DNA from: Leptonemataceae bacterium | Lineage (GTDB): Bacteria; Spirochaetota; Leptospiria; Leptospirales; Leptonemataceae | Direction of reading: 5' to 3' | DNA: 64,000 nt | Assembly (NCBI GenBank): GCA_965227295.1 | Contig: OZ245742.1 | Span: 3,680,001-3,744,000 of the forward strand | The notes under the pieces: generated by a model | Told to the model about the DNA's origin: nothing | The model's input: only the letters and a program-made list of their open reading frames with translations | Databases searched by the model: none | Part shown: positions 1-64,000 of the stretch, one piece after another | Layout: every line of letters begins with the position of its first letter | Numbering within the stretch: position 1 is the stretch's first letter | Translations under genes and position numbers: made by a program

Positions 1-3000
1 ATAGCCGCCGGTGTTGACCTGCAACGTATCGCGGACCTTCATGATCCAGACGACCGTCATGTTTACCGGACGGGTTTCGGTGCCGGTGCGCCCGTCCTTG
101 ACCTCGTCGACGCCGGTGTACACGGCTTCGAAATTCGCGAATCCGTTGCCCAGGTCCGCATAGTAAGGAGGGCCGTTGAAAATCGGTCCGGTGCTTCGCC
201 CGCGCAGGTAGTGCGTGTGGTCCTCGAACTGATCGTCCTCGAACGTGCCCGACGTCGTATCGCCGCGCAAAAACGCGCCCTTCGTATTCCAGGTCTCTTT
301 CGGATTGTTGAGATCCGGCATGGTTTCGCCGTTGTAGATCGACTGCGGATCGATCAGCACCTGACCGTTACACTCCACCCAGCCGTCCGGCAATTGCGGC
401 GTGCCGGCAAGCGACTTGTGCCAGGCGAGAATCGTGCCCACGGGCAGATGCGAGCCGCCGGCTGCCGTGCTCTGGAACGACCCGTCGGGAAAGAGAATGC
501 CGTCGACGCCGGGGGTGCCGCCGACGTGTAACTTCGCCTGAGGAGAAGTTTGATCGATGCCGACGTTGCCGCGATCGTAGTTGATGCCGCCGCTGACCGC
601 TTCCCACTGGCCGCCCAGGCCGGTGGCGTCGATGAGCTTCGTAATGTAAACCTGTGAGTAGATTTCGTCGAGGCCGGTGATGCCCGAGGCGACACCCATG
701 TCGTTGCTGCCCCAGGAGGTTTGAATAAAGTGCTGAAGTTCGAACGTGGATTCGGAGCCGATACTGATCACGCCGGCGGCGGTGGCGATCGTGGAGTTGT
801 TCGTGCCGCTTTCGTTGAACGCCGACTGCCCGTCCAGGGCCACATTGTTCGTGGAGAGGTTGTACAGACGCAGGCGATGTACGTCGGCGCGGTAGTTCGG
901 TGCCGTGGCCAGTACACGGTACGTGCCCGGCGGTAAGGTAATCTGATTCGAATCTAAGGATACCCCGTCCAGGTTTGTGGCGACCGTATTCAGGTCCCGG
1001 GTGTTCCAGGAGTTTCCGACGGCTGTGCCGCCCTGGGTGGCCGACGGCTTGCGGTCTTCGAACAACGCATAGCCCGCCGTGGGTTCGACGAACGAGCCCA
1101 GGGTGACCTTCATGATCCACACCACGGCCATGTTCGCCGGGCGAGTTTCCATGCCGTAGCGCGGATTGCCGTTGATTTGATCATTCACCGGCCGTGTGCT
1201 CATGTGTTCAGCGACGGGGGAGTTGTTATCACCACCTCCGGCGCCGGTGTTATTCTGAGGATACTGACCTTCATTCGTGCCGGCATGAGGATACACGCGG
1301 TGAATGTGTCCCTGAAACGTATCCTGTTGCGGAGTGCCGCCGCTCGTGTTGCCGCCGCGGAGAAAGAGACCGCCTTCGTTCCAGGTATCCAGGGGATTGT
1401 TTAAATCCGGCGTGTTCATGCCGACGTACGGCGAATCCGGGTCCGTGATCTCCTGTCCATCACACTCCAACCAGCCGGGCGGGAGCGGTGGTATGCTGCC
1501 GTCGAAGTTCTTGTGCCACGCCAGGATCGTACCCAGCGGTAGATTGTCACCGCCGGAGATGGCGCCGTTCCCGCCGCCGCCCGCGGTGGTTTGCACGGAG
1601 CCGTCGGGAAAACGAATGCCCCCCGCCGTTGTTTCGATGACACCGCCGACGGTGAGCCGGGACGTGGGATTGTCCGTGCCCACGCCGACATTGCCGCTGC
1701 CGCTTTGAATGTAGAGTACGGACTGTTCCGAGGCGGAGAGGGCTTCTTCCGGATTAGAAGTTACTGAGGGATCATTAGCGGCGAAGCGCCGGATGAGATC
1801 GCGGCCGGGCAGGGCGAGGGTGGTATAGCTGCGATTGTTGTAGATGTCGAGGACTTCCGCTTCGGAGAGCCCGGAGTTGTAGACGCGCACGTCGTCCAGT
1901 TCACCGAACAGACCGCCGCCGGCATGAAAGGCCGCGGCGAGGCGCTTCGGATTCGCAAGGCTGACGGGTTCGGTCCGCGGCGGCACGTACGGATTCCCGG
2001 TGATGAAATCATTCGTGATGCGCTGGCCGTTGACGTAGGCCTCGAAGTCGGAGCCGCGGCGCGCGAGTACGAAGTGCGTCCAGATGCCGCGCGGATCGGG
2101 GATGACTGTTTGATACTGGGTGTAGACCGAAACGCCGGTGTAGTACACGAAGTGCCGTACGGTGGGCACGCCGGAGTTGATGTCCACTTCCAGGCCGAAG
2201 CTGTCGTCGACGATGCTGCCGTCTCCGCGAAAATCCAGGAAGACGTAGACGCCGTCACCGGCGCTCGCGTCGATTCTCACCCAGGCCATCACGGTAAAAT
2301 CGTTGAGGCTCGCCGGTGAATTGAAGGCCGGAACCGAGACGTACTCGTCCCCCGTGCCGGATTGCAGCGCCAGGTCGAAGCGGCCGGGCACCCAGGTCGT
2401 TCCGCCGACGGTCGTGCCGTTGTAGCCGTTGCCCGAGGTATCCAGGATGTTCGCCCCGGAGCCCTCGTCGAAGTTGTACGCGGCCAGCATGCCGTCGATG
2501 CGCCGCACGAAGACGTTGTCCGCCGACGTCGATGTCACGGCGTCCGGGTTGCCGTAGTACATGTAAATCGTGCGCGTACTGCCGCCGCTCAGGGTCGACA
2601 AGCGCACCCAGACGATTGTCGTGGCCGTGTTCACCCCGCTCTCGATCCAGTGCGGCAGGGCCGTGAGTTCGTCGTTGTCGAGGAACAATAGATCGCCGGC
2701 GTCCGCGCGCAGTTTGCCCGCGCCGATGAGGGCCGCCGTGTCGATCGTAAACTTTATCTGAAAATTACTTAAGGTTGATCCGTTGGCCGTGTTGTCGATC
2801 ACCAGGGGCATGCGATACGAGCGTCCGGCGACGCCCTGGATGGTGGCATCCACGCGCAGCGGCGTGTCGAGCGCATTCACCGAACGTACTCGCAGTCCGT
2901 CCTCGATTTCCAGAACGCCCGAGCTGTGGTCCGACTGGATGCGTCCGGCAATCGTAACGGTGTCTTCGTCCTGATCGCCCAGCAAAACGTCGCCGGGGAC

Positions 3001-4845
3001 CTGCTCGGTTTCTTTTGCGATGACATCGCCCCGCACGGTGAAGTTGCCTTTGACCTCTAAGTCGCCTTCGATGACATCGCCGGCGCGGTTGACCTTGATT
3101 TCGCCGAGGGTATCCAGGGCCTGGGCCACCGTTTCGACCCCGTCCATCAAATCATTGCTATCCGGGTCCGGAACCGGGGCGGGGCTGTGTTCCGTTGCCG
3201 TGCTGATGTTCTTGTGAGCACGAAAACGAACCACGGACTTCGTGGGATTGCCGTCCGCGTCGAGTAAGGTTGCCTGGGCTTGCTGGATGTCGCGCGCGGC
3301 GCCGGTGGTCCAGGTCACCGCGGCGATCCCGTCGGCGTCGGCGATGACGTTCACCGGGCTGCCGGTGTTGCCGGCGTCGGACGCGTCCGTGAGCGAACCC
3401 GCCCCGTCCACAATCTGAAAACGTACGGTGGACCCCGGCACCGGCTCCCGTCCCGCCGCCACGACGACCCGCAGTTCTTCCTGCAACGTCGCATTGGGCA
3501 GCAACGATTGGCCGTCCCCGCCGGCATAGTTCAGCACGGCGTCGCTCAGGGCCGGAAAGATGTGTCGCGCATCGGCGATTTCGCTAAACGTACCGCCGGT
3601 TAATCTTAGAAATCCCAGGCGCGCGTAGTGCCGCGTATTTTCGCTCCGCAGAGCGGCCGGTCCGGAGGCGGCCATGGGCCATTCAATGTTGCGGTTGGTA
3701 ACGCGGGCGGGAATCATCCAGTAGTCGCCGCTGCGATACAGACGTCCGGACGCCGCCGTATCGAAGGCGACTTCGATCCCGGCATCGAGTTCGAAAAACT
3801 CGCCGTCTTCCGGTACCGCGGGTTCGGCAAGCACGCTGATCGTATCCCAGAGTCGCAGTCGCCGGACTCCACGGTTGAAATCGTTAATATCCAGGGAAGT
3901 AATGCTAACATCGTAGTGTGCGATGCTGTCGGGATCGATGGTCAGGCTGTTCCCACTGACGGCGACGATTCGCGCAAGTGTGCCGGGCCGGCCTTCGAGT
4001 TCCAGGCCCTCATCAATGATCTCAATCCACTTGCCGGCCTGGAAGTCCGTCTCGCGATCCCGGCCGGTTCCGCGTACCGTGAGGGTGATGCCGTCGGATT
4101 CCAGGGCCAGCCACTCGCTTACGATTGTGCCGTTGTTGCGCGACCATTTGTACGTGGCGGTACCGGGCGCGCCCCCGTTGTGAATCTCCACTCGATAGAG
4201 AAGATTGTCCGATCCCGTGTAACCGCCGCGGGCGCCGATCTCGCACGGATCGGTGGAAACGCCGTCAGCGGCGGTGCGGGCCGTGAGCCGCCCGCGCGAG
4301 CTTTCCGCGTCGGCGTTGATCAATGTCGTCCACTCGGGAGGAATCGATGCCGCCGTGTAGTTCGCATCGGCGAGCTCCAGTAACTTCACCTGATGTAAGA
4401 TTTGCACCCGCGCGCTGCCGTCGATACCGCCCAGGGCGATCTCGCGGATGGCCGGATCTTCCAGCCAGGTAACTCCGCGGCGCCGGACTTCCAGGTAAGC
4501 CAGATACACGCCGTCATTCGCGGGCAGGGCGCTGCCGGGTAAATCAGCTTGTTCTGTGAAGAGAACGTCGGCGGCGTTTTCGCAGAGCAGGCCTTCGAGA
4601 TAAAAACGTCCCGCTGAAATCGTAAGGTCGGAGCCGGAGCCGTTCGGGCTTACGTGAAAACCTCCGTCCTCCCGCGGCGCACCGGAGCGGCCGATGCCGT
4701 CCCGAGCGAGGAGTGTGTCCCGGCGTACCGTCAGGTCGGCTTGCTCGTTCCAGTCGGCGTCCGTGAGGATGCGCCCCTGCTGCTGGCGCACAGATTCGTA
4801 GTTACGATCCGGCTGTAAAGAGTTCCGGGAAATGTCGGTTTTCAT
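1..4845 (-). CDS. Large DUF6519-family tail-fibre-like protein (DUF6519, Ig-like, DUF2341 with nested LamG, 2x tail collar, C1q-like domain); 3' end beyond window
   Basis: ATG at 4845 with GGAG upstream. The frame appears open to base 1: translated segments have no stop and the track lists no terminated ORF in this frame. Translates MKTDISRNSLQPDRNYESVRQQQGRILTDADWNEQ...GGYTGSDNLLYRVEIH...TYKWSRNNG (DUF6519-type), TIVWVRLSTLSGGSTRTIYMYYGNP (DUF2341), AYNFDEGSG...GELDDVRVYNSGLS (LamG), and LP(L/V)GTILAWHK...GW(L/V)EC(D/N)GQ...ETRP(A/V)NM(A/T)VVWIMKV twice (collar). Confidence 0.85.
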   Translation of the reverse strand, partial: MKTDISRNSLQPDRNYESVRQQQGRILTDADWNEQADLTVRRDTLLARDGIGRSGAPREDGGFHVSPNGSGSDLTISAGRFYLEGLLCENAADVLFTEQADLPGSALPANDGVYLAYLEVRRRGVTWLEDPAIREIALGGIDGSARVQILHQVKLLELADANYTAASIPPEWTTLINADAESSRGRLTARTAADGVSTDPCEIGARGGYTGSDNLLYRVEIHNGGAPGTATYKWSRNNGTIVSEWLALESDGITLTVRGTGRDRETDFQAGKWIEIIDEGLELEGRPGTLARIVAVSGNSLTIDPDSIAHYDVSITSLDINDFNRGVRRLRLWDTISVLAEPAVPEDGEFFELDAGIEVAFDTAASGRLYRSGDYWMIPARVTNRNIEWPMAASGPAALRSENTRHYARLGFLRLTGGTFSEIADARHIFPALSDAVLNYAGGDGQSLLPNATLQEELRVVVAAGREPVPGSTVRFQIVDGAGSLTDASDAGNTGSPVNVIADADGIAAVTWTTGAARDIQQAQATLLDADGNPTKSVVRFRAHKNISTATEHSPAPVPDPDSNDLMDGVETVAQALDTLGEIKVNRAGDVIEGDLEVKGNFTVRGDVIAKETEQVPGDVLLGDQDEDTVTIAGRIQSDHSSGVLEIEDGLRVRSVNALDTPLRVDATIQGVAGRSYRMPLVIDNTANGSTLSNFQIKFTIDTAALIGAGKLRADAGDLLFLDNDELTALPHWIESGVNTATTIVWVRLSTLSGGSTRTIYMYYGNPDAVTSTSADNVFVRRIDGMLAAYNFDEGSGANILDTSGNGYNGTTVGGTTWVPGRFDLALQSGTGDEYVSVPAFNSPASLNDFTVMAWVRIDASAGDGVYVFLDFRGDGSIVDDSFGLEVDINSGVPTVRHFVYYTGVSVYTQYQTVIPDPRGIWTHFVLARRGSDFEAYVNGQRITNDFITGNPYVPPRTEPVSLANPKRLAAAFHAGGGLFGELDDVRVYNSGLSEAEVLDIYNNRSYTTLALPGRDLIRRFAANDPSVTSNPEEALSASEQSVLYIQSGSGNVGVGTDNPTSRLTVGGVIETTAGGIRFPDGSVQTTAGGGGNGAISGGDNLPLGTILAWHKNFDGSIPPLPPGWLECDGQEITDPDSPYVGMNTPDLNNPLDTWNEGGLFLRGGNTSGGTPQQDTFQGHIHRVYPHAGTNEGQYPQNNTGAGGGDNNSPVAEHMSTRPVNDQINGNPRYGMETRPANMAVVWIMKVTLGSFVEPTAGYALFEDRKPSATQGGTAVGNSWNTRDLNTVATNLDGVSLDSNQITLPPGTYRVLATAPNYRADVHRLRLYNLSTNNVALDGQSAFNESGTNNSTIATAAGVISIGSESTFELQHFIQTSWGSNDMGVASGITGLDEIYSQVYITKLIDATGLGGQWEAVSGGINYDRGNVGIDQTSPQAKLHVGGTPGVDGILFPDGSFQSTAAGGSHLPVGTILAWHKSLAGTPQLPDGWVECNGQVLIDPQSIYNGETMPDLNNPKETWNTKGAFLRGDTTSGTFEDDQFEDHTHYLRGRSTGPIFNGPPYYADLGNGFANFEAVYTGVDEVKDGRTGTETRPVNMTVVWIMKVRDTLQVNTGGY

Positions 4846-5002
4846 ACTGCGTCTCCGGTCCGCAGTACGCGGGTACGATCGATCGTCGCAACCGGCTCTT
4901 GCTGTGAGATCTATCGTGTTCGGGTTTTATCCGCGTGAATTGTATATGTTTACCGGAGGACGGCTTTACGGAGCAGAGTGTGCAGGAAAGCATGGTTGTC
5001 GC

Positions 5003-5422
5003 ATGAACTACTGGCTGATCAAGAGCGAACCCTATGAATACAGCTTCGCGGACCTGGAACGCGAAGGGGAATCCATGTGGGACGGCATCCGGAACTACCA
5101 GGCCCGCAACAATCTGCGCGAAATGAAAAAAGGCGACAAACTCTTGTTCTATCACAGCAACGAGGGCCTGGAGATCGTCGGCATTGCGAAAGTGGTGAAG
5201 GCGGCGTATCCGGATCCCACGGTCAAGGCCGACGCGAAACAAAAGGACTGGTCCGCCGTCGACGTGGCCCCGGTGAAACGGCTGAAACGCGGCGTGAGTC
5301 TCAAAGAAGTTAAGGCCGATCCCGTGTTGAAAGAGAGCGCCCTGGTGAAGAACTCGCGGTTGTCCGTGCAGCCGTTTACGAAAGAGCAATTCGATCGCGT
5401 GGTGGAGCTGTCTAAGAGTTGA
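5003..5422 (+). CDS. EVE domain protein
   Basis: MNYWLIKSEP...WDGIRNYQARNNLREMKKGDKLLFYHS...RLSVQP are EVE motifs; ATG 5003 preferred over the track start. Confidence 0.92.
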   Translation: MNYWLIKSEPYEYSFADLEREGESMWDGIRNYQARNNLREMKKGDKLLFYHSNEGLEIVGIAKVVKAAYPDPTVKADAKQKDWSAVDVAPVKRLKRGVSLKEVKADPVLKESALVKNSRLSVQPFTKEQFDRVVELSKS

Positions 5423-5548
5423 TCAACCACCGAGGCTCCGAGGTCACCGGGGAAGATTGGGGAGCGCGTACGTACTGGAATTGCGCGCCGGCTACGATCA
5501 CGCTCTACTTCTTTTTGTCTCGGCGCCCTCGGTGTCTCGGTGGTTGAT
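5422..5548. repeat. REP-like imperfect inverted repeat, ACCACCGAGG family, copy 1
   Basis: 5422-5443 atcaaccaccgaggctccgagg matches the reverse complement of 5527-5548 at 20/22; lies between convergent genes and overlaps the tag 3' end. Confidence 0.8.
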
Positions 5549-6131
5549 TCCTGATTTTCTCGTAACAATGGCAGTCGATCGTATGATCGTTCACCATGCC
5601 CACGGCCTGCATGAACGCATACACGATCGTCGGGCCCACGAACTTGAAGCCGCGCTGTTTCAGTTCCTTGCTCATGGCCTGCGCTTCTTTCGTTTCGGTG
5701 GGCACCTGCTTGATGTTCTTCCAGGCGTTCTGGATCGGCCGGCCGTCCACGAAGTCCCACAGAAAATCGGCGAAGGATCCGAGTTCGTCGCGTAGTTTTA
5801 AGTATGCCTTCGCATTGCCGATGAACGCGTCGATCTTCAAACGATTGCGCACGATGCCCTCGTTCTTTAACAGCGCCTCACGTTTCTTTTGCGTGTAGCG
5901 CGCCATCTTTTCGGCGTCGAATTGATCGAAGGCCTTGCGATAGCCGTCGCGTTTTTTTAAGATGATGAACCAGCTCAGGCCGGCCTGGGCGCCGTCCAGC
6001 AGTAACTTCTCGAACAGCGCGCGGTCGTCGTACTCCGGCACGCCCCATTCGGTGTCATGGTAGTGCTCGTACATCTCATTGCCTGCGGGAACCCAGGCGC
6101 AACGGATGATGGGATTCTTCGATTCAGGCAT
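5505..6131 (-). CDS. tag: DNA-3-methyladenine glycosylase I
   Basis: RCAW...YHDTEWGVP...LFEKLLLDGAQAGLSW...GFKFVGPTIVYAFMQAVGMVNDH. Confidence 0.93.
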   Translation of the reverse strand: MPESKNPIIRCAWVPAGNEMYEHYHDTEWGVPEYDDRALFEKLLLDGAQAGLSWFIILKKRDGYRKAFDQFDAEKMARYTQKKREALLKNEGIVRNRLKIDAFIGNAKAYLKLRDELGSFADFLWDFVDGRPIQNAWKNIKQVPTETKEAQAMSKELKQRGFKFVGPTIVYAFMQAVGMVNDHTIDCHCYEKIRNQPPRHRGRRDKKK

Positions 6132-6795
6132 CAAACGAACACGCAATGATTCTGCTGATGTGTGCGAACGGTCGTCCGCTTTCTTGCTGCCACGTACCAA
6201 ACGCGTCCTGCACGGCGGCCCAGTCGCGTTTCGATGACGGATCTTTTTTTACGACGCCCTGGTGAATCAAATAGCCCGTAACATCCTTCGAAAGCAGGAA
6301 GGTGTCCTTGCCCATGCCGCGCAGAAAGTAGAGGCCGGAGTTTCCGCCCAGGCGTGAGGCCCGCTTTTTTAGAAGATCGCGGAGTCCGACGATGTCCGTC
6401 GCCGGCCAATCGGCCACGAACTTCGCGAAGCTCCCGTGTTCTTTCTGAATGTCCGTGATGAATACCGCGTTCGCCCGTACGGTTTTGATCTTCATGAAAT
6501 TGCGCACGATGCTCGCGTCGGCGGCGAGTTTTTCCAGGGCCTCGTCGCTCAGTCGCGCGCACTTGCGCGGATCAAAGCCGGCGAAGGCGCGCTCGAAGTT
6601 CGGCCACTTGTTCTCAATGACCTGCCAGGAAAAACCCGCGCGAAAGACACAGGCGGTCATCTCCGCCAGGAAACGATCGTCGGGTATATTGCTCAGTTGT
6701 TTCGCGGATCTGACTTTCGGAAGGAGCTTTTCCAGTTCCTGTTCACCGCCCTTGCGTTTGGCAGCGCGGGCATAGATTCTTGCGAAGGGCTCCAT
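6124..6795 (-). CDS. DNA-3-methyladenine glycosylase I-like paralog
   Basis: DDRFLAEMTACVFRAGFSWQVIENKWPNFERAF...IVRNFMKI...RLGG...YFLRGMGKDTF. Confidence 0.85.
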   Translation of the reverse strand: MEPFARIYARAAKRKGGEQELEKLLPKVRSAKQLSNIPDDRFLAEMTACVFRAGFSWQVIENKWPNFERAFAGFDPRKCARLSDEALEKLAADASIVRNFMKIKTVRANAVFITDIQKEHGSFAKFVADWPATDIVGLRDLLKKRASRLGGNSGLYFLRGMGKDTFLLSKDVTGYLIHQGVVKKDPSSKRDWAAVQDAFGTWQQESGRPFAHISRIIACSFDA

Positions 6796-6854
6796 GAATC
6801 AGCAGCATTTGCCGGCACGTTCCTTCCTGCAAGAATAGCTTTGCCGCCGGCGTC

Positions 6855-7469
6855 TCAATGTGCGCCGGCGACCACGAACGCCGGAATCAAACGTTCCAGG
6901 TTTCGCATTTGTTCGTTCAGGTATTCGGGGCTGTTGTAGCTCTTGGCCACCGTGAGACTGCCCTGGATGTGCGTGTAGATGCAACGCGCGGCAGCCTCGG
7001 CGTCCAGGTCTTCGAGGTCGCCGCTTTCCGCGGCATCGCGCAGCGTAGAGGTCAGCAGGGAGATGATGAGATCGTTCCAGCGCGTGCCGGCCACGCGCAC
7101 GTTCTCATGGCGGGTACCGACTTCGACACCAAGGTTTCCGAAGGGACAACCGCAGATGTGGCCGGTCTCTTCGCGTTTTTGCATCTGTGCCTCGACGATG
7201 TATCGGGACAGGCGCTCCAGGCGTTCCAGCGGGGGGATATCGTCGGCGAAGACGTGCTCGCGTAGATGATCCTCCTGGCCGCGGAGGTTCTCGTCCATCA
7301 CCTCAAGCATCAGCGCTTCCTTTGTACGAAAGAAGTAGTAGAAGCTGCCCTTGTTCATTCCAGTGCTCGTGCAGATTTGATCCACGCTCACTGACTCGTA
7401 GCCGTTTTCCCAGACCAGGCGTGTGGCCGCTTCCAGAAGGCGTTTCCGTCCGTCACTGCGTTTACCCAT
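6855..7469 (-). CDS. TetR/AcrR family regulator (NemR-like C-terminus)
   Basis: HTH GYESVSVDQIC...KGSFYYFFRTKE and a GCPFGNL motif. Confidence 0.9.
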   Translation of the reverse strand: MGKRSDGRKRLLEAATRLVWENGYESVSVDQICTSTGMNKGSFYYFFRTKEALMLEVMDENLRGQEDHLREHVFADDIPPLERLERLSRYIVEAQMQKREETGHICGCPFGNLGVEVGTRHENVRVAGTRWNDLIISLLTSTLRDAAESGDLEDLDAEAAARCIYTHIQGSLTVAKSYNSPEYLNEQMRNLERLIPAFVVAGAH

Positions 7470-7646
7470 AATGAAAATCTCCGAAAATTATACAATCGGT
7501 CAACAGGATTACGGCGTGGTCATTAGACAACCGGCCGATCAGGCGGACCGAACCTGTTAAAAATGACAATTTCGACGGAGATTTTTGCGTACAAAATTAG
7601 AAAAGTGTGTGTGGGGGGGAGGCTATCGGTTGATCGATTCCCCACC

Positions 7647-7790
7647 GAGCGCGAAGCGCGGAGGGGAACGCCTGGGCGCATCGCCGCTATGCGGCGACCG
7701 GGCTTTCCAGGGCTCCGCTACGCTTCGGTCCTGCGCGCTTCGCGCTCCGGACTCGCGGCTAACGCCGCGACCCTTACAATCCCTTGCGCG
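7647..7790. repeat. Multi-hairpin REP-like intergenic element
   Basis: Perfect 14-bp IR at 7647-7660/7734-7747; hairpins tcgccgc-tat-gcggcga (7681-7697) and tcgcggc-taac-gccgcga (7753-7770). Confidence 0.6.
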
Positions 7791-7819
7791 AAGAACCGGA
7801 GCGAATGCTTCGCCCCACC

Positions 7820-9568
7820 TTACCGCGACGCGGACTGCGCCGGCGGTTCGATGGTTTTCTGGATCTTCAGATCGGCCTTGTTGAAGACCTGGATCGTCGT
7901 CTTGTCACCGGAGCGCGGTTTGCCCGTGAGATAGATCTTCTCTTTGTAGAAGGTGATGTCCGAGTAGGGGCTGACCGGATCCGAGGACTGTGCGTCCAGG
8001 GTAAGGTCGGTGTTAAAGCGTGCCAGGAAGAACTCGCCGTCCTTTTCCATGATGGCGTAGATCTTGCCGTCCTGAATGATCATCGGCGTGTCCCAGTAGA
8101 CGCGCTCGGCAGACTCTTTCGATTTATCGAGGGTCTCGGTATCCAGCATTACCAGGCGGTGCTGAGACGGATCGTCCACTTCGCCGATGTAGCCGGTTAC
8201 CAGGACGCCGGTGTCCGGCACCACGATGAAATCCCGGGAACAGATTTTCGTATAGCTGGAACGCTTGAGGGCGTCGTTCGCCGCGGCGTCGATGAACCAC
8301 AGCTCGTTGTTGTAGTGGCCGTCGTTGGTATAACGGAGAACGCGCATGAAGAGGATCTTATCCTGCACGACGTTGTCGGAGACCTCTTCCTCTTTTTCGA
8401 GAGGTTTGTTCTCTTCCTGGTCCTTCTGATCGCCGGTGGTGTCGGTCGTATCCGTCGTTGTGTTCGCGTTGGTGTCGTCGGTGTTCGTATTGACCGCGGT
8501 TTCTTCCTGCTGGTCCTTCTGCGTTTCCTCGGCGACTTCCTGTTGCTGCTCTTTGACTTCTTCTTGCTTTTGCTGGGTCTCTTCTTGCTGCTTCTGGACT
8601 TCTTCCTGCTTCTTGGCGATCTCTTCTTGTTTCTTTTCCGCTTCTTTGACGGCTTCTTCGGCTTCTTTTACGTCTGCCGGATCGGCGTTCGGATCGTCGC
8701 GCAGTTCTTCGAGGCGGCGGCCGGTGTCTTCACGCTCGCTCTCGGCCTGCTCCTGTTGTTTCTTCAGTTCTTCTTCTTGTTTCTTGAGGTCTTCTTGTTG
8801 TTTCTTCAGTTCGTCGTCTTTCTGATCGAGCTTTTCCTGTTCGTCCTCGCGACGATCGTCCGTTATCTCTTCGAATTCCTTTTTCTCGGAATCTTCGGCG
8901 TTCTTCGTTTCGTCTTCGATTTCCTTGTTGTTGAGGTCCGTTTCGCCCGGGCGTACGGCGGACTTACGCAGCGGCAGAACCATCTGCGTGTTGCCGGCCC
9001 AGTTGCGATACGTGCGGTCGATGCCGAGTTTCTCTTCGGCCACGGCGGCCGCGACTTCCTCGGAATACTTCTCGGTGATGAGCGACATGTTGCCGCGGTT
9101 GTTGGCGTTGTAGTAGAGCACGAAACGAGCGATCACGGCCGCGTCGTTTTCATCGTATTCGAACGCCTTCATTAAGTAACCGGTGAGCACGCGCTCGACC
9201 CGGTTGATGTGACCGATGCTGCTGTTCGGCTGGATCGTGATGATATCGGCGCCGTATTTGTCGCTCTCGCGGTTGAATACGCGGCGGATGGTGATGCCGT
9301 TGTTCTCTGAGCGCTGGTTTTCCACGACCTCGTCGGCCATGGTCCCCCCGGAGTTGATTTCCGCGCGGCGCTGGGCCGGGGTGAAGGGGACGTTGCTCCG
9401 GTTGACGAAGTCCACCTCGGGAGACTTGATTTCGTCCCGGTCCACGCTGGGACGATTGGTCTCACCGACCCCCGTGCCGCCGTTTTGCGGCAACAATTGT
9501 GCGCCGGGGAGCGTTAAGAAGATTACAAAAAATCCGAGAACAAAAGAAGCGATCCGTTTGCCGTTCAT
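7820..9568 (-). CDS. P83/100 family protein
   Basis: Signal peptide; GADIITI...IGHINRVERVLTGYL...YYNANNRG...YRNWAGNTQ; central K/Q/E coiled coil. Confidence 0.85.
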   Translation of the reverse strand: MNGKRIASFVLGFFVIFLTLPGAQLLPQNGGTGVGETNRPSVDRDEIKSPEVDFVNRSNVPFTPAQRRAEINSGGTMADEVVENQRSENNGITIRRVFNRESDKYGADIITIQPNSSIGHINRVERVLTGYLMKAFEYDENDAAVIARFVLYYNANNRGNMSLITEKYSEEVAAAVAEEKLGIDRTYRNWAGNTQMVLPLRKSAVRPGETDLNNKEIEDETKNAEDSEKKEFEEITDDRREDEQEKLDQKDDELKKQQEDLKKQEEELKKQQEQAESEREDTGRRLEELRDDPNADPADVKEAEEAVKEAEKKQEEIAKKQEEVQKQQEETQQKQEEVKEQQQEVAEETQKDQQEETAVNTNTDDTNANTTTDTTDTTGDQKDQEENKPLEKEEEVSDNVVQDKILFMRVLRYTNDGHYNNELWFIDAAANDALKRSSYTKICSRDFIVVPDTGVLVTGYIGEVDDPSQHRLVMLDTETLDKSKESAERVYWDTPMIIQDGKIYAIMEKDGEFFLARFNTDLTLDAQSSDPVSPYSDITFYKEKIYLTGKPRSGDKTTIQVFNKADLKIQKTIEPPAQSASR

Positions 9569-9741
9569 GTGCGTGAGTATCCGTGAATAAAGATCGAGCG
9601 TTGCCCGTATTACATAGGATCGGAACGCGGGGCGTCAAATTGTATTTCCCGATTCACGAATTCCCGGTGATTTCCCTGAAAAAATTCTTGCTGTGCCCGC
9701 CGCGGTTTCCGACATAATCAGGTCGATTTAACGCGGTTCCT

Positions 9742-12700
9742 GTGCAGCGCATTCTCGCGGCCTACGCCGACCATTATCTGCGTCCCTGTCTGTCGGACAT
9801 TTTGAACGGTTCTCCGCTCGGCGGTGTGCTGCCGGCCTCGTTCGCCTTTTTCGCCGCATCCCTCTATCAACTGCTCGAAGAACCCGCCGCCGGGCGCTGT
9901 CTCGTCATCGCCACTCCCTCAAACCAGGAGGCGGAGACCCTTGCCGGGGAGTCCCTGCTGTATCTGGAGCCGGATGCCGTGGCCTACTTTCCCGGCTACG
10001 AGAACATTCCGTATGAGTACTCGAGTTCCAGCGCCGATATCGCCCTGCAGCGCATTCGGGTGCTGTCCCGTGTCGCGGGCGGAGAGCGCCTGCTGGTTTT
10101 CACCGGCGCCGACGCGGTCTCACGAAAAATGCCGCATCCGGATCGCCTGAGCCGGCTGAGCCGCCGCCTGCGCGTGGACGATGAGATTCCACCCCGGGAA
10201 CTGTTACGTTCTCTGGTGGACATGGGCTACCAGCGGGAAGAGCGCGTGGAAGCGCCGGGTCAGTTCGCCCTCAAGGGTTCCGTGCTGGACGTCTATCCGG
10301 TCAACGGCGATCAACCCGTGCGCATCGAGTACTTCGACGATTATATAGAAAGCATTCGTTACTTCAGCGCGAATACCCAGCTCGGCGCCGATCGTACGCC
10401 GGAGTGTGAAATTCTGCCGGCCGGCGAGGTCGTCCTCGACGGCGACGAGAGCGCGCGGCTCCGCACGGCCCTGCAGAAGTACGCAAAGGATCTGGATCGT
10501 CCCGCTTTTTTGCACGAGGCCGCCGCGGATACGGCTTATTCGCAGTTTCACCATGCCGGCCTCCAGGAGCTCTTCCCCCTCGTTGCCGACAGCACCGATG
10601 TCTTCGCGGCCTTTCCGGAAGCACCGGTCGTTCTAAGCTATCCGGCGAACGAAGTGAATGAGGCCGCGGCCCGCATCCGCCGTGAGTTTCTGACGTTGTA
10701 TCGCCGCGAGCACGAGCAGCGCATTTGCCTGGAGCCCGAGACGTTGTTGGTTCCATTCCCGGGCGAACGCACGATAACGCCGCTCTATCGTCTGTCCAAA
10801 CCCATCGAAGACGCCGGAGCGACGGACGAGTCGGAAGATGATGCAGTTGATGCCGTGGATGATGAGGATGCGGGCCATGATCCAGACGAGAGCACGGATG
10901 AAAGGGTCGCCGTGTCATCTACGCTGGGCGTGCGCGAGGTGATCGGCTTCGGCGGACGCATCGCGGAAGTACGAGAGAAGATTCGCGGTTTGCTGGTGGA
11001 TGAACAGGCCGTGGTCTGCATTTCATCGCCCTACGCGGCACAGATGCGACGCATCGCCGGACTCTTCCGTCACGAGCAGGACATCGAAATCCGCATGATC
11101 GGCGACACCGAGGAGACGGCCGGCGCCGGCCCGATCCTCCTCGGCAATACCGCCGGTAAAAAGAAGAAGTCTGCGAAAAAGAAGGCGCTGCCGGCGCTGC
11201 ACATCCTGCGCTCCTCGCATCAACAGGGCTTTGAGATTCCGGAGCTGAAGTTCTACTTACTTACGGACAGCGAGATCTTCGGGCGCTCCTATCGCCGCCG
11301 CACGCGCTTCAAGAAACTCGGCACCGTGCCCATCGAATCGTTCCTGGACCTGAAAGAGGGCGACTACGTCGTGCACGTCAACCACGGGGTGGGGCGTTTC
11401 GAAAAACTCGAAAAGGTGCGCGCCGCCGGCCGGGAGCGCGACTTCCTGGTCCTGGAATACGCGGACAAAGATAAACTTTTCGTACCTTTAGATCAGATCT
11501 CCATGGTCCAGCGCTATATCGCGCCCACGGAGAAGCCGCGCCTGGATTCATTGGGCAAGGCCTCGTTTAAGAAAGTCCGCGAGCGCGTCGAACAGAAAAT
11601 CGAAGAGTTCGCCGGCGAATTGGTGCGTCTCTACGCGTTGCGCATGTCGCGCAAGGGCTACGCCTACCCGGCCGATACGGCCTGGCAGGAAGAGTTCGAG
11701 GCGGACTTTCCGTTCGAAGAGACGCCGGACCAGATCACCGCCATCGAAGCGGTGAAGCGCGACATGGAAGCCCCGCAGCCCATGGACCGACTGATCTGCG
11801 GGGACGTGGGCTACGGCAAGACCGAGGTGGCCATCCGGGCGACGTTCAAGGCCGTTATGGCCGGCCGCCAGGTGGCCATTATTGCGCCGACAACGATTCT
11901 CGCGCTCCAACACTACCACAACTTTCGCGAACGCTACAAAAACTACCCGGTTTCCGTGGACTGGATCTCGCGCTTTCGCTCGCGCGCAGAAACGAAAGAA
12001 ATCAAACAAAAACTCCTGCACGGCGAACTGGACGTGGTCGTCGGCACCCACGGCCTGTTATCGAAGGACATCCACATTCGCAACCTCGGCCTGCTCGTTG
12101 TCGATGAGGAACAACGCTTCGGGGTCACACACAAAGAGGCCATCAAACGCATGCGCGAGCTGGTGGACGTGCTCACGCTCTCGGCGACACCCATCCCGCG
12201 GACGTTGCACATGTCCCTCGTGGGCATTCGTGATCTTTCCATCATACAAACGCCGCCCCGGGATCGATTGCCGGTGCAGACCTACGTCATCGACGACAAC
12301 GATACGATCATCGAAGAAGCAATCGCGCGGGAGCTGGAACGCGACGGCCAGATCTTTTATTTGCACAACCGCATCGAGAGCATCGAGGGCGTGGCCGATC
12401 GCGTGCAGAACCTGCTGCCGGAAGTCCGGCTCGCCGTGTTGCACGGCCGCATGCTCGAAGAAGAGATCGAAGACGTCCTCTTACAATTCATGGAGCGCAA
12501 GTTCGACGTGCTCATCACGACGGCCATCATTGAAAACGGCATCGACATGCCCAACGTGAACACGCTCATCGTGGACCGCGCCGATACCTTCGGCCTCTCC
12601 CAGTTGTATCAGATCCGCGGTCGCGTCGGCCGCGCCGGGCGCCAGGCCTACGCCTATCTCTTACATTCATCCGGACGCATCTTAACGGAGACCGCGCAGA

Positions 12701-13482
12701 AACGACTCAACACCATCCTCGAATACCAGGAACTGGGTAGCGGATTCAAAGTGGCCATGCGCGACCTGGAAATTCGCGGCGCGGGCAACGTGCTCGGCAA
12801 AGAACAGTCCGGGCAGATCATGGAAGTCGGCTATGAACTCTACGTAAAGCTGCTCGAAGAGGCGGTGCAACGTTTGAAGGGCGAGGCCGTCGAGTCCGAG
12901 GTGCGCACCACGGTCAATCTACGAACGGACTTTTTTCTACCGGACGACTACATCCCCGACACCCGCCAGCGCATTGAGTTCTACAAACGTTTCGAGGCCG
13001 CCCGGGACGAGGATGAGGTCCTGGCGTTGCGACAGGAGATGTCGGATCGTTTCGGACGTTTGCCCGAGGCCGCCGAGATTTTTGCGCGGGTGGAAACCGT
13101 GCGGGCGCTCGCGTCGTGCACCGGCTTCGAAGAAGTCTACGAGGACGATGAAGGCCGCGTCCGCATGCGGGCCGGGGAACATCTCAACGTTCCTCCGGAG
13201 CACATCGTCCAGTGCATCAAACAAACGCCGAACCTCAGGATCATGCCCGGGCAGCCGAACGTGTTGTATGTCGAGGCCGCCGGCGAAGCGAACAGTCGAG
13301 CCGGCATGCCCCTCGGACCGAAGGCGCAAGAAGTACCGGTCTCGAAACGCCTGGACGAGATCATCGGTGTGCTGCGCCGCCTGGCGGAACCGGCAATCAT
13401 GCGTCGTCGGCGGGCCCGGGACGGATCGGAGGGAAAGGTCACCGGCAAACCGCAGGCCGCCGGGCAGAGACGTTCGGATTAA
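9742..13482 (+). CDS. mfd: Transcription-repair coupling factor
   Basis: GDYVVHVNHGVG (CarD-like RID), GDVGYGKT, DEEQRFG, QIRGRVGR, TRCF C-terminus. Confidence 0.97.
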   Translation: MQRILAAYADHYLRPCLSDILNGSPLGGVLPASFAFFAASLYQLLEEPAAGRCLVIATPSNQEAETLAGESLLYLEPDAVAYFPGYENIPYEYSSSSADIALQRIRVLSRVAGGERLLVFTGADAVSRKMPHPDRLSRLSRRLRVDDEIPPRELLRSLVDMGYQREERVEAPGQFALKGSVLDVYPVNGDQPVRIEYFDDYIESIRYFSANTQLGADRTPECEILPAGEVVLDGDESARLRTALQKYAKDLDRPAFLHEAAADTAYSQFHHAGLQELFPLVADSTDVFAAFPEAPVVLSYPANEVNEAAARIRREFLTLYRREHEQRICLEPETLLVPFPGERTITPLYRLSKPIEDAGATDESEDDAVDAVDDEDAGHDPDESTDERVAVSSTLGVREVIGFGGRIAEVREKIRGLLVDEQAVVCISSPYAAQMRRIAGLFRHEQDIEIRMIGDTEETAGAGPILLGNTAGKKKKSAKKKALPALHILRSSHQQGFEIPELKFYLLTDSEIFGRSYRRRTRFKKLGTVPIESFLDLKEGDYVVHVNHGVGRFEKLEKVRAAGRERDFLVLEYADKDKLFVPLDQISMVQRYIAPTEKPRLDSLGKASFKKVRERVEQKIEEFAGELVRLYALRMSRKGYAYPADTAWQEEFEADFPFEETPDQITAIEAVKRDMEAPQPMDRLICGDVGYGKTEVAIRATFKAVMAGRQVAIIAPTTILALQHYHNFRERYKNYPVSVDWISRFRSRAETKEIKQKLLHGELDVVVGTHGLLSKDIHIRNLGLLVVDEEQRFGVTHKEAIKRMRELVDVLTLSATPIPRTLHMSLVGIRDLSIIQTPPRDRLPVQTYVIDDNDTIIEEAIARELERDGQIFYLHNRIESIEGVADRVQNLLPEVRLAVLHGRMLEEEIEDVLLQFMERKFDVLITTAIIENGIDMPNVNTLIVDRADTFGLSQLYQIRGRVGRAGRQAYAYLLHSSGRILTETAQKRLNTILEYQELGSGFKVAMRDLEIRGAGNVLGKEQSGQIMEVGYELYVKLLEEAVQRLKGEAVESEVRTTVNLRTDFFLPDDYIPDTRQRIEFYKRFEAARDEDEVLALRQEMSDRFGRLPEAAEIFARVETVRALASCTGFEEVYEDDEGRVRMRAGEHLNVPPEHIVQCIKQTPNLRIMPGQPNVLYVEAAGEANSRAGMPLGPKAQEVPVSKRLDEIIGVLRRLAEPAIMRRRRARDGSEGKVTGKPQAAGQRRSD

Positions 13483-13674
13483 CATCGCTGAATGTTAGAT
13501 TAGCGCATCAAGTTTCCACACAGGACCCGGACTTCCTGGGCTTCGCCCCGGCTTCCACGAAAGTACCAACATACATTTCCCGTCTTTACCGGTTACTCCA
13601 TCGTAATATCCTGAAGCATTTATCACTTGCCGGACGCATTGCCTGGCGAAATCTGGCGCTGTAGGACCCATATT

Positions 13675-14460
13675 ATGAAGCAAACCAGCATTCTAACCAA
13701 ATCCGCTCTCCTCGCTCTCGTCGCCGCGCTCGCGCTGACGACCGTATCCTGTGAAGAGGGCGATACCATCGAAACCATCGGCGGGCACAACATCACCACC
13801 AGCGAGTTCCAGCAGCACTACAACACCTCAGTGGAAATTGCCACGCGCATCTCCAATGCCGAGAAGGCCACGCTCTACAAGCTCATTTGCAATCCCTCGC
13901 TGGCACCGAACCCCCAGTACCAGGACATGGCCATTCAGCTCCAGCCGGAGCAGAACTACCGTCAGTTCCGCGACTCCAAGATTATCGAGATCGTCGCCGG
14001 GGATGAGGGTTTCCTCGATCGCCCCATCGTACAGCAGATCCTCGAACATACGAAGCGCACGACCATCGCGCAGCTCTATTTGCACGAAAAGGTATGGGAA
14101 CGCATCAAGATCTCCGAGGAAGACAAGAAGGCCGCCTGCCAGGAGCTTCGCGAGAAGGACCCGCGGCGCGTCGGCCCGCTGCCCCTGGACGATTGCCTGA
14201 AAGTGGCTGAGGGAATGCTGAAGTCTCAGAAGTATCGCCGCGAGGTTCCGCAGGTATACGAAGAGATCAAAGAAAAAATCAAGATCTCCAAGAACGACAA
14301 GTTCGACAAAGAAGACTTCTTCGAAAAAGACCTTGAGCTCTACCAGACGATCAAGTCCGAGGGCGGATGTGAAGATCGGCAGGTCGACACCGGCGCCATC
14401 GATAACAGCGAAGGCCCGGCCATCACGCCGCGCGCCAATCCGGGCGGCCCGGGTCTTTAA
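13675..14460 (+). CDS. lipL31: Lipoprotein LipL31-like
   Basis: Lipobox LTTVS-C; IETIGGHNIT...NAEKATL...TIAQLYL...KISKNDKFD; follows mfd as in Leptospira. Confidence 0.75.
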   Translation: MKQTSILTKSALLALVAALALTTVSCEEGDTIETIGGHNITTSEFQQHYNTSVEIATRISNAEKATLYKLICNPSLAPNPQYQDMAIQLQPEQNYRQFRDSKIIEIVAGDEGFLDRPIVQQILEHTKRTTIAQLYLHEKVWERIKISEEDKKAACQELREKDPRRVGPLPLDDCLKVAEGMLKSQKYRREVPQVYEEIKEKIKISKNDKFDKEDFFEKDLELYQTIKSEGGCEDRQVDTGAIDNSEGPAITPRANPGGPGL

Positions 14461-14469
14461 GACTTTTTT

Positions 14470-14530
14470 ACCACCGAGGCACCGAGGACATCGGGTTGCT
14501 TTGATCGGGTGCTCTCGGAGACTCGGTGGT
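14470..14530. repeat. REP-like inverted repeat, copy 2
   Basis: accaccgaggcaccgagg ... ctcggagactcggtggt between convergent stops. Confidence 0.75.
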
Positions 14531-14538
14531 TCAACTAC

Positions 14539-15936
14539 TCACAACCTCAAATTCTCACAGTGTTCTCGCGCACCGTAGCCCACGTCGCGTAGCTGCGAGA
14601 AACAGTCCGCCTCTTTGAATCGACCGAGGCCGATCAGCGTTCGGCGGGCGGCCTCGCGGTACTCATCTTCACGATCGGCGAGCAGATTGCCGCCGCGTTC
14701 CAGGACCGTCGTGCGGTCCATCAAACTCAACTGCTGCACCTGTTCAAAGGCGAGCTCGTAGTACTCCAGGGCCTCCGGCGAACGGCTGCGCTGCCCCGAA
14801 TCTTCTGTTCCCGCATGCACCGACTCGGCTCGCCGGGCCCGATCCAGGTAGAGGCGGGCCAGTTCCAGGTGCGCGTCGGAGGCCGTGGCCACATGTCCCG
14901 TGGCGATCTGAAAATGATTCACGGCGGCGCTGTAATGCTGCGGGTCGTTGCCGCTGGATGCATCCAGTAAGAGTTGAACCTGCAGGTAACCGGATGCCAG
15001 ATGCGCGCGATGCAGAGTGCCGGCGTCGCTCGCGACGGCGATCATCTTCGCAAAGACGTCGAGGGCTTCCCGGGGGGCGGCGCAGCTCAGGCGGTAGCGG
15101 CGCGAGAGACAGGAGCGCGGCAGGTCGTAGGGATCGGGCGGGAAGCTGGAGTAATAGTGGCGAAGAGCCAGCATGTAGTTCTCGCGATCGGCACTGTTGC
15201 GGAGCGCTTCCAGGGTGAGGCGACGTTTTTCCGGCAGCCCGAAGTCGCGTTCTTCGCAGCCGTCGCCGCAGCGCCGCTTGAGGACACGTCGCCATGCACG
15301 TACTTCCAGGAATTCCGCGTAGTCACCGTAGGCCAGGACTCCGATCTCGTCGCGGCAGATGGAGCGGGCTAACAGGGCAACCTCATCCGCGACGCGAATC
15401 TTGCTCTCGTCCCCGGCAGTGCTGGAGATGTCTTCTTCTGCAGCATCGTCCTGCGCTTTCCGGACCCCGGCCGGGATTTCGTAGGCCAGTTCCATGGCGT
15501 TCAGGGTCGCCTTCAGGGCGTCGACGACGGCCGGGCGGTGTTGCTTCCAGTACTCGTCCGGTTCGATCGTCCGCGTGTCGGGCACGTTGCGGGGATGCCA
15601 GTTTTCCAGACGGTCCAGCCAGTGGGGGCGGAAGTCCTCGATCTCGCCGCGATACTTCAATGGAAGAAAGCCGGTACCGCAGGTCTTCTGCATAAGTCGC
15701 AGATCCACACCGTCTTCGGCGACGATCTCGTTCGCCCGCTGGAGATAGGCATAGGCCTGGTGCGGTTTTTCCTCGCCGCGCTCGGGCAGGGAGACCGTGA
15801 GCCGTGATAGAAAGTTGAGCCAGTCGTGGCGGTACTCGTAGAAGAGGTAGGCGCCGGCGACCCAGACGATGAGGATGATCGACATCGGTCCCTTATGCCG
15901 GAGGATCTGCCGGAGGATGAGTCGCAGTGCGTACAT
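14539..15936 (-). CDS. Membrane-anchored hypothetical protein, helical/TPR-like and Cys-rich
   Basis: 465-aa ORF with one N-terminal hydrophobic helix; no family recognised. Confidence 0.75.
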   Translation of the reverse strand: MYALRLILRQILRHKGPMSIILIVWVAGAYLFYEYRHDWLNFLSRLTVSLPERGEEKPHQAYAYLQRANEIVAEDGVDLRLMQKTCGTGFLPLKYRGEIEDFRPHWLDRLENWHPRNVPDTRTIEPDEYWKQHRPAVVDALKATLNAMELAYEIPAGVRKAQDDAAEEDISSTAGDESKIRVADEVALLARSICRDEIGVLAYGDYAEFLEVRAWRRVLKRRCGDGCEERDFGLPEKRRLTLEALRNSADRENYMLALRHYYSSFPPDPYDLPRSCLSRRYRLSCAAPREALDVFAKMIAVASDAGTLHRAHLASGYLQVQLLLDASSGNDPQHYSAAVNHFQIATGHVATASDAHLELARLYLDRARRAESVHAGTEDSGQRSRSPEALEYYELAFEQVQQLSLMDRTTVLERGGNLLADREDEYREAARRTLIGLGRFKEADCFSQLRDVGYGAREHCENLRL

Positions 15937-16046
15937 GATGTGAAGGCGCGGTGGCGACCGCGTATGCTATATCATCCCTACGGAACGAGAAAATCTTGAG
16001 GGAAAAAAGGCTGGCCGCAGCACCCGTGCCCCGCTCCACTGGAAGT

Positions 16047-16148
16047 ATGCCCACATCCAAGCAGAAAGACGTCAAACGGAAACATCGCAAGGCCCAGGAA
16101 CGCCGCAAGCGCAAGAAGCAGCAGGGGCAGGCAAATAAAAACGGCTAA
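16047..16148 (+). CDS. Small highly basic protein (33 aa)
   Basis: MPTSKQKDVKRKHRKAQERRKRKKQQGQANKNG; ATG preceded by GGAAG; fills the gap before the TPR gene. Confidence 0.5.
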   Translation: MPTSKQKDVKRKHRKAQERRKRKKQQGQANKNG

Positions 16149-16185
16149 GCGAATTCTACCCACCATCAAGGCGACGGGCCTCACC

Positions 16186-18312
16186 GTGCTTCTGTCCGTC
16201 GTCGCCCTGGCCACGGCTCCCGTGCGCACGGCGCCCCGCGAGCCCGATTCCGGCAGCCACCGCGCCCCGTTCGAGTTCCTCTTCGAGAACATTGCCGACG
16301 GCGATACGACTCCCCGGGAGGGGCTGGCCGAGCATCCGGAGATCGATCTGCGCGAGGCGTTCTACGCCGAGATCAGCGGGGATCCGAAGGCCGCCCTCGA
16401 TGCATACCAGCGCTACTTCGAAGAGTCCGGCGAGGAAACAGCCCATGCCCGGGCCTCGTACGCGAAGCTGCTCGCCGCAAACCGTCGTTATCCGGAGGCG
16501 GTGGAGCAACTGGATCGGGCCATGGAGATCGATCCCGCCGACGCGGAGTTCGTCGTCGCCCGGGCGGAGATCTTACGTGAATCCGGCCAGTCCGCCGACG
16601 CCCGGAAATTTTTAGAGTCGGTCCTCTATCGCTACGAGGATGAGCCGGGCATTGAGTTCCAGCTCGGCGAACTCTACTACGAAGCCCGGGAGTACGAGCG
16701 CTCCCGGTTGCATCATACCAAAACGCTCTTTCACCTGGACAACGCCGGCTCCCGAAGCCAGATCTATCGCAACATCTCCCTCTGGCGCCTCGCCGATCTG
16801 AACCTGCGCGCCGATCGTTTCGAAGATGCCCAGGGCTTTCTGGAACGTTACGTACGTTACAATCCCGGCCGGCATTATCCGCGCTTCATTCTTGCGGATC
16901 GCCTGTACTTCCGGCGCGGACTTTATACCGAGGCCCTGCGCGAACTGGAAACGTTGCTCGGTCATGACCTCGCGGAACTCCTGGAACAAAACGTGGACGT
17001 GCGCCGGGCCTACTCTCTGCTCGCGCGATTGTATTTTTACTTCGAAGACGTACGTTTCTACGAAACCATGCGTTTCATCAAGAGCCTCGGAAACGGCAAG
17101 TGGAACGCTGTGGAACGCGGGCTCTTTGCCGCCCATCAAAAGCACGACGCCGAAGCCTTGCAGTATCTGCTCGCTATCGTTAAGCGCTACCAGGATAAAG
17201 TTTACGTCCCCTGGGTCGCCATCCTGCGCGTCCTCGAACGTTCGGACCGTCAGGACCTGTACGTCGATCAACTCGTCCACGTTTCCGCGGTGGCGTTGAA
17301 TCACGGGCCCCGGCGGCACCGTGAAGCCCTCGCCTGGCTGCGTAAGGCCGAGGATTTGCGCGAAGCAATCAAAGAACAGAATCCCGACGCCGGGGTGGCC
17401 GGGGCCTATCTCTACCGCATTCGCGCGGAGCATTACATGGGCCTCGGCGAACAGCATTTCCATCGTGCGGCGGTGGCTTACGGGCAGGCCCTGGAAGCGG
17501 AGGCGGCCGGGGACGCCGTCGGGGAAGAGGGGGAGCGTGAGCAATTGTTGCTCAGTCGTGCCGCCGTGCTGGCGAAGATCGGCCGCGAGGACGAAGCCCT
17601 GCGGCACTGCGCCGGGGCGGGTGAGATTCCGCGGGCCTTTGTGGTAAAGGCCACGATCCTGCACGGGGCCGGACGACTGGAGGCGGCCGAGGGCGCCTAC
17701 ACTCGAGCCATTGAGCTTGCGGAGAGCCGCGAGGAATCCCCGGACCGATTGCCGGCGGCCAAAGATCGCCGGCAACGCATCCTCGGAATGTATCATTACT
17801 TTCGAGCAGGCAACCGATACGAGCGCGGTGACTTTGACGGCGCCGTGCAGGATCTCCGGCTTTCCATGGAGTACGATTCTGATCTGCCCGCAATGCTCAA
17901 CTTTCGCGGCTACCTGGTGGCCGAGTCCGGGCAATCTACAGCCGAGGAACTACAGCAGGCTCGAGGCTGGATCCAGACGGCGCTGAAGAACGATCCGACG
18001 AACGGTCATTATCAGGACAGCCTCGGGCGTGCCTTCTATCGCGCGGGGAAGATGAACGAGGCGCGCTACCATCTTGCCTTTGCGCTGCGCCTGCTGGAAG
18101 CCGGGGGTGAGCCGGAACCGGAAGTCCTCTCACATCTGGGAGATGTCTATGCGGCGCTGGAACGTACAGCGGAAGCGCGCACCGCCTACGAGCGCGCGTT
18201 GATCCTGCTCGATCGCCGTCGTGCTTCGCAAAACAAACCTTCGCTCATAGAAGAGCGGTTATATGAGTACGTGAAAGAGCGGCTGCAATTTCTCAAGGCT
18301 GAAAAGTCGTGA
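16186..18312 (+). CDS. Tetratricopeptide repeat protein
   Basis: Multiple TPR-like helices; MLNFRGYLVAE...DPTNGHYQDSLG...EVLSHLGDVY. Confidence 0.85.
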   Translation: MLLSVVALATAPVRTAPREPDSGSHRAPFEFLFENIADGDTTPREGLAEHPEIDLREAFYAEISGDPKAALDAYQRYFEESGEETAHARASYAKLLAANRRYPEAVEQLDRAMEIDPADAEFVVARAEILRESGQSADARKFLESVLYRYEDEPGIEFQLGELYYEAREYERSRLHHTKTLFHLDNAGSRSQIYRNISLWRLADLNLRADRFEDAQGFLERYVRYNPGRHYPRFILADRLYFRRGLYTEALRELETLLGHDLAELLEQNVDVRRAYSLLARLYFYFEDVRFYETMRFIKSLGNGKWNAVERGLFAAHQKHDAEALQYLLAIVKRYQDKVYVPWVAILRVLERSDRQDLYVDQLVHVSAVALNHGPRRHREALAWLRKAEDLREAIKEQNPDAGVAGAYLYRIRAEHYMGLGEQHFHRAAVAYGQALEAEAAGDAVGEEGEREQLLLSRAAVLAKIGREDEALRHCAGAGEIPRAFVVKATILHGAGRLEAAEGAYTRAIELAESREESPDRLPAAKDRRQRILGMYHYFRAGNRYERGDFDGAVQDLRLSMEYDSDLPAMLNFRGYLVAESGQSTAEELQQARGWIQTALKNDPTNGHYQDSLGRAFYRAGKMNEARYHLAFALRLLEAGGEPEPEVLSHLGDVYAALERTAEARTAYERALILLDRRRASQNKPSLIEERLYEYVKERLQFLKAEKS

Positions 18313-18374
18313 ACCCGGGCCGCCGGAACGAGGTCCAATCATCCATTGTTATGTTTAATAGTACGAATCTTCGA

Positions 18375-19133
18375 ATGTCACGAATCCTGCCCGCGCTGGT
18401 GATCCTTGTCGCGGTTGTTTCGGCGACACATTGCCGGAGTACAGGCGCGGGCGGCGACGAAGAGGTCGAACTCACCGACGATGCCGGTACCGAATTGCGG
18501 GCCGTGCGCGAACTCTACGCGGCGCCGGATTGTTACCTGGCTGCTTTCACCGTACGCGGCAACGTACCCGGTGAAGGTGAGCGCGAGGCCCGGGGTTCCA
18601 TCCGGGCAGACAACATCAACCAGCGCATGCTGCTCATCTTCCGGGATCCGTTTCTGGGAATCACACTGTCGCGCCTCGTTGTAAAGGACGGCCAGGTATA
18701 TCTCAGTAATCCGCGCACGGATCTTTATTCGGTGCCCCTGGAACAATTCGAACTGCGCGGCATGGGCAACAACGCCATCTCATTGCCGTTCAGCGTGTTC
18801 CAGGATCTTTTGTATGCGCGTCTGCCGCAGACGTTGTTTACGAAGAAAGCGAAGCGCAGCCTGGAAGATGCGAAGCTCAGCGTAGTTGTCGACGAACCGC
18901 AGCGGAACGAAAACTATCGTTACGACTTCGTTGAACGCCGGCTCCGGGAAATCCGCTACAAACGCAACGTCACGGACGTACAGATCCAGCTCGATGGAAC
19001 CTACGGGGATACGGTTTTCCCGCGGACTATCGAAGTGGCCACGCTGGCACCGACCCGGGATCGTATGTATCTTCGCTTTACGAGCATCAATCCCAACGTT
19101 AGCTGTCGCGACTCGCACTTTTCCGAACGCTGA
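18375..19133 (+). CDS. Putative lipoprotein, DUF4292/LolB-like
   Basis: Signal peptide ending ATH-C; FRDPFLGITLSRL...LPFSVFQDLL pattern; follows the TPR gene. Confidence 0.55.
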   Translation: MSRILPALVILVAVVSATHCRSTGAGGDEEVELTDDAGTELRAVRELYAAPDCYLAAFTVRGNVPGEGEREARGSIRADNINQRMLLIFRDPFLGITLSRLVVKDGQVYLSNPRTDLYSVPLEQFELRGMGNNAISLPFSVFQDLLYARLPQTLFTKKAKRSLEDAKLSVVVDEPQRNENYRYDFVERRLREIRYKRNVTDVQIQLDGTYGDTVFPRTIEVATLAPTRDRMYLRFTSINPNVSCRDSHFSER

Positions 19134-20583
19134 GCCTGTTGCAATGTGCCAGGGCGAGGGTGACCCAGAATAACGTTACGACCTCGTCGTCCTGGAAGTA
19201 GCACTGGGCGAAGCCGGCCAGAAAGAAGGCGGCGCTGCCGACGAGCAGGTAGTCGCCTCGCCCGATACCGCTTTCCGTGGACGCCGGCCGTTGCAGGGCG
19301 CGCGTGCTGAGGAAGATCAGTGCCAGGAAACAGAGCGCCGCCGGGAAACCGCCCACCGCCGCGATATGCAACAGATCGTTGTGTGCGTGGCCGCGCGGCG
19401 TGTTCTTAACGTAGTATAAAGTCTCCGGATGTTTACGAACGTAAGCGTCGCGCCAGCGCTCGCCGGCAATCTCAAAGTTGCCCGCGCCGCTGCCGAATGC
19501 CGGCCGCGCCAGGGCCAGGTCTCCCGCCGCCGTCCAGAGAATCATGCGCGAGTAATCCGTATGCCGATCCATACGCGCGGTTACGTGCATGACCCGCGCA
19601 CGCAAAGCCTGCGCCGTTTCCGAGGAGGAACTCACCGTGAATACCAGCGTGCCGGTGCACGCGATGAGCAACGCCACTACGATTTTTCCTGCGTCACGAC
19701 CTGAGAGTCGCGGAAACGGCAGCCCGATCTTGTGCCGGTCGCGCCAGAAGAGCACGGGCAGAAAGATCATGCCGCCCACGACAAAGCCGAAGAGGGCCGA
19801 GCGCGTGCCGTTGACCGCGAGCACAAGGCAACCCGCGGCGGCGAGGGCGAATGCCAGAATACGTGCGAAGCGCCGGCCGGCAAAGAACGTACCGGCTATG
19901 AGATGGGGGAGGATGAGAATCAGCAAACCGGCGTATGTAAGCCGCGTGTTCATGAAGCCGATGGGACGAAAAAAAGCAAGGCCGGCGATGCTGCCGAAGG
20001 GATGTTGCGGTCGGTTGTTCGCGCCGGGAATGAACTCACTGCCGGACAGCCAGGCCATGGCGACCCGCGCGAGACGGTACTCGGTAAACACCGACGCCGC
20101 CCCGGATGCTACAATCAGAACGGCAAAGGCCGTGAGGCCGCCGAAGAGAACGCGGCGTTGTCCGTCCGTGCGCGTACCGAGGCGCAGTACCAGCAGGCCG
20201 AACAGATACAGCGGTAGATCGCTCCATTCACTCCGCACCGCACGCCGCAACGAAACGAGGAGGGTGTCTCCTGTATCGAAGGGATCGGCGACGGCGGCGA
20301 TAAGTCCGCCGAGAATCAACCAGGCGAAGTAGAGCGCCCCCGCGATGAACGGAGCCGGCAGTTCGGGAAAGAATCGCCGCTCATCCGGCGAAGCGTTGCG
20401 ATCCCTCCAGGCAAGCAGGCGCGCGCCGAAAAACAGAACAAAGGCGAGGCCGATGGCGATTTGCGTGACGCTGATCGATACCGCCATCGCCGGGAGGGCC
20501 AACGCTGCGGCGTAAGTTGCAAAGAGTTCCAGTTTGGCGGAACGGCCGGTGCGCGAATCGATTTGCTCAGAAGCCGAGGTCAT
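19099..20583 (-). CDS. O-antigen ligase (Wzy_C) family protein
   Basis: Polytopic; NGTRSA, FGSGAGNF, HAHNDLLH. Confidence 0.85.
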   Translation of the reverse strand: MTSASEQIDSRTGRSAKLELFATYAAALALPAMAVSISVTQIAIGLAFVLFFGARLLAWRDRNASPDERRFFPELPAPFIAGALYFAWLILGGLIAAVADPFDTGDTLLVSLRRAVRSEWSDLPLYLFGLLVLRLGTRTDGQRRVLFGGLTAFAVLIVASGAASVFTEYRLARVAMAWLSGSEFIPGANNRPQHPFGSIAGLAFFRPIGFMNTRLTYAGLLILILPHLIAGTFFAGRRFARILAFALAAAGCLVLAVNGTRSALFGFVVGGMIFLPVLFWRDRHKIGLPFPRLSGRDAGKIVVALLIACTGTLVFTVSSSSETAQALRARVMHVTARMDRHTDYSRMILWTAAGDLALARPAFGSGAGNFEIAGERWRDAYVRKHPETLYYVKNTPRGHAHNDLLHIAAVGGFPAALCFLALIFLSTRALQRPASTESGIGRGDYLLVGSAAFFLAGFAQCYFQDDEVVTLFWVTLALAHCNRLSVRKSASRDS

Positions 20584-21343
20584 CGGCCTTCTCGGTTTCC
20601 ACCGGCGCGTCGGGTTGCGGTTCGTAGATGCGCACTTCTGATTGCAGCTTTTCCCGCAATTGTTCCAGTAGCAGGCTCTGATTCTTTGCCGCCGTTTCGT
20701 TCAGCACGGGCAGGTAGTTCCGATAGACCTCGCCGAGATCGATGCTGCCGCCGTAGGGTTCCGCCGTGGTTTCGACGTTCGTTTGCGCCTGGTAGATCAA
20801 ACCCGAGCGTCCCGAATAAATGTTGAAGTAGAGCGTGCTGTCCACCACCGCCGGTAGCGCCATGACCTTGCGCACCTCGTGGTCGGTGAGTACGGTGATG
20901 AAGTACTCGACGCCGAGGCCCCGGGCCATGCGCAGCATCAGTTCTTCTTCACTCGCGGAGGTTACCATGGGCAACTGCGCCGTGTTCAGGTACCACTTTT
21001 CCCGCAGGGGGAACCGGCCTTCCAGATACAGCGGCTGGTTCAAGATGGCCGTGCGATCCACCGGGCGCATCGTCAGATCGTTTTCCATGATCCCCAGGAC
21101 GCCGCGATAAAACTCGCGGTAGTCATCGTCGTTCAGCCGGGCGATCCAGTTCAGGCCGTTGCTGTTCGAGTAAGCGACCTTGAGCATCATCACGGTGAAC
21201 AGGGCGGCGGGCGCGTCTTTTTGCAGCGCCGGTTTGCCGGAGCCGGCGAGGGTGCCCATGTAGAGCGGTTGGCTGCGGCAGGACCAGAGCGCGCCCGCGA
21301 GGAAAAGGAGTACGAGAGTATTGCGGAAGAATCGAAAAGACAT
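20567..21343 (-). CDS. Hypothetical lipoprotein
   Basis: Lipobox ALWS-C after a hydrophobic stretch; in the exbBD/tonB run. Confidence 0.7.
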   Translation of the reverse strand: MSFRFFRNTLVLLFLAGALWSCRSQPLYMGTLAGSGKPALQKDAPAALFTVMMLKVAYSNSNGLNWIARLNDDDYREFYRGVLGIMENDLTMRPVDRTAILNQPLYLEGRFPLREKWYLNTAQLPMVTSASEEELMLRMARGLGVEYFITVLTDHEVRKVMALPAVVDSTLYFNIYSGRSGLIYQAQTNVETTAEPYGGSIDLGEVYRNYLPVLNETAAKNQSLLLEQLREKLQSEVRIYEPQPDAPVETEKADDLGF

Positions 21344-21357
21344 AAGCGCCGGCCGGT

Positions 21358-22032
21358 TCAGTTGATCGTGAAGGAGATCGTGGTATCCCATACGATGTCC
21401 TTCGCTTCACCGTTAACCATATACGGGCGCCCCTCGACGCGTGTCTTGTTTAAAAGCACGTTGCGGATGGAACGAATGAACTCTTTCTGGAACGTCTGGT
21501 GTCCGCCACCCTGGCTGCGAATGCTGCGTACTTTCACGTCCCGGATGTTTCCGCTCTTGTCGATGTAGACGCGCACGGCCGCCGTAACCCGGCCCAGATT
21601 CGCCCGGCGGGCGGCGTCCGGGTAGTCGTCGTTGCCGGTGCGCGCGTCGAGGAAAATGGAATAGCGCTGATTGAAGTCCAGTGTCGGGTCTACGGCGTTG
21701 GCCCAGTTGATCTGCTCTTCTTCTTTCAGTTTATCGACTTCGACAATCTCGTCGGAAAGATCCCGCGACTCCGGCGGTTTCACGTCTTCGACTTCTGAGA
21801 ACTCGACGAAGGTCATCTCGGTACTTACATTCAGGTCCACGTTCTCCGGTTCGGCGGCGGGGATCAGAAAGAGCACCACTTCGTACAGAACGAGCGCAAG
21901 AATTTGCAACGCGAAGGCCACCGGCAACCACTCGCGCAGATCCCAGGTTTGCAAACGTGCGAAGAGTTTCGACCACCACGTTTCATTCGCCGCGACAGTG
22001 TCGCCGTCGTTTATGGTTGCCGTGGAATTCAT
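21358..22032 (-). CDS. TonB-family energy transducer
   Basis: N-terminal TM; YPDAARRANL...VYIDKSGNIRDV TonB_C-like; follows exbD genes. Confidence 0.75.
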   Translation of the reverse strand: MNSTATINDGDTVAANETWWSKLFARLQTWDLREWLPVAFALQILALVLYEVVLFLIPAAEPENVDLNVSTEMTFVEFSEVEDVKPPESRDLSDEIVEVDKLKEEEQINWANAVDPTLDFNQRYSIFLDARTGNDDYPDAARRANLGRVTAAVRVYIDKSGNIRDVKVRSIRSQGGGHQTFQKEFIRSIRNVLLNKTRVEGRPYMVNGEAKDIVWDTTISFTIN

Positions 22033-22484
22033 GGCACGGCCTCGGCTTCCACCGGCGTTTGCGGCGGGCCCGATCCTACCGGGCGCGTGGTAATGACAAG
22101 ATTGCGGATGCCGGCTTCTTTCAGCACGTCGACGATCTCGTTCATGTTGCGGTACGGCAGATCCTTTTCGATGTTCAGGTATACGCGTACGGCGGCCGGA
22201 GCAAAGGCGGCGCGCTCGCGGATCTCTCCGGCCAGTGTGGCCAGGGGAATGGCTTTGTTGAAAAAATATGCCCGGCCTTGTTCCGCCATCTCGCGATCGA
22301 TGTAGATGATAAGCGGGTAGGGTGAGTTCATGCCGCTGCCGTCGACTTCGGGGATGTCCACCGCACGCGGTTTCTGGTCCGTCACCATCGTGGTGGCCAT
22401 GTAGAAAATAAGCAAAAGAAAAGCAATGTCGCCCATGGCACTGAGCGGGATCGGCGGGGCCTTGCGTTTTTTTCGGAGCATCAT
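22029..22484 (-). CDS. exbD: ExbD/TolR biopolymer transporter
   Basis: IPLSAMGDIAFLLLIFYM. Confidence 0.88.
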   Translation of the reverse strand: MMLRKKRKAPPIPLSAMGDIAFLLLIFYMATTMVTDQKPRAVDIPEVDGSGMNSPYPLIIYIDREMAEQGRAYFFNKAIPLATLAGEIRERAAFAPAAVRVYLNIEKDLPYRNMNEIVDVLKEAGIRNLVITTRPVGSGPPQTPVEAEAVP

Positions 22485-22904
22485 TTAACGATCGCCCCCC
22501 GAGCTCATGCCGATGGAAACGCGTTCAATGCGCAGCTCTTGCAGCAAACGTACGAGTTCCGGAATCTTACGCGACGGGGATTCTGCATCGGCGCGGACGA
22601 CCACCACCAGCTCCGAGTTTTCCGCGAAGCTTTGTTGGATCTGCGTCGCCAGCGCGTCGCGTTCTATCACCGCGCCGTCGTACGTGAAGCCGCCGTCCGG
22701 GGCGATGCCGATCTTAAAGATGTTTTCTTTTAAGATTTGCATGGGCGGCGCGTCTTTTTTCGGCAGCGGGATCTGCACGCCGCGCAGTTCCAACAATGCG
22801 CTCGCCGCGAGGAAGAATACGATCAGCAGAAACGCGATGTCCGCCGTACTCGCCAGCGGGATCTCGTCCACTTCCCGGGTCTTGCGTTTGACTCGAAAGG
22901 CCAT
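22485..22904 (-). CDS. exbD: ExbD/TolR biopolymer transporter
   Basis: IPLASTADIAFLLIVFFL...VVVRAD. Confidence 0.88.
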   Translation of the reverse strand: MAFRVKRKTREVDEIPLASTADIAFLLIVFFLAASALLELRGVQIPLPKKDAPPMQILKENIFKIGIAPDGGFTYDGAVIERDALATQIQQSFAENSELVVVVRADAESPSRKIPELVRLLQELRIERVSIGMSSGGDR

Positions 22905-22923
22905 ACGTTCGGTTGCTTCGCGT

Positions 22924-23805
22924 TTACCCCTGGCCCTGTTCTTCGTTCACCGCGCCCGTGATGGCAGAAGACGCGCGCTCCACCTCCATGGTGAAGTTAT
23001 CGATGTAGTAAATGAACAGGTTGTACGCGAGGTACGTCGGAATCGCCACGAGCAGTCCGGCCGCCGTGGTGATGAGAGCTTCTTCGACACCGCCGGCCAG
23101 GTCCTGGGCTGTCGGTGCCGCCTTCTCTACGAACTGCAAAAACGACGCGCGCATCCCCACAACTGTACCGAAGAAGCCGAGCAGCGGAGCCAGGTTGCCC
23201 AGGTTCGCGAGCAGGTTCAGGCCGCGCTCCAGCTTTCCGATTTCCACGGTGGCCGCGCTTTCGATCTCTTTCTCCACCCGGGCCGAGCCGCGATCGCGGT
23301 GCTTCAAACCCGCCGCGAGAACCCGACCGAGCAGACGGTCGTCGTCCGCGAATTTCTTTTGGGCTGCCGCCGGGCCGCCGGAGGACAGCACTTCGCTCAG
23401 TTCTTCGTAGAAACCTTTCGTGTTTACGTTCTGGCGCCGGAAGTAGAAGACACGTTCCAGCGAGAAGGCGACGATGATGGTTGAGATGAGTCCCAGACCC
23501 ACCATGGTCCAGCCGCCTTTGTAGATGATGCCGAAGATGGATTCGCCGGAAGCTTTCTCCTCGGGTTCCGGCTGCTGTTCTTCAGTCTGATCGTTTGCGA
23601 CACTCGCGTCTTCCGCCGACGCCTCTTCCCCTGCGGCCTCTTCGCCCTCGGGTGCCGCGTCCGGCTGTTCCTGGGCGTGCAGCCCGTTGGCCGTTGTGAA
23701 CTGAGAAATGAGAACGGGACTGAACAGCAGAACGAATCCCAGCAGAAAGGCGCCGGGAAGGGAGCGGGACGGGGAAAACAGAACGGAACGCAGGCGATGG
23801 ATCAC
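22924..23805 (-). CDS. exbB: MotA/TolQ/ExbB proton channel
   Basis: APLLGFFGTVVGM...GVEEALITTAAGLLVAIP. Confidence 0.92.
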   Translation of the reverse strand: MIHRLRSVLFSPSRSLPGAFLLGFVLLFSPVLISQFTTANGLHAQEQPDAAPEGEEAAGEEASAEDASVANDQTEEQQPEPEEKASGESIFGIIYKGGWTMVGLGLISTIIVAFSLERVFYFRRQNVNTKGFYEELSEVLSSGGPAAAQKKFADDDRLLGRVLAAGLKHRDRGSARVEKEIESAATVEIGKLERGLNLLANLGNLAPLLGFFGTVVGMRASFLQFVEKAAPTAQDLAGGVEEALITTAAGLLVAIPTYLAYNLFIYYIDNFTMEVERASSAITGAVNEEQGQG

Positions 23806-23974
23806 AGATATCTCCAGGTAGATGTGGAATCGGAAAACGTATTCTTGACAATAAGTACGAGAATGAATGAAAGACCGGGTACAACCTCATCCGTCTCAGG
23901 AAGTGCGCTGTAAAGGAATTTACGGATGACTCTCCTGCCGGAGTGCTGTATTTTCAGACGAGAGAGTAAGCCAG

Positions 23975-24166
23975 ATGTTCGTCAACGGTGAAGAAGTACA
24001 AACCCCGGCCGGTACGCTCCTGGAGCTCATTGAGAGCTTCGAACTGGATCCCCGGACGGTGGCGGTGGAACGCAATGGCGAGATTCCACCGCGGGATACC
24101 TGGGAGCAGGTCCGGCTTACGGCAGACGATCGCATCGAGCTGATTCGATTCGTCGGAGGCGGCTGA
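23975..24166 (+). CDS. thiS: Sulfur carrier protein ThiS
   Basis: VAVERNGEI...DRIELIRFVGGG with C-terminal GG. Confidence 0.93.
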   Translation: MFVNGEEVQTPAGTLLELIESFELDPRTVAVERNGEIPPRDTWEQVRLTADDRIELIRFVGGG

Positions 24167-24170
24167 GTAC

Positions 24171-24899
24171 ATGTTCCCCGGAGCGGGCTTTTATCCCATC
24201 CTCGATCTGGATACCTGTCGGCGGAGCGGGCTGGAGCTGGAAGCAGTACCGGAACGCTGGCGGCGCTTTCCCGGGCTTACGTACTATCAGCTTCGCGCGA
24301 AGAACCTGGAGTGTAACGCCTACGTGCGTCTGGCCGAACGGTTGCGACAGCGCTATCCGGAGTTTTCCATCATCGCCAACGATCGCTACGACGCGGTCCT
24401 GGCCCGGCCCGAGCCTTTCGCCGGCCTGCATCTCGGGCAGGAGGACCTGGAAGACCTCCGCCGCCAGGGCGCGGTTTTGGACCGTTTGCGGGAAATGCAT
24501 GAAAGCCGTCCCGGCTTCGTATTGGGCCTTTCGACCCACGGCTCGCGGCAGTTACACCAGGCCCTGGAAGGCCCGGACGCCTACTGGTCGTACCTGGCCA
24601 TCGGCCCATGTTTTCACACGGACTCGAAGCCAGGGGGGCCGGATCCGGTCCTGTCCGGGGAAGAATTTCGGGCGGCGGTGGCGGCGGCATCTGTAGAAAA
24701 GGAAGACGTCCCGGCCTGCCTGGTATTTATTGGAGGAATTCACGGCGAGAACGTGGAGGCTCTCCTGCAGGGATTTGAAACGGCGTTCCGGGAACCGTTG
24801 CGCCGCCGGCCCCGGCCGGTGGTGGCGGCGATTCAGGCGGCGCTGGAGGATGCGGATATTTCCCGCATTCTCGAAAAATTAAGTCCTTACATGGCTTGA
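24171..24899 (+). CDS. thiE: Thiamine phosphate synthase-like protein
   Basis: QLRAK, IIANDR, GLHLGQEDL, GLSTH, GPCFHTDSKP. Confidence 0.85.
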   Translation: MFPGAGFYPILDLDTCRRSGLELEAVPERWRRFPGLTYYQLRAKNLECNAYVRLAERLRQRYPEFSIIANDRYDAVLARPEPFAGLHLGQEDLEDLRRQGAVLDRLREMHESRPGFVLGLSTHGSRQLHQALEGPDAYWSYLAIGPCFHTDSKPGGPDPVLSGEEFRAAVAAASVEKEDVPACLVFIGGIHGENVEALLQGFETAFREPLRRRPRPVVAAIQAALEDADISRILEKLSPYMA

Positions 24900-24933
24900 C
24901 AGGGGCAGGGGACATAATAATTCACACATTGCA

Positions 24934-25770
24934 ATGATAGGTGACGCACTTTTGAGTGATCAATCGGCGGGAACGGCGAAAGAAGATCGGGACTATATCC
25001 TCGAGTACAAGTCCATCGATCTATCCGGCTTAAGGCGGGAAGAGATTCTCGACGTGCCGGTCGACAATATCACCCGGGATGAGGCCGTGGCGGCCATTCT
25101 CGAGATGGTCGAGAAGAAAGACGGCCCCCATCACGTCCTGTTCCTGGACCCGCTGAAGCTCATGCGCATCCGGCGCAGCAAAAAGCTTGGTTTCGTCGGG
25201 GATCAGGCACGCCTCATTCTCGCTGACGGCGGCGGCCTGGGCTGGGCCGCGCAGAAACACGGTTGGGAACTCCGGGAGCGTATTCCCATGATCGCCATGA
25301 TCATGGATCTGGTGCGTCTGGCCGCGAAGAAGGACCTCACCATCTACCTGCTGGGCTCGCGCATGGAGAACCTGGAGCGGGTCTTCTTTAATCTGCAGCG
25401 TAGCTTTCCGGGCGTGCGCATCATCGGTCGTCAGGAAGGCTACTTCTCGAAAGAGCGCGAAACCCTCGTCAAAGAGTCCCTGCGCAAATCGTCTCCGGAC
25501 ATCATCTTTCTCGGCTTTGGTTTTCCGTTACAGGAAATCTGGATGCGCGACAACTGGGACTATCTTTCCAACGCGGTGGTCGTCGGTGTCGACGGCTCCT
25601 TCGACATCCTTTCCGGGCGTCGCAAGAAGGCCCCGGACTCGGTTCAGCTCAAGGGATTCACCTGGCTCTGGCGCACAATCACGCGGCCGTTCCTTCTGGA
25701 CCGCTTCTTTGCCATGCTGGGCTTCTATCTCATGACGCTCTGGCACGGCTTTCGCCGGCCGAAGAACTAA
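24934..25770 (+). CDS. WecB/TagA/CpsF glycosyltransferase
   Basis: ILADGGG...IYLLG...PDIIFLGFGFPLQEIW...GVDGSFD. Confidence 0.9.
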   Translation: MIGDALLSDQSAGTAKEDRDYILEYKSIDLSGLRREEILDVPVDNITRDEAVAAILEMVEKKDGPHHVLFLDPLKLMRIRRSKKLGFVGDQARLILADGGGLGWAAQKHGWELRERIPMIAMIMDLVRLAAKKDLTIYLLGSRMENLERVFFNLQRSFPGVRIIGRQEGYFSKERETLVKESLRKSSPDIIFLGFGFPLQEIWMRDNWDYLSNAVVVGVDGSFDILSGRRKKAPDSVQLKGFTWLWRTITRPFLLDRFFAMLGFYLMTLWHGFRRPKN

Positions 25771-25785
25771 CGAAGCGGGGCGTGC

Positions 25786-26208
25786 GTGAAGCCCCGTTTG
25801 TATCTGGACTGCGACGGTGTAATTCTTCCGTCCTGTGAGCATACCTCCGAGTTCCTCGAACTCTGCGTTGAATGGTTTCGAGTCATGTGGATCTCCGATC
25901 GGGAGATCGAATACCAAAACGGTGTCATCGATTTTCTGGAAGACTTTCAGAAGTTTCTTTCACCCGTCGACGTCCAATTGCTGTATCGCATAGAATCGAA
26001 TCCCCGGCGCAGCCTGTACAAACACGAGCGCCTGGATTTGAGCGAACCGTTTCTCTGGATCGATGACGCCCCCATGGGACCGGACTACGATTTTCTGGAT
26101 CAGCACGATTTGCGCGATTCCCTCATCATCGTAAAGGCCTGGCGACCCGAGACCATGCAGGCGGCCATGGAAAGATTGCGAGCGTACGTGCGCGATCCAT
26201 CACACTGA
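25786..26208 (+). CDS. Hypothetical HAD-like protein
   Basis: LYLDCDGVI and FLWIDD motifs. Confidence 0.65.
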   Translation: MKPRLYLDCDGVILPSCEHTSEFLELCVEWFRVMWISDREIEYQNGVIDFLEDFQKFLSPVDVQLLYRIESNPRRSLYKHERLDLSEPFLWIDDAPMGPDYDFLDQHDLRDSLIIVKAWRPETMQAAMERLRAYVRDPSH

Positions 26209-28280
26209 TGAAGTCCCTCCGTTACATCCTTGTTCTGTTGCTGGTTCTGTCCTGCGGTCCGCCTCCGGAAAATCCGGCACGGTCCGCGCCGGTCATCCCC
26301 ACGGCTACGCCGACGGTTTCCGAGCGCATCGATCTCAGCGACAACGCCTTTGATCGAGAACCGCCGCTGCGCGTGGAATTTCGCGGCGAGGATGAGCGTG
26401 TGAGCATCGATCTGGGTGAGCACCACCGCGGCCGATTGTTCGGGCTGATGCTTGCCGGACAGGCCGTGGGCTATCGTTTGATTCCGGCCGCGGAACGCGA
26501 GGGCGCACCGGACGCATACATTGTAGATGCACGCCTGGTACCGCAGCTTCAGCCGCGGTTGTTATTGCTCACGCCGCGAAATCCAGGGGACCGGCTCGTT
26601 TTTGACATCATCGACGTGGAAGATCCGTTGCCGCCGGAAATCCCGGGACTGCCGGCCGGCGCCGCCATCCCGAATGAGGACATGCGCTTCGAAGGCCGGC
26701 CCGGAATCCAGCTGGGCGCTGCGGCGGCGATGATTGCGGCGCATGAGCGAGGCCTCGCGCTGGACATGTTTCTCTTCGGCGCGTTTACGCTCATTGCATT
26801 CTCGTATTTGATTCTGTATGTGACACGGCGTAGCGAGCGGAGCTTTCTTTTGTTCGGTGTCTTTTGTTTACTCGCCGCAGTGGTGATTCTGCTCGCGGGT
26901 TCGCGGGCGTGGGTCTCGCTGATCGACCCTCAGCTCCGATGGAGCCTGCACGCCATCGTGGTGGATCGTGTGCAGGGGGTGTGCATTGCACTGGCAGCGC
27001 CGGTATTCCTGGATTTGGTCTACGAGGTCTTCGGCGAGGGCCGCAAGCGGATCATCGTGCGCGGGGCATACGTGGTTGCGATTCTCGTGGCCGTGGCGGC
27101 CTTGGTTCTGCCGCCCCTCACGGCCATAACGCTGTTGTTCCTCTATCGCTTTGTCGTACTGGCAGAGGCGTTGTGGATTCTGTACGTGTTGTTTCGAGCC
27201 TGGCGGATGGACCGTCCCGGCGCGCGGCTCACACTCCCGGGCGTCCTGCTCCTGGCCTCGGCCGGCATCTTTGATATGTTCAGTCAGTCCCGGGCGGAAC
27301 CTGCGCCGGTGCTGCTTTTCGCCCCGGCCCTCGGAGTCTTCGTATTGATTCAGGCGGCCATGTTGTCGCGCCGGTTCGCCTGGGCCTTTGCGAAGTTCGA
27401 ATCGTTATCGAACAAGCTCAATCGCAGCATCAGCAGTCCTGACGACATCCAGACGTTGCACATGGAACTGGATGCCGCGCGAACGATTCAGCAGTCGCTC
27501 ATCCCCGCGGTCCCGCCGGAGGTCGAGCACGCTTCCATTGCCGCGCGTTATCGAACCATGCAGATTGTCGGTGGGGACTTCTACGATTTCCGCACCGGGA
27601 CGAAGACCCTGGGAGTGCTGATGGCGGACGTCTCCGGCCACGGCATCCCGGCGGCTTTGATCGTATCGATGGTGAAGCTGGCGTTCTGGTTGCAGAAGGA
27701 TCAACTGCCCGCGCCCGGTTCGCTGTTCTCGCGCATGAACGACATTCTGCTGGATAACATTCGCGGAGAGTTTGTTACGGCATGTTACGTCTGGATTGAT
27801 TTCGATCGTATGGAGCTGAAGACGAGCAACGCCGGTCATCCGCCGCTGCTGATCTGGAAGGCTTCGGAACGTTCGCTCATCCAGCTCCGTCCCAACGGCC
27901 GCCTCCTGGGCCTGCTGCCGAATCCCGAGTACGAAGTCCAGAGCCTGGACCTGGAACCGGGCGACCGCATCGTCCTGTATACCGACGGGGTCTACGAGGC
28001 GCCGGCCGCCGACGGCAGCGGAAACCAGTACGGCCTGGAGCGCTTTCTGGATTTCGTGCGCGCCAACGCCCGACTTTCCCCCGACCGTTTCGCCGATGAA
28101 CTCATGGATACGTTGATCAATTGGTGCGGCCACGAGGATCGCATTGCCGACGACATTGCGCTGGTGGTCATCGACATCGAGGGGAGCGCACTGCAGACCG
28201 AGAGCCGTGTGGTTTCCCGCGGGAACCGGGCGCTACAGGCCGTGCAATCGGCGTGGCAGTCGTTGGGGCGGCGGCGGTGA
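26208..28280 (+). CDS. 7TM-DISM-type membrane sensor with SpoIIE/PP2C phosphatase
   Basis: About 7 TM helices; VGGDFYD, ADVSGHG, NAGHPP, LYTDG, DDIAL. Confidence 0.9.
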   Translation: MKSLRYILVLLLVLSCGPPPENPARSAPVIPTATPTVSERIDLSDNAFDREPPLRVEFRGEDERVSIDLGEHHRGRLFGLMLAGQAVGYRLIPAAEREGAPDAYIVDARLVPQLQPRLLLLTPRNPGDRLVFDIIDVEDPLPPEIPGLPAGAAIPNEDMRFEGRPGIQLGAAAAMIAAHERGLALDMFLFGAFTLIAFSYLILYVTRRSERSFLLFGVFCLLAAVVILLAGSRAWVSLIDPQLRWSLHAIVVDRVQGVCIALAAPVFLDLVYEVFGEGRKRIIVRGAYVVAILVAVAALVLPPLTAITLLFLYRFVVLAEALWILYVLFRAWRMDRPGARLTLPGVLLLASAGIFDMFSQSRAEPAPVLLFAPALGVFVLIQAAMLSRRFAWAFAKFESLSNKLNRSISSPDDIQTLHMELDAARTIQQSLIPAVPPEVEHASIAARYRTMQIVGGDFYDFRTGTKTLGVLMADVSGHGIPAALIVSMVKLAFWLQKDQLPAPGSLFSRMNDILLDNIRGEFVTACYVWIDFDRMELKTSNAGHPPLLIWKASERSLIQLRPNGRLLGLLPNPEYEVQSLDLEPGDRIVLYTDGVYEAPAADGSGNQYGLERFLDFVRANARLSPDRFADELMDTLINWCGHEDRIADDIALVVIDIEGSALQTESRVVSRGNRALQAVQSAWQSLGRRR

Positions 28281-28306
28281 CTTAACAGGATGGTTTCGCA
28301 GGAGAG

Positions 28307-29140
28307 TCAATCGGACCCGGTCACGGTCCGGGTTGTCGTATCCGTTGCGGCCAGGATGCTTTCGCTGAACTCCGCGGGCATGGAGAAAAACGGCGAGTGC
28401 CCGGACTTCAGTTCGATCACCTCGTCGCAACGGCTATCTTTCAGCATCCGTCTCTGCAAGGCCGGGGTTACGGCGCGGTCTTCGGTGCAGAGTAAGTAGA
28501 TCTTACGCACGCTTCCGTAGCGACTTTCACTGAGGCGCAGCGGTGTGAAGCCGGCCCAGTTCGGTTCCGGCTGGAGCAGGGCGTTCGCGAGTTCTGTGAT
28601 TTCCGGATCGCAGTCATGGTACAATGCTTCGCGATACGCCTCGCGCACGAGCCTATGTGTTTGCCGGGAGGCCGGCAACAGCCGCGGCAACCAGCGTTGC
28701 GCCCAAGGCTTGCGGAAGAACTGCATGAACTTTCGCATTTGCGCCCGCGGAGTTTTCGGAGAAACGTTCTGCACAACCAGCGAGCCCTGATCCAGTGCGG
28801 CGTAGTCCATCATGCTCTTGCCGTTCGGGACGAGATAGGCGGCGACATAGACCAGTGCCGCGATGCGTTCCGGCACGCGCTCGGCCGTCTGGGAAATCAC
28901 GATCCCGTTTCGGCTGTGCGCCACGAGGACGATCGGCCCGTCGATCCCGTCGATGGTCCGCACGACGGCGTTCACGTTGGCTTCCAGTGAACAGCGATGC
29001 GGCGGGGTAGTATCCAGACCGTGGCCGGGAAGATCCAGGGCGATCACACGATGGCCGGCGGCCTCAAACAGCGGAGCGACGCGATGCCAGTTCCACGCCG
29101 CGTGAAAGGAGCCGTGCAGAAAAACGTAGGTGGTTTGCAT
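28307..29140 (-). CDS. Alpha/beta hydrolase, methylesterase-like
   Basis: FLHGSFHAAWNW, DLPGHG, VAHSRNG, EDRAV, GHSPFFS; ATG 29140 preferred. Confidence 0.88.
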   Translation of the reverse strand: MQTTYVFLHGSFHAAWNWHRVAPLFEAAGHRVIALDLPGHGLDTTPPHRCSLEANVNAVVRTIDGIDGPIVLVAHSRNGIVISQTAERVPERIAALVYVAAYLVPNGKSMMDYAALDQGSLVVQNVSPKTPRAQMRKFMQFFRKPWAQRWLPRLLPASRQTHRLVREAYREALYHDCDPEITELANALLQPEPNWAGFTPLRLSESRYGSVRKIYLLCTEDRAVTPALQRRMLKDSRCDEVIELKSGHSPFFSMPAEFSESILAATDTTTRTVTGSD

Positions 29141-29193
29141 GATGGAAGAGTACCATGCGAATGTCGCGCGCGCTTTCCGATTGTTGCGGTGGC

Positions 29194-32100
29194 CTACAGC
29201 GCGTCCCGCATCTCGAACAACACGGGTGGAACCCAGTCGTCGATGATCGGTTCGCGCGTGCGATTGTCCCGGCCGGCCTGGAAGGCGAGGCGTACGTTGG
29301 TACGTGCGACCTCGTTGTCGAGGTTCATCTGACGCGCCGATTCGATGGCGCGGTAGTAATAACGCAGCGAGTTTTCTTCGAGTTCGCGCAGGTCCTGGAC
29401 GGCGCCGCCGCGCGCGCGGAGTTCGTTGTACTCCTGTTCGTAGACCGCCCCGATGTTGTTGTAGACCGCGGCCAGGGTTAGGAACAGATAACGTTGTTCG
29501 TCGTTCTGGGAGTCCGGCGTTTCGATGTCCTGGGCCAGGCGTTCGAAGTCCGATTGCAATTTCAGATAACTTCCGAGGGAGGCCCGGAGCTGGTCCGTGT
29601 GAAAGTAGGCGTTGCCGCGGCCCATCAACAAAACCGGATCCGCGTCGCCGCCGGTGGAAGCCGGATCGATGGCCTCCCACTGTCGCAGTGATCCCTCGAA
29701 ATCACCGCTCACGTAATCGATCCAGCCGATCCAATACGACATGTTCGTGCGTGCCGTTCCGTCCTTGATGCCTTCCTCGGCGGCGGCGGCGAAGTACTTG
29801 CGGGCTTCCGCCAGCTCGTCGCGGCGCGCCTGCATGGAAGCCGGCTCGGCCTGGTTCTCTCCGTGCGCCGGATAGATGCGCGTGTCCGGAAAACCGATCT
29901 TTGCATCTTTCGTAAAACCGGCGTAACGCAAAAATGCGATGGAGCCCATGTTGTATAAGATCTTTCCGTAATCGCCGGCGATGAGCGTCTCGTCCTCGGG
30001 GCGGTTGCCCGCCGTCTTCTGCCAGTTCTTGTGGATCGCGATGGACTCTTCGAAATACTGAATGGCTTTGTCGAATTCGCGCTGGTTCTTGTAGTACTCG
30101 CCGATGGCGTTCACGGCGAGCCAGTGGCGGCGATCGTGTTTGTGTGCATGCTGGAACTGGCGGAGCGCGCGCAGGGATTCGTTCTGGCGCATGAGATAGC
30201 GGCCGCGCTGATAAAAGCCCTCACCGTAGCTGTCACCCTCGATGGTTTCGCCGTCGCGCTCTTCTTCTTTCTTAAAGACCAGCTCGATCAAGTGCAGCGC
30301 GTTGTCTTTTACGTCCAGGCCGGAGAGCGCATCCACCGGATCCACCTGATACTTGATGCGCAGTTCGTCTTCATCGAGGTCGATGTAAAAACTCGCGAGC
30401 TTTGTCGTCAGGTAGATGGGCAGGTCTTCTTCGAGACCCAGGCTGCGAATCTCCCGGTGCTTGGCCAGGACTCGACGCGGATCGCCGTCGCGCTTCCAGA
30501 TTTCGATGAACGTATTCAGCAGGCCGGCGTGCCCGGCGATCTCCACCGGCGACGAGGCAATGATGCGATCGTACTCCAGCGCCGCCTCGGTGAAGTTGCC
30601 CGCGTTGTAGTGGATGTCGCCGATGCCCGCGATGGCCTCGACGTCGTTTGGTCGATTCATCAACGTGAGAATCAATCGATAGTAGTCGATGGCCAGATCG
30701 TCGTTTTTGTACTTCCGGCCGCCTTCGCCGTTTACGAAGTTCTGCGCGTGGTACGAATGAAAGCGTGCCAGATTCATGAGCGTTTGCCGGCGGAGTTCTC
30801 CGTCGCGGAGCCGGTCGACGATGTAGGCACCGGGAATGACCACGGTGCGCCGAATGTTGCTGCGGTCCGTCATTACGACGCGCACACCGGATTCTTCCGG
30901 AGCAGGATAGGGGACCGGCCACGCCTGTTTCTCCGGGGCGGTGATCAGCGGGGCCCGGCGATTGGGATCGGTCCAGCGGTTGCTGAGAATCGTTTCGCCG
31001 TAGGCAGGCGTCACACGGCCGAAAAGTTTTTCGAATGAGCGATCATAGAGGCCGGCCTTCATGTAGGCGATGCCGTAGCGATTGAGATAATGGCTATCGT
31101 AGCTGCCCCCGGCGGCAACCAGGGCTTCCTGGAACTTTTCCTCGGCGGCCGCGCCCAGGCTTTCGCGCTGGTCGACGTCCGTCCGCGCCTGGTAGAGCAA
31201 CTGCAGGCCCTGTTCGTATTTTCCGGCGATGTCCCAGGAACGGAGCAGTTGAATCGTTCCGATGGTGCCGACCAGGGCGAGGACCGCGGCTCCGACACCG
31301 GCCAGAATGAACTTATTCCGGCGGCGTTTGCGCGCCATCTCCTCGGGACTGAGCTCGTCCGCGTAGATGATCTGAACGCCTTCTTTGGTGACGTTCGAGG
31401 GCGTGATGTCCGGACGATAGCCCAGTCGCGCTTCGATGAAATCGGCGATCTGATCCGGCTCGGCCTGATCGATGATCATGTTCATCAGCAGGCGCTGGTC
31501 CGGCTGACTGATCTTTTCGTTAACTACTACGTCGATGACCGACTTCTTGATGCCCGGCGGATAGTCGGTGAGGGCCTGACGGATTTTGGCGAGGTCCTCG
31601 TCGGTAAACTCGTCGCCGATGCCGGATTCGAGCTGGGCCTGCTCGCTCATGTCGGCCAGGTCACTGGTATCCAGGGTGAGTTCGCCGGGATCCGCGGAGA
31701 TGTCCGGCGGAACACTCAGGTCGTCGCCGAAGTCGCCGAGCTCCCCGCCGAGATCGGGACCGCCGAAGTCGAAATCGTCTCCGCCGGCGTCCGCCGCCGG
31801 AGCCGGAGCCGTGGCATCGTCTTCACCGAAGTCACCGAGATCCCCGCCCAGGTCGCCCCCGGCATCGCCGCCGAAGTCCCCGAGGTCGCCGCCCAGATCG
31901 TCCCCGGTATCGCCGCCGAAGTCTCCGAGGTCGGCGCCGAGATCGCCCCCGGCGTCACCGCCGAAGTCCCCGAGGTCTCCGCCCAGGTCTCCCAGATCCC
32001 CCAGTCCACCGTCGCCGGCGTCATCCAGATCGCCGAAGTCACCGCCCGCGGCGGCTGCATCGGCATCTCCGCCAAAGTCGCCGAGATCGCCGAGACCGAA

Positions 32101-33033
32101 GTCGTCGCCAGTGGCCTCGGCTGCCACCGTGGGGTCATCGCCGCTCTCACCGAGATCAAAGTCCGTATCGCCGAATGATTCGGCCGGCATATCGAATTCG
32201 TCCCCGGTTTCCGTCGCCGTGTCCTCTTCGGCGGTTTCCCCGGGATCGCCCAGGTCTCCGCCGAGGTCGCCGAGGTCGAAGTCTTCATCGGTTGCCGGAG
32301 TTCTTTCGTCCGGCGTATCGCCCAAAAGATCGCCGAAGTCTCCGGCGTCAGCGGCCGGGTCACCGACATCGTCCGGCTGGAAATCGTCGAGACCGAGGCT
32401 CAGGTCGTCGGAATCCGCGGCGTCACCAGGTCCGGTGTCCGCGGTGTCCTCATCGCCGCCGAGGAGGTCGCCGAAGCCGCCGTCATCCAGGCCCAGATCG
32501 CCGAGATCGCCGGCATTCATTGCATCCGCGCTTGCATCCTCTCCGTCCGGCGCATCGCCGCCTGGATCGCCGAGGTCACCGAGGTCAAAATCACCGGCGT
32601 CTTCCGCATCGGGCGTAGCATCGTCGCCGCCGAGAGTCTGGCCGACGTCAAGGTCGGCAAGTTCGTCGACGTCGAAGCCTTCACCCTGAAGCAGGGAGGG
32701 ATCCTGTTCATCGCCTGCGTCTCCGCCGAGATCCGCAAAGTCGCCGGGGTCGTCCGGGGCGTCGCCGCCGAGATCACCGAGATCCAGGCCGGGACCGCCA
32801 GCAGCGTCGTCGGCGTCCGGTTCACCATCTTCCGGTAGCGTGGAATCAGCCATAAGCTGTTCCATATCGAACTCGGGCTCTTCCGGTTCCGGTTCGAATT
32901 CGCGCATATCCGACTCGAACTGCTCCTGCATCGGCGCAAAGACACCGGAAGAGGGTTCTTGCGTGAGCGGTTCGATAAGTTCCTGGATCTGTTCCAGTTC
33001 TTCGGGTGTGTACTGCTGCCCTTCGTCGGCCAT
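29194..33033 (-). CDS. flcA: Periplasmic flagellar collar protein FlcA-like
   Basis: Long acidic D/G/L/F N-terminus, FTDEDLAKIRQALTDYPPGIK segment, single TM, then TPR region; architecture of spirochete FlcA. Confidence 0.7.
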   Translation of the reverse strand: MADEGQQYTPEELEQIQELIEPLTQEPSSGVFAPMQEQFESDMREFEPEPEEPEFDMEQLMADSTLPEDGEPDADDAAGGPGLDLGDLGGDAPDDPGDFADLGGDAGDEQDPSLLQGEGFDVDELADLDVGQTLGGDDATPDAEDAGDFDLGDLGDPGGDAPDGEDASADAMNAGDLGDLGLDDGGFGDLLGGDEDTADTGPGDAADSDDLSLGLDDFQPDDVGDPAADAGDFGDLLGDTPDERTPATDEDFDLGDLGGDLGDPGETAEEDTATETGDEFDMPAESFGDTDFDLGESGDDPTVAAEATGDDFGLGDLGDFGGDADAAAAGGDFGDLDDAGDGGLGDLGDLGGDLGDFGGDAGGDLGADLGDFGGDTGDDLGGDLGDFGGDAGGDLGGDLGDFGEDDATAPAPAADAGGDDFDFGGPDLGGELGDFGDDLSVPPDISADPGELTLDTSDLADMSEQAQLESGIGDEFTDEDLAKIRQALTDYPPGIKKSVIDVVVNEKISQPDQRLLMNMIIDQAEPDQIADFIEARLGYRPDITPSNVTKEGVQIIYADELSPEEMARKRRRNKFILAGVGAAVLALVGTIGTIQLLRSWDIAGKYEQGLQLLYQARTDVDQRESLGAAAEEKFQEALVAAGGSYDSHYLNRYGIAYMKAGLYDRSFEKLFGRVTPAYGETILSNRWTDPNRRAPLITAPEKQAWPVPYPAPEESGVRVVMTDRSNIRRTVVIPGAYIVDRLRDGELRRQTLMNLARFHSYHAQNFVNGEGGRKYKNDDLAIDYYRLILTLMNRPNDVEAIAGIGDIHYNAGNFTEAALEYDRIIASSPVEIAGHAGLLNTFIEIWKRDGDPRRVLAKHREIRSLGLEEDLPIYLTTKLASFYIDLDEDELRIKYQVDPVDALSGLDVKDNALHLIELVFKKEEERDGETIEGDSYGEGFYQRGRYLMRQNESLRALRQFQHAHKHDRRHWLAVNAIGEYYKNQREFDKAIQYFEESIAIHKNWQKTAGNRPEDETLIAGDYGKILYNMGSIAFLRYAGFTKDAKIGFPDTRIYPAHGENQAEPASMQARRDELAEARKYFAAAAEEGIKDGTARTNMSYWIGWIDYVSGDFEGSLRQWEAIDPASTGGDADPVLLMGRGNAYFHTDQLRASLGSYLKLQSDFERLAQDIETPDSQNDEQRYLFLTLAAVYNNIGAVYEQEYNELRARGGAVQDLRELEENSLRYYYRAIESARQMNLDNEVARTNVRLAFQAGRDNRTREPIIDDWVPPVLFEMRDAL
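31826..32000 (-). repeat. Intragenic degenerate 45-nt tandem repeat (about 4 units, GGDLGDFGGDxGxDL)
   Basis: ccgaagtc recurs at 45-nt spacing (31826, 31871, 31916, 31961). Confidence 0.75.
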
Positions 33034-33111
33034 AGTGATGTGAGCTATTTTTGCGGGTGATCGAGAAAGTTGTTAATCGATAACGGTTAAATTATCGACA
33101 TAATGTCGTAG

Positions 33112-34017
33112 ATGGTTCGCGATCATTTCCCGTTTTCCGTCGGATTTGTAAGCCGACTTTTGCCGTCCGGCCTGGTATTTTTTCTGATTCTGGCCGCCGT
33201 TCCGGAGCCGCGCTTCGCCCAGACCGCCGAAGACGCCTCGGAATGGGCCGGGGCCTACAATTCCGAGGATGCCGGTCTGGAAGAACCCCTGGACACCGGG
33301 CGACGAAAACAGGTCTACACCCTTCAGAACATCGAGACCCTGCGGCGCGCCGTGCGCCCGCGCTACGTGCGGGTGCTGAATCCGCGTCACTACGCCTCCG
33401 GCGATTCGGGATACCGTTCCTATTTGCAAAAGGGCATTCTGTTTACTTACGCCAGCTATCGTTCCCGGCGAGTCTTCCTCTCCGGCGACTTCAGCAACTG
33501 GGGCAACATCCCCATGCGGCGCAACGAGATGGGTGTGTTTTACCACATCCTCCCGGTCCGCGAGCTCGAGGCCGGGCGAATCATCGAGGCTTATCGCTAC
33601 AAGTTCCTGGTGGACGGCATCTGGACCGCCGATCCCACCCATCCGAATACCGAAGACGACGGCCTGGGCGGCTCTCTCTCCGTCTACTATCTGGACGATA
33701 TCGATGTCAACCGTCTGGCGACCGTGCGCGTCTTGAAAGAACGCGAGCCCTCTTTCGAGCGGCTGGTGGAGTTTGCGATCTATCTGCCGGATGCGGAGAA
33801 CCTCTCGCTGGTGGGCGAGTTCAACAACTGGAATCCGGAGCACGATTTCATGACGAAGGGCGAGGATGGTGTCTTTCGTCTGCGAATGCGATTGCGTCCC
33901 GGCGGGTACGTGTATAAGTTTGTCGCTGACGGTAAATGGATTCTCGACAAATACAACGAAGAAACGCGGTACCACGAGATCCTGGGCGAACTCTGCTCCT
34001 TCCTCGAAATCGAGTAG
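33112..34017 (+). CDS. Protein with two CBM48/glycogen-binding-like domains
   Basis: VFLSGDFSNW...YRYKFLVDGIWTADP and LVGEFNNW...YVYKFVADGKWILD. Confidence 0.85.
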   Translation: MVRDHFPFSVGFVSRLLPSGLVFFLILAAVPEPRFAQTAEDASEWAGAYNSEDAGLEEPLDTGRRKQVYTLQNIETLRRAVRPRYVRVLNPRHYASGDSGYRSYLQKGILFTYASYRSRRVFLSGDFSNWGNIPMRRNEMGVFYHILPVRELEAGRIIEAYRYKFLVDGIWTADPTHPNTEDDGLGGSLSVYYLDDIDVNRLATVRVLKEREPSFERLVEFAIYLPDAENLSLVGEFNNWNPEHDFMTKGEDGVFRLRMRLRPGGYVYKFVADGKWILDKYNEETRYHEILGELCSFLEIE

Positions 34018-35993
34018 CACTCGCCGCACTGCTGGCTCTGGCCCTGCCGGTCCAGGCGTTCGTCTCCCAGGATGCCCCGCTGGCCCAGACCCCCGAACCG
34101 CCGCCGGAGCAGACACCGGAACCGCCCGCCGAAAACGTCCATCCCCTGGACGGGCCCATTCACATCTCCGGGAGCTTCGGCGAGTACCGCAAGTTCGGTC
34201 GTTATCACCACGGTCTCGATTACAAGACGTTCAACCGTAACGGCTTGCCGGTACGGACGCCCTTCGACGGTTTCGTAGATCGTGTGCATGTCTCGGATCG
34301 TGGTTACGGCTTCGGTCTCTTTCTCACCGCGCCGGACGGAACACGCACCACCTACGGTCACCTCAACGATTTCGACTGCGATCAACCGGACCTGGAGCTT
34401 CTGCGCCGTGCGATGCGCCTGCTCACATTTCGTCGCGGCGTGATGGTGGGCATACCTCCGCGTTGGTTTCGCTTCAAAGCGGGAGACTGCATTGCCCGGA
34501 GCGGGGAGTCGGGCTCGGGGGCGCCGCACCTGCATTTCGAGGTTTTCCAGAACGGCCGGTTCATCGATCCGTTGTCGCTCCAGGGCCTGCACGTGGGGGA
34601 CCGCGAGGCCCCGCATCTGCTTAATCTGTACGTAGATCGCGCCGGTGGGGAGATACTCCGTTTCCCTGTGCGGCGCGTCGTGGAAGACCCGGAAACGAAA
34701 CCACAAGAACTCAGCGACCGTGACTTAGTGCGCGGCGGCACCGCAGTGGATGCCTCGCTGTCGCGGGGCGATCGACCGCCACCGGAGACCGTTCGTTACG
34801 AAATCGATTCCAATGCGGAAGACCTGCCGGAGCTCCGGGCCGGCGATCGCGTGCGGTTGCTGATCGGAGCTTATGATCGAATGGCGGCGCGAAATCGCAA
34901 TGGCGTGCGCCGGCTGAAGCTCGTCGTAGACGGCCGTGAAATCTATCGTCAGGACATCGACGCGCTGAGTCGCGGCGATCTCGTGCGATCCAGTACCGTC
35001 TACCATACGGCCCGGACGGTCATCGGCAACGAGTACGTGTATTTGTTGTACCGTGGGAGCGGCCGCTTCACGGCCGGGCAGCCCATCGAGGTTACCGTGA
35101 GCGATGCATCGGGCAACCAGGCGGTGCTGGACGTGCGCTTGCCGCTTTCCGGGGAATCCGGGCCGTCCCGGGAATCGCGCCGGGAAGAGAAACGCCTGCG
35201 GCCGGAGGTCCCGTTCCAGACCGTGCCGGCCGGCCGCACGACGAAGCTCCAGGCCGGCGACGCTGACGCCAGGATGGAAGTTCGCTTTGATGCGCGCAGC
35301 CTGCACGAGACCGGCGAAGCGCGCTTCTTTCGATTGAACGCGGCTCCGGAAAATACGCGCGGCCAGTTCACGCGCCCCGAGGAGGGCGTTTCCGGGGCAG
35401 GGAAACGCGCGGGCATTTACTCTCCGACGGGGCCGGTCTTTGTCCTCGAAGGGCGGGACCTGTTTTATCGCAGCGGGGCCTGGGCGACGGCCGAATTCCC
35501 GGACGTGCCGGAAGTCGACGGCCGCGTGGCGTTGTACGTTTATAATTATACTCTGGAACGATGGTTGCTCGTGGCCTTCCCATATCGCCGCCGTGCGACG
35601 ACCGACGATCGTCCCGGGCGTCTGTACTATCGTTTCAACATGCGTTACGAAGGACCCCTGGCGCAACTCCGCGACCACAGCCCGCCGCGGCTGCTGGACA
35701 AACCGCTCTGGGACGATCCGACGATCACCAACGAGCGCGGGACCGAGTTCGTGCGCGAGTACATGATCGCCGACGCGGGCAGCGGCTTCAGCAGGGCCGA
35801 CTCGCAGGTTCTGGTCGACGGCCGGCCGGTGCCGTTCGAGTACGTGCGCGACCGCGCGGTGATTCGTGTGGCGTTGCCGAAGTCCCTCGTGCCGCAGCAC
35901 GGGGTGGTGATCTCGGTGCGCGTGGGGGATCACGGCGGTAACACGGCGCCGTGGTTTTTCGATTTCCTCGAACCGCCCGCCGCGACGGATTGA
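33936..35993 (+). CDS. M23 family metallopeptidase (start uncertain)
   Basis: SFGEYR..HHGLD, TYGHL, SGESG..APHLHFE. Confidence 0.88.
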   Translation: MDSRQIQRRNAVPRDPGRTLLLPRNRVALAALLALALPVQAFVSQDAPLAQTPEPPPEQTPEPPAENVHPLDGPIHISGSFGEYRKFGRYHHGLDYKTFNRNGLPVRTPFDGFVDRVHVSDRGYGFGLFLTAPDGTRTTYGHLNDFDCDQPDLELLRRAMRLLTFRRGVMVGIPPRWFRFKAGDCIARSGESGSGAPHLHFEVFQNGRFIDPLSLQGLHVGDREAPHLLNLYVDRAGGEILRFPVRRVVEDPETKPQELSDRDLVRGGTAVDASLSRGDRPPPETVRYEIDSNAEDLPELRAGDRVRLLIGAYDRMAARNRNGVRRLKLVVDGREIYRQDIDALSRGDLVRSSTVYHTARTVIGNEYVYLLYRGSGRFTAGQPIEVTVSDASGNQAVLDVRLPLSGESGPSRESRREEKRLRPEVPFQTVPAGRTTKLQAGDADARMEVRFDARSLHETGEARFFRLNAAPENTRGQFTRPEEGVSGAGKRAGIYSPTGPVFVLEGRDLFYRSGAWATAEFPDVPEVDGRVALYVYNYTLERWLLVAFPYRRRATTDDRPGRLYYRFNMRYEGPLAQLRDHSPPRLLDKPLWDDPTITNERGTEFVREYMIADAGSGFSRADSQVLVDGRPVPFEYVRDRAVIRVALPKSLVPQHGVVISVRVGDHGGNTAPWFFDFLEPPAATD

Positions 35994-35999
35994 ATGCAC

Positions 36000-36228
36000 A
36001 GGCTTAATGTACACTGGCCTTAACTTACACCACGATTCGGGGCGTAAGCGAACGAATAAACGTTTCCGGTAGTTCAAGAGCCGTGTTTCGCGGCGTTTGC
36101 CGTTAGACACATAAGGTAAGTTGCGCAATGCTGAAGGGACTTTTTTTGCTACGGCTGAGCGGGAGTTGTGGATTTTCGTTTTGCTAAGTTAGTCCGCCTC
36201 GACCCGGACGTCGGTTTGCGGCTCAGTT
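36000..36228. repeat. Non-coding direct repeat, copy 1
   Basis: Blocks 36000-36045, 36120-36188 and 36199-36228 match copy 2. Confidence 0.9.
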
Positions 36229-36327
36229 ACCGTAGCGATTCTTACGGCGAAGACGCCGTTCCGGTGCGCGCCCCACATTTCCCCGGCATGACCTCCGTGG
36301 TCGCCTGGAACCAGTTGTACCCATAAA

Positions 36328-36497
36328 AGGCTTAATGTACACTGGCCTTTACTTACACCACGATTCGGGGCGTGCGCAAACTACCCGTGTTGCGCAATGC
36401 TGAAGGGACTTTTTTTGCTACGGCTGAGCGGGAGTTGTGGATTTTCGTTTTGTTAAGGATGCTGCATTCGACCCGGACGCGGGTTTGCGACTTCGTT
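36328..36497. repeat. Non-coding direct repeat, copy 2
   Basis: Blocks 36328-36373 (45/46 identical), 36389-36457 (68/69) and 36468-36497. Confidence 0.9.
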
Positions 36498-36504
36498 GAG
36501 AAAC

Positions 36505-38553
36505 CTACGCCGGGTCCACCCAGGCGTCGTTGTCTTTCAGGAGTTGCACCAGTTCGGCGTCGGCCCGGTCGGAGGGCACGTTTGCTTTGACGATCTCTTT
36601 GCCCTTGTACAGATGAATGTGGCCGGGAGCCGCACCGACGTAGCCGAAGTCGGCGTCGGCCATCTCGCCGGGGCCGTTGACGATGCAGCCCATCACCGCG
36701 ATCTTTACGCCCTTGAGGTGGCCGGTCTTCGCCTTTATGCGTGCCGTGGTGCTTTGCAGATCGAAGAGGGTGCGCCCGCAGGATGGACACGAAATGAATT
36801 CCGTTTTCGACAACCGCATGCGCACGGCCTGAAGCAGGTCCAGGTTCAACGCGAGCAGTTCGTCCGGAGTCGCCGGTTCTTCCACAATCGTAAGCAGGCC
36901 GTCGCCGATACCGTCGAGCAGCAATGCCCCGCCGTGAATGGCGGCGTCGTAGACGGCGTCTTCCACGGTTGCGTGCGCACTGCGCAGCAGGATCGGGAAC
37001 AGATCCGCGCCGTGATCGCGATGTCGCGTTTGTAACGCAGCCGCTAAGATGCGCACGACGGCGGTCTGGCTGAGTCCGTCGCGGGCGTTCGTCGCGAGGC
37101 CGGCGGAGTAGACGACGTGAGCGGAAAGATCCTGCATGATCTTCTCCAGGCGCCCGACTTCGGCCGCATCGGCGTTCGTGAAGAGGAAGTTCAGGAACAG
37201 GGTGCGGTTCCCCACGGCGGTTCGAATCCCGGCGAGGGCCGTCTCATCCTGCGCATCCGCGAGATCTATGTCCAGTGCGATGCCCGCGTTCGCCGGAAAC
37301 TCCGCGGTTGATGCCGCATTCCGCGCGAAACCGAGGTCGATGATCCACGCGGCGTCGGGTTGCTCCGGCAACTGATCCGGCCGGCCTTTGACGTAAAACG
37401 CATCGGCGCCGCCGTCTTTCAGTAACTGCAACTGACCCGAGGTTACGGCGTGAGCGTTCACCGGCAACACGATCCGGTGCTGGTGCTTCGAGCCGAGATA
37501 CAACGGGCCGGTCTGCACGGCCTCGGAAAGAAAGCGTTCGTAGACGTAGGGGTTGACCGTTTCGTAAGCGGCGCGCGTTAGATGATCGGCCACCGCTACG
37601 GGCTGAGGCCCCGTGGTCGTACCCGGGGCGGAACGGGCGTGCATTTCGTTGTAGTACGCGGCGATGCGTCGTGCCGCGGGAATTTCGTACACCGCGTCCT
37701 CCGTAAGGGATACGCGAATCGTGTCGCCGATGCCGTCGTTGAGTAGCGCGCCGATGCCCACGGCGCTCTTGATGCGTCCGTCGCGGCCGTCGCCCGCCTC
37801 GGTGACGCCCAGGTGTAGCGGATAGTCGAAGCCTTCGATGTAGTAACGTTCGATCAGCAGACGGTAGGCCTGGATCATGACCTGCGGATTCGAGGCTTTC
37901 ATGGAAACGACGATGTCGTGAAAATCCTCGGCACGGGCGAACTGGATAAACTCGACGGCTGATTCCACCATGCCCTGGGGGGTATCGCCGAAGCGATTCA
38001 TGATGCGATCCGAAAGTGAGCCGTGGTTCGTGCCGATGCGCAGCGCACGGCCCAGTTCCTTCGCGCGGCGAACCAGGGGGCGAAACGTCTCGCGCACGCG
38101 CTCCAGTTCTTCGGCGTAGGCCGCGTCGCTGTATTCAAGGACTTTGAATTTCTTTTTGTCCGCGAAGTTGCCCGGATTGATGCGGACTTTCTCGACGTGT
38201 TCCACGGCGATGAGCGCGGCCTTCGGGGCAAAGTGGATGTCCGCCACCACCGGAAAATCGTAACCACGCTTGCGGAGTTCGGCTTTGATATTCGCGAGGT
38301 TCTCCGCGTCCTTCGGTCCCGGTGCGGTAATGCGCACGAGTTGCGAGCCGGCTTCGTAGAGCTCAATGGCCTCGCGGACCGTGGCTTCCGTGTTCATGGT
38401 GTCGGCGACGGTCATGCTCTGGAGGATGATGGGATTGTTCCCACCGACTTTCACGCCGCCGATGTTCACCTCGCGGCTTTGAAAGCGGCGGTAGACGAAC
38501 GGGGAGTCGATATAGCGGCCGGCGGGGCGAGACGCGGATGCAACCGGAGACAT
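36505..38553 (-). CDS. ispG: HMBPP synthase IspG, long form
   Basis: VADIHF, KVRINPGN, RIGTNHGSL, HLGVTEAG, GIGDTIRVSL, CPSCGR, MGCIVNGPGE. Confidence 0.96.
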   Translation of the reverse strand: MSPVASASRPAGRYIDSPFVYRRFQSREVNIGGVKVGGNNPIILQSMTVADTMNTEATVREAIELYEAGSQLVRITAPGPKDAENLANIKAELRKRGYDFPVVADIHFAPKAALIAVEHVEKVRINPGNFADKKKFKVLEYSDAAYAEELERVRETFRPLVRRAKELGRALRIGTNHGSLSDRIMNRFGDTPQGMVESAVEFIQFARAEDFHDIVVSMKASNPQVMIQAYRLLIERYYIEGFDYPLHLGVTEAGDGRDGRIKSAVGIGALLNDGIGDTIRVSLTEDAVYEIPAARRIAAYYNEMHARSAPGTTTGPQPVAVADHLTRAAYETVNPYVYERFLSEAVQTGPLYLGSKHQHRIVLPVNAHAVTSGQLQLLKDGGADAFYVKGRPDQLPEQPDAAWIIDLGFARNAASTAEFPANAGIALDIDLADAQDETALAGIRTAVGNRTLFLNFLFTNADAAEVGRLEKIMQDLSAHVVYSAGLATNARDGLSQTAVVRILAAALQTRHRDHGADLFPILLRSAHATVEDAVYDAAIHGGALLLDGIGDGLLTIVEEPATPDELLALNLDLLQAVRMRLSKTEFISCPSCGRTLFDLQSTTARIKAKTGHLKGVKIAVMGCIVNGPGEMADADFGYVGAAPGHIHLYKGKEIVKANVPSDRADAELVQLLKDNDAWVDPA

Positions 38554-38674
38554 ACTGCTAAATAAACGCGGGTTCATACGCAGACAACCAGAATCCTGCG
38601 GGCCCGCAGTCTTTTGGGAATATCCATTCACAATGTAATTGACTGCTGCCCGCCGATGAAAAGAGCATTAAGAC

Positions 38675-40456
38675 ATGGCTTTTTCCGTCCCCACCACATC
38701 CGTCCTGACTTCCAATGCCTCCCCGCACGCTCGCGGCGAGGAACTGGCGCCCAATCCCGCGCTCGAATCCTTCGATATCTCCAACTACACCGGCGTGCGC
38801 GGTACGAATTTTTACGATACCGATCCGCTGTTGCATCGGATTATTGCACGGCACTCCGGGGACTACGCGGGGGATCACCGCGACGCCATGACGCAGCACC
38901 TGAGTGATTTCGGCGCGCTCGTGGGTGACACCCTGGATCGGCTCATCGACGCCGCGCACAAAGAAGGCAAGTACGGCGACGTCGTGAAGTATGATCATAC
39001 CGGCAATCGCATCGACGAGGTTCGTTACTGCCCCGAACAAATGGAAGCGCGTCGTTTGAGTTACGAGGCCGGCCTGGTGAGTCTCGATCATTTCCCGGAC
39101 TGGAAGTACGACTACACGATGTTGCATCGCATGGCCATGGCTTACGTTTCGAATCAAAACGGGGAGGCCGGCATCAATTGCCCGCTCGCCATGACCGACG
39201 GCATGATCCGCGTGTTGAAGGCCCTGGGTACCGAGGAACAACAGCAAAAGTATCTGCCGATGGTGGCCGGCCCGGAGAGTACTTCGTACTTCATGGCGGG
39301 CCAGTACGTCACCGAGCGCGTCGGCGGATCGAACGTGGGGCAGAACCGGACCACCGCGCGCCGCCGGGAAGACGGCAAGTGGATCCTGAACGGCGAGAAG
39401 TGGTTCTGCTCGAACCCCGGCGATCTCTGGGTCACGACCGCGCGGATTCAAAACGAACGCGGCGAAGACACCAACAGCATCGGCATGTTCCTGGTCCCGC
39501 GCATCACCGACGAGGGCGAGCTGAACGGCTGCCACATCTTACGCAAGAAGGATATTATCGGTTCGCGGGGCAAGATCACGGTGGAGACGGTCTATCGGGA
39601 CCTGGTCGCCGAGGAACTCGGTCGCCCGGCCCACGGTCTCGCAAACATGATCAAGTACGTCATCAATACATCGCGCATTCACGTGGCCGTGGCGGCCATC
39701 GGTATGTCCCGCCGCGCGTTCATTGAGGGCCGTGCGTACGCGGGGCATCGCGAGGCCTACGGCAAGAAAGTCGTGGAGTTCCCGACGGTGCTACGGACCC
39801 TCGCGGAAATGCAGATCCTGCACAGCACGATCGTGTGGACCTGTTTCCGTAACTTTCTTTTACGTGATGCTACGGGCAGTGAGTTCGCGAAGGCCGCGGA
39901 TTTGCTCACGCCGCTTTTGAAATACGCGTCCACGACGCATGCGACCTGGATCACCCACGAGGCCATGATGCTTCACGGCGGCAACGGTATCCTGGGCGAC
40001 TTCAGCATCCTGCCGCGGCTCCACAACGACGCGATCATCAACGAAACCTGGGAGGGCACGCACAACATCATCGGCGAGCATACGCTCAAGGCCTTCGGTC
40101 GTCCTAAGGTACGCGAAGCATACTTTAAGATGCTCGACGAAAATGTCGCCGGCGCCGGTCCGGAGCTTGCGTCGGCCGTAGCATCTTACGAGCGGGAACG
40201 CAAACTTCTGGATCAGGCCCAGAAGAATCACGAGTGGGCGGAGATGAACCGGCTCTATGTCTGCGATTCATTGTACCACGCCTTTGCGATTTCGGAGTGG
40301 ATCGCCCAGGCGAAGTTGAACGACGACGAAGTCGAGGTGATGCGAGGTTTTGCGCTGGGCCTCGCCGAGATCGCTGAGCGGGGCCGCCTGGGTCCGACGC
40401 GGCCGGACGGGATCTTCGCGGACCTCGCGCTCATGCAGAAGATCGTCGAGTACTGA
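38675..40456 (+). CDS. Acyl-CoA dehydrogenase family protein (AidB-like)
   Basis: CPLAMTDG, TERVGGSNV, NGEKWFCSN, HGGNG, WEGTHN. Confidence 0.9.
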   Translation: MAFSVPTTSVLTSNASPHARGEELAPNPALESFDISNYTGVRGTNFYDTDPLLHRIIARHSGDYAGDHRDAMTQHLSDFGALVGDTLDRLIDAAHKEGKYGDVVKYDHTGNRIDEVRYCPEQMEARRLSYEAGLVSLDHFPDWKYDYTMLHRMAMAYVSNQNGEAGINCPLAMTDGMIRVLKALGTEEQQQKYLPMVAGPESTSYFMAGQYVTERVGGSNVGQNRTTARRREDGKWILNGEKWFCSNPGDLWVTTARIQNERGEDTNSIGMFLVPRITDEGELNGCHILRKKDIIGSRGKITVETVYRDLVAEELGRPAHGLANMIKYVINTSRIHVAVAAIGMSRRAFIEGRAYAGHREAYGKKVVEFPTVLRTLAEMQILHSTIVWTCFRNFLLRDATGSEFAKAADLLTPLLKYASTTHATWITHEAMMLHGGNGILGDFSILPRLHNDAIINETWEGTHNIIGEHTLKAFGRPKVREAYFKMLDENVAGAGPELASAVASYERERKLLDQAQKNHEWAEMNRLYVCDSLYHAFAISEWIAQAKLNDDEVEVMRGFALGLAEIAERGRLGPTRPDGIFADLALMQKIVEY

Positions 40457-40625
40457 GCAGTATGTGAAGCTTGAAGACTACATCGCCAGGCTAACGCCGG
40501 CAGAACGCATCCATGTTGCCGCACAACCAATCGGCCGACGCATTATTGCAGGCGAAGGTCATCGATGTGGGGCGATGCGGAGGATGTTGCCCGGGTTTAT
40601 GGAGCAGGAATAGATTTCTGCGCAA

Positions 40626-41183
40626 TTACCAGAGCACGGCTTCGATCGCATCCATGGATAGCGTTCCGAGTTGCCGTGAGTCCAGGGCGTCCCGGCGGTT
40701 GTCAGCCAACAGAAAGATCTCACCGTCTTTTACGATCAGCGGCCCGGCAAAGTCACGGCGGATGCCCGAAACCGCATCGCCCGGATACTCGATGCTCTTC
40801 TGAATCTGGCGCTCCCAATCGGCGGCGACGGGCTCGTTATTGATAAAGAGCTTTCGCGCATGGATCTGTACCTGTTCGCCGGGCAGACCGACTACGCGGC
40901 GGACCATCCATTGCTCGTCGTCGTTCGGATGGCGGATCAGCACGATCGCGCCGCGTTCGAGAGACGTGGCGCTGAAGATTCTCAGGAAATAGGCTTTGGA
41001 GCCGGCGGGCAGCGCCGGGGCCATATCGGCACTCGACAGGACCACCGGAAAGACCAGAAAGCCGTGGATGATCCAGCGCAGGACGGCGGCGAGCACCAGG
41101 CCGATGACGGCGCCCCGAATCCAGTCACCGGTACTCAGGCCTTCTTTCCTGGTGGGTACAAGATCTCGATCACGACGGACCAT
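40626..41183 (-). CDS. Signal peptidase I (S26) homolog with atypical catalytic motifs
   Basis: TM, SSADMAPAL, MVRRVVGLPGE, IFLLADNRRDALDSR. Confidence 0.8.
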   Translation of the reverse strand: MVRRDRDLVPTRKEGLSTGDWIRGAVIGLVLAAVLRWIIHGFLVFPVVLSSADMAPALPAGSKAYFLRIFSATSLERGAIVLIRHPNDDEQWMVRRVVGLPGEQVQIHARKLFINNEPVAADWERQIQKSIEYPGDAVSGIRRDFAGPLIVKDGEIFLLADNRRDALDSRQLGTLSMDAIEAVLW

Positions 41184-41304
41184 ACGTAACAGAAGGGCGT
41201 GCGAGGCCGGGCGGGCCGTCAAGCAGAAGCTGTACGGTCTGATCGAGCCTGCCCCGGGAAAAACCGGTCGCTCCCAGGTCGGCACCGAAAATCATGTCCG
41301 CAGC

Positions 41305-42543
41305 GTGGCGGATTATCAGTACATCGACCGGCAGCATCAGCTCGACCTGGCAGTCACGTATCTGAGCGACAGCCCCGTCGTCGGGGTGGACACGGAGTCC
41401 TCGGGCTACTACACCTACTTCTCGGAGCTCTGCCTCATCCAGATCTCCGCCGGCAACCAGCACTACATCATCGATCCCCTGGCGCAGTTGAGTCTCAGCG
41501 GCCTGGGCGAGGTCTTCGCGAATCCGAACATCGTGAAGATCTTTCACTCCGCCGCCTCGGACATCGGCGAGCTGCATCGCGATCTCGGTTTTACGTTCAC
41601 GAATGTTTTCGACACCATGATCGCCTGTCGCATGCTCGGCCACGAGTCGTGTTCACTCCAGAGCCTGGTGAAGCAGTACATGAACATCGAGCTCGAAAAG
41701 AAAGAGCAGAAGTCGAACTGGAAGCGCCGTCCGCTCACCCGCTCGCAGTTGGATTACGCGCACCTGGATACGCTCTACCTCGCCGAACTCCGGGAGAAGC
41801 TCATCGCCCAACTGGAAGAGTTCGGGCTCATGGAAGAGGCCCGGGAAGAGTTCGACTGGATCGCCGCGCGTTCTGCGCTCAAGTCCGCGAACGAAGCGGA
41901 GGACCAGGCACCGCCGGAAGATGCGTGGACCCGGGTGCGCGGCGGCCTCGAACTTTCCCCCGAGGATCGCGGCATTCTGAAAGAACTCTACGCCGTGCGG
42001 GACCAGCGAGCACGCAAAGAAAACCTGGCGGCCTTCCGCCTGCTCACGAACGATGGCCTCATGCAGTTGTTGCGCGCGCGGCCGCGGAGCCTCGACGACC
42101 TCGGACGCCTGCGCGCTCTAAACCCCCGCATGGTAAAGAAGGACGGCCCGCGGATCCTCGCCGCCTTCGAGAATCCCACGCCCATCGCCGACGAGGACCT
42201 GCCCCGGCCGCCGGAATTGCAGCCGCATATCCGCCAGGTCCTGCGGCGTCTCAAGCGCTGGCGGGCACGCATCGCCGAGTACCGCGGCTTCGACACGGGC
42301 ATGATCATCAGCAATCGTTCGTTGATTGAGATCGCCGATCGCAAGCCGGAGAATCTGGAAGCCCTGGGCGAACTTGAGTTGATGACTGGGTGGAAGCTGA
42401 AAAACTACGGCGAGCACATCCTGAAAGTCGTGGACGGCAGCCACACCGGTGCATTGCCCGAGGGCCTGCCGCGTCTGCCGGAAGAGGTCCGCGAACAGAA
42501 GCAGGAGCGCCACAAGGCGGCTGGAAAGTCCCGACGGTCTTAG
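41305..42543 (+). CDS. rnd: Ribonuclease D (DEDDy exonuclease plus HRDC)
   Basis: GVDTE...LCLIQIS...IFHSAASD...SNWKRRPL...YAHLDT; two HRDC-like regions; GTG 41305 inferred. Confidence 0.88.
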   Translation: MADYQYIDRQHQLDLAVTYLSDSPVVGVDTESSGYYTYFSELCLIQISAGNQHYIIDPLAQLSLSGLGEVFANPNIVKIFHSAASDIGELHRDLGFTFTNVFDTMIACRMLGHESCSLQSLVKQYMNIELEKKEQKSNWKRRPLTRSQLDYAHLDTLYLAELREKLIAQLEEFGLMEEAREEFDWIAARSALKSANEAEDQAPPEDAWTRVRGGLELSPEDRGILKELYAVRDQRARKENLAAFRLLTNDGLMQLLRARPRSLDDLGRLRALNPRMVKKDGPRILAAFENPTPIADEDLPRPPELQPHIRQVLRRLKRWRARIAEYRGFDTGMIISNRSLIEIADRKPENLEALGELELMTGWKLKNYGEHILKVVDGSHTGALPEGLPRLPEEVREQKQERHKAAGKSRRS

Positions 42544-42592
42544 TTACATTATCCTCGATAACAGCACCGCATCACACAGGTACGGCATACTT

Positions 42593-43708
42593 ATGGCACG
42601 TGAACTGAAACTCAATCGATTGACTCTCATCAACATCGTTCTCGCGACTCTTTTGATCGGCGCGTTTTTGAGTCCGATCATCTACGGCGGATTTCGAGAC
42701 GCCTTCGTGGACCGCTACGTTCCTTCGGCGGAGCCGTTGACGGCCTCCCAGCAACGTGCGGCCCTGGACCTCCAGCAAGCCTACATTAACATCTTCGAGA
42801 AGGCGTCGCCTTCGGTGGTGTTCATTAAGACGAATGTGCTCGTGCGTTCGGGCTGGTGGATCGACGTCTACCGGCAACAGGAACAGGCGGGCTCCGGTTT
42901 CATCATCGACGAGGACGGCTACATCGTCACGAACAACCATGTCGTCGCCGGCGCGCGCAAGATCGAAGTCATCTTCAACGATAAGACCGTGGCCCAGGCG
43001 CGCGTCGTCGGCCGGGACGAATCCAGTGACGTGGCCTTGTTGCAACTGACCGGCTCCAACCACGATCTGGTGCCGGCCGTTCTCGGCGACTCGGACAAGG
43101 TCGAAGTCGGCCAACTGGCCTTTGCGTTGGGCGCACCCTTCGGCCTCGACCGTACGTTCACTGTCGGTACCATCTCCGCGAGCGGACGGCAGATCGACAA
43201 CTCACGCTACTCGCGCATTCAAACGGACGCGTCCATCAACCCGGGCAACTCGGGCGGCCCGCTGATCAACGTCTTCGGTGAGGTCGTGGGCATCAATCAG
43301 TCCATCTTTTCCACCAGCGGCGGCAACATGGGCATCGGCTTTGCCATTCCCATCAACGAGGCCATGGAGGTTGTGGCGCAACTCAAGCAGGAGAAACGCG
43401 TCATCGGCAAACCTACGCTGGGCGTGAACGTCGGCGTGCCGGCGAATACCCTGCGCGAAGAACTGGGCGTCGGCGAACGTGAGGGCGTGGTGGTCATCAA
43501 CGTGTTGCCGGGCTCGGCCGCCGAGGATGCGGGCCTGAAAGAGTACGACTTCATCCTCGAAGTCAACGGCAACGGCGTCAAAGAACCGCAGGACCTCATC
43601 AAGGAAGTGCAGCAGGCCGGCGTGGGCGGCGAGCTCTCGCTGCGATTGTTGCGCAAGGGCCAGGAGATTACGGTCAAGGCCACGGTGGGCGAGACCGTTT
43701 CGAATTAG
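42593..43708 (+). CDS. HtrA/DegP-like serine protease with PDZ
   Basis: GSGFII..VTNNHVV, DVAL, QTDASINPGNSGGPL, PDZ. Confidence 0.93.
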   Translation: MARELKLNRLTLINIVLATLLIGAFLSPIIYGGFRDAFVDRYVPSAEPLTASQQRAALDLQQAYINIFEKASPSVVFIKTNVLVRSGWWIDVYRQQEQAGSGFIIDEDGYIVTNNHVVAGARKIEVIFNDKTVAQARVVGRDESSDVALLQLTGSNHDLVPAVLGDSDKVEVGQLAFALGAPFGLDRTFTVGTISASGRQIDNSRYSRIQTDASINPGNSGGPLINVFGEVVGINQSIFSTSGGNMGIGFAIPINEAMEVVAQLKQEKRVIGKPTLGVNVGVPANTLREELGVGEREGVVVINVLPGSAAEDAGLKEYDFILEVNGNGVKEPQDLIKEVQQAGVGGELSLRLLRKGQEITVKATVGETVSN

Positions 43709-43711
43709 CGC

Positions 43712-44545
43712 ATGGCCTCTCACGTACTGGGCGTCGATGTCGGGAACTCCAACACCGTCTTCGGTCTCTTTGAAGATTCCGAGGACGGTTACACCATACT
43801 GCATCACTGGCGGACGGTAACGCGTCGGGACCGCACTTCGGACGAGCTCGGCATTTTTCTGCTGGGTTTCCTCGAAAGCATGCGCATCGATCCGGCGTCC
43901 ATCAGCGGGGCGATCTATTCTTCGGTGGTGCCGTCGTTTAATCCGATCGTCGAACGCATGGTGCGCGAATACTTTCATTCCGAAGCGCTGCGCGTGGATC
44001 ACGACAGCCCGCTGCCCATCGCCGTGCACTACGAACGTCCCTTTGAAATCGGCGCGGACCGCCTGGTAAATGCCAGCGCCGCTGTGGCCCTCTACGGCGA
44101 ACCGGGGGCGCCGGCTGCAAACGGCAACGGTTCGCCGGACCTCATCTGCGTGGACCTGGGAACGGCGACGACGTTCTGCGTGATCCACGATGCCGCCTTC
44201 GTCGGCGGCAGCATTGCCCCCGGACTCAAGCTGGCCATGGAGACCCTGAGCAGTCGGGCGGCCCAGCTTCCGCCGATCGAGTTTCGTCGGCCGCCGTCGG
44301 GGGTCGTCGGCGACTCCACGATTCATGCCCTGCAGGCTGGTTTCTTCTTCGGCTGGCGGGGCCTGCTCCGGGAGATTGTCGAGGAGGTACGTCGTTCGCA
44401 GCCGGAGCGCTCCTATCGCGTCGTCGCCACGGGGGGGCTGTCCACGACGTTTCACGCCGAGGCGCCGGGTCTCTTTGATTTCGTGGATCCGCTGCTGACC
44501 TTGAGAGGCCTCCAGATCATCTACCGATTCCGGAAAAACGGTTAA
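43712..44545 (+). CDS. coaX: Type III pantothenate kinase
   Basis: DVGNSN, SSVVP, IGADR, VDLGTATT, GGSIAPG, ATGG. Confidence 0.95.
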   Translation: MASHVLGVDVGNSNTVFGLFEDSEDGYTILHHWRTVTRRDRTSDELGIFLLGFLESMRIDPASISGAIYSSVVPSFNPIVERMVREYFHSEALRVDHDSPLPIAVHYERPFEIGADRLVNASAAVALYGEPGAPAANGNGSPDLICVDLGTATTFCVIHDAAFVGGSIAPGLKLAMETLSSRAAQLPPIEFRRPPSGVVGDSTIHALQAGFFFGWRGLLREIVEEVRRSQPERSYRVVATGGLSTTFHAEAPGLFDFVDPLLTLRGLQIIYRFRKNG

Positions 44546-44593
44546 CACCTCGGGACGGCGCGAGATCCTGGCCGGAACTCGCTGGAGCCGCGT

Positions 44594-44983
44594 TTGACGT
44601 ATCATCTGGTAAACTGGGGCATGACCGTCGCCGTCCTTTTCTTCGGAGTGGGCTACGCCTATCGCAAAAAAGACCTGCGATTGCACCGTCTGTTTATGGC
44701 TTCCGGAGTAGGCCTGACGCTGCTCGGCGCGCTCGTGCTGCTGGTTTCGGTCTATGTCATTCACGGCGGCGATCGCGAAGCGGCGGGCTTTCTGCCGGCG
44801 GCGCCGAACTGGGTGATCCTCACGCATCGCATCATTGCCTCGGTGACGTTTGTGACCATGTTCGTGATGGTCTGGTCCGGGGCCACGCGCCGTCGTTCAT
44901 TGCATGTGACCCTGCATCGCTGGTTCATCCCGCTCTATCTGGTGGTCTACGTCTCCGGGTTGATTGTGTTTAAGAACAATTGA
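44594..44983 (+). CDS. DUF420-like membrane protein
   Basis: 4 TM helices with His residues (LHRLFM, THRII, LHVTLHRW). Confidence 0.65.
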   Translation: MTYHLVNWGMTVAVLFFGVGYAYRKKDLRLHRLFMASGVGLTLLGALVLLVSVYVIHGGDREAAGFLPAAPNWVILTHRIIASVTFVTMFVMVWSGATRRRSLHVTLHRWFIPLYLVVYVSGLIVFKNN

Positions 44984-45023
44984 CGCTAAATATAACTTAA
45001 AGTAAAACTTACGGAATTCCCTC

Positions 45024-45866
45024 ATGGCTAAAGCTCGCAAGAACCTCACCGACGATCAGATTGCCGAACAGGCCCTGGAAATTCGCCGCATGGTCATTCG
45101 CATGGTGCACGCGGCGAAGAGCGGGCACCCGGGCGGTCCCCTGGGCCTGGCGGACATCTTCGCGGTCCTCTACTTCGACGTACTGAACATCGATCCGAAG
45201 AAACCGCAGTGGAAGGAACGCGACCGCCTGCTGCTCTCCAACGGCCATGTCTCCGCCGTAAGATACGCCGCCATGAAGTTAGCGGGCTTTTTCCCGAAGC
45301 TGGACGTCATGAGTTTTCGCAAGCTCGGCTCTCCGTTTCAGGGTCACCCGTCCACGGGATACTTGCCGGAACTGGAGTCCTCCAGCGGTTCCCTGGGCCA
45401 GGGACTTTCTCAGGCCGTGGGCCTCAGCCTCGGCGCGCGCTATCAAAAAGAAAAGTACCGGGTCTACTGTTGCATTTCCGACGGCGAGTGCGGGGAGGGC
45501 ATGACCTGGGAAGCGGCCACCGCGGCCGTGCATCATCGCGCGCCGGTCATTGCTTTCATGGATCTCAACGGTATTCAGATCGACGGTTTTACGAAAGACG
45601 TCTGCGACCTGGGGGATCTCGGCAAGAAGTTCGCGTCGTTCGGCTGGCGTGTTACCGAGGCGGACGGGCATGACATCCCGGCCGTTCGCCAGCGATTTCA
45701 CGAGGCCGTAGCCGCCGGTCCCGATGCCGGACCGCAGATGATCCTGTTCCGCACGGTTCTGGGCAAAGGGGTTTCGTTCATGGAAGACCAGTTCGGCTGG
45801 CACGGCAAACCCCCGAACGACGAAGAGGCCGCCCAGGCCCTGCAAGAACTCGGCGCAAAACTCTAA
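45024..45866 (+). CDS. Transketolase N-terminal subunit
   Basis: [34 protein letters not shown]. Confidence 0.92.
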
Positions 45867-47288
45867 GTGCCATCCACCGGTGACGTTCTGCGTCGCTGTG
45901 CCGCGGCCGCCACATTACTGCTGATCTTTCTCGGTCCGGTTTTCGTGGATCGACCGGCCTGGCTCTATGCCGCGTTGATTGCGGCGTCGATCACCTGGTT
46001 CGTTTCCCTCCGTTTCGCATTCACCGAACATGCTGCGGCGCGTACCACGGGGCTCGCCATGATGGCCGTCCTTGTATGCGCGTTCGCGCCGCCGTTTTTT
46101 TCGGACGATTCGCTGCGTCACGTGCACGATGGTTTCTATCTTTTGCAGGGTGTCGACGTCTACGCGATCCCGCCGTCGCATCTGCCCCCCGTCCCGGGTC
46201 TCGACCGTTTGCCCAATCATCCCGATGTGGGCACGATCTATTTTCCGTTTACGCAGATGCAGGCCCTGGCCGGGGCCGCGCTTTCGCAGCGCTATGGTTT
46301 CTTCGGAATCTACGCGCTGATTTGTTCCGGGTTAATGTTTCTGAGTTTTCGATTCGCTTCGGCCGGGGAACGTCGCGCCCTGGCGCTGCTGTATGTCTCG
46401 CCGGCGTTTTTGATTTTTGCGGCGTCGCGCCATGCGGATGTGCAGGGCCTGCTGCTTGCGATAAACAGTTACCTTCTGTGGCGTCAGGCGCGGTGCTCCC
46501 GACGAAGATCCGTGCCGTTCGCCGCGGCGGCCGGGGCGTGTGCGGTCTTGTTGGTCGGACTGAAACCCGAGGGAGTGGTCTATCTCGTGTTTCTGGGCGG
46601 CCTCGTGCTGCTTGCGCTCCTTCAAGATCGCCGGGGCCTGCACGGCGTCGCGGCCTGGACGGCCGCCGCTTTGTTTGTAACTTTCGTTCAGTTGATCTTT
46701 GCGCTGGTATGGATGTTTCCCTCCGCCGAAGCCCTGGAGGCCTTCCTGAGTACCGCACGTTTTTTTACGGACTGGTTCATCGGCTACAATCCCATGGTCG
46801 ATCTTTTGTTGTGGTTCGCCGACCCGGGCCTTGAGCGGCCGTGGTATCTGGCGGTCTATCGTTTGATGGTGCTCGTCGCAGGCCTGGTTCTGTGTGTGAT
46901 CCTGCTGCTGCGCCGGATTCACCGTGCGCCGGTGTGGTTCGCGGGGAGGGGCCTGCCGATTGCGCTGCGAGGCTGGGCCCGGGAGGCGCTGCTCGTGGCG
47001 GTTGCCGCCGTGGTCCTCTCGAAGGGAGTCTGGCATCCCTGGTATTTTTTGTGGTTTGTGCCGGCTCTGGGGCTGCGTCGGAACTTTCGGGCTGGGGCCT
47101 GGCTCTGCGCCGGCCTGGTGCTCGCCTACGGGCCGGTCTTTTACCTGCGCCGGGACGGAGTCTGGGGCGGATGGGAAGTCTTTTACGTTCTCACGGCGGT
47201 GTGGATCATCCTGGCACTTTCGGAGCACCGGCTGTGGATTTTTGGGCGGGTTCTTGTTGACAAATTGGGGAGTACGCGTCCTTCTTAA
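45867..47288 (+). CDS. Polytopic GT-C (GT87/DUF2029-like) membrane protein
   Basis: FSDDSLRHVHDG...NHPDVGTIYFP, HADV, HPWYFLW. Confidence 0.65.
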   Translation: MPSTGDVLRRCAAAATLLLIFLGPVFVDRPAWLYAALIAASITWFVSLRFAFTEHAAARTTGLAMMAVLVCAFAPPFFSDDSLRHVHDGFYLLQGVDVYAIPPSHLPPVPGLDRLPNHPDVGTIYFPFTQMQALAGAALSQRYGFFGIYALICSGLMFLSFRFASAGERRALALLYVSPAFLIFAASRHADVQGLLLAINSYLLWRQARCSRRRSVPFAAAAGACAVLLVGLKPEGVVYLVFLGGLVLLALLQDRRGLHGVAAWTAAALFVTFVQLIFALVWMFPSAEALEAFLSTARFFTDWFIGYNPMVDLLLWFADPGLERPWYLAVYRLMVLVAGLVLCVILLLRRIHRAPVWFAGRGLPIALRGWAREALLVAVAAVVLSKGVWHPWYFLWFVPALGLRRNFRAGAWLCAGLVLAYGPVFYLRRDGVWGGWEVFYVLTAVWIILALSEHRLWIFGRVLVDKLGSTRPS

Positions 47289-47292
47289 GGGT

Positions 47293-48195
47293 ATGGCGGA
47301 TTCCGGACAGTCCGGCGGCAAGCGCGAGGAGATCGAATTTCTCCTGACCTGTCTCGTGGAGACCGAGGGCGCCGAGTCCCGCCAGCTCGTTCTGGAGCGT
47401 CTGCTGCAGTTGATTCCCGTGGGCCACCATCCGGGGCGGTTCATCGAAGCCGTGGGCGAGCCGTCGGTGCGGGTGCAGCTCCGCGAGCGTTACCAGCGTT
47501 TCCTCAACGAACTCAAACTCCGCCACGATCTCAAGCAGCTCATGGACGGCGCCCCGGAGCAAGGTTCCGGCGATGTGGACCTGGAACTGGGGGCGTTTCT
47601 GATCTCGCGCCTGGGGGACAACCCGGAGATCGTACCACAGGACCTCAGCGGTCGCCTGGACGATCTGGCCGTGCCGTTGCGCAACATGCTCACGGCCATT
47701 CCGGATCAGGAGCACGAGGAGCGTCTCCGGGTCTTCCGACGCTATCTCTTCGAAGAACGCGGTTTCCGCGGCAACTCCGAGAACTACTACGACCCGAAGA
47801 ACTCGTTTCTTACGGAAGTGGTGGACGGCGGTGCGGGCATTCCGGTCTCCCTTTCGGTATTGTGTCTGCTTCTGGCCCGGCGCGTGGGCCTGCCGCTCCA
47901 CGGTGTCAATCTGCCGGGGCACTTCATTCTTAAGTATCAGGCGCGGGATTTTACCATCTATATGGACCCGTTCAACGACGGGAATCTGCTGACGGAAAAC
48001 GACTGTCTGAATTTTCTGGTCCGACAGGGACTGGAGCCGTCGGTGGTGTATCTGGCGCGGGCCGGAGCGCTGACCATCCTCAAGCGGATGTATCGCAATC
48101 TCATCAACTATCATTCGGCCATCGGCAACTCGCGCATGGAAAAGATTCTCCGACAACACTTCAGCATCCTGGAAAGCCACTCCATTCGTTCATAA
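47293..48195 (+). CDS. SirB1/transglutaminase-like protein
   Basis: GFRGNSENYYDPKNSFL..V...GIPVSLS...GVNLPGHF...DPFN. Confidence 0.88.
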   Translation: MADSGQSGGKREEIEFLLTCLVETEGAESRQLVLERLLQLIPVGHHPGRFIEAVGEPSVRVQLRERYQRFLNELKLRHDLKQLMDGAPEQGSGDVDLELGAFLISRLGDNPEIVPQDLSGRLDDLAVPLRNMLTAIPDQEHEERLRVFRRYLFEERGFRGNSENYYDPKNSFLTEVVDGGAGIPVSLSVLCLLLARRVGLPLHGVNLPGHFILKYQARDFTIYMDPFNDGNLLTENDCLNFLVRQGLEPSVVYLARAGALTILKRMYRNLINYHSAIGNSRMEKILRQHFSILESHSIRS

Positions 48196-48196
48196 C

Positions 48197-49192
48197 ATGC
48201 CGTCGATTTCCTCTCCTCTCACCAGGGCGGGACTGGTGCAACGATTCGATCGCAAGCTGGATCGCATCATCGGTGCCGATCTGCCCATCTTAAAAAAGAT
48301 CAAGAAGTTCGTCGTGAAAAGCGGCGGGAAACGCGTTCGCCCCATTACGCACTACTACGTGAGCCGCATTCTCGGTTACCAGGGCGGAGAGTGGGAGGAC
48401 GTCGGCGCCATCGGTGAACTCATCCACGCGGCTTCGTTGTTGCACGACGACGTCGTCGACGGGGCGAACATGCGGCGGGGCAAGCCCGCGGTGAACGCCC
48501 TGCACGGGAACAAAACGGCCATTCTGTCCGGCGACTTCCTGCTGGCCTGCGGTCTGGATCACCTGGGCACGCTCAGTCGTTCGAAGCAACTGCTCGGCGT
48601 GTTCACGCGGGTCATTCGGATGCTGTCCGTCGGTGAATTGCTGCAGATGGAATGGGAGCGGAACTTCAAGCTTCAGGAAAAGACTTACGACCGCATCATT
48701 CTCGGGAAGACCGGGGCGCTCTTCGGGGCCATGTCCGAAGCGGCCTATGTCCTCGCCGCGAAGTCCGAGGACGACATCGATCCCGCCGGGGTGGAGCGTT
48801 ACCGGGATTTCGGCGAACGTATGGGCCGGCTCTTCCAGGTGCGTGACGATTACCTCGATTACTTCGGTGACGCGTCTTCGAACGGCAAGGACCTCTTCCA
48901 GGATTTTCGCCGCGGCCTGGTTACCCGTCCCATCATCGTACTGCGTCAGGTAAGCACTGCCCGAGAACGGCGGCAACTGGCGCAGCTCTGGGATTCCGAC
49001 GAAAAGCGTTCTTCGAAAGAAGGCATCGAGTTCTTTCAGAGCCTGTCCGAAAAAAAGCACGTTCAGAAGAGGCTGGCCCGTGAAATCGAGGAAGAGGTGC
49101 ACGGCCTCATGCACTTCATGCGCACGCATCCCGGGAGTCCCTTCCGGGAAAAGGTCGTCGAGCACCTGAGTACCCTGCTCGTGCCACAATAG
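48197..49192 (+). CDS. Polyprenyl diphosphate synthase
   Basis: GGKRVRP, LHDDVVD, RRG, KTG, QVRDDYLD. Confidence 0.93.
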   Translation: MPSISSPLTRAGLVQRFDRKLDRIIGADLPILKKIKKFVVKSGGKRVRPITHYYVSRILGYQGGEWEDVGAIGELIHAASLLHDDVVDGANMRRGKPAVNALHGNKTAILSGDFLLACGLDHLGTLSRSKQLLGVFTRVIRMLSVGELLQMEWERNFKLQEKTYDRIILGKTGALFGAMSEAAYVLAAKSEDDIDPAGVERYRDFGERMGRLFQVRDDYLDYFGDASSNGKDLFQDFRRGLVTRPIIVLRQVSTARERRQLAQLWDSDEKRSSKEGIEFFQSLSEKKHVQKRLAREIEEEVHGLMHFMRTHPGSPFREKVVEHLSTLLVPQ

Positions 49193-49224
49193 CGTAAGTC
49201 AAGGCCGGGCGTCCGGCGGCGCTT

Positions 49225-50592
49225 GTGCTTTACAGCGATTCCCCCGGCAAAATCCTGTCGTCCGTGTCCCGCGGTCCTCGCTATTACTTCTGGTTGCTAC
49301 TGCGTTTTGCCGCGGCCGGCGTGTTGATCTTCTTCGGCATAGAGCTCTTGCTGCGTACGCTTCAGCCGGCCTCGTTGGATTACTACCGCAAACTCAAGTT
49401 ATTGCACGTCTATCATCCGGAGTATCGCGTCGGCCTGGCCCCGGGCGCTTCTTATTACCTCAAACACAACACCGGTCTCTGGGAAGGACAGTTTACAATC
49501 AACTCCCTGGGATATCGCGGCAGCGCGGAGCCGGACGGTCGTCCCATCGTCGGCTGTCTGGGCGACAGTCTCGTGATGGGCTTCGGCGTGTCGGATGATC
49601 AGACCTTCTGTAGTCTGCTGGATGGGTTGGAGCTGGGCGGCTCGTCGCATCAGACGCAAAACCTGGGCGTGGATGCCTTCGGTTCGAAGGGTTACGCCGC
49701 GCGTTTCGCGGAGGCCGTGGAGAAGTTGCCGGAGCTGAAAATCGTGTTGTTGTTCGTATCCCCGAACGACTTTACGCTGCCGCAAGAATTACTGGATCGC
49801 GGCGTGTTGCCGGACGACGTCACCGACGCGGCCCGGGAAAAGAATCCCGGGCGCGAGGCCTTCTTTCGAGCGCAGTTCGAACTCACGCGCTATTCGGCGA
49901 CCCTGCATGCCGCGGCGGTGGCGCGTCAGCAGTTGATCATCCGCCGGGCCCTGTTTCAGAAGAGCGTACGCCGCGAGTTCGTGGAGGCCGGCATCATTCC
50001 CCATGTCCCGGAGATCGACGGCGACGTGCCCTACATCGGCTTCGGCAAATACATGGAGCGGTCGTTTTACAAACCGTCTCCGGAATCGGACTGCTCTAAT
50101 GTAATGCAGGATGATGTTAGCGAGTCGCCGGCCGCGCGGTGTCCGGAGCGCGTGCCGTCGCACATCATCTGCCTGGACCAGGAGCCCACGGCGGACGAGC
50201 CGCTGCCGGAGATTACCGCCGCGGCCTATGACCGCATGATTGATCTCGCGCGGAAGCACGGCGTGGTTCTGGTGCCGGTGTTTCTGCCCGTGCAGGTGGA
50301 GACACTGCACTGTTCGGCCCACGACAAGTACACCACGTTTTTCAATCATGCGCGGCGGGCGAAAGAGTACTTTCGTGAACGCGGCATTACCTCTCTGGAT
50401 CTGCGTGCTTATACGCACGAACTCTGCGGGATGGAGGATGCGTCGGTGGCAGGCGAAGCGCGGTCCTTCGGTGTGATGGATCACATCATTCCCGGCGACG
50501 GGCATTTGACCGTGCGCGGCAATCGTTGGGCCGCGCGGGCGTTGCGGATTGAGCTGCAGCGTATGGAGCGGCGTTTCACCGATGCTCTTTAA
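49225..50592 (+). CDS. SGNH/GDSL-like esterase or acetyltransferase (LA_2490-type)
   Basis: INSLGYRG, LGDSLVMGFGV, NLGVDAFG, PND, DGH. Confidence 0.85.
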   Translation: MLYSDSPGKILSSVSRGPRYYFWLLLRFAAAGVLIFFGIELLLRTLQPASLDYYRKLKLLHVYHPEYRVGLAPGASYYLKHNTGLWEGQFTINSLGYRGSAEPDGRPIVGCLGDSLVMGFGVSDDQTFCSLLDGLELGGSSHQTQNLGVDAFGSKGYAARFAEAVEKLPELKIVLLFVSPNDFTLPQELLDRGVLPDDVTDAAREKNPGREAFFRAQFELTRYSATLHAAAVARQQLIIRRALFQKSVRREFVEAGIIPHVPEIDGDVPYIGFGKYMERSFYKPSPESDCSNVMQDDVSESPAARCPERVPSHIICLDQEPTADEPLPEITAAAYDRMIDLARKHGVVLVPVFLPVQVETLHCSAHDKYTTFFNHARRAKEYFRERGITSLDLRAYTHELCGMEDASVAGEARSFGVMDHIIPGDGHLTVRGNRWAARALRIELQRMERRFTDAL

Positions 50593-52015
50593 CTCGCTGC
50601 ATTATTTTCTGTTCGCTCCGGCGGTGATCGCGATCTACTTCGTGCTGCCGGCGAAGGCCCAGCGCATCTGGTTGCTCGCGGTCAGCATGTACTTCTACGC
50701 GGTTTTTCGCGTACCGTTTACGCTGCTGCTGCTCTTTTCGATTATATGTACGCACTTTGCCGTGGTCATGATGGCCCGCTCGAAAGGCGATTCCGTCCGG
50801 CGCTTCTTTCTGTTCCTGGCCATCGCCGCGAACGCCTCGATCCTGTACTTCTTTAAGTTCATCGACTTTTCTTTCGATGTCTACAACCGGCTATTCTTTC
50901 TCGAGCCCTGCGACGACTGGTATGCCGATCCCACCGGCGTTGTGTTGCCCATGGGCATCTCCTTTTTTACGCTGCAGGCCATCGCCTATGCCGTGGACGT
51001 TTATCGCGGTACGATTCCGGCCGGCCGCAGTATTTTCAGCTTCTCGTTGTTCCTGAGTTTTTTTCCGCAGCTTGTTGCCGGTCCCATCATGCGCGCGAAG
51101 GACCTGCTGCACCAGTTCGGTGAGGAACATCGCTTCCAATTCGAGAACTTTCGCGCGGGCACTTCGCTCATCATCCTGGGCCTGTTCAAGAAAACCATCG
51201 TCGCCGATCCCGCCGGAACCATCGTCGATCCGATCTTCGCCGACCCGGGGCGTTTTTCCTGGGAGTATCTGTGGGTCGCCGTTTTCCTGCATGCGTTGCA
51301 AATCTACGGAGACTTCTCCGGTTACTCGGACATTGCCATCGGGACCGGGCGCATCATGGGCTTCCGTATTCCGGAGAACTTTCATCGCCCGTTCCTGGCG
51401 GTGGATATGGGAGACATGTGGCGACGCTGGCACATCAGTCTGTCCTCCTGGCTGCGGGACTACGTTTACATTCCGCTGGGCGGTGGTCGCGTTTCGCTCC
51501 CGCGCCAGTATTTCAACATCTTCACCACGATGTTTGTGAGCGGGATCTGGCACGGGGCGGGATTAAACTTCGTGCTCTGGGGATCCTTTCACGCCCTCGT
51601 GGTAGTGATCGAGCGCTTCATCCTTTCGTTCCCGCGCATCGGAGCCCTGTACAAAGACGGCCTGCCGCGGCCGATCAAGGTGTTCTATACGTTCGTGATG
51701 TTCTCGTTCGCGCTGTTTTTCTTCCGGGCGCGGGCGGTTCCGGGCATCGGCGATGCGGCGGACGTGGGCTGGATGATGGTGGGGCGCGCGCTGAGTTTTG
51801 CCGGCGGCGAGGGCCTCTACATCGCGCCGGGCATCCTGCTGCCCATATTCGTTCTGATGGGGGCGGAAATGATCCAGGAGAAACGCGAGGATTTTTTCCA
51901 GCCCATGCTGAAGAACAACTTCATCTTCTGGACCACGGCGGGCATCGTGCTCGGCTACTGCCTGTTGCTTTATTCGGTCACGGACAGTGCGCCGTTTGTG
52001 TACTTTCAGTTCTGA
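50582..52015 (+). CDS. MBOAT O-acyltransferase (AlgI/PatA-like)
   Basis: LPMGISFFT, FFPQLVAGPI, DFSGYSD, WRRWHISLS, GIWHGA, FVYFQF. Confidence 0.93.
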   Translation: MLFNSLHYFLFAPAVIAIYFVLPAKAQRIWLLAVSMYFYAVFRVPFTLLLLFSIICTHFAVVMMARSKGDSVRRFFLFLAIAANASILYFFKFIDFSFDVYNRLFFLEPCDDWYADPTGVVLPMGISFFTLQAIAYAVDVYRGTIPAGRSIFSFSLFLSFFPQLVAGPIMRAKDLLHQFGEEHRFQFENFRAGTSLIILGLFKKTIVADPAGTIVDPIFADPGRFSWEYLWVAVFLHALQIYGDFSGYSDIAIGTGRIMGFRIPENFHRPFLAVDMGDMWRRWHISLSSWLRDYVYIPLGGGRVSLPRQYFNIFTTMFVSGIWHGAGLNFVLWGSFHALVVVIERFILSFPRIGALYKDGLPRPIKVFYTFVMFSFALFFFRARAVPGIGDAADVGWMMVGRALSFAGGEGLYIAPGILLPIFVLMGAEMIQEKREDFFQPMLKNNFIFWTTAGIVLGYCLLLYSVTDSAPFVYFQF

Positions 52016-52101
52016 GGTGATTCGGCCTATTGAAAGCAGACAGGACGAGCGTTGCCTGTCCGCGCTCACTCGACGACCGCCCTCCCATTCTTCCCCCTGG
52101 T

Positions 52102-52123
52102 CCCTCGGAGCCTCGGTGGTGAA
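52102..52123. repeat. REP-like family, single right arm
   Basis: ccctcggagcctcggtggtgaa. Confidence 0.6.
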
Positions 52124-52146
52124 ATCGTTTTTTTCAGGACTGCTCA

Positions 52147-52181
52147 CAAAAAAACCGCCCACTTCAAAGAAGGGGCGGTTT
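52147..52181 (-). terminator. Intrinsic terminator of the small lipoprotein gene
   Basis: aaaccgccc/gggcggttt stem, followed by a U-tract on the minus strand. Confidence 0.75.
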
Positions 52182-52224
52182 CGTGTGCGATCTCAAAGAG
52201 ACCGCGTAGTTCGATGAACGAAAA

Positions 52225-52476
52225 TTAAAGGCCGAGGCCTTCTTTTGCAGAGTCAGCACCGGTGTTGACGGCTTTTTTCGCTTCGCCGGCTGCTTTGTCG
52301 ATCATTTCGTTGGCTTTGTCTTCTGCAGCGCCTTTCACATCTTCTGCAGCAGCTTTCGCCTCATCTTCGAGAGAGGTTTCTTCTTCCGGCGGGGGAGCGT
52401 CGTTTCCGCCCGGGCACAGCAGAGTGGTGAAAGACAGTGCGGCGAGCAGGGGAAGAATAAGGAATTTTTTCGACAT
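52225..52476 (-). CDS. Small Ala/Glu/Lys-rich putative lipoprotein
   Basis: GGAGG 9 nt before ATG; MSKKFLILPLLAALSFTTLL-C; has its own terminator. Confidence 0.75.
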   Translation of the reverse strand: MSKKFLILPLLAALSFTTLLCPGGNDAPPPEEETSLEDEAKAAAEDVKGAAEDKANEMIDKAAGEAKKAVNTGADSAKEGLGL

Positions 52477-52607
52477 TGGCAATTGCCTCCGTAGTCACGT
52501 AGAAAAATTTTTATACAAAATTGGCCCCATTACAGGCACTTCAACCTTTTTTTTGTAACCGATGGTTTTTTGCATTTCCGGGCGTCCTTCGCGCCGGGGA
52601 AGAATAG

Positions 52608-52997
52608 TTACGGGGAGTTCGCGGAATCCGCAATTTCTTGCAGCCCGGCGCGTTCCAGAACGATCTCCGCGAGCTTTGCGTGCACGCCGAGTGGCGGCGT
52701 TACGTGAACCTGCACGCCGGAATGGGCCGCGGCGGCCTCCCTGGCGATGCGCGGGATGTCCTCGGTGGCATGGCGACCGGGGGACAGCATAAAGGGATGC
52801 ACGATGATTTCATCCGCGCCGTCGGCGACGCAGGCGGCCAGGCCGGCCGGAATATCCGGGGCGGCAAGTTCCATGTGGGCGATGTGGACAATCAGTCCGG
52901 GAGAAAGCTCGCGCACCAGGGTGGCGATCTCTTGCAGGGATTCGTTCGCCGCCGTACGCCGGGAGCCGTGGTCCACGATCAAAAGGGCACGGTTCAC
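52608..52997 (-). CDS. CbiX/SirB-type sirohydrochlorin chelatase (single domain)
   Basis: DHGSR, HMELAAP, HPFMLSPGRH, PLGVH. Confidence 0.88.
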   Translation of the reverse strand: MNRALLIVDHGSRRTAANESLQEIATLVRELSPGLIVHIAHMELAAPDIPAGLAACVADGADEIIVHPFMLSPGRHATEDIPRIAREAAAAHSGVQVHVTPPLGVHAKLAEIVLERAGLQEIADSANSP

Positions 52998-53365
52998 GAT
53001 TCATCCTCCGGGACGCACTCGCCGGTGAAGGCAAAACTTCCGGATTCCGACACGAACTGACGACCGCTCACTTTCAGCGTATAACGGCGGCCGGCCTCGA
53101 TGACACACAGGGCCGCCCCACCGTTGCGATAGGTGGTGTGGACAAACCGAATGATGTACTCCCCGGGAAGGAGCCGCAGTTCATCCGCCGGTCGGACACG
53201 GCGGGGCGGCGCATCATCCTGTAGCCGGAACTGGTAGCCCTGACTGCGCAGGACGCCGACCTCCGAGTCCGGACGATCGCCCTCGTAGTTCTTCCAGACC
53301 GAGGCACAGCCCGGGGGGAGCAGGAGAAAAAATACGAGGAGGAAGATCGATCGATGCAGGCTCAA
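52994..53365 (-). CDS. Hypothetical lipoprotein
   Basis: Hydrophobic signal ending PG-C; overlaps both neighbours by 4 nt. Confidence 0.65.
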   Translation of the reverse strand: MSLHRSIFLLVFFLLLPPGCASVWKNYEGDRPDSEVGVLRSQGYQFRLQDDAPPRRVRPADELRLLPGEYIIRFVHTTYRNGGAALCVIEAGRRYTLKVSGRQFVSESGSFAFTGECVPEDES

Positions 53366-54354
53366 CGTCGCAGGACTCCTTCGAGAAAGATGCGCTGGGC
53401 CGCCGGTCCCGGATGCCCGTCCTCCGGTAGATATAACTCCGGATCGTCTGCGTGTCTATGAAAGTCCGGCGATACGTCGATGATCCGTGCGCCCCGGCGC
53501 CGGGCTTCGGCGACGTAACGATCTTTCAGCGGGTCCCGTTCGAGCGGCCGCCCGGTGCCGCGGTCGATCTCGGGATACTGGATGATGTAGAGCGGGATGT
53601 TGTGTTCTGCGAGCAGGGCGGTAAGCCTGCGCAGGGCGAGGAAGGTCGGATGATCGTCGGGAATTTCAGGATCCGCCGGTTCCCGTTCGTACTCGTTGCG
53701 CGCCGTAGCGCCGGTTCCGCGGCGCAGCAAAATCTTTACGGCGTTCCAGGTCATGCTGTGGCGTGAGAGTCGGAACTGCATGCGAAAGGCCAGCGCGCGT
53801 AACGGACTCGCCTGCAATTGCGCGTCGCGTACGTCATCGACGAAATCGGAGGCGCTGAGGATCCAGTAGGCGCGGTCCACTGTAGCCTCGCGGTCCTCCA
53901 GGCGGCGGCGTACTGAGGCCAGGATGCCGGCGGCGCCGAGGCTATCCACGGCCATGTTTTCGACGACGCATTCGTTCTCCGGCTGCCGGGAGAGCAGGCG
54001 CGCGAATGTCGCGTGATCGTCGACGCCGTAGCCCATGGACAGCGAATCCCCGATGATCCAGGTCGCACAGTCGACATAGGCGGCCAGGCCGACGCCGAAA
54101 CTCACCGCGCGGTCCGTTGCGTGATTCGTGGTGACGCGGTACGTGAAGCCGCCGCGAGGATGTTTGAATTCTATCTGTTGATCCGGGCAGAGCAGGATCA
54201 GCGCGGGATGTTCGGGATCGTCGACCAGGCAGTGCAGGCGCGCGTCATCGTAACGAAAGCGGAGTTCCGGCCAGGCGAACAGTCGCAACAGCACCTCGGC
54301 GGCAAGCAGCATCATGAGACCGGCGCTCGCAATCACGGCCAGGCGGCGCATCAT
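53362..54354 (-). CDS. SGNH/GDSL-like esterase (LA_2486-type)
   Basis: IGDSLSMGYGV, NMAVDSLG, DGHP. Confidence 0.82.
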   Translation of the reverse strand: MMRRLAVIASAGLMMLLAAEVLLRLFAWPELRFRYDDARLHCLVDDPEHPALILLCPDQQIEFKHPRGGFTYRVTTNHATDRAVSFGVGLAAYVDCATWIIGDSLSMGYGVDDHATFARLLSRQPENECVVENMAVDSLGAAGILASVRRRLEDREATVDRAYWILSASDFVDDVRDAQLQASPLRALAFRMQFRLSRHSMTWNAVKILLRRGTGATARNEYEREPADPEIPDDHPTFLALRRLTALLAEHNIPLYIIQYPEIDRGTGRPLERDPLKDRYVAEARRRGARIIDVSPDFHRHADDPELYLPEDGHPGPAAQRIFLEGVLRR

Positions 54355-55757
54355 GTTGCCTGTTCTTGCCTGTGTTGCGAAGATGCTGATGCGCCCAGGG
54401 TCCAACCCACCAGGGCCCAGAAGGGCAACAGGACCTCGTCGTCCTGCATGTAGCACTGGAACAATCCCGCCACAAGCAGGGCGACGACACCGAAGCGCCA
54501 CCAGCCGGCTTCTTCCCGCGCGAGCGCGGCGTGAATCAGGAGTCCGAAAAAGAGCAAATATGCGAGCAGACACAACGGACCGCCGATGGCCAGGAAATGC
54601 AGCATGTCGTTGTGGGCGTGTCCGCGCTGGGCCGTGGCGTAGGCGGTCCAGAGATGCGGCTGCTCGCGCGAGAACGTGATGATGTGCTCTTCGATGGATG
54701 AAGAGAAATTCCCGGCGCCCACCCCGGCGACGGGATGATCCGCGATTACGGTTAGCGTGCCGTTCCATACCAGCGTGCGCTGGAAATCCGTATGTTTGGC
54801 CCGGCCGAGCAGGGAACCCACGATCTTTTCGAAGCGATCGTGCACACCCGAGGACAGACGATCGGCGGCGAACAGGGCCATCACGGCCAGGAGCAGAATC
54901 GGGAGCAGGCGCAAGATCTTACGACCCCAGTGCGTGATGCCGAGCCAGTAGAGACCGACAAGCACGGCGATGAGCATGCCGAGGATTGCCGAGCGGCCGT
55001 TGTTCAGGAGAAAGACCAGCGCCGCCGCTCCGAGCAGCATGATCTTGCCGAGATGCTTCCATTGTAAGAGGGCCAGCGGTCGTTCGAGATAGACATGGAG
55101 CACGCGAAAGGTCAGAAACGGGAAGACCAGCATGAGCATGCCGCCGTAGGTGAGATGCGTGTTCGTGAGTCCGATGGGCATGTACACGTGCACGCCGCCG
55201 ACGGTGAGCAGATAGTGCTGGAAGCGCGCCGCCGCGGTGGCTTCCCAGCCGTGCTGGATGTGATACGGAAGTTTGTGCAATCGCCACTTGCTGAAGATTG
55301 AGATGACCCCCGCCACGACGAGAATGATCACCGCCGCGGTGAACCAGCGCGGAATATTTCGCCGGCCTTCCGGCGTGGACGCGTAGGCCGCGGTCCAGAA
55401 GGCCATGCCGAGGATGAAGACGTCTTTCAGTTCGGTCCGCCAGCCCCGGGCGAAGAACGCCGTGAAGCCGAGTTCGCCGGAGTTTGTGGCCGCGTTGTAA
55501 AGCAGGGCGAGGAGTTGCGCGACGTAGATGGCCACCGCGGCAATGAGCGCGGGATGGCGGAGCAGCGGCAACTCGGGCGCCTGCTCGCGCAATGCATCCG
55601 GGAGTTGCGGGCGTGTGACGGCCCACCAGGCCCAGCCGAGGAGGGCCAGAGCGAGGCCCGCCTGGGATATGCTGACCGACCAGGGGTAGGTGAGGATTGC
55701 CGTGGCGCCGCCGAAGATCGAGAGGCGGTAGGGAAATAGCTGCCAGCGACTGAGCAC
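54351..55757 (-). CDS. O-antigen ligase family protein
   Basis: NNGRSA, GVGAGNF, HAHNDMLH, QCYMQDDEV. Confidence 0.85.
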   Translation of the reverse strand: MLSRWQLFPYRLSIFGGATAILTYPWSVSISQAGLALALLGWAWWAVTRPQLPDALREQAPELPLLRHPALIAAVAIYVAQLLALLYNAATNSGELGFTAFFARGWRTELKDVFILGMAFWTAAYASTPEGRRNIPRWFTAAVIILVVAGVISIFSKWRLHKLPYHIQHGWEATAAARFQHYLLTVGGVHVYMPIGLTNTHLTYGGMLMLVFPFLTFRVLHVYLERPLALLQWKHLGKIMLLGAAALVFLLNNGRSAILGMLIAVLVGLYWLGITHWGRKILRLLPILLLAVMALFAADRLSSGVHDRFEKIVGSLLGRAKHTDFQRTLVWNGTLTVIADHPVAGVGAGNFSSSIEEHIITFSREQPHLWTAYATAQRGHAHNDMLHFLAIGGPLCLLAYLLFFGLLIHAALAREEAGWWRFGVVALLVAGLFQCYMQDDEVLLPFWALVGWTLGASASSQHRQEQAT

Positions 55758-55787
55758 GGGGCCATCCTGGGGTGGCCGGGGAAGGTG

Positions 55788-55821
55788 TCAACTACCGAGG
55801 CGCCGAGGTCGCCGGGGATGA
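55788..55821. repeat. REP-like family, single left arm
   Basis: tcaactaccgaggcgccgaggtcgccggggatga is close to 5423-5456. Confidence 0.7.
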
Positions 55822-55876
55822 AAGCCGGAGGGCCGGTGCAAGCCCCCTTTAAATGATGCGTGCTTTCTTTTTCTGC

Positions 55877-55904
55877 TTGTACTTTTTCCGGCACGCGACA
55901 TAAT
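55877..55904 (+). promoter_or_regulatory. Putative sigma70-type promoter of flgB
   Basis: TTGTAC-16 nt-CATAAT. Confidence 0.4.
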
Positions 55905-55957
55905 TGCTTCAGGCATTCCTCGGTTCGACCGATGTCGTTGATAGAGGAATTTCTCGC

Positions 55958-56395
55958 ATGGCTCTATTCGACAACACGTCCACAATGCGCTCGCTGCAAA
56001 TGCTCGAAAAGGGTATGGATGCGGCGATGACCCGGCGCAAGGTGCTCGCCAACAACATCGCCAACGTGGATGTGCCGCACTTCAAACGCTCCGAGGTCAT
56101 CTTCGAGTCACAGCTCGCGCGCGCCGTCGACCACGAACGCTCCGTGAAGGCCGATCCCCTGGCCATGCGGACGAACCATCCGGCGCACTTCGAAACCCGG
56201 CGTCACGAGGACTGGCGCGACGTGGGGCCGCAGATTCATCAGGACTACCTCACCAGCATGCGCAACGACGGGAACAACGTCGACATCGAAGACGAGGTGG
56301 CGAAGCTCACCCGCAATCAACTGCATTACTCGCTGATGGTGGATCGGGTGGGGAGCTCGTTTCGCCTGCTGAACAGCGTCACGCGACTCGCGTAA
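55958..56395 (+). CDS. flgB: Flagellar rod protein FlgB
   Basis: LANNIANVDVPHFKRSEV, RNDGNNVDIE. Confidence 0.96.
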   Translation: MALFDNTSTMRSLQMLEKGMDAAMTRRKVLANNIANVDVPHFKRSEVIFESQLARAVDHERSVKADPLAMRTNHPAHFETRRHEDWRDVGPQIHQDYLTSMRNDGNNVDIEDEVAKLTRNQLHYSLMVDRVGSSFRLLNSVTRLA

Positions 56396-56412
56396 GTTAA
56401 GGACGGAATACC

Positions 56413-56874
56413 ATGGGAATGTTCGACGTAGTAAACATCGCCGCCACCGGGCTCTCGGCCCAGCGCCTGCGCCTGGATGTAATTTCGAATAACATCGCCA
56501 ACGTCACCACGACGCGCAACGCCCAGGGTGACGGCCCCTTTCGCCGCGACCGCGTGGTCATGACGCCGGTAAACCTTCGTAACGTATGGCGCTCTCCGGT
56601 CTATCCGCGGGGCCTTGAAACGGGCATGGGCCGCGGCGTCAAAGTGGAGCGCATCGAAAAGGACATGAGCGATTTTCGCCTGGTCTATGATCCTTCGCAT
56701 CCGGACGCGATCAAGATCGGCCCGAAGCAGGGCTACGTGCAGATGCCCAATGTGAACATCGTCGAAGAGATGACCGATATGATCTCGGCCTCACGGTCCT
56801 ACGAGGCGAATGCCCAGGTGATCATGGGCGCCAAGCAGATGTTCAACAAGACCCTGGAACTGGGGCGCGGCTAG
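56413..56874 (+). CDS. flgC: Flagellar rod protein FlgC
   Basis: GLSAQRLRLDVISNNIAN, YDPSHPDA, MPNVNIVEEMTDMISASRSYEAN. Confidence 0.97.
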   Translation: MGMFDVVNIAATGLSAQRLRLDVISNNIANVTTTRNAQGDGPFRRDRVVMTPVNLRNVWRSPVYPRGLETGMGRGVKVERIEKDMSDFRLVYDPSHPDAIKIGPKQGYVQMPNVNIVEEMTDMISASRSYEANAQVIMGAKQMFNKTLELGRG

Positions 56875-56948
56875 TTCTGGATAACATGTTAAAATAAAGG
56901 CGCCTGGCGCTTAATTATATAAAGAAATACACTCAGGAGTTCTACGAT

Positions 56949-57317
56949 ATGGAGATTTTCAGCACGAAAGGCGTCAGCTTTCCTAATGCCAATCCGAAGG
57001 TTTTCGGTGCGCAGGACCAGAATCACCTGGACATGCGGGTCAGCGATCCGCGGCACATGACGCCCGGTGTTCCGCCTGCCAACCCGGAGCGCGTACCGGA
57101 ATCTTTCGCTTCGATGCTCGGCGAATCCCTGCGCCGGGTCGAACAACTGGACGTGAACGCCAACAAACTCGCTGCCCAGGCCGTTTACGAGCCGGACTCG
57201 GTGGAGGCCCACGAGGTCGTGCTCGCCGCCGAGAAAGCGCGCTTCGCGATCAACTTCACGAAGACCATGGCGGACGGCTTTGTGCGCGCGTATCGTGACC
57301 TGACCAATCCGAGATAG
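56949..57317 (+). CDS. fliE: Hook-basal body protein FliE
   Basis: SFASML...HEVVLAAEKA...VRAYRDL; lies between flgC and fliF. Confidence 0.9.
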   Translation: MEIFSTKGVSFPNANPKVFGAQDQNHLDMRVSDPRHMTPGVPPANPERVPESFASMLGESLRRVEQLDVNANKLAAQAVYEPDSVEAHEVVLAAEKARFAINFTKTMADGFVRAYRDLTNPR

Positions 57318-57334
57318 CTTCTAAGTTAAGTCTT

Positions 57335-57465
57335 ACTCCGAGGACCGAGAATTCCGAGGGAAAGATGTTAGGGCGGGCGTTGTAGAACGTGTGTCGGCGG
57401 AAGAGTGCGTTCGATTGCTTTTTTCTGGCTCTAATTCTTCGCCTCGTTTCCTCGGTCCTCGGAGT
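57335..57465. repeat. REP-like family variant, perfect 15-bp IR
   Basis: actccgaggaccgag (57335-57349) / ctcggtcctcggagt (57451-57465). Confidence 0.75.
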
Positions 57466-57499
57466 GAAATTTTTTTCTTAACGAGACATAATTTTTTCC

Positions 57500-57527
57500 T
57501 TGTACTTTTGCCCTGGTAACTTAAGGT
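57500..57527 (+). promoter_or_regulatory. Putative promoter of fliF
   Basis: TTGTAC-16 nt-TAAGGT; shares cttgtactttt with the flgB upstream region. Confidence 0.3.
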
Positions 57528-57558
57528 CCGGCCAACATAAAAACAGAGGCCGAAGACC

Positions 57559-59262
57559 ATGCCCGATTTTCTCACAAACATTTTGAATCAGCTCCAGGAA
57601 CTCTGGGGGAAACTCGACAACACCAAGAAGATAACCCTCGGCGCCGTAATTGCCGCCGTGATTGTTGCCTTCACCGCCATGGCGTCGTTTTCGTCCAAGC
57701 CGGCGAAAGTTCCGCTGTACGAAGACCTGAACGCTCAGGATTTCGGTTCGATCACGTCGGCGCTGCAGGCGATGGGTTACTCCTACTCTGCCTCCGGCAC
57801 CACGGCGATTTACGTAGAATCGGACGAGCGCCAGGAGATCATCACCAAACTCGCCCAGGATTCCCTGATTCCCGCCGGGGTGGAGGGTTACGAGATCTTC
57901 GACATGTCGCGCTGGGACGAGACGACGTTCGATAAGAACGTCAAGTTGCATCGCGCCATCAAAGGTTCGCTGGAAACGATGTTAATGACGCTGGACTTCG
58001 TGAAACGCGCGAATGTGAATCTGGCGATTCCGGAACGGAACAACTTCCTTACGGACAGCGAACCGGTGAAGGCGTCCGTTGTTCTCTCGCTGCAACCCGG
58101 TATCGAAAAGGTCAGCCGCCGACAGGTGATGGGCATTAAGAACCTGATCTATCGTTCGGTGCCGCGCCTGGAGCGGGATAACATCAGCATCACCGACGAA
58201 GGCGGCAAAGAGTTCGTGGAACCGGATGAGATTGATGAAGCGCAGCGCGAACTCGATCTCGTCGAACGCAAAAAGGAGTTCGAGTATCGCGAAGAACGTC
58301 GCTGGCGTGAAGAGATTCGCGGCCGGTTGCACGAGTTCTATCCGGAAGATCGCATCTCCATCATTCGCGTCGCCTTTACCGTAAACTGGGACGAGGTCGA
58401 AGAGAAACAACATCTCGTGGCGCCCGTCGAGAAAACGCCGGAGAATGCCGAGACCCCGTATCCGGACCGCGAGATTATGGAGGACGGAACGATCACCGTT
58501 TCGCGCAACCGTCGTCAGGAACGTTTCCGCGGCAACGGCTTCACCCCCGGCGGACCCACCGGTACCGAACAACAACTGCCGCCGGGTTATCGCGATCTCG
58601 ACTACCAGCGTTCCGAGTACGGAAACAACGACGTCATCGAAAACTTCGATTATAACCGCATCGAAAAAGAGATTACGCGTCAGCCCTGGGAAGAGCGTTC
58701 GCGCTCTATCGCGGTAGCCGTGGACGGCACCTGGACCCGGGGGATTCCGTATCAGAAAGAAGACGGCTCCTGGGCCTACGAACGCACCTACGAACCGCCG
58801 GCGCAGGAGGAACTGCAAACCCTGGAACGTTTGCTGAAGGCGTCCCTGTTGTTCAAAGGCGCGCGCGGCGACCAGATCGAAGTGCGTCACTTGAAGAAAG
58901 ACCGCTCGGCCGAGTTTGCCGCGGAAGATGAAGCACTGACCCGTGAGCGTTTTATCCGCACTCTGTTGATCGTCTCGGCGGTGGCTCTCGCGGCGATGAT
59001 CTTCGTCTACTTGCTGTATCGTGCCATCAAGAAGGAGATCGCCCGGCGGCGGCGTCTGCGCGAAGAAGAACTCGCGGCACAGCAACAGCTCATGCGCGAA
59101 GCGGCCCTGCGGGTCGCCGACGAGGGCGCGGCGGAAGTCGAACTCTCCGTGGACGAAAAGGCCCGGCGCGAGATGCTCGAAAACGCCATGAATCTGGCCC
59201 GGGAAAAACCCGATCAGGTGGCGAAGCTGATCCGCACCTGGTTGTCCTCGGACGAAACGTAA
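57559..59262 (+). CDS. fliF: Flagellar MS-ring protein FliF
   Basis: Two TMs, GYEIFD, ANVNLAIPE, KASVVL, KPDQVAKLIRTWL. Confidence 0.96.
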   Translation: MPDFLTNILNQLQELWGKLDNTKKITLGAVIAAVIVAFTAMASFSSKPAKVPLYEDLNAQDFGSITSALQAMGYSYSASGTTAIYVESDERQEIITKLAQDSLIPAGVEGYEIFDMSRWDETTFDKNVKLHRAIKGSLETMLMTLDFVKRANVNLAIPERNNFLTDSEPVKASVVLSLQPGIEKVSRRQVMGIKNLIYRSVPRLERDNISITDEGGKEFVEPDEIDEAQRELDLVERKKEFEYREERRWREEIRGRLHEFYPEDRISIIRVAFTVNWDEVEEKQHLVAPVEKTPENAETPYPDREIMEDGTITVSRNRRQERFRGNGFTPGGPTGTEQQLPPGYRDLDYQRSEYGNNDVIENFDYNRIEKEITRQPWEERSRSIAVAVDGTWTRGIPYQKEDGSWAYERTYEPPAQEELQTLERLLKASLLFKGARGDQIEVRHLKKDRSAEFAAEDEALTRERFIRTLLIVSAVALAAMIFVYLLYRAIKKEIARRRRLREEELAAQQQLMREAALRVADEGAAEVELSVDEKARREMLENAMNLAREKPDQVAKLIRTWLSSDET

Positions 59263-59375
59263 ACTGTTAGCGGCCGCCGGTTAAAGAAATGCCACGGCGG
59301 CCGCCTTTGTTCTGATCCTCGTTCTGACGCCATTGGTCTTCGGCCGGCACAGTACGTAGGGAATGTGAGATCCTG

Positions 59376-59400
59376 GGGGGCAGCGATGCCCCCTTTTTTT
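59376..59400 (+). terminator. Intrinsic terminator downstream of fliF
   Basis: gggggca-gcga-tgccccc-ttttttt; an additional 10-bp hairpin lies at 59270-59304. Confidence 0.85.
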
Positions 59401-59429
59401 CGTTGGGCGTCTTTGCGATCATACGAGTC

Positions 59430-60749
59430 ATGAACGTCCAGGAACAAATTCAGTTCGCCCGTTTCTTCGTAATCGAAGCGGCCGCAGAGATCGGAGCCGA
59501 CGTTCTGGCTTATCTGAATCGGGACGAAACCAAAGATCTAAAGCGTTGGTTGATGGATCGAACTCCGCCTTATCCGGAATTCAGGGAAGGTCTGCTCATC
59601 TGGTGGAACAAAGTGGCGCTGGAGGAATCGAACGCGATCGATCTTACCGCCGCGCTCGATCCGGAACTTCGACGGCGATTGTTTCCAGACACAAAGCCTG
59701 CGCTGCGCGAGCGACGAGACGATGGTCTCGCCGAACTCGGCCCATTGATTCAACAGCGTAACGCTCATCATCCCGGCGAACCAATTGAGGAACTGAGCGT
59801 CGACGAACGTGCGCGGCGGGAAATGTTTGAAAACTTTCTAGCGGCGTTTGTAGAGCAATCGGGGGCGGCGCTGGAACGTCTCGATCGGGCCGCGGCCGCG
59901 ATGAGCGCGGAATACCTGGAGAGGCAGGAGCGTCGCTTGCCCGCGCAGGACCTGCGCCTGGAGTTCTTGCGGGGAGTGGCCGCGCGTCTGGGCGTGGAGC
60001 AGACCGAACAACAGCGAAGTTTTGTTCGGGGATTGCATGATCGTGAAGTGCGACTTGTATTCGCGTACTTGAACCATTGCGATATCAGGCCAGCATCCAG
60101 GGGACTCTTGCGTTCCGGCGAGCGAAGCAAGGATGCCGTCCAAAGATTGCGCCGGGTGTATCGTCGCCTGTTCGCGGGGAGGCGCGCTTGCAGGCCGGTG
60201 CGGGAATGGGAGATAGGTTCGGAAGATGAGTATCGGCCGCTTGCGTTTGGCACGGGTAAGGACGGTGCTTTATACACGCTGGAAATTTTGCATGATGATC
60301 GGGCTGCTGTGAAGGGTATGATCGAGCGTTTGTCGCCCGATGGTGAGCGGGTCAGGGTTGTGCATATCGCCGGGACAGCGGAGAGGTATGCACAGGACTT
60401 ACGGGTTACGGAAGACGCCCTTCATATTCTATTTGGCCCGCGCGGATATCTGGATCACGGTGATGACGATGCGGAACCGGTATACTCGATCGCGCGACTG
60501 AGTCATGATGGCTCCTTCCTGGATGAGAAAATCCTTTCGGAGGATGAGAACATTCACTCTGGCATGGATCGGCTTGTGCCGGATGAGCTACAGTTTTATC
60601 GATCGTTCACGCCAATGCCCGAGCACTTGCATCGCCTGATGTTTCGCGACACCGACGGGCGCCGATTTAGCTTTGAGCGTTTTGTTGTGCGGGGCGATTT
60701 TCTGGCGGCAAGAATCGGCGGACGCATCCTGATCTACGCCCTGAAGTGA
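59430..60749 (+). CDS. Hypothetical protein with a FliF C-terminal-like motif and a weak FliG_N-like N-terminus
   Basis: ELSVDERARREMFEN versus FliF ELSVDEKARREMLEN; 439-aa ORF. Confidence 0.7.
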   Translation: MNVQEQIQFARFFVIEAAAEIGADVLAYLNRDETKDLKRWLMDRTPPYPEFREGLLIWWNKVALEESNAIDLTAALDPELRRRLFPDTKPALRERRDDGLAELGPLIQQRNAHHPGEPIEELSVDERARREMFENFLAAFVEQSGAALERLDRAAAAMSAEYLERQERRLPAQDLRLEFLRGVAARLGVEQTEQQRSFVRGLHDREVRLVFAYLNHCDIRPASRGLLRSGERSKDAVQRLRRVYRRLFAGRRACRPVREWEIGSEDEYRPLAFGTGKDGALYTLEILHDDRAAVKGMIERLSPDGERVRVVHIAGTAERYAQDLRVTEDALHILFGPRGYLDHGDDDAEPVYSIARLSHDGSFLDEKILSEDENIHSGMDRLVPDELQFYRSFTPMPEHLHRLMFRDTDGRRFSFERFVVRGDFLAARIGGRILIYALK

Positions 60750-60757
60750 TGTATGCG

Positions 60758-61225
60758 TCATATCTCTTCCGGTTCCATGTACTCCGCATACGCATGCAGT
60801 CGATCTTCCAGCGGCCCCAGCAAATGCCGCCGCGCGTCTTCGATTTCTTCCGCGGTCCATTCGTTATCGCCGGCGTTCTGGATCTCATCGCGTTTGTTCA
60901 TCGATACGTTGCGCAGGATGATCTCACGTAGTTCCGGTGCCGCACCGAAACACGCCGCCGCGATTGTTCGGCCGTCCAGAGGGCGTAACAAATCCTGCAA
61001 TGTTCGTGCGTGAAGTTTTTGCAAGGCCGCAAAGGGTAAGCGAAAGAAAGTTAGCGATTTTGCGAGCGGCGCCGCGCTTTCCAGGAGACCCGCGAATTCC
61101 CGGGCGAGTTCCGGAGACAGCCGGCGCATTACATCATGGAGCACATCCGCCGCGGGTCGCGGGGAGGGCGGCTCGCCGAGATTTAACAGGGCTTCGATTT
61201 CTTCGGGGGAGAGGAATTCGGTCAC
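60758..61225 (-). CDS. FliM-type N-terminal peptide fused to a FliG C-terminal-like domain
   Basis: MTEFLSPEEIEALL; FAALQKLHARTLQDLLRPLDGRTIAAACFGAAPELREIILRNVS...EEIEDARRHLL. Confidence 0.72.
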   Translation of the reverse strand: MTEFLSPEEIEALLNLGEPPSPRPAADVLHDVMRRLSPELAREFAGLLESAAPLAKSLTFFRLPFAALQKLHARTLQDLLRPLDGRTIAAACFGAAPELREIILRNVSMNKRDEIQNAGDNEWTAEEIEDARRHLLGPLEDRLHAYAEYMEPEEI

Positions 61226-61689
61226 GTATCACGTTTCCGCTGAATTTCCTGAAGCACGGCCACGTCCCACTGGTCGATCTCGCGCGATGTGGACTTGCTG
61301 CGAATCAAAGAGGCGATTCCCATGTACGGAATCATTACACCGTCGACTTCCTTTACAGCGCGATCCGCAAGTGCTTCTTCGTAGGTGACGTCCCATGCGC
61401 TGATCGCAACATCCACTTCAATTTCATCTGCGATCTTCAGGACAATGTGCTCTACGATGTCCTGCGCCAGGATCGGCTCCGGCAATTCCGGGAAAAGCTT
61501 TTCGAGCGCGGCCACCGTGCGCTTTAGATTTTCCGGGGTGTTTCGAATGAGAATATCGTAATCGTTCGTGGCCCGGACGTGGCCCTGGAGAGCGCAGGCA
61601 TAGGCGCCGGTGAACATATACTCTACTTCGTGGCTATTGAAAACAGTGGCCACGTCCGAGAGTGTGCGCCACGGATCATTCGGCGCCAT
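61222..61689 (-). CDS. Minimal nucleotidyltransferase (DUF6036-like)
   Basis: EYMFTGAYACALQGHVRATNDYDI...SLIRSKSTSREIDQWD. Confidence 0.82.
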   Translation of the reverse strand: MAPNDPWRTLSDVATVFNSHEVEYMFTGAYACALQGHVRATNDYDILIRNTPENLKRTVAALEKLFPELPEPILAQDIVEHIVLKIADEIEVDVAISAWDVTYEEALADRAVKEVDGVMIPYMGIASLIRSKSTSREIDQWDVAVLQEIQRKRDT

Positions 61690-61695
61690 GACGCC

Positions 61696-61884
61696 TCACA
61701 ACTCCCGGGCCGCGCGGGTGCGGACGAATTCGTCGTGTTCTTCCCAGGTGCGGAACTTGTAGACTCCGCGCGGCTTTTTGTACGGGCGGAGCCGTTCCAT
61801 CTCGGCGACCAAACGATGCATGCGCCGGTAGTTTTCGATGACGTTGTTTGGATCGGGGGCGTTGGGACCTGTAATCCGCTTCAC
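61696..61884 (-). CDS. Small partner protein upstream of the nucleotidyltransferase
   Basis: 62 aa with PRGVYKFRTWEE motif; co-oriented, 6-nt gap. Confidence 0.65.
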   Translation of the reverse strand: MKRITGPNAPDPNNVIENYRRMHRLVAEMERLRPYKKPRGVYKFRTWEEHDEFVRTRAAREL

Positions 61885-61997
61885 GCATCTATCAGATGCG
61901 CGGAAATTTCGGTGTCAAGCTGAATCGGCGGGGCCCGCGTGTTGCGGATTGACAGGATTTGTAGTGCCGGCACACTTTTCGGCAGGATTTCCCCGGA

Positions 61998-62442
61998 ATG
62001 GATGACGCGATGTTTGATCTCACTGCGGTACTGGTAAGCAGCCTGGCTGCGCTGACTTGCTTCCGGGTTTTCCGCGTGATCCATCGGATCCGGCGCCTGG
62101 TTCCTGTGGCCGTGCGCTGGTTCCGGCCGTCTTCGCTCTACGCGCGTCGGCATCGCTAATCGACCTGGTTCATCTTCCTCGGACTATCGCTGGCGTTGGC
62201 CGCGGCGGTGTTTTTGGTCGGTCTCGCATTGGAATGGTTCGTCGGTGATCGTAAGATTGTCGAGCGGCACTTCTGGACCTTCCTGCTCGCCGTGAGCGCG
62301 ACGCCGATTGCCTGGTATGCCTGGTTTGTGCGGGACCGCAACCGCTCAGAAGAGCTGAAGAACGACAGGTTCAAGAACATTCGCGAGAGTTTCTACAAGC
62401 TTCAGGAATGGGCGGTCAGTGACAACGAGGGGCAGGTGACCA
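61998..62442 (+). pseudogene. 5' part of a membrane-protein gene with an in-frame TAA (62157-62159), interrupted by a group II intron
   Basis: ATG 61998 is in frame with track ORF 62196; a hydrophobic helix TWFIFLGLSLALAAAVFLVGLAL starts right after the TAA; intron begins at 62443. Confidence 0.6.
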
Positions 62443-64000
62443 GTGCGCCGGGCAAAGCCCGATGTTTCTGATAAGGTGAAAGTCCATATGAAGTAAAGTT
62501 TAGCGAACAACTTCTACCGAGTGTTGCGTGGAAGCGGGTAACCGCCACACGAAGCGTACACAGGGAAGCATGCAGGCCGTAGGGGAGTCCACACTCCCGG
62601 AAGCTGTTGAGCCTCGTAAAATGCCATAGATGCAGACGGTGACATCATTGGTCAGATGGAAACCAGCACAAAGGAATCGTTTTAGCGAGATTCTGGAGGT
62701 CTGTCGGGGTCGCTTGAGCGCGGCATGTATGCAGAGAAACATCGTGGAACCCGGGAGACCCCGTTGGTTCCTTCGACGATAGCGAAGGTAATTCTGACCG
62801 AATGAACAAGGAAGAATGATGATCAACGGGGAGTCGGATCAGCCCATAGTACTCAGAGGGCGGGAGAGCCGTCCACAGAATCGAATGAAACTCGAATGGA
62901 GTTTCGACGGGTTCGGTCTTCGCGTGCGATGCGCGATGATCGGGGAAGGGGCTGACGAAAGTACGCAGCTCGCAGAGTCAACATCAGCCGGACGGCAGGA
63001 TCGGAACAACTGATGCAAACCTCACTACGGGCAATAGCAAATAAAGCGAGGAGGAGTAAGAAACATCTGTTTCGTAATCTGTATGGGATGCTCAACCAGA
63101 TGAATCTCGAAGATTCGTTCGCAGGAATGAATCGCCGGGCGGCTCCGGGCGTGGACCGTGAAACGTTTCGCGACTACGAAGCGAACCTTACGGAAAATGT
63201 CGGGGATCTGGTGGAACGCTTAAAACAGAAACGATACCGAACAAAACTGATTCGCAGGGTCTTTATCCCGAAAGCGGACGGAAAACAACGTCCGCTTGGA
63301 TTGCCGGCCCTCGAAGACAAACTGGTACAAACATGCGCGACGCGTATCCTTGAAGCGATCTATGAGCAAGACTTCCTGTCGTGTTCGTATGGTTATCGGC
63401 CGAACACCGGTCCGCGTGAGGCTTCGAAGACTCTGAGTTCAACTTTGAGTCCGGGGAAGCTCGGCTGGATTGTGGAAGCCGACATCAAGGGTTTCTTCGA
63501 CAACATTGACCATGATTGGTTGATGCGAATGCTGGAGCAACGAATCGATGATCGGGCCTTTCTCGGTCTGATTCGCAAGTGGCTGAAAGCAGGCGTGCTG
63601 GAGGTAAACGGTCAGGTCTCGCGCCCGACCGCTGGTACTCCTCAAGGCGGCGTGATCAGTCCGGTTCTGGCGAACGTCTATCTTCATTACGTACTGGACC
63701 TCTGGTTCGAGAAAGTGGTGAAGAAGCACTGCAAGAGACCGGCCTATATGTGTCGATACGCGGACGATTTTGTTTGCGCCTTTGAATCCAAAGACGATGC
63801 GCTGAAATTCTATGCGACGCTTGGAAAACGTTTGCGAAAGTTTGGTCTGGAACTGGCGCCGGAAAAGTCAGGAGTGAAAAGTTTCGAGCGCCCGGGCTTC
63901 CGCGCGAAGTTCAATACCGGGCGTGAGGCGTTCGTATTTCTAGGCTTTGAATACCGCTGGGCTCGTTCTCGAAAGGGGTTCTGGTGGGTTCCGCGTCGCA
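62443..64000 (+). mobile_element. Group II intron (IIB-type), 5' part; continues beyond window
   Basis: GUGCG 5' end; EBS1 tggtca (62649-62654, in a catc/gatg stem-loop) is complementary to IBS1 tgacca (62437-62442); RT ORF downstream. Confidence 0.92.
63013..64000 (+). CDS. ltrA: Group II intron reverse transcriptase/maturase (partial)
   Basis: MQTSLRAIANKA..., APGVD, RRVFIPKADGKQRPLGLP, SYGYRP, EADIKGFFD, GTPQGGVISPVLANVYL, YADD (63757-63768), FVFLGF. Confidence 0.96.
   Translation, partial: MQTSLRAIANKARRSKKHLFRNLYGMLNQMNLEDSFAGMNRRAAPGVDRETFRDYEANLTENVGDLVERLKQKRYRTKLIRRVFIPKADGKQRPLGLPALEDKLVQTCATRILEAIYEQDFLSCSYGYRPNTGPREASKTLSSTLSPGKLGWIVEADIKGFFDNIDHDWLMRMLEQRIDDRAFLGLIRKWLKAGVLEVNGQVSRPTAGTPQGGVISPVLANVYLHYVLDLWFEKVVKKHCKRPAYMCRYADDFVCAFESKDDALKFYATLGKRLRKFGLELAPEKSGVKSFERPGFRAKFNTGREAFVFLGFEYRWARSRKGFWWVPRR

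Follow-up and report, generated by a model that had tools for sequence, protein, structure and literature searches.

A small protein joins an EIDAL-type N-terminal peptide to a FliG C-terminal domain and is a candidate accessory protein of the flagellar switch

FliG is built from three domains. FliG_N binds FliF, FliG_M with its EHPQR motif binds FliM, and within the C-terminal region the MFXF motif forms the switching hinge between ARM_C and the C sub-domain. Five charges of E. coli FliG have been described as facing MotA, namely K264, R281, D288, D289 and R297 (PMC6079164). The EIDAL motif is reported as the CheY binding site of FliM, with sporadic occurrence in FliN/FliY (PMC6946799), and has been called a high-affinity CheY-P site (bioRxiv 10.1101/2022.04.21.489128); in E. 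coli, FliM_N reads MGDSILSQAEIDALL (bioRxiv 10.1101/781468). FliY offers a precedent for placing such a CheY-P tether on another switch-related body (PMC12826062, PMC6946799).

Here we describe a protein that carries an EIDAL-type peptide on a FliG C-terminal domain, which is a new domain architecture made from known modules. In the literature searched as full text, with most subscription journals outside its scope, we found no description of both modules in one small protein. The mini-gene (P0001) occupies positions 60758..61225, minus strand, of the window, by which we mean the whole 64,000-nucleotide stretch of the Leptonemataceae genome that was analysed. It begins with GTG, its frame is intact, and it encodes 155 aa followed by a stop. 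The N-terminus of the mini-protein reads MTEFLSPEEIEALL and leads into the linker GEPPSPRP, behind which lies the FliG_C body. The parts of the gene are these:

60758..61225, minus strand: whole mini-protein ORF, from the ORF list; same start M-T-[ED]-F-LS in homologues, and Pfam FliG_C above cut-off
61178..61225, minus strand: EIDAL-type peptide, residues 1-16, MTEFLSPEEIEALLNL; a conserved motif of the type found at FliM/FliY/FliN N-termini
61154..61177, minus strand: flexible Pro-rich linker GEPPSPRP, residues 17-24, from pLDDT and alignment
60776..61153, minus strand: FliG C-terminal domain, residues 25-150 (boundaries approximate), from the profile match, Foldseek and pLDDT
60818..61042, minus strand: stretch matching Pfam FliG_C (PF01706), residues 62-136, 34 bits, E 3.9e-8
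60854..60949, minus strand: equivalent of the FliG torque helix, residues 93-124, from alignments with the genome's own FliGs and T. maritima FliG

The mini-protein belongs to a very small family. A phmmer search of 1.84 billion representative proteins gave nine matches at E <= 1e-3, of which six, the query included, form the family: the closest relative P0002 (124 aa, 73% identical, C-terminally shorter), P0003 (165 aa), P0004 (171 aa), P0005 (168 aa) and P0007 (178 aa), the last from a contig that belongs to a Candidatus Lindowbacteria MAG. The remaining matches were two ordinary full-length FliGs (P0006 and P0009) and P0008, a FliG_C-only protein of 151 aa that has no N-terminal peptide and is not counted in the family. 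When a profile of the six members was run against 5.8 billion clusters, with 8000 candidates scored, the same six sequences came back. Pattern scans yielded one relative among 391 pattern matches in genome contigs and none among 590 pattern matches in metagenome contigs. The ESM Atlas contributed only leads with a score of 0.82, all of them stand-alone FliG_C clusters of 155-167 aa that are commonest in Bdellovibrionota and Pseudomonadota.

The preliminary description had proposed a chimera of a FliM-type N-terminal peptide and a FliG_C mini-protein, and this architecture, with the linker between, recurs in the mini-protein and all five of its relatives. It had also called for a survey of spirochete genomes. 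Within the host order, two of 156 genomes carry a family member, the host genome itself (G000, 214 bits) and one other (G013, 192 bits), with all next-best matches at <= 66 bits and belonging to full-length FliGs; a sample of 200 other genomes from 105 genera across the phylum contained none. The architecture is therefore not a spirochete feature. One further match (G011, E 6e-4) was rejected as a member, being a full-length FliG paralogue of 377 aa.

Across two phyla, members that share 33-38% identity have retained their length, their architecture and the invariant motif at the N-terminus. In G013, the copy has 33% identity to the mini-protein and is located 3.8 Mb away from fliF. FliM is present in all three mini-protein genomes that could be checked, and FliG was confirmed in two, the host genome and the Lindowbacteria MAG (G156), so that the MAG encodes FliG and FliM alongside its mini-protein. 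Gene neighbours differ in each of the three contexts available (host genome, G013 and Lindowbacteria MAG), which means that no pathway gains support from a conserved partner gene. In G013 we also observed a repeated element of ~100 nt (L010 1-279, 1990-2106), one copy preceding the mini-gene and another preceding a neighbouring gene. Read in frame it gives MQPRIL..ECAAASAAQTKLRAT.GAQLRLKT, and because of it the listed ORF of the mini-gene homologue is artificially long.

The mini-gene lies close to flagellar genes in the host genome. The window carries flgB-like, flgC-like, fliE and fliF genes, and the canonical fliG (338 aa, all three domains) follows about 8 kb beyond fliF. The features of the intervening segment on which the argument draws are as follows:

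57559..59262, plus strand: fliF, the left border of the insert (TIGR00206, 324 bits; YscJ_FliF, YscJ_FliF_C)
window 59263-64000 onward (G000 3739263-3747289): accessory insert of ~8 kb between fliF and fliG
59375..59394, plus strand: terminator-like hairpin with T-run just past fliF, 8 pairs of which 6 are G-C, a consensus match only
59403..60749, plus strand: 448-aa orphan ORF, convergent with the mini-gene, from the ORF list, with a 17-aa FliF-like stretch
61222..61689, minus strand: upstream 155-aa ORF, its stop overlapping the mini-gene start; Pfam Aminoglyc_resit at E 0.03, below cut-off

From fliF onward the insert thus reads hairpin, 448-aa ORF, the mini-gene with the 155-aa and 62-aa ORFs on the other strand, a reverse transcriptase, a 210-aa ORF and a 715-aa protein. 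The reverse transcriptase (window 63013 onward) has RVT_1 and GIIM domains and is of group-II-intron type, and the trypsin-like 715-aa protein gives a weak LmuA match in PADLOC. In two genomes of the same genus the mini-gene is absent; fliF and fliG are adjacent in one, and a single GNAT gene lies between them in the other. This comparison marks the mini-gene as part of an accessory insert. At the Rfam gathering threshold, the parts of the insert that were searched (window 62247-63000 left out) gave no match and no intron RNA.

Several other features of the insert were recorded. The 448-aa ORF contains ELSVDERARREMFENFL, which is identical at 13 of 17 positions to residues 528-544 in the C-terminal region of FliF (BLASTP E 2e-4). 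The DNA of the shared stretch is only about 73% identical and a Ser codon changes class (TCC vs AGC), so the stretch has not been duplicated recently. A search of 41 other genomes of the family to which the host belongs did not recover the ORF, which also has no Pfam match above cut-off and no look-alike in the Atlas; that a single insert contains two rotor-like peptides may be chance. Upstream of the mini-gene, the 62-aa and 155-aa ORFs (window 61222-61884, minus strand) could be a small toxin-antitoxin-like pair: the N-terminus of the 155-aa product is faintly nucleotidyltransferase-like, and the libraries lend the pairing no support.

Three origins or roles suggested by this setting were considered and rejected. 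A recent local duplication of fliG does not fit, as the mini-protein and the neighbouring FliG share 26% identity over 84 residues and no DNA repeat links the two genes; the distant position of the G013 copy relative to fliF also speaks against it. An origin from a mobile element was set aside when tblastn against 72,556 plasmid and 50,697 phage records gave no match to the mini-gene. A defence-system role was dropped in turn, PADLOC being blank for the mini-protein and the 155-aa, 62-aa and 448-aa ORFs and returning only the weak LmuA match for the 715-aa protein.

The same setting raises the possibility that a mobile or accessory islet carries the mini-gene as a passenger, neutral or in decay, created by domain shuffling and without a current role in the host. 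Its location in the ~8-kb insert between fliF and fliG, in the company of an orphan ORF, a trypsin-like/LmuA-like protein and a reverse transcriptase, is in keeping with the idea, as are its absence from both same-genus genomes, the mere six sequences known and the shortened P0002. A decaying gene would sit less easily with an intact frame, a confidently predicted fold and the retention of length, architecture and N-terminal motif at 33-38% identity in two phyla. The start codon of the mini-gene and the stop codon of the upstream 155-aa ORF overlap within GTGA. Overlaps of this type are typical of co-translated genes, and co-translation of the mini-gene with that ORF is suggested. Together with the lack of matches in the plasmid and phage collections, these points lead us to regard the passenger explanation as unlikely, if far from negligible.

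The N-terminal peptide is the best-conserved part of the family. The six-way alignment has 17 invariant columns, eight of them within the first 14 residues: M1, L5, S6, E8, E9, I10, L13 and L14 are shared by all six members, and the linker that follows differs among members in both length and sequence. The FliM consensus is seen in the opening M-x-E-V-LSQEEID[AG]LL-x-AI of P0004, P0005 and P0007, where 10 of 12 positions are identical to FliM N-termini. The Lindowbacteria MAG allows a direct comparison, its mini-protein beginning MAEVLSQEEIDALLTAIS and its own FliM MAEVLSQDEIDQLLAAIS. The host copy reads LSPEEIEALL, with P for Q and E for D relative to the consensus, where the three relatives have LSQEEID[AG]LL; these two changes could weaken CheY binding.

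We asked how often this motif occurs in the host genome. Across all six-frame ORFs of at least 60 aa (30,934 ORFs, 4.9 million residues), LS.[ED]E[IL][DE].LL matched four times, in FliM1 (341 aa), FliY (358 aa), a FliN-like protein of 197 aa and the mini-protein, and in every case the motif began at ORF residues 5-8. From composition alone one would expect 0.01 matches over all positions and 0.0006 when only the first ten are counted, so the motif exceeds chance. Loosening the pattern for the same ORFs brought in just FliM2 and a single internal site, within a 680-aa ORF. Moreover, the peptide is arranged as in EIDAL-type docking peptides, with the consensus near the N-terminus (within about 10 residues) followed by a disordered linker. 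The AlphaFold2 (AF2) model places a low-confidence helix at residues 7-16, pLDDT falls below 50 at linker residues 17-19, and residues 17-24 have no secondary structure. Pfam reported neither FliM (PF02154) nor FliMN_C nor the FliN-FliY SPOA family (PF01052) in the mini-protein at E <= 1.

Other switch genes of the host were noted alongside. FliG and FliM are each represented by three paralogues, with fliM genes at G000 4065632-4066657, 4067357-4068379 and 679474-680343, the first two of them near-tandem. The motif is degenerate in FliM2, where it reads IISREELENLL, and is missing from FliM3; FliY and the 197-aa FliN-like protein both carry the motif. The flagellar switch of this host looks like a multi-version one.

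The number and placement of flagella are set by FlhG, a MinD-like ATPase. For S. putrefaciens it is reported that FliM interacts with FlhG through its EIDAL motif, which is both necessary and sufficient (bioRxiv 10.1101/2022.04.21.489128). In the host genome, an FlhF-like gene, which at 165.7 bits falls just short of the 174.15 cut-off, is directly followed by the gene for a 326-aa MinD-like ATPase. These observations keep alive a rival in which the peptide recruits FlhG and not CheY-P, with the result that FlhG would be titrated or mislocalised and flagellar assembly, not switching, would be affected. We judge it improbable: the MinD-like gene is called FlhG by synteny alone, and no link between FlhG and a FliG_C body is known. 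The FlhG and CheY-P roles of the peptide are not mutually exclusive.

A different origin for the motif can be imagined within FliG itself, where a helix of FliG_N follows the pattern L-[ST]-P-[ED]-E-[IV]-E-A-L; the mini-protein would then be a collapsed FliG, a scrap of the N-domain joined to the C domain. The host copy does not discriminate. Its 12-mer EFLSPEEIEALL is identical at 8 of 12 positions to FliM1 and at 8 of 12 to the FliG_N segment TLLSPDEVEALL (residue 54) of P0006, an unrelated FliG. The family profile also aligns weakly (22 bits, i-E 0.0013) with the N/M region of A. aeolicus FliG, where the motif falls opposite ESVPEEEIENI. The other five members, however, score 9-10 of 12 against FliM/FliY N-termini and 5-7 of 12 against the best window in seven FliGs, a comparison in which the FliG side could draw on any window and hence on far more windows than the FliM/FliY side. 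The extreme N-terminal position and the disordered linker are FliM-like as well, and neither the strict nor the loose motif was found in the host genome's own three FliGs in the six-frame ORF scan. We therefore think descent from FliG_N very doubtful. On sequence grounds the peptide appears to be of FliM type, an assignment based on the other family members, the N-terminal position and the disordered linker, and not on the host copy.

The body of the mini-protein is related to FliG_C. The preliminary description had recognised a FliG_C pattern and named a Pfam search as the check; the search bore it out, aligning residues 62-136 with positions 18-94 of the 108-position profile at 34 bits, above the curated cut-off of 23.3 bits for PF01706. 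FliG_C was the only Pfam family reported for the mini-protein at E <= 1, and a precomputed PF01706 match exists for all six family members. A profile built from the family matched T. maritima FliG (4fhr_B) at E 1.3e-18, with profile positions 36-148 on chain residues 89-201, a span that corresponds to ARM_C plus the C-terminal helices. In the alignment with the genome's three FliGs, the body begins where FliG_C begins, right behind the Gly-Gly linker.

Structure prediction agrees with the profile results. The AF2 model, made from an 11-sequence alignment, has a mean pLDDT of 77, with values of 83-96 over residues 61-140, 62-73 over residues 21-50 and 54 over residues 51-60; its ARM_C part is moderately confident. 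With this model as query, the top Foldseek matches in the PDB were all FliG, among them 3ajc (E 5.6e-5) and 1qc7_B (TMt 0.82, rmsd 2.9 over 89 columns). Both elements of the FliG C-terminal fold, ARM_C and the six-helix sub-domain, are present. The protein is nevertheless a member of the FliG_C domain family and not a FliG proper: TIGR00207 gives 17.1 bits against a cut-off of 226.7, FliG_N and FliG_M are missing, and its 155 aa compare with 338-394 aa for the host genome's three FliGs.

What sets the body apart from FliG is the loss of the features used to make torque. The torque helix, which the preliminary description had called altered and shortened, indeed lacks KRAA and GPVR and has a three-residue deletion in the alignment with the genome's three FliGs. 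Residues F93, N110, N117, A118 and T124 stand at the positions of E. coli K264, R281, D288, D289 and R297, so that none of the five stator-contact charges is kept, with the E. coli numbering carried over by motif spacing on the T. maritima FliG alignment; among the other family members, the largest number retained is three (P0007). In place of the MFXF hinge, residues 62-65 read RLPF, and five of the six members have [RK]L[PS][FIL] here, the sixth, P0003, having CFQF. The missing charges, the helix deletion and the changed hinge together suggest that this predicted FliG_C fold is unlikely to make torque. The first two also count against the most improbable of the roles we weighed, in which a free FliG_C would bind the cytoplasmic face of MotA as a decoy or brake and withdraw stators, perhaps under CheY-P control, a role that a well-predicted C sub-domain and the appearance of chain 8ucs_H, from a solved MotAB-FliG complex, among the structural matches would favour but that the lost stator-facing charges and shorter torque helix disfavour.

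The host has the chemotaxis genes that a CheY-P-dependent role would draw on. A conserved CheY is encoded at the end of a cheW-cheA-cheB-cheY operon and is 78-95% identical to the listed relatives, whose names put the host with the Leptospirales-type spirochetes. A CheA of 1039 aa (G000 2933735-2936854) combines Hpt, P2, dimerisation, HATPase and CheW domains with a segment at the C-terminus that resembles CheC (Pfam CheC, E 4.6e-7). A 911-aa protein (G000 820150-822885, minus strand) is a fusion of an ammonium transporter domain with Hpt and HATPase domains, and its gene adjoins one for a CheY-like receiver of 120 aa and one for a receiver-adenylate/guanylate cyclase.

The reading we favour, tentatively, is that the mini-protein is an accessory protein of the flagellar switch that may bind CheY-P and serve as a decoy or an adaptor. 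The analysis establishes the gene, its architecture and fold, the conservation of the peptide throughout the family and the loss of the torque residues, whereas we infer that CheY-P is bound, what the FliG_C body pairs with and how motility is affected; the earlier suggestion that the protein couples or titrates CheY-P is a reasonable one given a peptide of this kind on a FliG_C domain. In such a scheme, the tethered peptide would capture CheY-P in competition with FliM and FliY. If the torque-dead body is soluble, the mini-protein would act as a CheY-P sink that damps reversals. If the body instead occupies the place on FliG_M/FliM_M where FliG_C docks, it would provide an extra CheY-P receptor at the level of the rotor. 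In either case switching would be modulated and rotation would not be driven, and the mini-protein probably tunes or soaks up the swimming signal and is not a motor driver.

A bolder version of this idea, which we consider a long shot, is a chemotaxis-gated clutch. Here the CheY-P-bound tether would bring the torque-dead FliG_C surrogate to the rotor, where it would replace the genuine FliG_C at ARM_M/FliM_M and leave that position uncoupled from the stators. If this were true, the CheY-P signal would lead to slowing or pausing instead of reversal, and the mini-protein would be a portable module for unrelated flagellated lineages, as represented by a Leptospirales-type spirochete and the Candidatus Lindowbacteria MAG.

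Should the peptide of the mini-protein bind CheY-P, the family would amount to a natural experiment in which chemotaxis input is moved from FliM to the level of FliG, or buffered. The mini-protein would then also be a compact reagent for probing a free FliG_C domain at the motor. Its general importance is limited by its rarity, with six sequences known and the present one located in an accessory insert. We accordingly see it as a curiosity of switch evolution and not as a widespread mechanism.

With the C-terminal domain of FliG (1QC7, 1LKV, 4FHR) the mini-protein shares fold and sequence homology across ARM_C and the six-helix sub-domain and the core motifs DR-x-[IL]Q-x-LL and N-[LMV]-S; besides the changes described above, it differs in a conserved Pro carried by its last helix. 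The stand-alone FliG_C proteins are likewise short and consist of the FliG_C domain only, but P0008 lacks the peptide, and the Atlas clusters, known by their score of 0.82, are leads and not matches. With FliM, FliY and FliN the mini-protein shares a peptide that starts at residues 5-10, follows the consensus LS-x-[ED]E-I-[DE]-x-LL and is joined to a disordered linker, whereas the domain behind that linker is FliG_C and not the CheC-like middle domain of FliM or a SPOA domain. FliY of the B. subtilis type has a catalytic CheC-like (phosphatase) domain and a ring-building SPOA domain, and the mini-protein has neither. Yet in both proteins an EIDAL peptide has been moved onto another switch-related body, and the host genome encodes a FliY of this very type.
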